Positions 1 through 32,000 of a DNA stretch of 32,000 nt are shown here, piece by piece. The DNA is taken from assembly GCA_043808785.1 (NCBI GenBank), contig JAZDEL010000001.1, positions 150,001-182,000 of the forward strand, in the 5' to 3' direction. This DNA is from Candidatus Iainarchaeum sp. (GTDB taxonomy: Archaea; Iainarchaeota; Iainarchaeia; Iainarchaeales; JAZDEL01). Both the position numbers and the translations under genes were made by a program. How positions within the stretch are numbered: the stretch's first letter is position 1; each line of letters opens with the position of its first letter. The notes under the pieces are model-generated. The model was not told where the DNA came from. It saw only the letters and a program-made list of their open reading frames with translations, and made no database searches.

Positions 1-211
1 CAACTATGTCTATTCCCGTGTGGGGGTCGATTATAAGCCTCAGTTTTTCGCGGATTTTTGCCTCTGTGCCGCCCGCGGCGGAACCCGCCTTTGCCCTGCC
101 GCCCTTTGCAGCGGGCTTTGCCGAACCCCTGCCTGTATGCCCTGCTTTCGCCCTGCCCTTTGCCGAACCAGCCTTAACCCTGCGGGTCCTTGTTTTCCTT
201 TTCGAAGCCAT
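1..211 (-). CDS. DUF59 (MIP18/SUF FeS-assembly type) domain protein, N-terminal part only, continues past window start; carries a K/R/G/A-rich basic N-terminal tail
   Basis: Reverse-strand ATG at 211-209, preceded by GAGGTGG (complement of 219-225, 7-nt spacer). Own translation: MASKRKTRTRRVKAGSAKGRAKAGHTGRGSAKPAAKGGRAKAGSAAGGTEAKIREKLRLIIDPHTGIDIV. The I..L..V.DP.....IV pattern is the start of DUF59. The ORF is open to position 1, so it is absent from the ORF track. Confidence 0.5.
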   Translation of the reverse strand, partial: MASKRKTRTRRVKAGSAKGRAKAGHTGRGSAKPAAKGGRAKAGSAAGGTEAKIREKLRLIIDPHTGIDIV

Positions 212-300
212 GATATAACCACCTCTTGAATCCCTTTAAACTTAACGCTTTTGCAGGTATTTGTGGCAGTTTCCTACAAACTGCTTAAATATCTGCGGAA

Positions 301-1008
301 ATGCTTAAATACTTCATTTACTGTTCCTTATACGCGGCAGGAACAAACTTTTTAGCAAGACTGCGGCGCCTCCTTCCGAAAGGCAAGTCAAATACTTCGG
401 AAACAGGTATTGTTAAACGGGAGGGCAAACAAGGCGGTGATGAGCGCAGTAGTGGGAAAAAAGGTCAGTACGCCCCCGAGGGCTGGATTAAAGATGTTGT
501 GTTAGCCATGGGCAAGTTTCCGCTCGAAGAGACCCAAAATCACGCACATGTTGTCATGGATGCCCTGAAGTCCAAAGAAGTAGGCTGGGGTAAAGTTCGC
601 CCCTCGATAGAATACTTAAAAGAATTTATTGCACAAATTGAGAGAGTTGGCGAGGAATCCGGAAAATCAGGCAGGAACTTTCTCAGGTCGGGGGCAGTGG
701 TGCCTGCGGAATTCGCCCCTTTGCTTGAACGGGTTGTCTGGGTGACGGATGAGTGCGAGATGCTGGTCGAGCGTGTCAGGAGAAAAAAGGGGGTTGATGA
801 TGACATTACCGCGCGCGCAAGGCTGCCGAAGGGAACGCAATGTGGACAGGCGATACGAAGGCGCGGAAGAGCGCAGAAGCAGTCACAAAAAAGTGACAAA
901 AATCGTGAATTATGGCGGTTAAGCCTCTTCGGATTTTTGCCCTCTCCCAAACTATTTAAAGGTTTCTTATTTGAATATATCAGCCGGTTCAGCGGGGGAG
1001 TAGCTTAG
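301..1008 (+). CDS. hypothetical protein, doubtful (possibly degraded)
   Basis: 235-aa ORF with no motif I recognise. Its last 15 nt overlap tRNA-Ile on the same strand, and the tRNA TATA box (953-960) lies inside it. The ATG at 301 sits inside a duplicated tgcttaaata TATA-like box (283-292, 302-311). Confidence 0.3.
   Translation: MLKYFIYCSLYAAGTNFLARLRRLLPKGKSNTSETGIVKREGKQGGDERSSGKKGQYAPEGWIKDVVLAMGKFPLEETQNHAHVVMDALKSKEVGWGKVRPSIEYLKEFIAQIERVGEESGKSGRNFLRSGAVVPAEFAPLLERVVWVTDECEMLVERVRRKKGVDDDITARARLPKGTQCGQAIRRRGRAQKQSQKSDKNRELWRLSLFGFLPSPKLFKGFLFEYISRFSGGVA
953..960 (+). promoter_or_regulatory. TATA box (tatttaaa) for tRNA-Ile
   Basis: A/T box about 37 nt upstream of the mature tRNA 5' end at 994, consistent with a short leader. 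Confidence 0.4.
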
Positions 1009-1068
1009 CCTGGTTGGAGCATTCGGCTGATAACCGAAAGGTCGTGAGTTCAAATCTCATCTCCCCCA
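994..1068 (+). tRNA. tRNA-Ile (anticodon GAU at 1029-1031), 75 nt, no intron, CCA not encoded
   Basis: Hand-folded cloverleaf. Acceptor GGGGGAG/CTCCCCC; D stem GCTT/GAGC; anticodon arm TTCGG-CTGATAA-CCGAA; variable AGGTC; T arm GTGAG-TTCAAAT-CTCAT; discriminator A. Confidence 0.9.
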
Positions 1069-1129
1069 CTTAGGTGCAGGTTAGTAGGGCTGCAAGCCGT
1101 ACGGATCACGCCCGGATCCTTCCGGGCTT

Positions 1130-1148
1130 AAATCTCATCCCCCCCACT
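1130..1148 (+). repeat. direct repeat of the tRNA-Ile 3' end (18/19 nt identical to 1052-1070)
   Basis: aaatctcatcCcccccact at 1130-1148 versus aaatctcatcTcccccact at 1052-1070. Preceded by a perfect 7-bp hairpin gcccgga-tcct-tccgggc (1110-1127). Confidence 0.7.
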
Positions 1149-1189
1149 CCGGATTTTCGGTTAGGCAAGGAACCCGCCAAACCGCGCCG

Positions 1190-1203
1190 TTTTTTTGGTT
1201 TTT
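1190..1203 (+). terminator. oligo-T tract downstream of tRNA-Ile
   Basis: T7 run at 1190-1196 followed by ggttttt. Archaeal terminators are T tracts. Confidence 0.3.
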
Positions 1204-1732
1204 ATAGCTCTTCCCAAACTTCCGCGAAGTTATCCACCATCTCATCGAGGAAGCTCTTCCTGTGCTCCACAATGAGTTCCGCTGTTTTGCCCTTGTCCGT
1301 GAGGTAGAAAAAGCTCTTCCTCCCCCGCCTGCGCTTTTCAACAATCTTCGCCTCAATAAGCTTGTTCAGGTGCCACGAGGTTGTCGGCGGGGAGAGGCCG
1401 ACAGCCTTTGAAATCGAAAGGTTGTTGGACCTTTTGTGCGTGAGCAGGTGCAGCACTATCTTGCGTATGCTATCCTGCCTCAGGAGCGACATTTCCTTTC
1501 CCTGTTCGCCCAATTGCTTGCCCCTTACCGAAAAATATCGGACGAACTTCCCGTCTTTCTCCGCCCTCAAAAGCTGGCTCTTCCGCAGGAATTCCAAATG
1601 ATACTGAAGCGCCCCTACCCCGACGCCTGTCCTGCGCTGTATTTCGCGGAAGTGCAGTGCGGGTGATTTATCTATAGTTTCGTAAATCTTCCTGCGCACA
1701 TCTAAAGCGAGCGCGGAGTCATCCTCTTCCAT
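1202..1732 (-). CDS. transcriptional regulator with two winged helix-turn-helix (ArsR/MarR-like) domains
   Basis: Two wHTH-like segments: ..HFREIQRRTGVGVGALQYHLEFLRKSQLL.. and ..LSISKAVGLSPPTTSWHLNKLIEAKIVEK... The track start at 1741 is GTG. An ATG at 1732 lies 9 nt after the stop of the upstream gene. Confidence 0.8.
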   Translation of the reverse strand: MEEDDSALALDVRRKIYETIDKSPALHFREIQRRTGVGVGALQYHLEFLRKSQLLRAEKDGKFVRYFSVRGKQLGEQGKEMSLLRQDSIRKIVLHLLTHKRSNNLSISKAVGLSPPTTSWHLNKLIEAKIVEKRRRGRKSFFYLTDKGKTAELIVEHRKSFLDEMVDNFAEVWEEL

Positions 1733-1741
1733 TGGCGGCAC

Positions 1742-2227
1742 CTACTTCCTGAATATCGCAAAGAACAGGGTTGCCAGTATGGCAAGTTCAAAAACATTCT
1801 CCGCAGGGTCGGCAAGGAAACTGCCTGGTGAAATGTACATATCTATTATTTTTATGCCCCACTTGAGCGCGAAGAAAAAGAACGCAAGCGCCACAAAAGT
1901 CAGGCGTGCCGAGCCCTTTTTCCGCATTGCGAGCAGCGCAACGGAGAGCATTGCCAGCGAAAGAATGAAAACCAGCAGCTTTATGTAAAGGTCGAAGCCG
2001 TTCGCGGCATCCGCAAGCGGCCTGAGGAAATCCCAGGGATATTGAAGCACAGTTGCAATCAAGCGAAAACCTCCGATTATTGTACAACCAAAAAAAAGAT
2101 AAAAGGGGTTGCCCTTTCGTGAGGTGAAGCGGGCAAAACCTTTTAGGGGGGTTGGAGGGGTTTTTAACCCCCCCGACTTAGTTTCCATGAAAGGATGGCA
2201 TGAACTATACCTATTGCTCCCTGGCAT
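1742..2227 (-). CDS. small multi-pass membrane protein, co-oriented and abutting the regulator gene
   Basis: 3-4 hydrophobic helices (LYIKLLVFILSLAMLSVALLAM, LTFVALAFFFFAL, VFELAILATLFFAIF). Stop TAG at 1742-1744 directly precedes the regulator start. The 5' end is uncertain: the TATA-like box at 2228-2240 abuts the ATG at 2227, so the real start may be ATG 2188 or further in. Confidence 0.55.
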   Translation of the reverse strand: MPGSNRYSSCHPFMETKSGGLKTPPTPLKGFARFTSRKGNPFYLFFGCTIIGGFRLIATVLQYPWDFLRPLADAANGFDLYIKLLVFILSLAMLSVALLAMRKKGSARLTFVALAFFFFALKWGIKIIDMYISPGSFLADPAENVFELAILATLFFAIFRK

Positions 2228-2240
2228 TTATAAATAAATT

Positions 2241-2287
2241 TTGGTACAAGGGGGGAAGAGTGGTACAATCCTGAAAATTGGTACAAT
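2241..2287 (-). promoter_or_regulatory. three direct repeats tGGTACAAt upstream of a TATA-like box (2228-2240); candidate regulator binding sites
   Basis: ttggtacaag 2241-2250, gtggtacaat 2260-2269, ttggtacaat 2278-2287 (spacing 19 and 18 nt). On the minus strand they lie just upstream of aatttatttataa. Confidence 0.35.
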
Positions 2288-2340
2288 GGCGGAATTGGCG
2301 GTTTTTGGTGCCGCTCTGTTGTGCCAAATTGCCTGTATGC

Positions 2341-3114
2341 CTATGCCTTAGCGCCCAAGGCGCGCAGGAGTTCCGAATGTACCCTTCCATTCGAGGCAAC
2401 AATGTGCCCCTTGAAAATATCGTAAGGCTTCCCCGCGAAGTCAGTTGTCTTCCCCCCTGCTTCGCGCACAATTATCGAGGCAGCGGCTGTGTCATATGGC
2501 TTCAGGGAATGGTGGAAAAATGCGTCAATTCTCCCGCATGCGATGTGGCAGAGTTCAAGTGCCGCTGCTCCCGAAGTGCGCATGCCCTGGGAGCGGGTGA
2601 GTATGGCTGAATACTGCCGCATGGTAATGCGGCTCTTTTTGCCGCGTTCATACGGGAAGTCAGCGCCGACAAGGCAGTCAATCAGCTTCGCGTGCGAGGA
2701 CACGCCTATGCGCCTGCCGTTTAGCGTTGCACCCCCGCTCTTCTGCGCGCTGAACATCTCGCCCCTTATCGGGTCATATACAACGCCCAGCAGAGCCTCC
2801 CCGCCCTTGTAAAGCCCTATTGAAATGCAGAAAAAAGGGTTCGCGTGCGAGAAATTTGTGGTGCCGTCTATGGGGTCAATTACCCAAACCCTGCCGTCCT
2901 GCGGGTTTTTCGCGTGCCCCTCCTCAAGTATGAATCCGTGCTGCGGGAACTTTTTCTCAAGTGCCGCACAAATCATGCGCTCCGCCTTTACATCCGCATC
3001 TGTCACCAGGTCGACCCTGCCCTTGTGCCTCACAGTAAGGCGCGAGCCGAAACGCCTGAGTACAAGGTTACCGGCTTTCCTTGCGGCGGCTTCAGCTGCC
3101 TTAAGTTCGTCCAT
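2341..3114 (-). CDS. suhB: inositol monophosphatase / fructose-1,6-bisphosphatase family protein
   Basis: IMPase family signature WVIDPIDGTTNF plus ..EE.. and ..GAAALELC.. motifs. 257 aa, ATG start. Confidence 0.9.
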   Translation of the reverse strand: MDELKAAEAAARKAGNLVLRRFGSRLTVRHKGRVDLVTDADVKAERMICAALEKKFPQHGFILEEGHAKNPQDGRVWVIDPIDGTTNFSHANPFFCISIGLYKGGEALLGVVYDPIRGEMFSAQKSGGATLNGRRIGVSSHAKLIDCLVGADFPYERGKKSRITMRQYSAILTRSQGMRTSGAAALELCHIACGRIDAFFHHSLKPYDTAAASIIVREAGGKTTDFAGKPYDIFKGHIVASNGRVHSELLRALGAKA

Positions 3115-3135
3115 CAGAAAAACCCGCAGAAGTTA

Positions 3136-4440
3136 TCAGGGTTTCCACCTTGCCATTGTGCGCGGGAAAGGTATCGCGTCCTTTATGTTCTCAAGGCCGC
3201 ATATCCATGCAAGCACGCGCTCTACCCCGACACCGTAGCCCGAGTGCGGCACGCTGCCGTACCTGCGGAGGTCGAGGTACCATTCGTAATTTGCCGGGTC
3301 CTCGCCCTGCGCCTTGAGCGCCTTCTCAAGTTCCTTTATGTCCGTGTCGCGCTGGCTGCCGCCGATTATTTCCCCGTAACCCTCGGGGGCAAGCATGTCG
3401 AAGCACAGCGCGGTCTTTGCGTCCTTCGGGTCGCGCTTCTTGTAAAACGCCATTATCTCCTTCGGGTAATTCGTAACTGCAACAGGCGTGTCGAAGTGCT
3501 TCATTATGAGGTCTTCCTCTATCGTCCTGAGGTCCTTTCCCCATGGCACATTCTTGTGCTCCTTCTCCTTCAGGATTTTCAGCGCATCCGTGTATGTTAT
3601 TGTCGGGAACTCGCTCTTTGCGGCCTTCTCGAGCTTTTTCACGTCCCTGCCGAGCAGTTCGAGCTCCGCGCGGTTGTGCTCAAGCACTTCCTCCAGGATG
3701 AACCTGATTTCATCCTTGGCAATCTGTATAAGTTCCGGCAGTTCAACCCATGCTGCCTCCATTTCCGCCATCCAGAATTCGGAAAGGTGCCTTGAGGTCT
3801 TTGAGCGCTCCGCCCTGAACGTCGGCCCCACGTCGTAAACCTTCTCAAGCGCGAATATTGCGGCTTCCGCATACAGCTGCCAGCTCTGCGTCAGGTATGT
3901 CTTTTCCTTGTAATATTTCACCTCGAAAAGCGTGCTTCCCCCTTCGCACTGGTTCGGCTGGAGTATGGGCGGGTCGAATTCGTAATAGCCGCGCTCGCGG
4001 AAGAATTTGTGTATTGCCCCGACCATTGTGCTGCGGATTTTCATCACCGCAGTGAGGTGCCTGCTCCTCAGCCAGAGGTGCCTCTTGTCCATCAAAAACT
4101 CGGTGCTCTGGTCCTTTGTTATCGGGTATGGCTCTGCAAGGTTCACAACCTCGAGCGCCTCGACATCGAGTTCAACCCCCGTGGGCGCGCGTTCATCCGC
4201 CTTGAGCGTCCCTTCCACCTCGACAGATGATTCGATAAGCAGCTTCTCAGCCTCGGCCCACAACTTTCCCCCTGCCTTATCCTTCTTCACAACGCACTGG
4301 ATTATGTTCGATGAATCGCGGAGCACGATGAACTTCATCGCGTTGGAGCCGCGCTCCCTGTAAACCCAGCCGCGAATTGCGACCTTTCCTGTTTTCTTGT
4401 TTATGGCTTCCTGCACGGAAATAAATTTCCCGCCCTTCAC
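3136..4440 (-). CDS. asnS: asparaginyl-tRNA synthetase (class IIb)
   Basis: OB-fold N-terminus (VAIRGWVYRERGSNAMKFIVLRDSS.IIQCV). Class II motifs FRAERSKTSRHLSEFWMAEME, GGSQR, GYGVGVERVLAWICGLENIKDAIPFPR. The track start at 4554 is TTG and overlaps aspS by 59 nt. GTG 4440 gives a normal N-terminus. Confidence 0.9.
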   Translation of the reverse strand: MKGGKFISVQEAINKKTGKVAIRGWVYRERGSNAMKFIVLRDSSNIIQCVVKKDKAGGKLWAEAEKLLIESSVEVEGTLKADERAPTGVELDVEALEVVNLAEPYPITKDQSTEFLMDKRHLWLRSRHLTAVMKIRSTMVGAIHKFFRERGYYEFDPPILQPNQCEGGSTLFEVKYYKEKTYLTQSWQLYAEAAIFALEKVYDVGPTFRAERSKTSRHLSEFWMAEMEAAWVELPELIQIAKDEIRFILEEVLEHNRAELELLGRDVKKLEKAAKSEFPTITYTDALKILKEKEHKNVPWGKDLRTIEEDLIMKHFDTPVAVTNYPKEIMAFYKKRDPKDAKTALCFDMLAPEGYGEIIGGSQRDTDIKELEKALKAQGEDPANYEWYLDLRRYGSVPHSGYGVGVERVLAWICGLENIKDAIPFPRTMARWKP

Positions 4441-4495
4441 TGCACCGCCCCCCGCACCGAACCCTTTCTCCCCTCGCCCGTTTTTTGTTTCACGC

Positions 4496-5839
4496 TCATG
4501 GCACAACCCTCTCCGTGTCCCTCGGGAAGAGCACGGCTTCGCGGATGTTCTCAAGCCCTAGCAATTGCTGGGTTATGCGCTCTATGCCTATCGCAAACCC
4601 GCCGTGCCTCGGCACGCCGTATTTGAAGAATTTTGTGAACCACTCAACGCTCTGCCTGCTTACGCTTTTCTCATCAACCTGCTTCATAAGGTTGCCATAC
4701 CTGTGCTCCCTCTGCCCGCCGCTGCTGAGTTCCATGCCGCGGTAATAAAGGTCAATGCTCCTTGCCCATTCAGGTTCCGCATCAACGCGCATGACGTAGA
4801 ATGGTTTTTTCGCAAAGGGGAAGCGGTTTATGAAATAAAATTCCGTGCCGTATTTCTTCTTCACGTGCTCCCGGAGTAGGGATTCCGCTTCCGCGTCAAT
4901 GTCCTCTCCGTGCGCAATCTTTTTGCCCGCATGCTTCAGGATTTCATAAATCTTCGGGAACCTGAGTTCGGGGAAAGGCGCCTTTGGCACCTCCAGCTTC
5001 ACGCCGAACATTTCAAGCTCGCGCGCGCAGTCCTTCTTTGCCCTGCCCAGCATAGCGCACACCATCTCCGCCTGCACCCTTTCCACCTCGATCTCATCCC
5101 CGAGGAATGCCCATTCAACGGCAATTGTCCTGTGCTCGCAGAGGTGCTTCACAGTGTGGCTTTTCTCCGCGCGCCAGCTCGGCCCTATATCATACAATTT
5201 TTCCACGCCGCCCGCAATTGTCAGCTGCCTGTGCAATTGCGGATCCTGCCTGAGGTATGCCTTCTTTCCATAAAATGCAACTTCAAAAACATCCGCACCG
5301 CTCTCGCTTGCAGTGCCCATCAGGCAGGGCGTGAACACCTGCAGGAAGCCGTGTTCGTTCAGGTATTCCTGCGCGCCCTGTATGAGTTTCGCCTGCACCC
5401 TGAAAACCGCTGCATTCTTCGGCTGGCGAAGGTCGATGCTGCGCCAATCAAGCCTTGCGCTCAGGTCGCTTTCGATTTTTCCCGAAATATCCAAAGGCAC
5501 AGGTGCGTGCGCAGCGGAAATAATTTCCACATGCTCGGGCAAAATCTCAAATCCCCCCTCAGCCTGCGCGGATTTCTGCACTGTGCCGTGGATAAGGACA
5601 ACGGACTCCTTCGTCAGGCTTGAGAGCGCATCAAATATTGCCTTATCCGTTTTCGCTGCATGGGCGGTTACCTGCACCCTCCCTTTTGCATCACGCAGTT
5701 TCACAAAAACAAGCTTTCCGAAAGCGCGGACATCGTTAACCCAGCCCCCGACAAGCGCTTTTTTGCCGTGCATCTTGGGCGTTATCTCATCCGAGAGCAA
5801 TCTTCCCTGCTTTGGTTCTTTTCCCGCCATATGGTTCAT
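4496..5839 (-). CDS. aspS: aspartyl-tRNA synthetase, archaeal type
   Basis: OB-fold N-terminus (LVGGWVNDVRAFGKLVFVKLRDAKGRVQV). Motifs FRAEKSHTVKHL, GGQREHR, GGFAIGIERITQQLLGLENIREAVLFPRDTERVVP. Confidence 0.9.
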   Translation of the reverse strand: MNHMAGKEPKQGRLLSDEITPKMHGKKALVGGWVNDVRAFGKLVFVKLRDAKGRVQVTAHAAKTDKAIFDALSSLTKESVVLIHGTVQKSAQAEGGFEILPEHVEIISAAHAPVPLDISGKIESDLSARLDWRSIDLRQPKNAAVFRVQAKLIQGAQEYLNEHGFLQVFTPCLMGTASESGADVFEVAFYGKKAYLRQDPQLHRQLTIAGGVEKLYDIGPSWRAEKSHTVKHLCEHRTIAVEWAFLGDEIEVERVQAEMVCAMLGRAKKDCARELEMFGVKLEVPKAPFPELRFPKIYEILKHAGKKIAHGEDIDAEAESLLREHVKKKYGTEFYFINRFPFAKKPFYVMRVDAEPEWARSIDLYYRGMELSSGGQREHRYGNLMKQVDEKSVSRQSVEWFTKFFKYGVPRHGGFAIGIERITQQLLGLENIREAVLFPRDTERVVP

Positions 5840-5944
5840 CCCCTTTGCTTAACCATCCTTATTTTTGCCAATCTATATTGGTGTTTAATGTATAAAAAAC
5901 AAATGCCCCGCCCAAGGTTGCGCGATTTTGCGCAAGTGCGGGGT

Positions 5945-6247
5945 TCAATTGGAGCAATTGCAGCTGCTGCCCTGGTTTATAACCGACTTGAAAAATCCCG
6001 CTACAAAGCCGAGCATTGCCCCTATTGCGGGAAGGTCGGGGTTGGTTACGCCAACCTGTGCAAATCCCGAAACAACAAGCGCGCCGAGCACGGGCACGAT
6101 TGAAAGTATTAGCCCCGTAACCGCGCCCATGAGCGCGCCTATAATCGCGAAGAAAAAGATTGCGATTATCCCCAATATCGCCACTGTTGCGCCTATTGCA
6201 GCAGCGCCTATTGCAGCAAGCAGTGCCCCAGCAATTCTCAGTGCCAT
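5945..6247 (-). CDS. small Gly/Ala-rich membrane protein (100 aa)
   Basis: ATG start and three hydrophobic G/A/I-rich helices. Co-oriented with aspS, 105 nt upstream of it. Confidence 0.5.
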   Translation of the reverse strand: MALRIAGALLAAIGAAAIGATVAILGIIAIFFFAIIGALMGAVTGLILSIVPVLGALVVSGFAQVGVTNPDLPAIGAMLGFVAGFFKSVINQGSSCNCSN

Positions 6248-6300
6248 AATACCGCATTTAGCATGATGCGTAACCTTTTTTTATGTTTCCGTTCATCCAA

Positions 6301-6357
6301 TTTCAGGCAAATGCGCTGTTTATTTTCCCTGCGCGGTTTTCCGTTATTTGCCTGAAA
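6301..6357. promoter_or_regulatory. 12-bp inverted repeat tttcaggcaaat / atttgcctgaaa with a 33-nt spacer, in a divergent intergenic region
   Basis: Arms at 6301-6312 and 6346-6357 are perfect reverse complements. Confidence 0.3.
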
Positions 6358-6389
6358 ATCCGCGGAAATTTGAAAAACAAAACGATAGG

Positions 6390-6416
6390 TATTTAAAATC
6401 ATGATACTATCATGAT
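6390..6416 (+). promoter_or_regulatory. TATA box (tatttaaaa, 6390-6398) overlapping a perfect 9-bp-arm palindrome ATCATGATA-c-TATCATGAT (6398-6416); candidate operator
   Basis: TATA centre is 28 nt upstream of ATG 6422 (leaderless geometry). The palindrome fills the TATA-to-start interval. Confidence 0.4.
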
Positions 6417-6421
6417 ACAGC

Positions 6422-6898
6422 ATGAACAGTCATGAGAGCGGGGAAAAGGTTATAAAGGAAAGCGTCCAGCGAACCCAGCCCGAAGGGTTCGACACAATAA
6501 CCATGGACATCGCACAGATAAGGGAGCAGAGCAAGGACCCTTTCTTCATTTCAATGCTGCTTTACAAGGTAGCAAAGGAGCGCGAGGAGACAAACAGGCT
6601 GCTCGGCAGCATAAATGAAAAATACGACAGGATAATGTTCGAACTCAAGACAGGGGAAATGGACAAAACCGCATTGTTCCCCTCAAAGGAGACGGAGTTC
6701 GAAACCCTGCCCGAACAGGACCAGCTGATAGTGAAATATATCGGCCAGAAGGGCAGTGCGAACGCCAAGGATATTCAGGAAGTGATGCATTACAAGGGTT
6801 TGAACGCGGCATCGCAGAGGCTGAACAAATTATACAAGGAAGGCTACCTTAAGAAAGTGCAGAGCGGCAAGCAGGTAATGTACCTGGTCAGGGGCTGA
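6422..6898 (+). CDS. DNA-binding protein with C-terminal winged helix (MarR-like) domain
   Basis: C-terminal segment QDQLIVKYIGQKGSANAKDIQEVMHYKGLNAASQRLNKLYKEGYLKKVQSGKQVMYL has the wHTH pattern. ATG start. Confidence 0.65.
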   Translation: MNSHESGEKVIKESVQRTQPEGFDTITMDIAQIREQSKDPFFISMLLYKVAKEREETNRLLGSINEKYDRIMFELKTGEMDKTALFPSKETEFETLPEQDQLIVKYIGQKGSANAKDIQEVMHYKGLNAASQRLNKLYKEGYLKKVQSGKQVMYLVRG

Positions 6899-6956
6899 GT
6901 GCCGGGAAAGTTGCCAAGGGCAGAATGCCGAGAAAATTTTATGGAATTGCGCTTGC

Positions 6957-7227
6957 GGAGGCTTAACGCCTCCTCAACTCCCAAAGAATGAAGAAATAAG
7001 TCAGCAAGGAAGAAAATGAATACCTCCTCCCTATTTTGCCTATCGGCAAAATGGGGCGCATTCGGGCTTCCCTATTTGGCTTCTGCCAAATGGGCGCAAT
7101 TGGGCAATGCCCAATTCGCGGTGCCCGAATAGCGTGCCTTTTGTCTCCCCCGCCTTGCGGGGGTTTTACGGGTGCAGCGTAAGCCGCCTTGGGCGCCATT
7201 GCCATGCGCACGGCGTAAGCCGTTTTT
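6957..7227 (+). repeat. intergenic array of GC-rich hairpins (copy 1 of a two-member element family)
   Basis: Hairpins at 6957-6973, 7029-7056, 7071-7094, 7098-7116 and 7147-7163. gcgtaagccg occurs twice (7177-7186, 7213-7222), the second followed by T5. Confidence 0.6.
7060..7130 (+). ncRNA. candidate structured element: closing helix P1 around two hairpins (three-way junction-like), copy 1
   Basis: P1 attcgggc (7060-7067) pairs with gcccgaat (7123-7130). H2 is cctatttggc-ttct-gccaaatggg; H3 is aattgggc-aat-gcccaatt. Covaries with the copy at 28230-28301. Confidence 0.4.
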
Positions 7228-7280
7228 GGATGAACAAAACCTTTAAATTTGCGGGTTGCGTTATCGGCTAAGGTGGGAAA

Positions 7281-7688
7281 ATGTTTGGTAAAATGCACAT
7301 AATGAACCCCCCCGTGAAAAAGCTCCCCAAAAAACTTTTTGTTGTCGATGTTGGCACTGACCCCGCTGATTATATGGGCCATTTTTTTGATAAGCTTTTC
7401 GGAAAAATAAGGGCCGGGCACATTCTCGAGCCTAAAGGGGCACTAACCATAAAATCCGAAGATTTGGACTGCCTCAAGGGTGTTGAAGCAGCAGCGAGAA
7501 CAGCGGGGCTTGCGGTAAAAATCCCGCCCCGCGCTGCCAGCAAGGCGGAATTGGCGCAGTGGGGCGGCATGGAAAATTTTCCCCTAACGAAAGAGATGGC
7601 GAAACACAAGCAAATCTACATTCTCGAAATCAGCGCCGAGAAAGTCAAACCCGGGCATACGGTCCACGTCGAAAAATGGTACCGCTGA
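7281..7688 (+). CDS. hypothetical protein (135 aa)
   Basis: ATG preceded by aaggtggg (7270-7277) and tttaaatt (7242-7249). Ordinary soluble-protein composition, no recognised motif. Confidence 0.55.
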   Translation: MFGKMHIMNPPVKKLPKKLFVVDVGTDPADYMGHFFDKLFGKIRAGHILEPKGALTIKSEDLDCLKGVEAAARTAGLAVKIPPRAASKAELAQWGGMENFPLTKEMAKHKQIYILEISAEKVKPGHTVHVEKWYR

Positions 7689-7751
7689 ACCCCGCCCTCA
7701 GACGCTTAACGCAAGCCGCAGTTTTGGTTTTCTTGCGCACCTTGCACAGGA

Positions 7752-8795
7752 TTACTTCACGCACTTTCCGGCTTCACAGCGTGTGCAGCCGCTTATGCTT
7801 GCCACTGGCACAGAAACCTCTGTGCAGCTCTCCCTTCTCTCGCCGTAGAATCCCGTGGCGCAAACATACTCTACGATCTTGTTCACGCCGCCCTCGATTG
7901 TGCAGTAATCCCTGAACGAGCGCGCGTTCACGCTCTTCCCGCTGTTCGTGTCCCAGTGGTCAACGCAGCTTCCCGCCTTGAAATAGTTCTGGTCGTCGCT
8001 GTCGCTGCAAGGCCACGCTATCACAAGGTCGTTGCAGCATCCTGTGGCTTCGGTGGAATATATGTAATCTTCGGGTATCAGGCAGGTATTTGCGTCCACC
8101 ATCGGGCTGCCGTCCTTTCCCACCTGCAGCATGCAGTTGCAGTCGAAATCCCCGCGCTCGCAGTTCGCAACGCACCCGTCCCCCGGGCTGCAGGTTGCGC
8201 CCTCTATGCAAAGCGCCTCAAAGGGGCAGCATTCCTTCGTGTCCGAGGCGGGAAGGAACTTCCTTGTGCATGCGCTCCCATCTTCACACAACTTGCCGTG
8301 GCTCTCCTTGCACGCCCTGTAAACGCACGCTTCGGAACAGCAGTTAGTGCTGTCCGAGGCGGAAATAAGCCTGCCGTTGCATAATTGGCCCGTGCCGCAT
8401 ATGCTACCCTTGCGCTCCTTGCATGTCTGGAGTTCGCAGCCGCCCTTTACGCACTTCTTGTTCGGGTCGCAGTCGGCATTGGTTTTGCACGCCTCGAGCG
8501 GCACGCACTTGCCCTGCAGGCACTTCTGGCTGGCCAGGCACTTCACATCCTGCTGGCACGTGGCACAGTCCTCGCCCTTTTCGATAATCCCGTTTCCGCA
8601 CAAAGGCGCCTGCACTTCGGTGCCTGTGCCGTTTCCGCCCCGCCCTCCGCAGTCCTGCGGGCAGGTAAGGCTGCTCTCCATAATGCGGTTGCATATCTTG
8701 TCCCCGCATTCAGCCTCAAGTTCGGCGCAGCCGCTGAGCATCACAACCGCAGCCGCGGCGGCAAAAAACGCCAGGGCAAACAAATACGCGCGCAT
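7752..8795 (-). CDS. secreted Cys-rich lipoprotein
   Basis: Signal peptide with lipobox (MRAYLFALAFFAAAAAVVMLSGC). More than 40 Cys, including a CGNGIIEKGEDC-type repeat. The start is moved to ATG 8795, which lies 28 nt from the TATA centre at 8823. The ATG at 8810 is too close to the TATA. Confidence 0.75.
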   Translation of the reverse strand: MRAYLFALAFFAAAAAVVMLSGCAELEAECGDKICNRIMESSLTCPQDCGGRGGNGTGTEVQAPLCGNGIIEKGEDCATCQQDVKCLASQKCLQGKCVPLEACKTNADCDPNKKCVKGGCELQTCKERKGSICGTGQLCNGRLISASDSTNCCSEACVYRACKESHGKLCEDGSACTRKFLPASDTKECCPFEALCIEGATCSPGDGCVANCERGDFDCNCMLQVGKDGSPMVDANTCLIPEDYIYSTEATGCCNDLVIAWPCSDSDDQNYFKAGSCVDHWDTNSGKSVNARSFRDYCTIEGGVNKIVEYVCATGFYGERRESCTEVSVPVASISGCTRCEAGKCVK

Positions 8796-8817
8796 GAACC
8801 AATAATACATTTATTGT

Positions 8818-8828
8818 TATATATAAAT
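8818..8828. promoter_or_regulatory. TATA-rich box tatatataaat in a divergent intergenic region
   Basis: 28 nt upstream of the minus-strand ATG 8795. Confidence 0.35.
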
Positions 8829-8960
8829 GTGTACATTCGGTAGTTTATAGCACGTAGCAGAAAGCTTCTGCCCTCAGATAGGGGATGAATGCTGCGCACA
8901 CCTATGAGATGCCTTGTTTGTTCTGGCAAATCCTTCTTCTGAAAGGCATTGGGCACATCC

Positions 8961-9797
8961 ATGTTGCGAGGCGAGTGTGCCCTGTGTTGCTTAAAAGGAT
9001 TTCGGGGGAAACAATATCTTGGGCTAGTGAACGAAATGCTTTTTCGTGAAATAATAGAAGCGCTGCTGGGGGAGTACCAAGGCGACATCAGCATAGAGAA
9101 AGACATTGAAACGTTGTCTGATGAAGAGCTGTTCAAGAAGATTATTTCCCAGATTCTGCAGCAGGGTAGGAAGGCCAGTGGCGTAACCACTACTCTGGAC
9201 AAAATAGAAAAAGACCCTGCGTTCAAGGGCTGGCGCCCAGAAACATTCTGTTCCGACAGCGGGAAAGATATTCTGAAGAAATACGTGGACAAGACTGGGA
9301 AAACCCCAAAAACAAGGCTGATACTTGAAAGTGCGAAGCAGATTTCAAAAATAGGCGTAAAGGAATGGGTTAACGCCCTCAAAGATGGCAAGGCATATAT
9401 CGGCAAAAAAAGCAGGGACGATTTTCTGAAGGAGAGAGGGTTCTTCGAGTTCATCCCGATTGACAGATATTATCCGCCGTTCCTTGCCAAGACAGGGCTA
9501 CTTTTCTATTACGCCAAGAAAAAGCCGAAAACAAACATGGCAATTCTTTTGCTGGGTTTGGGGCGCGAGGGGTACAACGGATACCGGCAGATGATGCTTG
9601 ACATGATAGGGGATGAATTGAAGGGGCTCAAGCTGAAGGGTCTTTATTTGTCGGAGAACCCTGGGCTCGTGGACAAGCTCATATGGAGGCACTGCGCAAA
9701 AAAGCCGTACGCCAAGGAGATATGCACGAATACGGATCCGCACTGCGGCATATGCAAGCTTAATCATCTGTGTTTGTTTGCAAAAAGCCAGTTATGA
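8961..9797 (+). CDS. divergent HhH-GPD superfamily (EndoIII/MutY-like) protein with a [4Fe-4S] cluster loop
   Basis: C-terminal CTNTDPHCGICKLNHLC equals the C-x6-C-x2-C-x5-C FeS cluster loop of EndoIII. IISQILQQGRK resembles the L.S.ILLQQT helix, and IPIDRYYPPFLAKTGLL resembles VDTHV.RV..RLGL. Start uncertain: TTG 8949, ATG 8961 or ATG 9036. Confidence 0.55.
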   Translation: MLRGECALCCLKGFRGKQYLGLVNEMLFREIIEALLGEYQGDISIEKDIETLSDEELFKKIISQILQQGRKASGVTTTLDKIEKDPAFKGWRPETFCSDSGKDILKKYVDKTGKTPKTRLILESAKQISKIGVKEWVNALKDGKAYIGKKSRDDFLKERGFFEFIPIDRYYPPFLAKTGLLFYYAKKKPKTNMAILLLGLGREGYNGYRQMMLDMIGDELKGLKLKGLYLSENPGLVDKLIWRHCAKKPYAKEICTNTDPHCGICKLNHLCLFAKSQL

Positions 9798-9833
9798 ACG
9801 CAAACGTTCGCGGAGATAATTGCTTCGCTGATA

Positions 9834-10199
9834 TCAGTTGCGGACAGGTAAGAGTTGAAAAAGAGAGGACAACATATTAGTTAGAAAGTCTTTGTTCAGT
9901 AGAAAGGATACCAAAAAACAAAAAACGAATAAGGCGGCCATAACGCATCTTGCGAAATTCCAAGAATATATTATTTGATTGTCGGAGTAACCTTTGGGCG
10001 AAGCCCCCCATTTATCGCCATAATGGTCTTCCGCCCACACAGTGGCTCCCAGAAAAAAGAGGGCACCGATGGGCGCAATAAATTGCAACTGAAAATGCCC
10101 TGACGCGAAGGTCAAGATAAGTATCAATACTGCAAACCAAGCCGTGAGCTCACCGGGGCTGTTAGGGCGCAATTTGCCGAGAGGAGGATTAACATTCAT
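9834..10199 (-). CDS. small membrane protein (121 aa, about 3 TM)
   Basis: ATG start with hydrophobic helices (WFAVLILILTFA, IAPIGALFFLGATVW, VMAALFVFCFLVSFLL). Lies in the low-GC patch. Confidence 0.5.
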   Translation of the reverse strand: MNVNPPLGKLRPNSPGELTAWFAVLILILTFASGHFQLQFIAPIGALFFLGATVWAEDHYGDKWGASPKGYSDNQIIYSWNFARCVMAALFVFCFLVSFLLNKDFLTNMLSSLFQLLPVRN

Positions 10200-10256
10200 A
10201 CTAACGCTCTAAAGCTAATTGTTTAAAAACGGCGCACCGGAAACGCACCCTGAACA

Positions 10257-10265
10257 CATATATAA
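10257..10265 (+). promoter_or_regulatory. TATA box atatataaa for tnpB
   Basis: Centre is 28 nt upstream of ATG 10289. Confidence 0.35.
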
Positions 10266-10288
10266 ACGCCAAAACGCAAATATAACTG

Positions 10289-11512
10289 ATGCAGCTCATA
10301 AAAACAATAAAGGTAAAGATACACAAGCCGACAAAGGTAAAGGCACGGCTGATGCATCTCATTCACGAGAATGCCCTATTGCTAAATCAGTATGCGGGGC
10401 TGATTCAGAAACACAAAACTGCCTCGAAGGCGGAGCTTCACAGGCTCACTTACAAAACACTGCGGGAAACATCCAAGCTTCCATCGGCAATAATCCAGAC
10501 CGCCCGCGATAAGGCAATAGAAGCGCACAAATCCTATCGCGGCAGGGTAAAACGCAAAATGAAAGCAAGTCCGCCAGCCTTCGGCAAAAACGCGCCTGTG
10601 CGCCTTGACAGCAGAACGCTTCAAATAAGAGAAACTGGCAACAAAATCAAATACTTTGCCTCGCTTGCAACAAACGGTGAAAGGGTTCACGTGCCCCTGC
10701 TCGGGCACCGATACCAGCATAAATATCTTGCAATGCTGGTGCGCGGCGAGTTGCAGATGGGGGCGGCAGAGCTTCTGAGAAAAGGAGATGATTTTTACAT
10801 TTACCTCACAGTGAAGAAGGAAGCCGCACCTTGTGCGGCTAATGAAAGTGCAACGCCGATTGCAGTAGATTTGGGGCTTGTGAACCTCTCAACTTCCGTG
10901 ATTTTGAGAGGCGGCAAGCCTACAAACATAACTTTCCACAGGGGCGGAAATGCGATAAGAATGCGAAATCACTTTGCCGCATTCCGCGCCTCGCTGGGAA
11001 AGGCAAAAAAGCTCTGGAGAATAAAATCCGCAAAAAGAAAGGAGCAGCGCTGGATGCGAGACCTCAACCATAAGATATCTTCGGCAATAGTCAGGCAGGC
11101 AAGCAGCGTGGCAAATCCCGTGATAGTGCTGGAGCGGCTAAAATACATAAGGCGAAAAATAAACTATTCAAGGAAAATGAACATGCTGCTACACGGGTGG
11201 AGTTTTGCCCAGCTCCAGAGTTTCATAGCGTACAAAGCCGCTTGGGCAGGCATTCCAGTGGCTTATGTAAAGGCCGACTACACCAGCCAATGCTGTAGCA
11301 AATGCGGGCACACTGAGAAGGCAAACAGAAAAGGAAGAATTTTCAGGTGCAGGAAATGTGGTTATGCGCTGAATGCAGACCTGAACGCGGCAATCAATAT
11401 TGGGGGGAGATACAAAACCTTTGCATCGGGCTATATGCCGGATGTAATGGGCGACGTGGCAGCGCCCTTAGCCTTGGAGGCAATCGCTTACCAGGGAAGC
11501 CTGCGCCTTTAG
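10289..11512 (+). CDS. tnpB: TnpB (IS200/IS605 OrfB) RNA-guided endonuclease family protein, apparently intact
   Basis: RuvC-I IAVDLGLVN, RuvC-II VIVLERL, zinc finger CSKCGH..x..CRKCGY, RuvC-III NADLNAAINIG. 407 aa. Confidence 0.9.
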   Translation: MQLIKTIKVKIHKPTKVKARLMHLIHENALLLNQYAGLIQKHKTASKAELHRLTYKTLRETSKLPSAIIQTARDKAIEAHKSYRGRVKRKMKASPPAFGKNAPVRLDSRTLQIRETGNKIKYFASLATNGERVHVPLLGHRYQHKYLAMLVRGELQMGAAELLRKGDDFYIYLTVKKEAAPCAANESATPIAVDLGLVNLSTSVILRGGKPTNITFHRGGNAIRMRNHFAAFRASLGKAKKLWRIKSAKRKEQRWMRDLNHKISSAIVRQASSVANPVIVLERLKYIRRKINYSRKMNMLLHGWSFAQLQSFIAYKAAWAGIPVAYVKADYTSQCCSKCGHTEKANRKGRIFRCRKCGYALNADLNAAINIGGRYKTFASGYMPDVMGDVAAPLALEAIAYQGSLRL

Positions 11513-11740
11513 GTGCGGAATGATGTCACATATAAACCTATTTTCCCCGTGCCTAGGAAAACCCCGCACGGGTTCCAGCCCTGCGTAAGCCCCGTTTTTT
11601 ATTGCCTCTGCATTTGGCGCACCCTTGCATGTAACCCCCTGTTTGCCCCTGCCCGCGAAAACCTCGCTTTTTATTGCTTTTGCACCATAATGCAATCGTT
11701 AAAAAACCGAAAAAATGAACAGAAAAAAAGGAGGGTTTTC

Positions 11741-12502
11741 ATGATTGTCGAACTGCTGTTTTCCGGATTTGTTTTCCTGATTGTAATCCTTGTCGCCATG
11801 CTCCTGCTCGGCCTAAGGCTCCTTTACCAGTACGAGCGCGGCGTGCTTTTCACGCTGGGAAAATTCACGGGCGTAAAGAACCCGGGCCTGATATGGATAA
11901 TCCCCCTGGTGCAGAGCATGAGGAAAATGGACATGCGCATAAAGACCGCGGACATACCAAGGCAGGAAGTCATAACCAAGGACAACATACCGATACTCGC
12001 GAACACCGTGGTTTATTTCAGGGTCGAGAGGCCGGAGGATGCGGTTATTAAGATTGAGGATTTCGAGTACGCGGTGAAGCAGTTTACCCAGGCCGCGCTT
12101 AGGGATGTTGTGGGGAACTCCGAACTCGATTTTGTGCTCACGGAGAGGGAGAAGATTGCGGACAGCACAAAGAAGATTGTCGATGCGGAAACTTCGGGCT
12201 GGGGCGTTGACATCGAGGCAATAAAGATACAGGAGATTGAACTGCCCGCGGAAATGAAGCGCGCAATGGCGAAGCAGGCGGAAGCGGAGAGGGAAAGGCG
12301 CGCGGTAATAATTTCGGCTGAAGGGGAACTGAAGGCTTCGGAGAACCTGAAGAAAGCGGCGGACAACCTTGCAAAGAGCCCTTTTGCCGTGCATTTGAGG
12401 ACGCTGCAGACGATAAGGGACATCGCTGCCGACCCTTCGGAGAAGATAGTGCTCTTCCTGCCCTCGGACATAGGCGAAGGGCTGAAGAAAATCCTTAAGT
12501 AG
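11741..12502 (+). CDS. SPFH/band-7 (stomatin/prohibitin-like) membrane protein
   Basis: N-terminal TM followed by the SPFH core (YERGVLFTLGKF.., ..DNIPILANTVVYFRV.., ..WGVDIEAIKIQEIELPAEMKRAMAKQAEAERERRA). ATG 11741 is preceded by aggaggg. The upstream part of the track ORF is non-coding. Confidence 0.9.
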   Translation: MIVELLFSGFVFLIVILVAMLLLGLRLLYQYERGVLFTLGKFTGVKNPGLIWIIPLVQSMRKMDMRIKTADIPRQEVITKDNIPILANTVVYFRVERPEDAVIKIEDFEYAVKQFTQAALRDVVGNSELDFVLTEREKIADSTKKIVDAETSGWGVDIEAIKIQEIELPAEMKRAMAKQAEAERERRAVIISAEGELKASENLKKAADNLAKSPFAVHLRTLQTIRDIAADPSEKIVLFLPSDIGEGLKKILK

Positions 12503-12616
12503 GGTGCCCCGATGCCAAGGCACATATGCGGAGCGCCGGCTATGGTTGCTGCGGTTGCCTGCCTGCAGGCACGTGCTTCCTTTTTGCCCGGGCGCAATTG
12601 CGCGGAGGTTTCCTGA

Positions 12617-13282
12617 ATGCTCGACCATAAGGAGCGCTATCTCCAGATTGCGTTCAACCACGACCTTGCTTCCGTGCGCAGGATACTTCCGAGGCTCCCG
12701 CGGAATGAAAGGATTCTGGTTGAGGCGGGCACGCCCTTCATAAAGCGCTACGGCTTCCAGGGCATAAGGGAAATCGCAGGGCTCTGGGGAGGGATGGTCG
12801 TGGCGGACCTGAAAACCGCGGACGGCGCCGCGGAGGAAGTTGAGTTGGCGCGCGCCTCGGGCGCATCAGCAGCAACAGTGCTCGGCTGCGCGCCCGTGGA
12901 AACAATCGACCTGTTCATACGGAAATGCGCCGAACTCGGAATGGATTCCATGGTTGACATGCTGGGTGTCGAAGAGCCGCTCAGGGTGCTGATGAACCTG
13001 AAAAAGCCGCCTGCCGTCGTTGTCCTGCACAAGGGCAGGGATGAGGAAACCACAAGGGGCAAGGTCATAAAGTACAAGCACATAAACAAGATAAGGAGCA
13101 AGTGCGATGTGCTGATTTCCGCTGCGGGGGGCATAGATTTGAAGGAGGCAAGGAGCGCGATTTTCAACGGCGCGAACATTGTAGTGGCAAATCTTGTTTC
13201 CGCGCAGGACCCCTGGACGGGGATAAGGTACGACAGCGATGTCACGAAAATGGCCGAGCAGTTCCTTAGGACTATTGAGTGA
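12617..13282 (+). CDS. OMP-decarboxylase-fold protein, 3-hexulose-6-phosphate synthase (HPS/KGPDC)-like
   Basis: YLQIAFN....VEAGTPFIKRYG...VVADLKTADGAAEEVELA..GASAATVLG pattern typical of the HPS family. GGAGGT SD at 12604-12609. Confidence 0.55.
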   Translation: MLDHKERYLQIAFNHDLASVRRILPRLPRNERILVEAGTPFIKRYGFQGIREIAGLWGGMVVADLKTADGAAEEVELARASGASAATVLGCAPVETIDLFIRKCAELGMDSMVDMLGVEEPLRVLMNLKKPPAVVVLHKGRDEETTRGKVIKYKHINKIRSKCDVLISAAGGIDLKEARSAIFNGANIVVANLVSAQDPWTGIRYDSDVTKMAEQFLRTIE

Positions 13283-13318
13283 GTGCAATGGAATTCCGCT
13301 GGCGCAATAGAATGAACG

Positions 13319-13326
13319 TTTAAATA
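13319..13326 (+). promoter_or_regulatory. TATA box tttaaata for the ATPase gene
   Basis: Centre is about 27 nt upstream of ATG 13349. Confidence 0.35.
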
Positions 13327-13348
13327 CCAGAATGCACATAGTTCTGGC

Positions 13349-14644
13349 ATGGCAATGGAATTAGGCAAGGAGAATTCCATAATAGGCCGCGACTCATCCG
13401 CAATAGAGAAGCACGGCGAGAAGGGCACTGCTTACATAGGCAAGGTTGTGATGAGCGCGGGGGAACATCCCGTGCTGGGGAGGAAGGTGCTTTGTGATAT
13501 TGCCCAGCCCCACGTCATGCTTATCTGCGGCAAGCGCGGGGGCGGAAAAAGTTATAGTCTTGCAGTCCTGCTCGAAGAATTCGCGCGCCAGCCCCTTGAA
13601 ATACGGCGCAGGCTTTCGGTTATTGCAATAGATACGGTGGGAATTTTCTGGACCCTGAAGGTTCCGAACAAGGCCGAGGCAAAGGAACTCGAGCGCTGGG
13701 ATTTGAAGCCCGCGGCAACGGATGTAAGGGTTCTGGTTCCCGAGGGCAAATTGGATTTTTACAAAAAAAAGGAAATTCCTGTGGATGGTTCGTTCACGAT
13801 AAAAACCTCCGAGCTCGACATCACGGAATGGCTGGCGCTTTTCAAGTTAACCTGGAAGGATGCGGAGGGAATACTCCTCACGCGCATCATTGAGGAACTC
13901 AGGGAAAAAATGGGCGCTCTTTTCGGGATTGAGGACCTCATTGCAGCTGTGCGTAAGGATAAAGAAAGCGACTTGCTTACCCGGCAGGCTCTTGCGAACC
14001 GCCTCGGCATTTCGAAGGAGTGGGGCATTTTCAGGAAGCAGGGGATGAAAATAAGGGATATTGTGAATCCGGGGCAGATTACTGTGATAGACGTTTCCGC
14101 ATACAGGCAGGCTTTGGGAATGGAGGGCACGCGCGACATTATTGTGGGGCTGCTCGCGAAAAAACTTTTCGAGGAGCGCATGCTTTACCGCAAGGAGGAG
14201 GAAGTTCGTCTTGTGAAAGGGCTGAAAAGGGAGAGCGATATGCCCATAATTTGGATGCTCATAGATGAGGCGCATTTGTTCATGCCGCGGGACGAGGAGA
14301 ACATTGCCCTCAGCGCGCTGCTTGAGTGGATAAGGGTCGGCAGGCAGCCGGGGCTCAGCCTTGTGCTTGCAACACAGCGCCCCAACAGGCTGCATCCCGA
14401 TTCAATCTCGCAGTGCGACCTTTTCATTTCACACCGCATGACTTCACAGCCCGACATAGAGGCTGTTTCTCAGCTGCGCCCGAGTTACATGCACCAGGAT
14501 TTCGGAAAATATTACCAGGAAATGCCGCGCGAGAAGGGCTTTGCCCTCGTGCTTGACGACAACACCGAAAAACTTTGGCTGATAAAAACAAGGCCAAGGT
14601 TCTCGTGGGACGGGGGAGTAACGGCTAGTGTGTTTGCTGACTAG
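13349..14644 (+). CDS. HerA/DUF87-like P-loop ATPase (FtsK-HerA superfamily)
   Basis: Walker A LICGKRGGGKS, Walker B WMLIDEAHLF, and ATQRPNRL...SQCDLFISHRM typical of HerA-type ATPases. No NurA-like gene is adjacent. Confidence 0.75.
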   Translation: MAMELGKENSIIGRDSSAIEKHGEKGTAYIGKVVMSAGEHPVLGRKVLCDIAQPHVMLICGKRGGGKSYSLAVLLEEFARQPLEIRRRLSVIAIDTVGIFWTLKVPNKAEAKELERWDLKPAATDVRVLVPEGKLDFYKKKEIPVDGSFTIKTSELDITEWLALFKLTWKDAEGILLTRIIEELREKMGALFGIEDLIAAVRKDKESDLLTRQALANRLGISKEWGIFRKQGMKIRDIVNPGQITVIDVSAYRQALGMEGTRDIIVGLLAKKLFEERMLYRKEEEVRLVKGLKRESDMPIIWMLIDEAHLFMPRDEENIALSALLEWIRVGRQPGLSLVLATQRPNRLHPDSISQCDLFISHRMTSQPDIEAVSQLRPSYMHQDFGKYYQEMPREKGFALVLDDNTEKLWLIKTRPRFSWDGGVTASVFAD

Positions 14645-14657
14645 CCCGAATAAAACA

Positions 14658-14665
14658 TTTTTTAA
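14658..14665 (+). promoter_or_regulatory. TATA-like box ttttttaa for the methyltransferase gene
   Basis: Centre is about 27 nt upstream of ATG 14689. Confidence 0.3.
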
Positions 14666-14688
14666 CCGAAATTGGTTCAGTTATTGGT

Positions 14689-15585
14689 ATGAAACTGCAG
14701 AAGCTTGACCGCAACAAGTGCCCTGTTGTAACCCTTCTTGACGATGCACTGCTTGAAAAGCGCCTTTCCGAGGCACTGTGTAGGAAAAAGGTTTGCAGCG
14801 AGCAGTGGTATCGTGAACCCGAGAAGTGGTACTCACTCACGAGTTTCAATAACCCTTACATTACGATACATTCCGAGTTTCTGCTTCTCGAGAAGAACCG
14901 CGTGCGGCTGTCCGAATTTGCGGGCAAGTCTACGCTTGTTTTCTACGGCGTCGGGACGGGGGACACAGAATCGCTTTTTGTCAAATGGATGCTTGAGAAC
15001 AGCAAACATGCGGAGGTAATTGCAGTTGATGCAACCAGGACATATATAGAGCGGTTTGCCATGATTTCGCTGAACCTTGAGAATATGGTTGCGGGTTCGG
15101 AGGTTTCCTTTCTGGGGCTGCATGCGCTTTTTGAGGGCCTGAAGCGGGATATGCTGCACCCTGAAAATTCCAAATACAAGAAAAGGGTTCACATATGCCT
15201 CGGCAACACGACAGGTAATTTTGAGCAGGGCGAGATTTTCGGGATTTTCGGCAGGCTTGCGGAAAAGGGCGAGTACCTTATACTTGGTGCGCACCTCTCC
15301 CATGACCTTGAAAAAACCCTGCGCAGTTATGACACGCCGCTTGTTTCTAATTTTGTGTTCTCCTCGATAAAGCACAAATTCTCGGACAAGGGCATAGGCG
15401 ACATTGAATGGAAGATAAACAAAAAAGAAAACTCGATTGAAGCATGGCTCGGGGACGTGAATATCTTCCGCTCAAAGAAATACACGCTTGATGAAATCCG
15501 CGCGCTTGCGAAATCAAGCGGCTTTGAATTTATTGAGGAGTACAACGACGGCAATTCCGCAATAGTCGTGCTGCGGAAGAAATAG
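14689..15585 (+). CDS. EgtD-like (Methyltransf_33) SAM-dependent methyltransferase
   Basis: Collinear with my recollection of EgtD: LVFYGVGTGDTES (SAM motif I), VIAVDATRTYI, ICLGNTTGNF (EgtD FLGSTIGN), YLILGAHLSHD, IEAWL, KKYTLDEIRALAKSSGF. Confidence 0.65.
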   Translation: MKLQKLDRNKCPVVTLLDDALLEKRLSEALCRKKVCSEQWYREPEKWYSLTSFNNPYITIHSEFLLLEKNRVRLSEFAGKSTLVFYGVGTGDTESLFVKWMLENSKHAEVIAVDATRTYIERFAMISLNLENMVAGSEVSFLGLHALFEGLKRDMLHPENSKYKKRVHICLGNTTGNFEQGEIFGIFGRLAEKGEYLILGAHLSHDLEKTLRSYDTPLVSNFVFSSIKHKFSDKGIGDIEWKINKKENSIEAWLGDVNIFRSKKYTLDEIRALAKSSGFEFIEEYNDGNSAIVVLRKK

Positions 15586-15651
15586 CGCGCCTGATGCTGG
15601 CTGCGCGGTTACTGTATGCATGTTTGCGGACTGAGGGCAAGCGTAGCAGGG

Positions 15652-16524
15652 TTACTGCGGGCTTACTCGCGTATTAGCCCTTTTCCCCGCAGCCCCTGTT
15701 AACATCAGTGTTATCCACGTTGCGAAAACAAACGGCGCTGTAAGTGCGGGCCAGCCTGAAAGGTTAATGCTATAAATTATGAACACGGATAAAACCGCGG
15801 AAAACAGCGCATAGATTGCGGAGTTTTTCCCGTAACCTGAAAAGGCAATCCCGCAAAGCACCGCATTGAATCCGAATATTCCCGCGTTTACCGTGCCGAG
15901 CGGGAAAGCAAGCAAAACTGCGGCAAGCATCCCGGCAAGCGAGCCTGCAAAGGCATAGATTGCCGCCCTCCGAGAGTTAATAAAAATCGCAATCAGGAAA
16001 ATTATACCCGTAATTATGCTTGCCTGAAACATCACCTGCCCTGTGCCCATTGCTAATGAGGAAATAATGTCAATTCCTGCCGAAGGCGGCAGCTGCTGCG
16101 GAATTCCCTGCGCAAGCCCGAAATAAAATATCGGCGCCATCAGGAGCCAGGTTGAAATTACGAACGGGAATGTGTAAGGGCGGAGCCTTCTTGTGTGCAT
16201 GAAATTCATCACAACCGTGGATAAGGCTGCGCCTGCAATTGTTAACACCGCCAGAATCAGGTCAAGCCTGAAAACATAAAGCATCGCAATCCCGACAAGG
16301 GCTGCGTTAAAGCCGTAGAGCCCCTTGCGTATTTCCTCCCTGTTATATTTCAGCAGAAGTGCGGTTGCCGTTCCAACAACTGTCCCGAGCAGGGCGCCGA
16401 TGCAAAGGAGCCATGAATTCAAAAAAATCCCGATAAGGAAAAGCAGCCCTGTCGCCGCATTTTCCTGCAGCATTACCTGGCTTATGCCCCTGAGGATTGT
16501 GCCTGCGGAATCTTTCAGGCGCAT
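15652..16524 (-). CDS. urea transporter (UT family)
   Basis: ILRGISQVMLQENAATGLLFLIGIFLNS plus the duplicated LYGFNAALVGIA / IFGFNAVLCGIAF signatures of two-fold UT channels. About 10 TM. Confidence 0.75.
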   Translation of the reverse strand: MRLKDSAGTILRGISQVMLQENAATGLLFLIGIFLNSWLLCIGALLGTVVGTATALLLKYNREEIRKGLYGFNAALVGIAMLYVFRLDLILAVLTIAGAALSTVVMNFMHTRRLRPYTFPFVISTWLLMAPIFYFGLAQGIPQQLPPSAGIDIISSLAMGTGQVMFQASIITGIIFLIAIFINSRRAAIYAFAGSLAGMLAAVLLAFPLGTVNAGIFGFNAVLCGIAFSGYGKNSAIYALFSAVLSVFIIYSINLSGWPALTAPFVFATWITLMLTGAAGKRANTRVSPQ

Positions 16525-16571
16525 ATCATTAACCCCGCGCCCTGTGTGCCTGGAATTTTGACTGTCCGTGC

Positions 16572-18725
16572 CTAACCCCTCGCCCTGTGTATCGAGAACG
16601 TGCCGTTTGTGTAAACCTTGTCCATGAACCCGAACTCTTTCGGCTCCGCGAAGTAATGTTGCGTTTTCGCGTCCGTGAAAATCTTTTCTTCATCCGTGAA
16701 TGTGTATTTTATGCCGTACTTCCGCAGCACGCTTTCGTCCCCGTCAAGAATGAACCTGTATGCGTCCTCCAGCTTCCCCTCGTCCGCATACTCCACATAC
16801 AAATCCGCAAGCACCGGCCTCTGCGTGAAATACGTTGCAAGGTGCCCGTAGTAAGGGTCCGCTAGCAGCCTTTCGTTCGGTGCCGTGCGCTCCTGCAGGA
16901 ACTGCAGCGGCGCGACCTGCTGTTCCCATGCAACCGAGTATGAAACTATCACAATATTCGCAAGCACGGCAATTATGCCGAGCGCAACAAGCATGTTCCT
17001 CATGTATTTGTTCCCCCAGTCCTGCGCAAGCACGTGGAACAGGAGGAGGGTTAGCACCAAATGCGTCACTATGTTTATTCTGTAAAAAACAAAGAGCTGC
17101 AAAAGGATGAGCGCTATTGAGGCGTAGAAAAGCCTCATTGTGTAAGTATCTATGGTTCTCCAGCCCCTGAGCACCCTGAACAGGGCATATGCGAAGAGCA
17201 GGGCAACAACCTGCCCCAAATCCACAAGAAGCTCGCCCGGCCCGTGCTTTATAAGGTAGCCCCACTCCCTGCTCTTTATTTCATAGGGCATGCCGTTCTG
17301 CAGGAGTATTGGCGCAAAAAGAATGCCGAAAAGCACAATTGCGGAAGCCATGGCGATGAAGAACCGCCTCCACCCCGTACCCCTCCCTATTGCTGCCATG
17401 GTTATCGGGAACAAGATGAGGAATGGCACCTGCGTGAATGCGGCAAGCGCAACTGCACAGCCCGCAAGCACCGCGTTTTTCCCCCGTATAAGCATAGCCA
17501 CGGCAAAAAACAAAAACGAGAAACTCAGGATGTGCTTCGGGCTTACCGCTATGTTCACGAAAATGAAGAGCGAACTTGCGAGCAGGAGATAGAATATGAT
17601 GCCGTGCTCAAGCGTAAAGCCGCGGAACGAGCGCACGAAATACAGCACCGAGAGGAAGAAAAGCGAGTTCACGAGGAAATAAACAAGCGAGAAAAGCGCG
17701 GTTCCCGAAAGACCTGTTATGAAAGCAAGCGAGGACTCGAACAGGAAATAGCCCCATGTAAATGTATATCCCCTGCCGAGGTAGCTCAGTGGGTCCTGCA
17801 CGGGAATTTTTCCGGCCTGCACAATCATTTCGGAATATCTCTCATAGAAAACGTTCCAGTTGCTGAAGTGAGAAGGGGTGTACAAATGCAGTAACGCAAG
17901 CAGCGCGCCGAAGAGGAGGAAATAGAGGAGCAGTTTCCTGTTCTCCCCCCACGGCTCTTCGCTGTTTTGCCTGCCTGCGGCATTCCCGCCCCTGCCGTAA
18001 AAAATGAAAAGCAAAACCGATGCAGCGGCAACGCCCCCCCCCACCGCGTAAAAATTAAGCCCTATCCCTGGAAAGTTCAGCAGCCATGGAAGCACAATCA
18101 GCGCTGCGGAAATGAAAACAAGGGTAAAGAGCGCAGCCTCAAGCAGTTCATGCCTGCGCATGAATGCGGTGAAAACAGCTGCGATAATCAGGATAAGCGC
18201 CAGCATGCCGAAGATAGGGGAAACCAAGCCCGCGCCTTGCCCGGAATTTGCCGCAATCTGCGCAATGCCGACCCGCGCCTCAGTTGCCGCAATCGGAGCA
18301 AGGTTCACGCGCGCCTCATTTTCACCCTTACTCACATGGAAAAACAGCCTGCCGGAATCGAACTCTATTTCAACAAGGTTGTCCCCGTCCGCAAGAACCG
18401 AGGAGGGGACACAATATTCATTTGTTTTGTTTTCCGCGAGCGCAACCTTCCCCCCAAAAACAACGGTTTTCCCTGCAATGACCTTAAGGTTCTCGGTTTT
18501 CCCCGAGTACTCGTTGCCGAACTGGCTGAGGTTTGCGTTGCTTTGGGCAAAGGTTATTGCAAAGCACGCATCCCGCCCATCAGGCACGGCGGCATCGTAG
18601 CGCTCAAGCCATGCCTCTGTGAGCGGCCTTTCCATGCCGAAGCCGTGCCAGTATGAGGAACCAAGCACGACAAGCAGCATCAGCGCTGCAAATGCAGCAA
18701 AAAACGTTTTTTTCAGGTTTGCCAT
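16572..18725 (-). CDS. large polytopic membrane protein with N-terminal extracytoplasmic domain (GT-C glycosyltransferase-like architecture)
   Basis: Signal anchor MANLKKTFFAAFAALMLLVVLG, a domain of about 160 aa, at least 12 TM, and a C-terminal soluble tail related to that of 20353-21771 (ERLLADPYYGHLATYFTQRPV versus ERVLADYMLSYAVPLYTDKKV). The track start is TTG; ATG at 18725 is used. Confidence 0.75.
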   Translation of the reverse strand: MANLKKTFFAAFAALMLLVVLGSSYWHGFGMERPLTEAWLERYDAAVPDGRDACFAITFAQSNANLSQFGNEYSGKTENLKVIAGKTVVFGGKVALAENKTNEYCVPSSVLADGDNLVEIEFDSGRLFFHVSKGENEARVNLAPIAATEARVGIAQIAANSGQGAGLVSPIFGMLALILIIAAVFTAFMRRHELLEAALFTLVFISAALIVLPWLLNFPGIGLNFYAVGGGVAAASVLLFIFYGRGGNAAGRQNSEEPWGENRKLLLYFLLFGALLALLHLYTPSHFSNWNVFYERYSEMIVQAGKIPVQDPLSYLGRGYTFTWGYFLFESSLAFITGLSGTALFSLVYFLVNSLFFLSVLYFVRSFRGFTLEHGIIFYLLLASSLFIFVNIAVSPKHILSFSFLFFAVAMLIRGKNAVLAGCAVALAAFTQVPFLILFPITMAAIGRGTGWRRFFIAMASAIVLFGILFAPILLQNGMPYEIKSREWGYLIKHGPGELLVDLGQVVALLFAYALFRVLRGWRTIDTYTMRLFYASIALILLQLFVFYRINIVTHLVLTLLLFHVLAQDWGNKYMRNMLVALGIIAVLANIVIVSYSVAWEQQVAPLQFLQERTAPNERLLADPYYGHLATYFTQRPVLADLYVEYADEGKLEDAYRFILDGDESVLRKYGIKYTFTDEEKIFTDAKTQHYFAEPKEFGFMDKVYTNGTFSIHRARG

Positions 18726-18920
18726 GCCTCCACCCAAAATGCCTGCGCAGCGGTTAACGCCCTGTTTGGTTCCCGCCGGCTGAGCCTATGCGGCGGTTTA
18801 AAGCCTTTTATCGGCGTTTTTCCCTTACCCCCGCCCAAGCTTAATAAACACTTCCACCAACCAATTTATAGATTTTTGCGCGGTTTGAGGGCATGTTTGG
18901 GCTGGTGCGGGGTTGTGGGA

Positions 18921-20318
18921 ATGGCGAGGCAAACCGCGGAAGCCGTTGTTGCAGGCTGTGCAGTGCTTTTCCTTGCCGTGCTCCTCTTCGAGCCCGTAAG
19001 GGGGCTTGCCGAGGGCGTATCCAAATTCTTCTTCGAGGGCACTGCGGAGGGCAGGGTGCTGCTCTTTTTGGCATGGGCTGTGCTGCTGTTTTGCGCAGCA
19101 TTTGCGCTTGGGCGCATGCGCCTGCGCGTGAAAATGCCGAAGCACACGGCAACAGCGATTGCCCTCCTCCTTGTTCTCTGCTGGTTCATGCAGGTGCAGT
19201 TTCAGGGCTGGTTAGTAGGGGCTGAAGGGCTCCCGCCTGATGCTACTGCCGCGGTTCTCGGAAGCGACCGCGGCACTTTGGGATGGGAAGCGACTCAATT
19301 AATGCACATACACATAACTAAGGGTTTGCTCTATCCCGCGCTTTCATTGCTCCCTTCGGGAGGATTCGATACTGGCGCACAGATGTACGGCCTGCTCCCT
19401 TTCTGGTTCGGCATTGCGTTCCTTGCTGCCGCGCTCCTGCTTTTTATTTTCCTCATGCTTGAATTCCTTTCCGCTGAATGCGGCACGCAGGGGCGCCTGC
19501 TGTTTTCCGTGTTCTCGTTCTGCGCCCTCGTCTCCATATTCGACGGCGGGCCTTTCACAATCGTGGGGAGGATTGCGCTCGCGCTGATGGTCGCGTACTT
19601 CCTTTTCGCGAGGAAGGGCGTTTCCGATTACAGGCTTTTCGTGATGCCTTACTTTGCGGTAGGGGGTGCGCTCTACATAGGCAGTTTTTTCCTCAGGAGC
19701 AGTTCCTTCCTTTTCGGGAGCTACGAGTTCCTCGGGATAGGGATGCTGCTTTCCCCGCTCCTTGCGCTGAACGCGAGGAATATTTTTGGCAGGGTTTTCT
19801 GGGCGTGCGTATTTGTGCTGCTTGTGCTGTGGAGCCTTAACCATTTCATGCAGTTCGGCTTAGGCTCTGAATTTTACGCCGGGGAGGAGGCGAGGGTACT
19901 GATATACGGCGTGCCTGAAGGGGCGGCAGAACAGCAGTTGCTTGCCGCGCTCTCCAGCTTCGGCTCCGTTGCAAACGCGGAGATGCACGGCTACGTCGCT
20001 TTTGCTTCCTTAATCCCTACTCACGATTTCAGGGCTTCCGAACTTGAGCGCAAACTGCGCGCCGAACTTAACCCGCGCTCGTACATGCATGTACTGAAAA
20101 GCTGGCAGAGGGGGGAGGGGGTTTTGAGCGGCGATGGCGTGGAAACGCTGGCGGATGTGAAATCCGAATATGTCTCCTTCAGGAAAGAAACCGTGAATGG
20201 CGCAACTGCAGTCGTGGCTTCCGGCTATTTCCCGCACCCTTACCTCTCGCTCTATGCGCTGAGCGTTATGCACTCACAAGGCGTGAGTAAGCCCGTGGTT
20301 TTCAGCACCGTTAAATAG
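18921..20318 (+). CDS. polytopic membrane protein with C-terminal soluble domain
   Basis: At least 9 hydrophobic helices followed by a tail of about 130 aa. The track start is TTG 18876; the first ATG is at 18921. TATA-like aatttataga at 18862-18871. Confidence 0.65.
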   Translation: MARQTAEAVVAGCAVLFLAVLLFEPVRGLAEGVSKFFFEGTAEGRVLLFLAWAVLLFCAAFALGRMRLRVKMPKHTATAIALLLVLCWFMQVQFQGWLVGAEGLPPDATAAVLGSDRGTLGWEATQLMHIHITKGLLYPALSLLPSGGFDTGAQMYGLLPFWFGIAFLAAALLLFIFLMLEFLSAECGTQGRLLFSVFSFCALVSIFDGGPFTIVGRIALALMVAYFLFARKGVSDYRLFVMPYFAVGGALYIGSFFLRSSSFLFGSYEFLGIGMLLSPLLALNARNIFGRVFWACVFVLLVLWSLNHFMQFGLGSEFYAGEEARVLIYGVPEGAAEQQLLAALSSFGSVANAEMHGYVAFASLIPTHDFRASELERKLRAELNPRSYMHVLKSWQRGEGVLSGDGVETLADVKSEYVSFRKETVNGATAVVASGYFPHPYLSLYALSVMHSQGVSKPVVFSTVK

Positions 20319-20352
20319 GGCGCCCGCGCCCTGCGTCTGGCGCAGTGCCGCC

Positions 20353-21771
20353 TTACCCCGCAGGCGAATGCCACTGCGTTGTCCCGTTGTCGTAAATCCT
20401 GTTCCAGCGTGCTGTCTCGCCGCCGAATTCATCGCCCGAACAGTGCATCGCATTCCTTATGTACGGCGTGAACCCGAAAATGTCGGGATAATAGTTCGCA
20501 ACCGCGCGCCTGTTTGCAAGGCACTGCGTGTAGAAGCCGTATGCCGCATTTGCGCGCGCGCTTCCGTCAGGCAAACCCTCCATGAACGCGCCTATAATAA
20601 CTTTTTTGTCGGTATAAAGCGGAACGGCATATGAAAGCATGTAATCCGCCAGCACCCTTTCCCCCGCGTACGGGAGTTCATCCAGCGCCTTAACTGCGGC
20701 AAGGTTCCGCTCGGAGAAATAACTTTCCTGCTGTATCCATGCGAGGTTCTGGAGGATAAGCAAAAGCGCAAAAGCGGCAAAGAGCGCGAGGGAAAGGTTC
20801 GCGCTTATTTCCCCCCCTATCCACTGCAAAAGCAGTGCGCACAAAAATGCAATAGGGAAAAACAAATAAGCGAGTTCGCGGAAGCCGAACACCGTGCCGC
20901 CGAACACAAGCGCAAAAACCATTCCAAAAACAAAAACAAGGTTCGGGAGGTTTTTCGGGTTTTTCCAGAGCAGCACTGCCGCGGGAAGGAGCGCAACAGC
21001 CCATAACCATGAAAACATCGCGGTTAAATCAAAAACATCCACCCACGGGTTTGCTGTTCCGCGCAGGCTCAGCGCATCGAGTTTCGGCAGGAACCACCAC
21101 GCGCCGAGGAGAAGGGTTGGCAGGAACGTGAGCGCGATTTTTCGCATCAGCTCCACGCGCTCCCTTTGTTCCTCTATTTCCCATGTGCGCAGGAAGAGCC
21201 AGTACGCAATCACGCCCAAAAAAATCATGGCAAAGGTCCCGAAGGAGCGGAGATGGGTAAGCATCAGGAGGGGCATGAGCACGGCAAGCGCAAGGAAGTT
21301 TTTTTTGTGCACGTAATACAGCAGCATCACAAACATCGCAAGTCCCACGCTCTCGGGAATTGCCGCTGCGGTTCTCCTGAAAACCCATGGGAGCAGGGCT
21401 GCAAGCGCCGCCGCGCACAGCGCGAAATTCCTGTCCAGGAAACTGTGTGAGAATTTGTATGAGTAAGTGAAGATAATCGCGAGGAGCACGAAGGACAGCG
21501 CCCTCCACACGAGCGCGAAATCCAGCCCTGCCATCAGCGCAGCCTCGGCGCCGAAAACGTCGAAAAGAGGGGGATAAGTGTAAGGAAGTGCTTCCCCATA
21601 AATCGCCGTCTCGTGCGGGAAATTGCCGCTCCCCGCGATTTCTTGCCCTGCCCCCGCCCTCTCAAACTGGTCGCTCACCGAGAGCGCGGGCTTCGAAGCC
21701 TGCGCCGCTGCTAAAAGGAGCACGGGAACCGCAAAAGCAAGCAGTGCCGCTGCGAAAATGCGCCTCTTCAT
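20353..21771 (-). CDS. polytopic membrane protein, GT-C (ArnT/PMT-like) glycosyltransferase candidate
   Basis: Signal anchor MKRRIFAAALLAFAVPVLLLAAA, a YTYPPLF motif in the first loop (compare the PPL motif of GT39/ArnT families), and at least 11 TM. ATG at 21771. The upstream part of the track ORF is the tRNA-Val gene. Confidence 0.7.
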   Translation of the reverse strand: MKRRIFAAALLAFAVPVLLLAAAQASKPALSVSDQFERAGAGQEIAGSGNFPHETAIYGEALPYTYPPLFDVFGAEAALMAGLDFALVWRALSFVLLAIIFTYSYKFSHSFLDRNFALCAAALAALLPWVFRRTAAAIPESVGLAMFVMLLYYVHKKNFLALAVLMPLLMLTHLRSFGTFAMIFLGVIAYWLFLRTWEIEEQRERVELMRKIALTFLPTLLLGAWWFLPKLDALSLRGTANPWVDVFDLTAMFSWLWAVALLPAAVLLWKNPKNLPNLVFVFGMVFALVFGGTVFGFRELAYLFFPIAFLCALLLQWIGGEISANLSLALFAAFALLLILQNLAWIQQESYFSERNLAAVKALDELPYAGERVLADYMLSYAVPLYTDKKVIIGAFMEGLPDGSARANAAYGFYTQCLANRRAVANYYPDIFGFTPYIRNAMHCSGDEFGGETARWNRIYDNGTTQWHSPAG

Positions 21772-21774
21772 AAA

Positions 21775-21881
21775 TGGGCCGGGGCGGATTCGAACCGCCG
21801 ATCTCTGCCGTGTGAAGGCAACGTCATTTGTGGGCCTCCGTGCAAACGCCTCCGAGAGGCTAGCCACTAGACCACCGGCCC
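21775..21881 (-). tRNA. tRNA-Val (anticodon CAC, complement of 21812-21814) with a 34-nt intron in the D loop
   Basis: Acceptor GGGCCGG/CCGGCCC; T arm GGCGG-TTCGAAT-CCGCC; anticodon arm TTGCC-TTCACAC-GGCAG intact. The D arm GTCT-AGTGGCTA-TGAC forms only after removal of about 34 nt. A BHB motif is found by hand. Confidence 0.85.
21828..21861 (-). other. non-canonical tRNA intron (position about 20/21) flanked by a bulge-helix-bulge
   Basis: tRNA nt 15-18 (GTGG) pair with 49-52 (CCAC). 3-nt bulges CTA (19-21) and AAA (53-55) lie on opposite strands. Outer helix GCCTC/GAGGC (22-26/44-48). Confidence 0.65.
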
Positions 21882-21908
21882 TTAACTGAAATTGGGTGAG
21901 AGGGGTTT

Positions 21909-24065
21909 TTAAAGTGTCTTGCCGGGCTTCATTTTTTTGAGCAGCGGCAGCAGCCTGCCTTTCTTTTTGAAGAGCAGGATTGCGCAGGCCAGGAGCAGGC
22001 CGGCTGCGGAAATCGCCGCGACTGCGGCAAAAATATTTCTCTGGAGTGCGGCGTCCCCGCCTCCGGCACCGCCGCTTTCCCTGCCAAGCAGGCGCCTTAT
22101 CGCCTTCACTATCCAGCCGTCTGCAGCCTGAGTTTCTCCGCCGCTGACAGACTCCAGTGCGCTGTCGAGGTACTCTATCAGCTTCGGGTCGTTCAGGCGC
22201 TTTGCAATGCCCTTTGCTTTTTCAATTGAATCTTTTGCATCGCCGAATTTCCCTTCCTTGGTTTCGTCGCGTGCCCTGTCCAGGAGATAAAGGATTTCCT
22301 CGCTTTCGCTTGCGGAATTGCAGTCGTGGTTTTTCGGGATTTGGCCCTCGGGGCATTCAATCCGCCCGCATTTTCCGCCCCCGCACTTTTCGTCCGCAAG
22401 GCAGTCCGCATCGGAAGCGCAGGGCACTTCCCTGCAGCCCTCGTCAATCTTTATGCATTCGCCGAACAGGCCGCCGGCATTGCAGAGCCTTGCTCCGGCG
22501 CAGCCGCCGGCCATGCACTCCGATTTTTTTCCCGGGCAGCATTCAAGCCCTTGGGCATTGCAGTCGCCGAATCCTGCCCCGCAGGCACTGCAGTAGCGCC
22601 AGCCTGAAAGTGCCATGCAGTCTGCACCGTCTATTTTCGGGGTGCAGGGTATTTTTGCGCCCGGCTCGCATATTCCGCGCTTTGGGGAGCATTCGCTCCA
22701 CGCGCTGTTCTCGCATTTTTTTGTCCCCGCGCATCCCGACGCTGTTGTGCAGTCCGCAGCGCTGCCCTCGGTGCACGCACCCTTCACAGTTACCCTCACC
22801 GTGTCCGGGCCGGATTCGTTCGGCGGCACGGCATTGTCCCTGACAACAAGCCTGAATTCATAAACCTCGTTCCCCTCCCCTGCCGTAAACCTCGGCTTCT
22901 TGGGGCTGGACAAATCAAGCGTTACTGCGGTGCCGCCTGTCTGTGCCCACACGAACTGCAGCGGGTCAGCGTCAGGGTCATAGGAGGCGCCCGCATCCAA
23001 AACAACCGCAGAATTCGGCTCTACTGCCTGGTTCGGGCCCGCATCCGCTATGGGTGCGGAGTTCACGCACAGGAATTTGAATATGTCGGATTCCGGGCGC
23101 GTGCCCGCTATTATGCCGCCGTCGTTTGCCTGCGCCAGGGCGTAAACATTTATCGCATTCGGAAGCCTTCCCGTGCTGCTCCAGCTGCCGCCATTGTCGG
23201 TTGTCCTGAATACCTCGGCATTCCACAGCGTGCCGGCATAGATGCTTGAGTCGCCAGCCCGGAATAGCGAATAAACCCCTTCCGCCCCGGGGAGTCTTGC
23301 CATATTTTGCCAGCTGGCGCAGTTATCCCTTGAGACAAACACCGCTCCGTTCGGCTCGGTGCCTGCAAAAACTGTGCCATCCGAGGCAGCAAGCATGCTC
23401 CTTACCTCGGAACTTCCTGCCAATTCCGCCTCCGCCCAGCTGGCGCCGTCATCTGCAGACCTGAACACAGCGCCTTTTTGTGTCCAGCCGAGCTTTCCGC
23501 CGGCGCAGATTGTGCCGTCCGCCGCAACGGCAACCGCGAACGGGCTATACAGCCGGGCGGAATTCGAGGCTATTGCGCTTATTTTTGCCCAGCTGTTGCC
23601 GTTGTCGGCCGAACTGAACAAAGTGCCGTCCGTTGCATTTGCAACCATGAGGACACTGCTCCCTTTCCTGGCAAAGCCGATTATGTTTGAGGCAAGGGCA
23701 TCGGGCTTTCCGATGCTTTGCCAGCTGCCCCCGCTGTCCGCAGACCTGAAAACCCCGCCGTTCGGGGATGTGCCTGCAAGGATTGACCCGTCCGGCGCCT
23801 CAAAGAGGCAGGTTACCCTTTCTGCATTGGCGAGCTGCCCCGCGCCCTGCCACGAGTTTCCGTTGTCCGTTGACCTGAAAATTTCCGCGTTCGGGCCGCT
23901 GCCGGCCAGAAGCGTGCCGTTGCCCGCTTTCAGAATGGAAAGGACCCTGTCGGAGTTCCCGAAGTTTGCCGCCCTCATCCAGCTGCAGGATGCAGCGGAA
24001 GCGCACGCCGCAAAAAGCAGGGAGAACAGCACGAAACACGCGAATTTTTTCTGCACTTTTTTCAC
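21909..24065 (-). CDS. surface protein: signal peptide, BNR/Asp-box beta-propeller, PKD-like Ig domain, Cys-rich region, C-terminal TM anchor
   Basis: Six S/T-x-D-x-G-x-S-W boxes (STDNGNSW, SADSGGSW, SADNGNSW, SADDGASW, SRDNCASW, TTDNGGSW). PKD-like PIADAGPNQAV..LDAGASYDPD. C-terminal IFAAVAAISAAGLLLACAILLFKKKG. GTG start 1 nt after the upstream stop. Confidence 0.85.
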   Translation of the reverse strand: MKKVQKKFACFVLFSLLFAACASAASCSWMRAANFGNSDRVLSILKAGNGTLLAGSGPNAEIFRSTDNGNSWQGAGQLANAERVTCLFEAPDGSILAGTSPNGGVFRSADSGGSWQSIGKPDALASNIIGFARKGSSVLMVANATDGTLFSSADNGNSWAKISAIASNSARLYSPFAVAVAADGTICAGGKLGWTQKGAVFRSADDGASWAEAELAGSSEVRSMLAASDGTVFAGTEPNGAVFVSRDNCASWQNMARLPGAEGVYSLFRAGDSSIYAGTLWNAEVFRTTDNGGSWSSTGRLPNAINVYALAQANDGGIIAGTRPESDIFKFLCVNSAPIADAGPNQAVEPNSAVVLDAGASYDPDADPLQFVWAQTGGTAVTLDLSSPKKPRFTAGEGNEVYEFRLVVRDNAVPPNESGPDTVRVTVKGACTEGSAADCTTASGCAGTKKCENSAWSECSPKRGICEPGAKIPCTPKIDGADCMALSGWRYCSACGAGFGDCNAQGLECCPGKKSECMAGGCAGARLCNAGGLFGECIKIDEGCREVPCASDADCLADEKCGGGKCGRIECPEGQIPKNHDCNSASESEEILYLLDRARDETKEGKFGDAKDSIEKAKGIAKRLNDPKLIEYLDSALESVSGGETQAADGWIVKAIRRLLGRESGGAGGGDAALQRNIFAAVAAISAAGLLLACAILLFKKKGRLLPLLKKMKPGKTL

Positions 24066-24066
24066 C

Positions 24067-26925
24067 TCATGTCACGGTTATTGTCCCCAGTTTTGCATGG
24101 GAGCGCCCGCCGCCGATTGCATTGGCGGAGAAAGTGTATGTGCCCGGGTCTGCGGAGACATTGATTGTTATGGGAATGGCCTGCGATGCGTTTGCCTGCA
24201 GCACTACGGAGTAAGAGCCGAGCGTTGCGGACGAGTTCTGCGGCAGATGCTCCACGGAAACGAATATTATCGAGCTGCTGAACCCTGATGTCGGGGTAAG
24301 CGTCATCAGGAAGTTCAATGTCCCGTAAGCGCTGCTTGAGGCGCTTTCCGGAATAATGCCTATGGTGAAGTCCTCCCCGGCAGGAATCTGCCTTGAAACA
24401 TAGAGGATTACTGACGCAGATGCAGAAGCGCCCCAGTGTTTCCAGTCCGAGTCCGCCGCTATTTTGATCTGGTGTATTCCTGCAGGCATCGAGCCGTCGG
24501 TCTGGATTGAAAGCCTGATGTTTTTGGTGCCATCAGGGTTCGGCATTGCGGGATTTTCGCTGAACGAGTATGAAGCGCCCTGCGGCAGCCCTTCGGCAGA
24601 GAGCCTCACGGGCAGGCCGAAGCCGTTCTCGGATTTCAGCGCTATATCGAAGCTCGCGCTCTGCCCTGCGTCAATCAATTTCGGTGCTGCGCCCGAAGCC
24701 AGGGAAAAGTCCCAGCCCTTTTCCATTACCCTGACATAGAACCTGCTCTCATCAAGGGAGTTCCCTGCCCTGACTTTAACCCTGAAGCGGTACTCCCCCC
24801 AGGGCGGGGTCGAGTATTGCGTCTGCATTTCAAACCTCGCGGTTCTTGACGCGCCGGCTGCCAGGGGGGCTGAGGTGCCCGCATCAAAGGTGTAAGGCAT
24901 TGTCTCGTTGTCGTCCCTTTCAATGCTGATTTCCACAGGCTTGGTGCCCGTGCCCCTGGCTGACGAAACCGTTATTTCAAGGCCTGCCCTGCCGCCCTGC
25001 TCGACAGATATTACGCCGGGAATGTCCGATACCGAGAAATCCGGCTTGAATTTTGCCTCTATCGTGTACGGGATAGCCATCAGCAGCCTCAGCCTCCGCG
25101 GGTTTGCAGCGTCTATCTCCCAGTACTCAGACGCAGGAAGCCCCTGCATTGACTGCCCGTCGATAAGCCATTCATAGAACGGGTCTCCGGCGGGACTCTG
25201 CGACGGCGCGGTTATCCAGACCTCGGTGCCTTTTTTTATAAACCCCCCGCTGCCGAGCAAAAAGTTTTCGACGAAATCTTTTTCCGCGTAATCGCCGCTG
25301 CCGCCTGACCAGAGCTGCTTGTTTTCAAGCGCCAGCTTGTAGTATATTTCATAGTTTGCGTTTATGAGGGTGGGCCTTTTCAGGGTGTGGAAGAAAAATG
25401 TCCAGGGCGGCATGCTGCCGTCATCCTTGAAAAACTCGGGCAAAGCCGCGGCATATGTTGTTTTCTTCCAGTCAAAGAATTCCTCGGCGTTTGTGTCTTC
25501 GGGCTGGCTTGCGCCCTGCTCCCCCTTGTATTCAAGCTCAAGGACGTCAAACGACTGCAGGCCAAAGGCATAATAATCGAAAGCCTTCCTGTTCAGAATC
25601 TGCACAGGAATCTGGCTGTCGTATCTGAAGCGCGCAGCCTCCGGCAGGACATAGCCCGGGTTTCCCGCAAAATAATAGTGCGCCTCATATACCCTCTCGA
25701 AAATGCTGTTCAGCAGCAGCACCTTTATCGTGATATTCGGCGGGATTGTATGCGTCGTTATGCATCTCGGCAGGATTAATTCAAAATTCTGGCTTTTTAT
25801 GAAATATTCATACGGATTCCCGAACCCGCCGCTGTTGAGCCAGACATGCATGTCCAAAAAAGGCTTGTAAGTGTAGCAGTGCGGGTAATTGCCCTTTGTC
25901 AGGCTTTCATTCGCGGACTGCAGGCCGTACGCGCTGACAATCTGCTCCTCGGTCATGCCCTCTGTGCCGCCCAGGATTATGCCCCGGTACTTTTTGTCGA
26001 TCGCCTCGTCCGCAGGCAGGACTGCCTGGTGCAGGTCCTCCAGCAAGTGGATGCCTTTGCTGTCGGCGGCAAATCTGGCGATATATGAAGCCATCTGCCC
26101 GTCGCATTGGAGCGGCGTTCCGCCTGTGAGCACAAGCCAGCAGTTCCCGAGGTCCCAGATAACGCTCGGATATGCCTCGTCAAGCTCCTGGTAGTTGTCC
26201 TGATAGAAGCCCTCAATGTCTATGCCCTCGCCTTCCTCCATGGGTTCCGGAAGGGAAACCAAGCCCGAAGCAATGCCCAAAACAAGGTTGCCGAGCGCGG
26301 GCTGCTGCTGCGCGTTCTGCGATTTCCTCGCATCCGGCGGGGAGGTGGACAGCGCCTGCCCGGAAATTTTTTCCTCGTCAAGCGGCGCAAAGCTGCTCTT
26401 CAGCGCCCGGAGCGCGTCGCCCTTTGTCCTGCCGAGATAAACCGCAACCTGCTGTTCCTGCCTGAACACGTTTTCCTTCAGGAGCGAAAGAGGAACCCTT
26501 GATTTTTCCGCCAGCGAAAGCTCCTCATCCGAAACAATGCCCCCGACTATATTCCGCATGGCAGTGCTGCTGTCGAGGCCGAAAACAACCGCAATCAGGC
26601 TGCCCTGCTTTTTTGCCTCAAACCCCTCGGGCGTGACGAATTCAAACTCCAGAGCCTGATTCGGAATTCCAGAAAAAAATTCCCTTGCCGCTTTAATGAT
26701 GTCCGCATCCGCAAGGACAACAATTTTCAGCTCGTTCAGGCGCAGGGGCTCTGCAGCGGCCGTTGCCGGCATCTGCGCAAAGCCCTCGGCGCCGGGAAAA
26801 AGGGTTTCGGCGCATGTTGCTTGGGCTTCCTGCGCCTGCGGCTGCGCTGCCAAAAGAAACAACGAAGCCGCAAGCAGGGTTGCGAAAAAGCATGCCAGCG
26901 CAACAAGGTATTTTTCCTTCGGCAT
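24067..26925 (-). CDS. large secreted surface protein (952 aa) with C-terminal Ig-like/CARDB-like repeats
   Basis: Signal anchor MPKEKYLVALACFFATLLAASLFLLAA. The C-terminal third has three beta-rich modules of about 100 aa (..GRAGLEITVSS.., ..GQSASFDIALKS.., ..ASQAIPITINVSADPGTYTF..). Confidence 0.8.
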   Translation of the reverse strand: MPKEKYLVALACFFATLLAASLFLLAAQPQAQEAQATCAETLFPGAEGFAQMPATAAAEPLRLNELKIVVLADADIIKAAREFFSGIPNQALEFEFVTPEGFEAKKQGSLIAVVFGLDSSTAMRNIVGGIVSDEELSLAEKSRVPLSLLKENVFRQEQQVAVYLGRTKGDALRALKSSFAPLDEEKISGQALSTSPPDARKSQNAQQQPALGNLVLGIASGLVSLPEPMEEGEGIDIEGFYQDNYQELDEAYPSVIWDLGNCWLVLTGGTPLQCDGQMASYIARFAADSKGIHLLEDLHQAVLPADEAIDKKYRGIILGGTEGMTEEQIVSAYGLQSANESLTKGNYPHCYTYKPFLDMHVWLNSGGFGNPYEYFIKSQNFELILPRCITTHTIPPNITIKVLLLNSIFERVYEAHYYFAGNPGYVLPEAARFRYDSQIPVQILNRKAFDYYAFGLQSFDVLELEYKGEQGASQPEDTNAEEFFDWKKTTYAAALPEFFKDDGSMPPWTFFFHTLKRPTLINANYEIYYKLALENKQLWSGGSGDYAEKDFVENFLLGSGGFIKKGTEVWITAPSQSPAGDPFYEWLIDGQSMQGLPASEYWEIDAANPRRLRLLMAIPYTIEAKFKPDFSVSDIPGVISVEQGGRAGLEITVSSARGTGTKPVEISIERDDNETMPYTFDAGTSAPLAAGASRTARFEMQTQYSTPPWGEYRFRVKVRAGNSLDESRFYVRVMEKGWDFSLASGAAPKLIDAGQSASFDIALKSENGFGLPVRLSAEGLPQGASYSFSENPAMPNPDGTKNIRLSIQTDGSMPAGIHQIKIAADSDWKHWGASASASVILYVSRQIPAGEDFTIGIIPESASSSAYGTLNFLMTLTPTSGFSSSIIFVSVEHLPQNSSATLGSYSVVLQANASQAIPITINVSADPGTYTFSANAIGGGRSHAKLGTITVT

Positions 26926-26949
26926 TCGTACCCTAAATGCGTGAAGTGG

Positions 26950-26957
26950 TATTTAAA
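26950..26957 (-). promoter_or_regulatory. TATA box tttaaata (minus strand) for the 24067-26925 operon
   Basis: Centre is about 28 nt upstream of ATG 26925. Confidence 0.35.
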
Positions 26958-27083
26958 CATGCCCCGAACCCCATCCGGTGAAAAACTTGGCAAAACCCTG
27001 AAACTCGGCGGCTTGCCGGGGCGGTTTTTTGGGGTTTGGGCATTTCGGGAGTTTTTCAATGGAGCCGGGGCGCACACAAAAGC

Positions 27084-27092
27084 CTTAAATAG
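27084..27092 (+). promoter_or_regulatory. TATA box cttaaatag for the LRR lipoprotein gene
   Basis: Centre is 26 nt upstream of ATG 27114. Confidence 0.35.
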
Positions 27093-27113
27093 TAGTTTAA
27101 ATTAATTTCCTGC

Positions 27114-28082
27114 ATGAAATCGTTTTTCCTGCTCTGCCTTATTGTGCCCGCGCTGCTGCTTTGCGGCTGCGCGCAGGAGCCCAGGCCGGGAGCAGGCGCT
27201 GGCGCTGCTGCGGAATACGGCTGCGATTACAGCTGGTACCAGAAAATAACGGATAAGGCAACGGGGGAAATAGTATGGGCATGCCCCGGCACGCACCCAT
27301 ACTGCAAAACAGGGACTGCGCAGTGCTGCAAATACGACGACGAGAAAAAGGAGCACTTTGACTGCATTGATTGCAGGGACGGGCGCTGCAGCGGGACTTC
27401 CCCCGCATACCGGGATGAAAGCGGGAAGGAGCCGGACGAAGCGCAAACATGCTCCAATGCCGAGTATTCAACGGAAATAGCAAACGACTCATGGGCTTAC
27501 GGCTGGGACAAGTTCATAGAGCTGGACTGGGAGAGCCAAAACAGGCTGAGGGCAAAGGCTGCCGAGGAGGGAAGCACTGCCCTGCAGGGCATAAGCGATT
27601 TGGGCTGCATAGAATACCTCGACCTCAGCGCGTTCGATTACAAGGAATATAAGGGAATTACAAGCATTGCTGCCTTGAGCGCTGTTTCAAGCCTGAAAGT
27701 GCTCCGGCTGAAAGCAACCCCGGTTTCGGACCTTTCCCCGATAAGCGGCTTAACCAATCTCGAGGAGCTTGACCTGATAGGTGCCGATATTTCCAGCCTG
27801 TCCGCAATAAGCGGCCTCAAAAAATTGAAGGTTCTGAGAATAAACCTGACTGATGTTTCGGACCTTTCCCCGCTGGGCGGGCTGGCAAGCCTTGAATATT
27901 TCTCCATGAACCGCGTGAAAGTTACGGACATCTCGCCTCTGGCAGGCCTCAAGAGTTTGAAAGACGCAGACCTGATGTACAACGAGCAGATTCCGCAGCA
28001 GGACTGCATTGCATTGAGGGAGCAGCTCCCGAACACCGATGTCTGCTGCCCGGGAATCGGCTGCGACCCGAGATTCAATTAG
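27114..28082 (+). CDS. lipoprotein with Cys-rich N-terminal module and internalin-like leucine-rich repeats
   Basis: Lipobox LLLCGC. Cys-rich 60 aa. Then at least 6 repeats of 22 aa: L..L.L....VSDLSPL.GL..L. Confidence 0.85.
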   Translation: MKSFFLLCLIVPALLLCGCAQEPRPGAGAGAAAEYGCDYSWYQKITDKATGEIVWACPGTHPYCKTGTAQCCKYDDEKKEHFDCIDCRDGRCSGTSPAYRDESGKEPDEAQTCSNAEYSTEIANDSWAYGWDKFIELDWESQNRLRAKAAEEGSTALQGISDLGCIEYLDLSAFDYKEYKGITSIAALSAVSSLKVLRLKATPVSDLSPISGLTNLEELDLIGADISSLSAISGLKKLKVLRINLTDVSDLSPLGGLASLEYFSMNRVKVTDISPLAGLKSLKDADLMYNEQIPQQDCIALREQLPNTDVCCPGIGCDPRFN

Positions 28083-28087
28083 AACAG

Positions 28088-28391
28088 CCTTTTCGGAGCG
28101 CGAAACCTTTGCGGTTTCGCTTCCAAAAGGATTTCGGGCTTTTGCCCGAAAACTTTCGGCCAATGGCTGAAATCCTGGCGAAAACTGCAGTTGTTCGCCC
28201 GCAGGCGAACTGTTCTTGCGCGGACACAGTTCCGAAACTGCGCTAATTGGGCTTTGCCCAATTGCGCCCATTTGGCTACGGCCAAATAGGGCGTTTCGGA
28301 AATTTTCGGGCGTTACGCCCGAAGCCATCCGCGCGTGATGTGTGCGGCTTTCAGCCACGCTTGCCCGCCGAAGGCGGGCTATTTCTTTTGT
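28088..28391. repeat. intergenic array of GC-rich hairpins (copy 2 of the element family, inverted relative to copy 1)
   Basis: Hairpins at 28100-28120 (nested in 28088-28130), 28132-28151, 28154-28172, 28193-28210, 28245-28263, 28267-28290, 28305-28323, 28342-28360 and 28363-28379. Confidence 0.6.
28230..28301 (-). ncRNA. candidate structured element, copy 2 (three-helix core)
   Basis: On the minus strand: P1 ttccgaaac/gtttcggaa; H2 cctatttggc-cgta-gccaaatggg; linker cgc; H3 aattgggc-aaa-gcccaatt. Same architecture as 7060-7130. Confidence 0.4.
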
Positions 28392-28418
28392 CAACTTTTC
28401 TTTCCCAAAGAAAAGTTG
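28392..28418. terminator. perfect 12-bp palindrome caacttttcttt-ccc-aaagaaaagttg giving T tracts on both strands; candidate bidirectional terminator abutting the tRNA-Leu 3' end
   Basis: Arms at 28392-28403 and 28407-28418. On the minus strand CUUUUCUUU follows the tRNA discriminator immediately. Confidence 0.4.
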
Positions 28419-28501
28419 CAGGGAGCAGGATTCGAACCTGCGAAAGGCACTAAGCCACAGGGTTCTAAGCCCTGCCCCTTTGGCCGCTTGGGTATCCCTG
28501 C
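28417..28501 (-). tRNA. tRNA-Leu (anticodon UAG, complement of 28465-28467), 85 nt, long variable arm
   Basis: Acceptor GCAGGGA/TCCCTGC; D arm CCC-AAGCGGCCAAA-GGG; anticodon arm CAGGG-CTTAGAA-CCCTG; 16-nt variable arm; T arm GCAGG-TTCGAAT-CCTGC; discriminator A. Confidence 0.9.
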
Positions 28502-28527
28502 AATTGTAAAAATTAGTGTCTCGCGGA

Positions 28528-28535
28528 TTATATAA
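28528..28535 (-). promoter_or_regulatory. TATA box (ttatataa within palindromic ggattatataatcc) for tRNA-Leu
   Basis: 27-34 nt upstream of the tRNA 5' end at 28501. Confidence 0.4.
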
Positions 28536-28549
28536 TCCTTTTCCCGCGC

Positions 28550-28608
28550 CCTAAACAAACTCCACGTCGCGCACCTGCGCAACCGCGCCGCACCTAAACA
28601 AACTCCAC
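28550..28608. repeat. 16-nt perfect direct repeat cctaaacaaactccac (28550-28565 and 28593-28608)
   Basis: The second copy is the last four codons plus the stop of the KH gene. The first copy lies 43 nt downstream of it on the coding strand. Confidence 0.7.
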
Positions 28609-29091
28609 AGTAACATCCGCGTTCAGCAGCATCTTCAGCCCCTTCTCAAGCCCGGCAGCATCCGTGATTGCCTTGCTTTCATCCGCCTTCGCAATCTTGA
28701 CCTTAAAACTCGTGCTCTCCTGCCTGAAAACCTTGTCCACGCCCATCAGCCTCGCCATCCCCACAAAATCCTGTATCATTTTCTTCTCGTCCCTGCTCTT
28801 CTCCACTATGCGCACCTTCTTCCCTAAATCGCGGCTCATCTCCGCGACAATAATTCCGCGCCTCCCTATGATGGAGCCAATCTTCCCCGTGCAGAGCAGC
28901 ACTATCAGCCCGTTTAACTCCAGCGCCTTCCTGAACTCTATGTCGGGCTCGAAAAATCGCCTTGAAAGCTTGTAAAGCAGCCTTGAAACCCGCACATCCA
29001 GCTCGCTAATCTCGTGCGCGTCGAACTTCCTCTGGCACTCTATGCACAGCACATCCCTTTTCAGGTCGTTCTCACATATCGCAGTGCGCAA
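28594..29091 (-). CDS. KH-domain RNA-binding protein, archaeal NusA-like, with N-terminal Cys cluster
   Basis: KH GxxG loop in GKIGSIIGRRGIIVAEMSRDLGKKVRIVE. N-terminal C-x9-C-x2-C. There is no ATG near the 5' end, and the track start is TTG 29091. Confidence 0.6.
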   Translation of the reverse strand: MRTAICENDLKRDVLCIECQRKFDAHEISELDVRVSRLLYKLSRRFFEPDIEFRKALELNGLIVLLCTGKIGSIIGRRGIIVAEMSRDLGKKVRIVEKSRDEKKMIQDFVGMARLMGVDKVFRQESTSFKVKIAKADESKAITDAAGLEKGLKMLLNADVTVEFV

Positions 29092-29123
29092 AAAACCACC
29101 CGCCTTGCGGCGCGTACATGTAA

Positions 29124-29146
29124 ATAAAAAGGGGAAAAAAGAAACC
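29124..29146 (-). terminator. oligo-T tracts downstream of albA
   Basis: The minus strand reads tttcttttttccccttttt directly after the albA stop at 29155. Confidence 0.35.
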
Positions 29147-29154
29147 CCCGAAAC

Positions 29155-29427
29155 TCACTTATTGAGGGTTATCTCTATTGCCGAAACCTTCAGCGGGTTG
29201 CCCTCGTCCGTGGCGATTTCCTCCGTTGAAATCTCTATGCCTCCGAGCTTTATCTGCTGCATGAACTTGTTTTTCACTATTTCGGCGACATCCACAGCGC
29301 GCGATATGGCCTTGCCGCGCGCCTTAAGAGTGACAGTCTTTGCCCCCATATTCAGCTGCGTAACCACCGCAAGCACGTATGCCATGGTTCCCTTCTTTCC
29401 TACGAACACAATGTTCTCTTCAGCCAT
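29155..29427 (-). CDS. albA: Alba (Sac10b) DNA/RNA-binding chromatin protein
   Basis: [51 protein letters not shown] is near-consensus Alba. GGAGGT SD lies 6 nt upstream of the ATG. Confidence 0.95.
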
Positions 29428-29545
29428 TGGAATACCTCCGTAATTGGTGCCTGTTGCAGATATCCCTGCACTGTGCTTCTAATATAATGCCTGTAACGGT
29501 TTTAAATGGTTGCGTTTTTCCGATGGGGAGAAAACCCGGATTGCG

Positions 29546-29566
29546 AAAAAAACAACAAAAACCAGC
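29546..29566 (-). terminator. oligo-T tracts downstream of the 29660-30514 gene
   Basis: The minus strand reads ctggtttttgttgtttttttcgc. Confidence 0.3.
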
Positions 29567-29659
29567 GGGCGGGTTTTTTGGGTTTGTTTTTCAGGGCGGC
29601 ATGCGGCAAGCCGATGCATGGCTGCCTGTTTTGGAACAATGCCCTTATGCAGGAACCCT

Positions 29660-30514
29660 TTACTTCAGGTACCTGAGCGTTGATTCAAATATCCCGCGCG
29701 TTGTGCCCGGGTTATAGTTGAAATAGATGCTCTTGCCAATCACAAGCTTCTTCTCCACAATCGCGGGGTACTGCTTCTTTGTGGGGCCGACATCCTCGAT
29801 GTATGCAATTTCCTTGCCGTCCGTGGTAACATCAAGTACCGTGAAATATTCGTTCACCATGGGATCCGCGGGCGCAACAGGTATGCCGCGCATTATGGGG
29901 TGTTCCTCGTCTATGCGGTATATCTTGCCCATTACACTTATCCTGTTCATGCACACGGGCTGGTTGTTTATTACCCTGTCGCAGTCCACGGGCACGACGC
30001 TGCCGAAGGTGTTCTTCCATCCCGCAACATCCGGCGCACCCGGCCTTGTTATTCCCGAGTCAAGCACAACAATCAGTTTCCCGCCGCGCTTTACGTAGCC
30101 CTCTATGGCTTCGCCGAGTTCGCGCGATACCGACTTATTCGCCTGCTCCTGCTGGTCGAGCATCACAATATCGTAATATGCCAGCTGCTCCTTCGGGTTC
30201 CTCTCAAGCATGGAAGGGTCCATTATCCTGTATGCCACAAGATCGCGCGAGTCGTCGAGTATTGTTATTACTTCCTGCGATGTCGCGCCTATTATGAGCA
30301 TGCTCGATGGCTGGCTCTTGCCCTTTATAATGTCCGCAACAACCCCCACAACGGGCGTGTTGCTGGTTATCACATCAAACTGCACCGCAAGGAAAAACCC
30401 TATCACAAGAATGAGAATAACGGGAATAAGCCCCTCAAGGTTGTGCGTTACCGCGTACTTGAAATTTCCCCCGCCCCCGGGTTCCGGTGCCGCGCCCCCC
30501 TCTTCAGGATACAT
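29660..30514 (-). CDS. membrane-anchored protein with GATase1-like (ThuA/DUF4159-like) fold candidate; paralog of the upstream gene
   Basis: N-terminal TM LIPVILILVIGFFLAV. YDIVMLDQQ...IEGYVKRGGKLIVVLDSG and EEHPIMRGIP motifs. ATG 30514 is preceded by aggtga. The upstream part of the track ORF overlaps the neighbouring gene. Confidence 0.65.
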   Translation of the reverse strand: MYPEEGGAAPEPGGGGNFKYAVTHNLEGLIPVILILVIGFFLAVQFDVITSNTPVVGVVADIIKGKSQPSSMLIIGATSQEVITILDDSRDLVAYRIMDPSMLERNPKEQLAYYDIVMLDQQEQANKSVSRELGEAIEGYVKRGGKLIVVLDSGITRPGAPDVAGWKNTFGSVVPVDCDRVINNQPVCMNRISVMGKIYRIDEEHPIMRGIPVAPADPMVNEYFTVLDVTTDGKEIAYIEDVGPTKKQYPAIVEKKLVIGKSIYFNYNPGTTRGIFESTLRYLK

Positions 30515-30645
30515 CAATTCACCTTTCCAGCGGTTTTCCCGATTATATTTCTGCTTCACTCTGATTATATACCTTACGCATGCGCGCTGCGCAGCGTAAA
30601 CATTAACCGCTTTGGGGTTAATAAACTTTTCCCCAGCCCTTGCGC

Positions 30646-31677
30646 CTACGAAATCCTCAGCATGCCGTAATACATATTCTCCACAAGGCTGTAGTAGCAG
30701 TGCTCGGTGCATTCCTCCCCCGGCTCGTTCGGCCTGACGAACTGTTCGGGGGGCAGGGCATAATAAGCCCACCTCTCTCCAGTCCCCGCGGTTACGATAA
30801 CCGGAAAGTTCCTTCCCAAATCCATTTTGTTCTTCGAGATAAGGTTCCCGCCGTAATCCACGCTGAGCACGCGCGTGCTGCTTCCCCCTTCCTCGTCCAC
30901 AATCGCGAAATCCCCATACATTATGAGGTTCGGGTTCAGGCCGTAAATCAGCGGGTGCTCGTTCTCCTGCCCTATGTCAAGCCTTCCTATCTGCGGCGCC
31001 CCGCTTTTACAATCCTTGAACTGGCAGTAATTCCCTATGTACCTGAGGTTAAGCATCGTGTCGAGGTTTATGCTGAGGTTCCTGTCCCCGTCGCGGTAAT
31101 GCCTTGCCCACGGGCTGAGTTCCTTAACCTGCGCGCGCCACATGCAGTTTATGTCGTCTATCTTCAGCTGCTTGTCGCGCCAGAGCTTCTCCTGGTCTAT
31201 GTCCTCGCATATATCCAGGCCCGCGCGCTCGTACTGGTAAAGCATCCTGTCGCCCGAAGCAAGTTCCGCTCCCGCGTCCCCCGTCCATACAAGCCTTCCT
31301 CCCCCGATTGCGTAATCCACAAGCATCTTCATTTTCTCGGTGCTCATTGTGCGCGCGTGCTCCACAATTACAAGCTGGTATTTTTTCAGGTTCCCGAGGG
31401 TTACGGTATCGATGTGCGCGGTGCGCGCCCTAACGCCTATGCGCCCCCTGTCCCCGAGTACGCTCTGCAGCAGCTGCGGGTCCCCCAGCCCGTCATCGCC
31501 GTAAACAATCAGCACCTGCGGCTCGCCGAAAACCGCCCGCCACACTGTGCAGCCCTCGGGGATAACATTGCAGCCGAAGACCCACATCACGACGCCGAGC
31601 AGCACTCCAACAAGCACGAGCAGGATTGCGGCCCTGTACGCCAGGTATGGCAAAGACTGCTGCTGCATTCCGTTCAT
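30646..31677 (-). CDS. membrane-anchored protein, paralog of 29660-30514
   Basis: TM AAILLVLVGVLLGVVMWVF. YQLVIVEHA...VDYAIGGGRLVWTGDAG and NEHPLIYGLNP align with the downstream paralog. The track start is GTG 31686; ATG at 31677. Confidence 0.7.
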   Translation of the reverse strand: MNGMQQQSLPYLAYRAAILLVLVGVLLGVVMWVFGCNVIPEGCTVWRAVFGEPQVLIVYGDDGLGDPQLLQSVLGDRGRIGVRARTAHIDTVTLGNLKKYQLVIVEHARTMSTEKMKMLVDYAIGGGRLVWTGDAGAELASGDRMLYQYERAGLDICEDIDQEKLWRDKQLKIDDINCMWRAQVKELSPWARHYRDGDRNLSINLDTMLNLRYIGNYCQFKDCKSGAPQIGRLDIGQENEHPLIYGLNPNLIMYGDFAIVDEEGGSSTRVLSVDYGGNLISKNKMDLGRNFPVIVTAGTGERWAYYALPPEQFVRPNEPGEECTEHCYYSLVENMYYGMLRIS

Positions 31678-31780
31678 TTCACGCACCGCCCTTTGCGCCG
31701 CAATATGCCTGCCGCATTCCGTTCATTGCCCGCACCTTCCGCACATCGGGCTTTGCAAGGTTGCCGCATTCCCACTCACC
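31661..31780 (-). repeat. about 49-nt tandem repeats spanning the 5' end of the gene, creating a 15-codon upstream ORF (31679-31726)
   Basis: gcattccgttcatt occurs at 31665-31678 and 31714-31727, within an about 30-nt near-identical block. A degenerate third copy gcattcccactcac lies at 31766-31779. Confidence 0.6.
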
Positions 31781-32000
31781 AAAAACACCCTTTCCATTTC
31801 GCCGATTCGGTCTGCAGGGTTCGCCGCAGCTGCAAACCCGCACCCGCTCAGCCGAACCAAAAGGTTTTTATGCCTTGGTCGGCACTAATCTAATAGTAAC
31901 CCCGCATATTTAATTGTTTTTGTTGGGTTATGCGCGGGCTTGCCGCGCATGAAAATGTGAAAAGGCCCTGGCGGCGCTTGTGCCGCCAAAGCAAAGGTGA

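Follow-up and report, generated by a model that had tools for sequence, protein, structure and literature searches.

Genomes of DPANN archaea are very small and streamlined, and spacers of 330-380 nt full of conserved hairpins are unexpected ballast in them. Two such spacers, 6899-7280 (site 1) and 28083-28415 (site 2), lie in the window, the whole 32,000-nt stretch analysed here, which comes from a metagenome-assembled genome (MAG) of a Candidatus Diapherotrites (DPANN) archaeon. The question that they raise is what the hairpins are. The original prediction had read a core at site 1, with a second copy on the opposite strand at site 2, as a three-helix element (P1, H2 and H3) with a wholly covarying closing helix, under selection on structure. 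Here, we describe a two-hairpin unit that recurs at these and other loci, and weigh whether it is a small DNA repeat or a functional RNA.

The helices lie where they had been placed: P1 pairs 7060-7067 with 7123-7130, H2 spans 7071-7094 and H3 7098-7116, the neighbouring hairpin H1 lies at 7029-7056, and T.G pairs occur at 7032:7053 and 7073:7092. On the minus strand, a second copy occupies 28301-28230, with identical H2 and H3 stems, the loops cgta and aaa, and the P1 pair ttccgaaac/gtttcggaa. No inverted repeat in the window is longer than the 51-nt match between 7070-7120 and 28241-28291. The minimum-free-energy fold of both copies has three helices (z = -7.4 for copy 1 and -6.9 for copy 2), and none of 200 shuffles folds as well. 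The opposite strands are about as stable (z = -6.9 and -6.1, respectively), so folding energy does not pick the strand. Perfect hairpins with a stem of at least 7 number 24 in the window versus 11-18 in composition-matched Markov-simulated sequence, and they cluster at 7029-7163 and 28100-28418.

Table 1 Coordinates of the hairpin units, the accompanying hairpins and the genes around them. Positions are those of the window unless a relative is named.
Feature	Position	Strand	Sequence or remark
AspRS (aspartyl-tRNA synthetase) gene	4496-5839	-	
Winged-helix protein gene, 158 aa	6422-6898	+	copy 1 lies downstream of the gene
Hairpin at site 1	6957-6973	+	GGAGGC-ttaac-GCCTCC; inside block 6950-6989
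Outer unit 1	7029-7134	+	
H_A of outer unit 1 (H1)	7029-7056	+	CCCTATTTTGCC-tatc-GGCAAAATGGGG; T.G at 7032:7053
H_B of outer unit 1	7057-7134	+	carries inner unit 2 in its loop
Inner unit 2, copy 1 (core without P1)	7070-7120	+	CCCTATTTGGC-ttct-GCCAAATGGG, CGC-AATTGGGC-aat-GCCCAATT-C-GCG
Hairpin at site 1	7147-7167	+	CCCCCGC-ctt-GCGGGGG, then TTTT; conserved in L014
Two mini-hairpin motifs	7177-7186, 7213-7222	+	GCGTAAGCCG; the second followed by TTTTT
TnpB-family gene, IS200/IS605 type (RNA-guided nuclease)	10289-11512	+	right end near 11530
Mosaic hairpin cluster	28083-28418	-	downstream of tRNA-Leu
Hairpin of site 2 cluster	28100-28120	-	GCGAAACC...GGTTTCGC
Hairpin of site 2 cluster	28132-28151	-	TTTCGGGC-aaaa-GCCCGAAA
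C hairpin, site 2 cluster	28193-28210	-	GTTCGCC-tgcg-GGCGAAC
Host hairpin of copy 2	28230-28301	-	TTCCGAAAC (28301-28293) / GTTTCGGAA (28238-28230)
Copy 2 of unit	28241-28291	-	CCCTATTTGGC-cgta-GCCAAATGGG, CGC-AATTGGGC-aaa-GCCCAATT-A-GCG
Hairpin of site 2 cluster	28305-28323	-	TTCGGGCG-taa-CGCCCGAA
Hairpin of site 2 cluster	28363-28379	-	GCCCGCC-ttc-GGCGGGC
D hairpin	28392-28418	-	CAACTTTTCTTT-N3-AAAGAAAAGTTG; overlaps 3' end of tRNA-Leu
tRNA-Leu	28415-28502	-	copy 2 lies between it and a convergent leucine-rich-repeat gene
Unit locus in L014	2357-2463		
Unit in L043	1114-1168		CCCTATTTGGGT-acga-ACCCAAATGGG, CGC-ATTTTGCC-taaa-GGCAAAAT-A-GCG
Unit locus in L040	5024-5054		
C/D hairpins in L015	7112-7170		
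C/D hairpins in L041	9204-9221		

The AspRS of the window is 100% identical to one from a 'Candidatus Diapherotrites archaeon' MAG, encoded on a 214-kb contig. Relatives were reached via homologues of the proteins of the window. L014 is 88% identical in AspRS and syntenic with site 1, and L040, from the same sample, carries the tRNA-Leu locus; L043 is 80% identical in AspRS; L015, L041 and L046 belong to one relative with an AspRS about 75% identical; and L042 and L045 are more distant, with a GC content of 37-39% (L042, 39%; L045, 37%, AspRS 65% identical). A covariance model search, as the original prediction had proposed, turned up further copies: the model, R1, built from four units, finds units in the window, L014, L043 and L040 only, scoring inner unit 2 at 69.6 bits and copy 2 (minus strand) at 74.0 bits. 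It finds none in L042, L045 or L046, which indicates that the family is confined to a narrow clade. Seven units or part-units are seen in approximately 70 kb of clade sequence from four related genomes, the unit architecture recurs at five loci in four genomes (Table 1), and all copies lie in spacers between genes. Exact-pattern scans for the H2 hairpin in the genome collection, and for CCTATT...AATGGG(N)CGCAWTYGG in the metagenome and viral collections, gave single non-hairpin chance matches only; hence the family is not in those collections.

Judged from the copies found, the conserved entity is a unit of 51-56 nt made of two abutting hairpins, H_A (24-28 nt) and H_B (26-27 nt including its clamp). 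H_A consists of a CC:GG foot, an invariant T.G pair, an ATT:AAT collar, a variable GC-rich upper stem and a 4-nt loop, and its upper stems (TGGC, CTGGC, TTGCC and TGGGT) are every one perfectly complementary. In H_B, a CGC:GCG clamp with a 1-nt bulge (A or C) leads into an A(A/T)T collar, above which come a variable upper stem and a loop of 3-4 nt. Both hairpins follow a common scheme of G+C clamp, single conserved irregularity, collar, variable upper stem and free loop. The bulge is present in 7/7 H_B hairpins, and the clamp, which appears in every minimum-free-energy fold, is complete in six of the seven units; the seventh (the L014 inner unit, tail GCA) pairs two of its three positions. What had been described as linkers is thereby partly revised: the cgc is present in both copies as reported, but it pairs with the GCG of the '6-nt 3' linker' across the 1-nt bulge. 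The T.G pair was rightly said to be legal on one strand only, and on that strand, the unit strand, it is invariant in all six H_A hairpins. The reverse complement of the unit still scores 28-46 bits against R1; H_B therefore resembles an inverted H_A, in a BIME-like manner, as in inverted REP pairs. The outer unit formed by H1 and P1 has the same order as the inner one (H1-CGC-ATTCGGGC...GCCCGAAT-A-GCG, like H2-CGC-H3-C-GCG), and the L043 and L040 units share the H_B clamp plan with outer unit 1 and H3.

The closing helix P1, by the same comparison, is not part of the unit. It is missing from the L043 unit and from outer unit 1 (7029-7134), and thus absent in 2/5 complete units, so that the three-helix element does not hold up as a conserved entity. 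What was called P1 in copy 1 is the upstream unit's H_B, with a CGC...A-GCG clamp as in H3: on its 5' side the CGC clamp (7057-7059) is followed by ATTCGGGC (7060-7067, the P1 5' arm), its loop consists of TT, inner unit 2 and GT, and on its 3' side GCCCGAAT (7123-7130) is followed by a bulged A (7131) and GCG (7132-7134), with the CGC paired to the GCG over the bulge in the minimum-free-energy fold. The 'P1' of copy 2 is a host hairpin unrelated in sequence to the P1 of copy 1. Excising 7070-7120 leaves ATTCGGGC-TTGT-GCCCGAAT, which is the reverse-orientation form of an L014 hairpin, ATTCGGGC-ACAA-GCCCGAAT, and excising 28291-28241 leaves the clean host hairpin TTCCGAAAC-GCA-GTTTCGGAA, with a loop of G+CA. 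Read from these excisions, both copies in the window sit in the loop of a pre-existing hairpin, an arrangement that gives the apparent three-way junction and makes 'P1' the host hairpin; in the ortholog L014 the nesting is retained. The 'wholly covarying P1' is therefore two different hairpins, each with an inserted unit, and not compensatory evolution. Hence, the claim of selection on structure survives for the stems, which are constrained, with free loops and real covariation, but not for the compensation of P1.

At four-fold sites of the adjacent genes the window genome and L014 are 56-65% identical, whereas the stems are 93-100% identical. Block 6950-6989 (plus strand) is identical at 40/40 positions. 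The H1 stems are identical at 24/24 in the ortholog (L014 2438-2463) and the H1 loop has gone from tatc to gaaa (1/4 identical); over the H1 stems, the CGC and the P1 5' arm, 42 of 45 positions are identical and all three mismatches fall in the H1 loop. The inner unit is 77% identical. Two pairs of its H3 are swapped (A-T to T-A, and T-A to C-G), and its H2 in L014 carries a compensated 1-bp insertion of C and G; the L014 P1 is shorter by one base pair, likewise compensated, and L014 also has changed loops and an isolated extra copy of the 5' arm of H2. In the alignment of four units 98.8% of the cells are paired, the U.G column is constant, and seven pairs differ in both partners, no pair in just one of them, without G.U intermediates; with the compensated changes of the ortholog, the stem substitutions in the further copies are compensatory, as the original prediction had expected. 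As far as these alignments reach, stems and clamps are constant while approximately 40% of neutral sites have changed and the loops drift, and stem changes are all-or-none Watson-Crick replacements of both arms at once.

In L043 the unit precedes the AspRS start codon by 20 nt, and a TATA-like stretch lies on its other side. The AspRS upstream spacer can be aligned between the window, L014 and L043, and the gene upstream of it is orthologous (61% identity); only L043 has a unit there, with clean boundaries, and it is cleanly absent in the window and L014. From this alignment and the scattered loci, units are discrete modules, present or absent at orthologous sites and dispersed at unrelated ones. 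The unit is sense at both loci with co-directional flanking genes (site 1 of the window and L043). The L040 unit, downstream of tRNA-Leu and cut by the contig end, is antisense to the tRNA gene, and copy 2 of the window is sense to the same tRNA-Leu. The L043 unit is flanked by the A-rich near-repeats AAAAAG and GAAAAAG, which could be chance, and no target-site duplication was seen at the two loop-resident copies of the window.

Other dispersed hairpins accompany the units at site 2. The C hairpin family is GTTCGCC-YGCR-GGCGAAC, and with its flanks it is identical over 26 nt at three non-orthologous loci (window 28192-28217, the end of L015 and the end of L041). D and C are contiguous in L015, after an FeS-assembly gene, whereas in the window approximately 170 nt of other hairpins, including copy 2, lie between them, and the D hairpins of the window and L015 differ by a compensated T/A indel. 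Three contigs of the relatives end inside hairpins of these families. In L040 (4134-5004) a methyltransferase gene lies between a KH-domain gene and tRNA-Leu, which are adjacent in the window (28415-28594); this difference is a local rearrangement beside the hairpin cluster.

Site 1 and its ortholog differ in other respects too. A 26-nt insert (7187-7212) is flanked by the two GCGTAAGCCG motifs and is missing in L014. A longer stretch of approximately 530 nt (7187-7718), which includes an ORF of 135 aa (7281-7688) without a match in Pfam, PHROG or NCBIfam, is missing from the syntenic L014; its edges carry the GCGTAAGCCG copies (7177-7186 and 7213-7222) and GCAAGCCG (7711-7718), all of which could fold into mini-hairpins with GNRA-type loops, and it may be an inserted cassette or have been deleted in L014. 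Conversely, between the conserved block and H1, L014 carries approximately 96 nt of hairpins (2470-2580, minus strand) that the window lacks, and a 13-bp stem, AGGGCGTTGAACG / CGTTCAACGCCCT, is among them. A 13-codon ORF at 6925-6966 (MPRKFYGIALAEA), overlapping block 6950-6989, recurs in L014 (MTGKICKITLAEA) with unchanged length and stop codon.

Elsewhere in the window, two paralogues of class II (Asp/Asn/Lys-type) aminoacyl-tRNA synthetases stand in tandem (3136-4554 and 4496-5839, both on the minus strand), a pair that L015, L043 and L045 share. The TnpB gene is the only transposon gene in the 32 kb, with no TnpA beside it; copies 76-77% identical occur in L042 and L046 at unrelated loci, and conservation downstream ends after ...GATGTCACA. 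A 718-aa gene with BNR and PKD domains (21909-24065) contains a 42-nt direct repeat five times at 23181-23762, at a spacing of approximately 130 nt, which probably encodes protein repeats. GC skew tracks gene orientation across the window and is uninformative on the direction of replication, and the promoter and terminator scan used bacterial models, which makes it uninformative for an archaeon.

Several identities can be set aside. At Rfam gathering thresholds only two tRNAs match in the window, and at both sites nothing matches at E up to 10, in line with the earlier remark that the element could not be matched to tRNA, SRP, RNase P, C/D-box RNA or a riboswitch; the units resemble Rfam families (tRNA, SRP, RNase P, C/D and H/ACA sRNAs, riboswitches) in their compact multi-helix fold and covariation, but are multi-copy, nested and variable in orientation. 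Coding is rejected: ORFs overlap the repeats on the minus strand (6963-7421 and 27750-28394), the one at 6963-7421 has no family match, and the ortholog differs at the repeats by 1-nt and 11-nt indels. Integron attC sites are rejected as well, since the units lack a GTTRRRY core and the window has neither an integrase among its ORFs nor a cassette array, and so are replication-origin repeats, the defining motifs and genes of which are missing. Operator sites for the adjacent winged-helix regulator do not fit either, since a dimeric DNA site predicts no covarying, sequence-variable upper stems. Pneumococcal BOX elements and neisserial NIMEs are bacterial short structured modules that occur between genes in variable order and number; we know of no sequence or module correspondence between them and the units, and of no nested hairpins in BOX or NIME.

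The closest parallels are with palindromic DNA. The subterminal hairpins of IS200/IS605 elements and PATE-type MITEs are likewise imperfect and strand-specific, carrying an unpaired or mismatched base, and the Y1 HUH transposase reads them on single-stranded DNA (PMC8266576), and a TnpB gene of this family is present in the window. However, the ends of that element, as set by comparison with L042 and L046, contain neither H_A nor H_B. The units as a MITE or PATE of the TnpB element are therefore rejected, because its ends share nothing with them, as is any tie to the gene itself, since relatives of other lineages carry TnpB at other loci without units. With bacterial REP, BIME and REPIN sequences (associated with RAYT / TnpA-REP) the likeness is more extensive: short imperfect intergenic palindromes (20-40 nt in REPs) with a conserved lower stem, a conserved stem irregularity, variable loops and complementary stem changes, arranged in pairs and mosaic clusters, lineage-specific and tending to break assemblies. 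A REP family commonly has tens to hundreds of copies in a genome, and its cognate Y1 HUH gene (RAYT) usually has REPs on its flanks. Loops and stems of REPs vary through complementary changes, and the elements occur as dimers and in clusters (PMC3733652); the palindromes are lineage-specific, clustered and prone to break assemblies (PMC3733652, PMC8266576, PMC6006769); and the Y1 enzymes associated with REPs and with IS200/IS605 read stem irregularities on folded single-stranded DNA, one strand being processed (PMC8266576). In archaea, loosely defined 'REPs' and MITEs have been reported, some DPANN genomes included (PMC12306157, PMC11602168).

There are also clear differences. A GTAG/GTGG or CGTC tetranucleotide at the hairpin foot is the criterion for a REP (PMC3733652, PMC6006769), and the units have neither on either strand; their feet are CC(C)T...GGG(G) and CGC...GCG. 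Because this tag is absent, the family is not REP in the strict sense. No RAYT was found in the 32 kb, the host here is a DPANN archaeon, the two hairpins of a unit abut without a spacer, each with a different irregularity, and units lie inside the loops of other hairpins.

We consider it somewhat better than an even chance (roughly 55%) that the units form a REP/BIME-like family of small palindromic repeats of DNA, specific to one narrow clade of Candidatus Diapherotrites. What favours this reading is the conserved foot, the strand-marking irregularity, the free loops, the complementary stem changes, the pairing of H_A with an inverted-like H_B, the mosaic clusters, the presence and absence at given sites, the occurrence in either orientation and the assembly breaks. 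Several observations count against it. Besides the missing GTAG/CGTC foot, no Y1 transposase was found among the ORFs of the window in a Pfam scan of the 32 kb, and only seven units or part-units were seen, in approximately 70 kb of clade sequence. The two copies of the window have identical stems but different loops and tails, unlike the products of a very recent transposition. The differences in presence and absence, compared without an outgroup, could be deletions and not insertions. Conservation of an orthologous-site copy over a large divergence, together with a wobble that is legal on one strand, would fit an RNA function equally.

Such a function is the substance of a rather unlikely alternative, in which the unit is a cis-acting RNA module of 5' or 3' untranslated regions, its G.U pair and bulge serving as points of protein recognition or as a nuclease barrier, and its role lying in transcript stabilization, 3'-end definition or translational control, with dispersal at the DNA level secondary. 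The strand-specific T.G of the six H_A hairpins, stems constrained over a large neutral divergence, the sense orientation at both co-directional loci, the position of the L043 unit between the TATA-like stretch and the AspRS start codon, and copy 2 being sense to tRNA-Leu all speak for it, but the L040 unit is antisense to the same tRNA-Leu, the seven covarying pairs lack G.U intermediates and the indels are compensated, the loops show no enrichment of stable-RNA tetraloops on either strand, and both strands fold equally well. A cis-acting role and the DNA-repeat reading are not mutually exclusive. The stand-alone non-coding RNA gene of the original prediction, a P1/H2/H3 three-way junction in two copies, now seems very unlikely: although the junction is the minimum-free-energy fold in both copies (z of about -7), with identical H2 and H3 and a complementary P1, and its nesting is kept in L014, the L043 unit and unit 1 lack P1, which in copy 1 belongs to the upstream unit, Rfam gives no match at E up to 10, the sequence directly upstream differs between the window and L014 without a conserved promoter-like motif, and the unit also turns up 20 nt upstream of a start codon (L043) and in the opposite orientation at a contig end (L040). 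The alternative that the original prediction itself named, a REP/BIME-like or MITE DNA element, fits the comparisons better than an RNA gene does. Least probable of all, we think, are functionless palindromes left by template-switching replication errors in permissive spacers, with no dedicated protein or selection; perfect Watson-Crick complementarity, compensated indels and the concentration of hairpins in a few long spacers are what such errors would give, but the foot and collar CCTATT...AATGGG with CGC...GCG recur at unrelated loci in different genomes, templating of one arm on the other would erase the T.G mismatch, which is kept, and the stems are far more conserved than four-fold sites.

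If the units are REP/BIME-like repeats, their spread could work as follows. One strand of the unit, folded as single-stranded DNA, would be recognized by a hairpin-specific protein acting in trans, as with bacterial REPs and IS200/IS605 ends, and the T.G pair and the bulge would mark which strand is recognized. A Y1 HUH-type enzyme is the best guess for the recognizer; we infer both the enzyme and the single-strand intermediate. Such a protein would copy units into exposed single-stranded targets, for example the loops of hairpins. Templating of one arm on the other would keep the stems perfectly complementary, which would account for 1-bp indels being compensated and for G.T intermediates being missing. 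That units are retained at fixed sites suggests a use for the host as well, most plausibly as structures at transcript ends or as insulators; this is the least supported step of the scheme.

Palindromic repeats are already well known in bacteria. New here are the two-hairpin unit in which a T.G mismatch and a bulge replace the tetranucleotide tag, the nesting of units in hairpin loops and the strong constraint in a small-genome lineage. As a tentative possibility, the units could be the substrate of an undescribed DPANN hairpin-recognition system, either a counterpart of REP-RAYT that uses the T.G mismatch and bulge instead of a GTAG tag and inserts into hairpin loops, or a strand-specific RNA module, recognized by a protein of its own and kept by selection in genomes of very small size. 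The locus also carries a caution: palindromic DNA modules nested one inside another can mimic selection for an RNA fold, down to perfect covariation and a 'fully compensated closing helix'. If the family is REP-like, the biology of hairpin-specific single-stranded DNA repeats, known almost entirely from bacteria, would extend to the DPANN group with a different recognition code, a mismatch and a bulge without GTAG, and the units would serve as a compact marker with which to type strains and to understand where assemblies of these MAGs break.

Follow-up and report, generated by a model that had tools for sequence, protein, structure and literature searches.

The window analysed here is a whole stretch of 32,000 nucleotides from a MAG of Candidatus Diapherotrites (DPANN). 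It contains a leucine-rich-repeat (LRR) protein gene (27114-28082, plus strand), whose product is 100% identical to NCBI V1676_00985 from a Candidatus Diapherotrites archaeon, and a convergent tRNA-Leu(TAG) gene (28415-28502, minus strand). The 330-base spacer between these two genes is filled by ten stable stem-loops, which we refer to as array 2 and which would form the 3' trailer of the LRR gene if read on the plus strand. Because DPANN genomes are tiny and tightly packed, a hairpin-filled spacer of this length is costly and unexpected.

The original prediction had quoted a series of stems, all of which are present, and had counted at least nine of them; ten terminal hairpins appear in the MFE fold of 28083-28416. 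It had also placed the start of the array 6 nt behind the LRR gene and its end in a T-tract hairpin touching the tRNA gene, in agreement with a stop codon that ends at 28082, a first stem that begins at 28088 and a last palindrome (28392-28418) that overlaps the tRNA 3' end.

Stability and composition of the hairpin array

The MFE of the region 28083-28416 is -163.2 kcal/mol on the plus strand and -162.7 kcal/mol on the minus strand, compared to a mean of -113 +/- 5 for dinucleotide shuffles (z = -9.4 for both strands; 0 of 100 shuffles equally stable). With perfect hairpins defined by a stem of at least 7 and a loop of 3-6, the region holds 8, while 2000 shuffles yielded a mean of 0.21. The remaining 31.5 kb of the window contain 11 such hairpins, which corresponds to chance level (9.1 +/- 2.5 in whole-window shuffles). 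Composition-matched shuffling, which had been proposed as a control, hence does not reproduce the hairpin density, and because no shuffle comes near the observed stability or hairpin count, an origin of the array by chance or as a compositional artefact is refuted and retains practically no probability.

A folding scan of the 21 intergenic spacers in the window gave z = -7.6 for the array spacer and z = -3.6 for a second spacer (6899-7280), which harbours a sister array. A third outlier (5840-6421) is structured too, but it was rejected as a hairpin array because it holds a small ORF for an Ala/Gly-rich membrane protein. Since the other four convergent spacers of the window are short (34-132 nt) and unstructured, a hairpin array is not the usual mode of ending genes in this genome.

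Hairpin 1 (28088-28130; -23.5 kcal/mol, z = -4.5) is a long imperfect stem-loop formed by CCTTTTCGGAGC and GCTTCCAAAAGG with a perfect inner stem at 28100-28120 (GCGAAACC-TTTGC-GGTTTCGC). Its 5' arm, CCTTTTCGGAGCGCG, is similar to a sequence located directly after tRNA-Leu in a close relative (L001, 5005-5020; labels L001 to L049 denote the loci or contigs compared with the window, including those of Iainarchaeum and Micrarchaeota). Hairpin 2 (28132-28151, TTTCGGGC-TTTT-GCCCGAAA) has a stem related to the ATTCGGGC unit described below, and hairpin 3 (28154-28172, TTTCGGCC-AAT-GGCTGAAA) includes one G.T wobble, which lies on the plus strand as had been noted. Hairpin 4 (28193-28210, GTTCGCC-CGCA-GGCGAAC) displays a c(UGCG)g tetraloop on the minus strand, and 18 nt of it including the loop (28192-28209) recur identically in a relative (L003, 9204-9221), where they lie at the end of a contig and upstream of tRNA-Val.

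The central part of the array, described in the next section, is followed by hairpin 6 (28305-28323, TTCGGGCG-TTA-CGCCCGAA), by hairpin 7 (28342-28360), a weak GGCT-TTC-AGCC stem with a 3-bp outer extension, and by hairpin 8 (28363-28379, GCCCGCC-GAA-GGCGGGC), which presents a c(UUC)g loop on the minus strand and precedes TATTTCTTTT on the plus strand. The last element is the T-tract palindrome (28392-28418, CAACTTTTCTTT-CCC-AAAGAAAAGTTG; z = -4.5). It carries an oligo-T run on each strand and is probably a bidirectional terminator; an analogous palindrome (CTTTTTT-TGAT-AAAAAAG) abuts tRNA-Leu(TAG) in L035, where the array is absent. In the 345 kb examined, second copies or relatives were found for the central core and hairpin 4, and weakly for hairpins 2 and 6, while five or six of the ten hairpins had no second copy.

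A bulged unit, its doublet and a Y-shaped module

Several hairpins belong to a family with a unit of ~27 nt (25-29), composed of a GC clamp of 2-5 bp, one bulged T, a stem of 7-8 bp and a loop of 3-4 nt. The stem is first AT-rich and then GC-rich, the loop is unconstrained, and on the opposite strand the bulged base is an A. Two units in opposite orientation that share a GCGC linker form a doublet of ~50 nt in a head-to-head arrangement (T-unit, then A-unit). In the alignment of the units, 96.7% of the cells are paired and double-sided changes occur in 6 of 11 pairs, a score reached by none of 500 shuffles; in that of the doublets, compensatory changes occur in 8 of 20 pairs. We built models of the unit (R1) and the doublet (R2), both of which find copies outside their training sets.

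The core of array 2 is one such doublet. Unit H1 (28241-28266, plus strand; CGC-T-AATTGGGC-TTT-GCCCAATT-GCG) has its bulged T on the plus strand and scores 24.4 bits with R1, and unit H2 (28265-28293, minus strand; CGCCC-T-ATTTGGC-CGTA-GCCAAAT-GGGCG) has it on the minus strand, with a UACG loop on the plus strand; although not in the training set, H2 reaches 29.3 bits (E = 2e-4). The match of hairpin 2 to R1 is marginal (13.4 bits, E = 1.5). The original prediction had described a conserved mismatch in H2; conservation is borne out, but the feature is better described as a single bulged base, T or A depending on the strand, that occurs in every family unit.

A second copy of the core had been reported as well, and the 51 nt at 28241-28291 (plus) indeed match 7070-7120 (minus) at 88%, with the differences nearly all in the loops. 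The counterpart of H1 (7095-7120, minus) retains the stem and has a different loop, that of H2 lies at 7070-7094 (plus), and a relative of H2 with compensatory changes is found at L042 2507-2533. The core is the only part that the two arrays of the window share when aligned. According to R1 there are 4-5 family units in the window; unit orientation is mixed within one array, and most of the remaining hairpins in array 2 fall outside the family.

An outer stem (TTCCGAAAC / GTTTCGGAA, 28230-28238 with 28293-28301) encloses the core doublet and yields a Y-shaped module (28230-28301; -42 kcal/mol, z = -6.9). Modules built in this way, but with other outer stems, were found at 7057-7135 of the window, L044 6812-6884 and L015 1310-1386, so that four nested doublets in three genomes combine four outer-stem sequences with one Y geometry, each with z about -6.5. 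All three helices of the Y modules covary, the MFE structure accounts for more than 40% of the ensemble, and R2 scores 72-81 bits on the four instances and 50 bits on an untrained copy in L042.

This constancy of the junction would suit a discrete structured RNA of ~75 nt, either an sRNA or a protein-binding cis element, or an origin-like structure of single-stranded DNA, with the other hairpins being incidental. We consider this very unlikely, because the two window copies face opposite ways with respect to the genes beside them, an outer stem is missing from the doublets in L042 and L049, no promoter or terminator delimits a gene, and the Rfam scan gave only the two tRNAs above threshold and nothing credible at E <= 1. 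In addition, ordinary family units make up two of the four outer stems; one of these units carries a 4-nt loop elsewhere (L044), and this is what nested insertion predicts.

Distribution of the units and loop signatures

The search for related arrays, which had also been suggested, recovered a sister array within the window and copies in other DPANN genomes. Within sister array 1 (7029-7163), the block 7029-7133 consists of a T-unit with a ATTTTGCC stem (7029-7055) followed by a ATTCGGGC unit (7056-7133), the loop of which contains core copy 1 (7070-7120). Outside 28083-28416 and 7029-7163, hairpins in the window are at chance level. In six relatives, the wHTH gene is followed by a spacer of ~130-230 nt with the same flanking motifs but without the 105-nt block 7029-7133, as judged by manual alignment on the conserved flanks; because CCCTATTT recurs, automatic alignments of filled and empty sites were ambiguous, and the empty site is therefore claimed from the manual reading. 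The LRR orthologues in relatives are followed by a spacer of 34-66 nt and no array, and in L035, in a comparison based on the tRNA gene alone, only the T-tract palindrome follows tRNA-Leu. The relatives used for presence and absence are distant, with the flanking wHTH and LRR proteins at 62-72% amino-acid identity.

Units and doublets also occur in contigs of Iainarchaeum and Micrarchaeota, with stems that are identical or compensatorily changed and loops that differ. The ATTTTGCC unit appears with at least nine different loops across the window, L001, L006, L010, L015, L035, L039, L042, L044 and L049, and among its 24 genome matches are two MAGs of Micrarchaeota and two contigs from a single Iainarchaeum MAG. 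The doublet of ATTTTGCC and ATTCGGGC is common to the window (7029-7133), L044 and, in cut form, L009 and L001. Both arrays of the window and all unit copies in DPANN are extragenic and lie between called genes or tRNAs. An exact 21-mer across the core junction had no match in genome, metagenome or viral collections.

Among the four-base loops, 13 of 41 are cUNCGg at DPANN array loci vs 3 of 78 at control loci (Fisher 5e-5; binomial 2e-10 against an expected 3.1%). The closing pair is C-G in 12 of the 13 cases, and wherever the flanking genes are co-directional these loops lie on the sense strand. This excess points to selection at the RNA level. For array 2, the signs of a strand of action are mixed, which justifies the caution of the original prediction: both strands fold equally well, unit orientation is mixed and stable-loop signatures occur on both strands (UGCG and UUC on minus, UACG on plus).

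We also considered that purely functional RNA hairpins evolved in place. The spacer would then be a long structured trailer or insulator separating the tRNA from the convergent mRNA, any stable hairpin would serve, and units would be shared by descent or convergence and not through mobility. Besides the enrichment of cUNCGg and c(UUC)g loops and the position of arrays at gene ends, this is supported by a unit 4-6 nt upstream of tRNA-Thr. Four Micrarchaeota have this unit at the same place, with compensatory changes in the stem and replacements of the whole tip that preserve pairing, and it looks more like a conserved functional element than like a mobile one. Nevertheless, arrays occupy only 2 of the 21 spacers in the window and are missing at orthologous sites, the other convergent gene pairs manage with short, unstructured spacers, and ten consecutive hairpins go beyond any plausible need. 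Moreover, identical stems recur in unrelated contexts and different phyla, doublets are nested within other hairpins and orientation is mixed inside one array. Evolution entirely in place is therefore unlikely.

Relation to known elements and possible origin

REPs are palindromes of 20-40 nt with a functionally required bulge that are clustered in alternating orientation (PMC2817692, PMC8266576). The DPANN units resemble REP/BIME/REPIN elements (RAYT / TnpA-REP) in being extragenic imperfect palindromes of similar size that form clusters and inverted doublets, in a conserved stem bulge that makes the hairpin strand-specific, in compensatory changes that keep palindromy, in their position at gene 3' ends and in presumed RNA-level effects. 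They differ in the DPANN host, in arrays that mix many unrelated stems instead of one or two repeated units, and in doublets nested inside other hairpins. The GTAG/CGTC head that is a hallmark of REPs is absent from the unit alignment, which starts with C(G/C)C-T-ATT. REPs typically exceed 100 copies per genome.

No RAYT, Y1 or HUH domain was detected among the ~29 window ORFs scanned or in the Pfam lists of the compared loci. Three candidates for a RAYT gene were discarded: 6422-6898 encodes a conserved winged-helix protein, as judged by its sequence and the annotation of a homologue (no Pfam hit), 7281-7688 gave no hits and 5859-6257 (minus) is a spurious ORF. A gene located between unit-bearing inverted repeats in L049 was likewise rejected as a transposase, because its translation and a faint match to PF07385 suggest a lyxose-isomerase-like cupin.

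A second group of analogues is mitochondrial. Between yeast species, mitochondrial GC clusters vary in their loops only, and the clusters merge and shuffle (PMC4478555). These clusters, the fungal double-hairpin elements and the repetitive hairpin-forming elements of sponges share with the DPANN arrays an accumulation of short GC-rich hairpins between the genes of small genomes, variation mainly in the loops, modules that merge, shuffle or nest, two-hairpin units and the lack of an encoded transposase. Unlike them, the arrays described here reside in a cellular archaeal genome and belong to different sequence families, and the short direct repeats that flank yeast GC clusters (AG, ACT) were not seen here. 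The claim that such arrays are undescribed in archaea holds for the literature searched, in which we found no description, but with these bacterial and mitochondrial analogues the array is less unprecedented than implied.

Other known systems fit less well. Archaeal MITEs (Sulfolobus SM1-4, Haloquadratum) are non-autonomous intergenic repeats too. MITEs measure 100-300 nt and have terminal inverted repeats, target duplications and an identifiable parent IS. The DPANN units, in contrast, are ~27 nt long and do not resemble the window's sole IS-type gene, and no direct repeats of at least 10 nt flank array 1 or array 2. Integron attC sites (57-141 nt) possess R''/R' core sites (RYYYAAC...GTTRRRY) and extrahelical bases, separate cassettes and go with an IntI gene, while the units here directly adjoin one another and enclose no cassettes; attC core sites were not seen on reading the array sequence, and there is no integrase in the window. 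DNA uptake sequences of the Neisseria type have an arm that is over-represented genome-wide, including inside genes, at ~1 per kb. This idea was rejected, as the 32 kb contain 5 occurrences of ATTTTGCC and its complement, of which 2 belong to the hairpin, and no arm ranks among the top 8-mers.

Like intrinsic or archaeal oligo-T terminators, the palindrome at 28392-28418 and hairpin 8, which has a T-rich tail, combine a hairpin with a T-run, on both strands. One such signal would suffice, however, and the other eight hairpins lack T-runs. The best reading of the array is not an ordinary terminator but an archaeal (DPANN) analogue of REP/BIME and of mobile palindromic clusters in mitochondria.

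In the specific form that we favour, with a probability of about 0.5, REP/BIME-like dispersed palindromic elements have gathered in a permissive spacer and are transcribed as protective or insulating RNA hairpins that end in a bidirectional T-tract terminator. Units and doublets would spread or be exchanged from one intergenic site to another, frequently entering the loop of a hairpin already present, and would accumulate where insertion is harmless, in this case a convergent spacer beside a tRNA gene. As suggested by loop composition, the hairpins may be transcribed with the LRR mRNA as its 3' trailer, by read-through from tRNA-Leu, or both, and such very stable RNA stem-loops could block 3' exonucleases and insulate the two transcripts, with the terminal palindrome presumably serving as an oligo-T terminator for both directions.

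Alternatively, the arrays might be debris of integrative or IS200/IS605-type elements, that is, att, transposon-end or PATE-like remnants that repeated integration beside tRNA genes left behind and that are moved in trans by an integrase or by a Y1 transposase encoded elsewhere. In line with this, arrays adjoin tRNAs in three independent loci (tRNA-Leu, tRNA-Thr and tRNA-Val), and short hairpin-bearing inserts with gene-end direct repeats of 14-19 nt occur at tRNA-Ile in the window as well as in L035 and in L044; a comparable duplication of 16 nt at the end of the KH gene in the window surrounds a GC-rich insert that contains short palindromes only. The TnpA of IS608 recognises a hairpin with an unpaired T (PMC8266576), to which the bulged T of the DPANN units bears a resemblance only. 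The window also encodes a TnpB (10289-11512), its only transposon gene, but the flanks of this element do not match the arrays, and neither an integrase nor a Y1 gene (including IS200/IS605 TnpA) is present in the window. No copy of the tRNA-Leu 3' end exists beyond the far side of array 2; an att-type duplication was dismissed because the only match, of 9 nt inside the LRR gene, is compatible with chance. Family patterns had no match in viral contigs, and a viral or plasmid origin of the units was rejected on these grounds. Taken together, we regard debris of this kind as quite improbable.

Returning to REP/BIME-like elements, a more far-reaching version would be that DPANN (Diapherotrites/Iainarchaeota, Micrarchaeota) carry undescribed, self-nesting doublet elements of ~50 nt, each with two bulged-T stem-loops, that insert specifically into the loops of existing hairpins, are moved by some enzyme and were later co-opted as ultra-stable cUNCGg RNA at gene/tRNA boundaries. 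We put this forward tentatively, as a rather doubtful possibility. Three of the four nested doublets can be read as a T^G insertion in the host loop, and the self-nesting mechanism could have left as its footprint the insertions with target duplications of 14-19 nt that are seen at the ends of tRNAs and genes.

So far, REPs have been described in bacteria, together with their RAYT transposases, and palindromic repeats of a comparable kind are known from organelles. If the DPANN units are REP-like, small palindromic repeats extend beyond these two groups, which raises the question of an archaeal mobilising enzyme. Archaeal termination is usually described as oligo-T-driven, and given this view the strong cUNCGg bias is notable, as it suggests that hairpins are used at transcript ends in DPANN.

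The units also matter for the reconstruction of DPANN genomes, as assembly breaks and as gene-order breakpoints. They are located where gene order differs between relatives, and they appear to break metagenome assemblies, because three contigs (L001, L003 and L009) terminate within family hairpins, as expected for repeats.

Hairpin array between the LRR gene and tRNA-Leu

The spacer at 28083-28416, between a leucine-rich-repeat (LRR) gene (27114-28082, plus strand) and tRNA-Leu(TAG) (28415-28502, minus strand), contains all the stems listed in the original prediction, and its minimum-energy fold has ten terminal hairpins that are nearly free of spacers. Fold energies were equal on the two strands (-163.2 and -162.7 kcal/mol). 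Shuffled sequences of this region averaged -113 ± 5 (z = -9.4) and no dinucleotide shuffle came near the observed value. Perfect hairpins (stem of at least 7, loop of 3-6) numbered 8 in the array region, with 0.21 expected. The whole 32-kb window holds 23, of which 12 fall within this array and its sister array at 7029-7163, and the remaining 11 in 31.5 kb agree with the shuffle expectation (9.1 ± 2.5). The observation of a hairpin array is confirmed as real and not ordinary.

A spacer-by-spacer test found structure in three of 21 intergenic spacers, namely 28083-28414 (z = -7.6), 6899-7280 (z = -3.6) and 5840-6421, and a sliding-window energy scan was consistent with this result. The last of these was rejected as an array because its apparent structure is accounted for by a small ORF (5945-6247, minus strand; 100 aa, Ala/Gly/Ile-rich, probably a membrane protein); a 12-bp inverted repeat, TTTCAGGCAAAT / ATTTGCCTGAAA (6301-6357), separates this ORF from a wHTH gene. 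The four other convergent spacers of the window (34-132 nt) are without structure, and the array is not this genome's normal way of ending genes. Two adjacent hairpins at 31930-31988, ATGCGCGG-GCTTG-CCGCGCAT and TGGCGGC-GCTTGT-GCCGCCA, lie just past a gene ending at 31893 and may represent a small third array that is truncated where the window stops.

Bulged palindromic units and their doublets

A 51-nt core at 28241-28291 (plus strand) is repeated at 7070-7120 on the opposite strand, with identical stems and nearly all differences confined to two loops. From the two core hairpins and the hairpin at 7029-7055 we read a common unit of about 27 nt that comprises a GC clamp of 2-5 bp, a single bulged T, a 7-8 bp inner stem starting with A(T/A)T and GC-rich at its end, and a loop of 3-4 nt. 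We searched public contigs with the 7029-7055 stem as the query, leaving the loop free. Various bacteria yielded lone matches that look like chance. The DPANN matches lay inside back-to-back hairpin clusters of two Micrarchaeota MAGs (L035 and L039; L numbers denote contigs or loci fetched from other genomes or metagenomes), of two contigs from one Iainarchaeum MAG (L042 and L044) and of metagenome contigs (L006, L010, L015 and L009). Among the contigs compared, the closest relatives were Diapherotrites/Iainarchaeota and Micrarchaeota, and a 'Candidatus Diapherotrites archaeon' MAG encodes the neighbour proteins with 100% identity (NCBI V1676_00905 and V1676_00985).

The ATTTTGCC stem occurs with at least nine different loops, and adjoining units outside the search pattern differ in their inner stems, the two arms of each still being complementary (ATTCGGGC, ATTTGGGT, ATTTGGC and AATTGGGC). 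In an alignment of 12 units, nine of which came from the palindromic search pattern so that the three neighbouring units are the informative ones, 96.7% of cells were paired and 6 of 11 pairs showed two-sided changes; no column shuffle or slid register approached this pairing. A unit covariance model recovered window copies on which it had not been trained (28267-28291, minus; 7070-7094, plus; 28241-28266, plus) and separated the strands by about 15 bits, and the bulge thus gives the hairpin a direction. For about half of the ten hairpins, no second copy was found in the sequences examined.

Units also join head to head as doublets of about 50 nt, a T-bulged unit followed by an A-bulged one, with a GCGC linker in common. 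In an alignment of four doublets, 8 of 20 pairs were compensatory, and the doublet model also matched L042 (50 bits) and cut copies at the contig ends of L009 and L001. ATTTTGCC is coupled to ATTCGGGC in the window (7029-7133) and in L044 and to ATTTGGGT in L042 and L049, and the window core couples AATTGGGC to ATTTGGC; the modules are shuffled from genome to genome. In four cases (both window cores, L044 and L015) a doublet lies within the loop of another hairpin, which gives a Y-shaped module of about 75 nt (z about -6.5 each) with one junction geometry and differing outer stems (TTCCGAAAC, ATTCGGGC, GGGCTGCT and CCTATTTTTCGCC). Because two of the four outer stems are family units themselves, and ATTCGGGC carries an ordinary 4-nt loop in L044, we read the Y modules as probable insertions of doublets into hairpin loops. 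Judging from these four cases, the junction may be read as T^G in three of them.

Orthologous sites and possible insertions

In six relatives (68-72% protein identity), the spacer after the wHTH gene (6422-6898) is roughly 130-230 nt long and has the window's landmarks, CTCCT(T/C)AACTCCCAA, then CC(T)ATTTGTCT and, last, a G/C hairpin and a T-run after it; the 105-nt block 7029-7133 is missing from it. The flanks were read manually because CCCTATTT recurs and makes automatic alignments ambiguous. LRR orthologues (62-63% identity) have downstream spacers of 34-66 nt and other neighbours; LRR neighbours are also changed in L051 and L052. At tRNA-Leu(TAG), L035 has a T-tract palindrome alone and then a convergent gene's stop. 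L001, in which the KH protein next door shows 93% identity, has tRNA-Leu, CCTTTTCGAGCGCG and then a family unit at which the contig ends. The fourth hairpin of the array with its loop (28192-28209, 18 nt) is identical to the final 18 nt of L003, upstream of tRNA-Val. Three contigs break within family hairpins, as repeats tend to break assemblies.

In L003 (365-1421) the wHTH gene directly follows the KH gene, whereas in the window the two (6422-6898 and 28594-29091) lie on opposite strands with 21 kb between them, each beside an array, with the core in opposite orientations. Because gene order is altered around both arrays, the arrays coincide with synteny breakpoints.

The tRNA-Ile 3' end AAATCTCATCTCCCCCACT (1052-1070) recurs with 18/19 matches at 1130-1148, and the 59 nt in between hold the hairpin GCCCGGA-TCCT-TCCGGGC; 1052-1148 resembles a tiny insert flanked by an att-type duplication or a long target-site duplication. 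At 28546-28606, the last 16 nt, stop included, of the KH/NusA-like gene (minus strand), GTGGAGTTTGTTTAGG, occur twice, 27 nt apart, enclosing a GC-rich palindromic piece, and L001 has a single copy and thus represents a clean empty site. Hairpin clusters also lie between 14-16 nt direct repeats in L035 (4624-4780; repeats of the tRNA-Thr 3' end) and in L044 (6768-6975; repeats of the beginning of a gene for 758 aa, with up to three copies of its first codons present). Together, the L035, L044 and two window cases suggest an insertion process making 14-19 nt duplications. Neither the window nor the fetched loci yielded a mobilising enzyme.

The window encodes a TnpB or Cas12f1-like TNB-domain protein (10289-11512, plus strand; an IS200/IS605-type accessory gene) with no TnpA adjacent. 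A CCCGTGC...GCACGGG stem lies within the first 230 nt downstream of this gene, and a similar hairpin, GCCCCGTGC-ATA-GCACGGGGC, is found near an unannotated 412-aa gene in L003. We rejected the array as a derivative of this TnpB element and likewise as a classical MITE, an attC array or an uptake-sequence pair; it matches no Rfam family.

Known systems and the level of action

The closest known systems are the bacterial REP/BIME/REPIN repeats. These extragenic palindromes of 20-40 nt have a bulge that is needed for function, evolve by compensatory changes and form clusters and inverted doublets (PMC2817692, PMC8266576). Mitochondrial palindromic mobile clusters, with loop-only differences and modules that merge and shuffle (PMC4478555), are also close. 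The unit alignment contains no GTAG/CGTC head and neither the window nor the fetched loci contain a RAYT gene, two defining features on which membership in the REP family proper fails. No viral contig matched the family patterns of the array. A review of prokaryotic MITEs places archaeal ones only in Sulfolobus, haloarchaea and few other genomes (PMC10969869), and the papers searched gave no description of such arrays in DPANN.

A DNA-level definition of the palindromes is favoured by the equal folding of the strands, the mixed unit orientation within an array, the lack of arrays at orthologous sites and the recurrence of stems in unrelated contexts. In DPANN array loci, however, loop sequences are biased: 13 of 41 four-base loops are UNCG on one strand, 12 of the 13 with a C-G closing pair, compared to 3 of 78 in control loci and about 3% expected (Fisher 5e-5; binomial 2e-10, or 1e-7 with orthologues collapsed). 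Where the flanking genes are co-directional (L006, L010, L035, L039 and L044), the sense strand carries the UNCG loops and C-G-closed UUC triloops. Because cUNCGg is exceptionally stable in RNA and is not known to be so in DNA, this sense-strand enrichment points to selection on transcripts.

The strand of action of the array was left open in the original prediction, and the stable-loop signal is indeed split between both strands. The tRNA-Leu strand has UGCG (28200-28203) and UUC (28370-28372), and the LRR strand has UACG (28277-28280) and the G.U pair of the hairpin at 28154-28172. The split fits, without proving, a convergent spacer with transcription from both sides. The terminal palindrome (28392-28418) has an oligo-T run on each strand and, considered with its L035 counterpart, is likely a bidirectional terminator. 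The likeliest explanation, to which we give about even odds (roughly 0.5), is that REP-like units and doublets piled up in a permissive LRR/tRNA-Leu spacer, where the accumulated hairpins would now serve as stable RNA structures at the ends of the LRR and tRNA-Leu transcripts.

In four Micrarchaeota, 3-5 different hairpins follow a gene stop and reach to within 4-6 nt of the 5' end of tRNA-Thr(GGT) (L006 4690-4770, L010 5536-5666, L035 5608-5741 and L039 1879-1953), with a spacing near 27 nt in L010 and L039. The first unit is kept and later hairpins are swapped tip-first with pairing preserved; L006 and L010 have long, unrelated tRNA introns, L035 has a short one and L039 none. A 45-nt inverted repeat surrounds a lyxose-isomerase-like cupin gene in L049 (452-497 and 1147-1191), and a TTTTGCC hairpin ends each copy.

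The palindrome TATCATGA-N3-5-TCATGATA, at 6398-6416 shortly before the wHTH start, recurs at L003 918-942, L046 1382-1402, L048 34-54, L049 1710-1730 and L004 8384-8400, is conserved upstream of wHTH relatives in L003 and L046-L049 and is probably the operator of the wHTH protein itself. Downstream of the wHTH gene, a non-coding block, CTCCTTAACTCCCAA...GGGGAACTCCCCCTATTTGTCTTTGCCCCC-TTA-GGGGGGC (window 6960-7030, L003 1422-1600, L046 1884-2012 and L047-L050), is conserved across relatives despite a protein identity of only about 70% and is a candidate small RNA or conserved 3' UTR.
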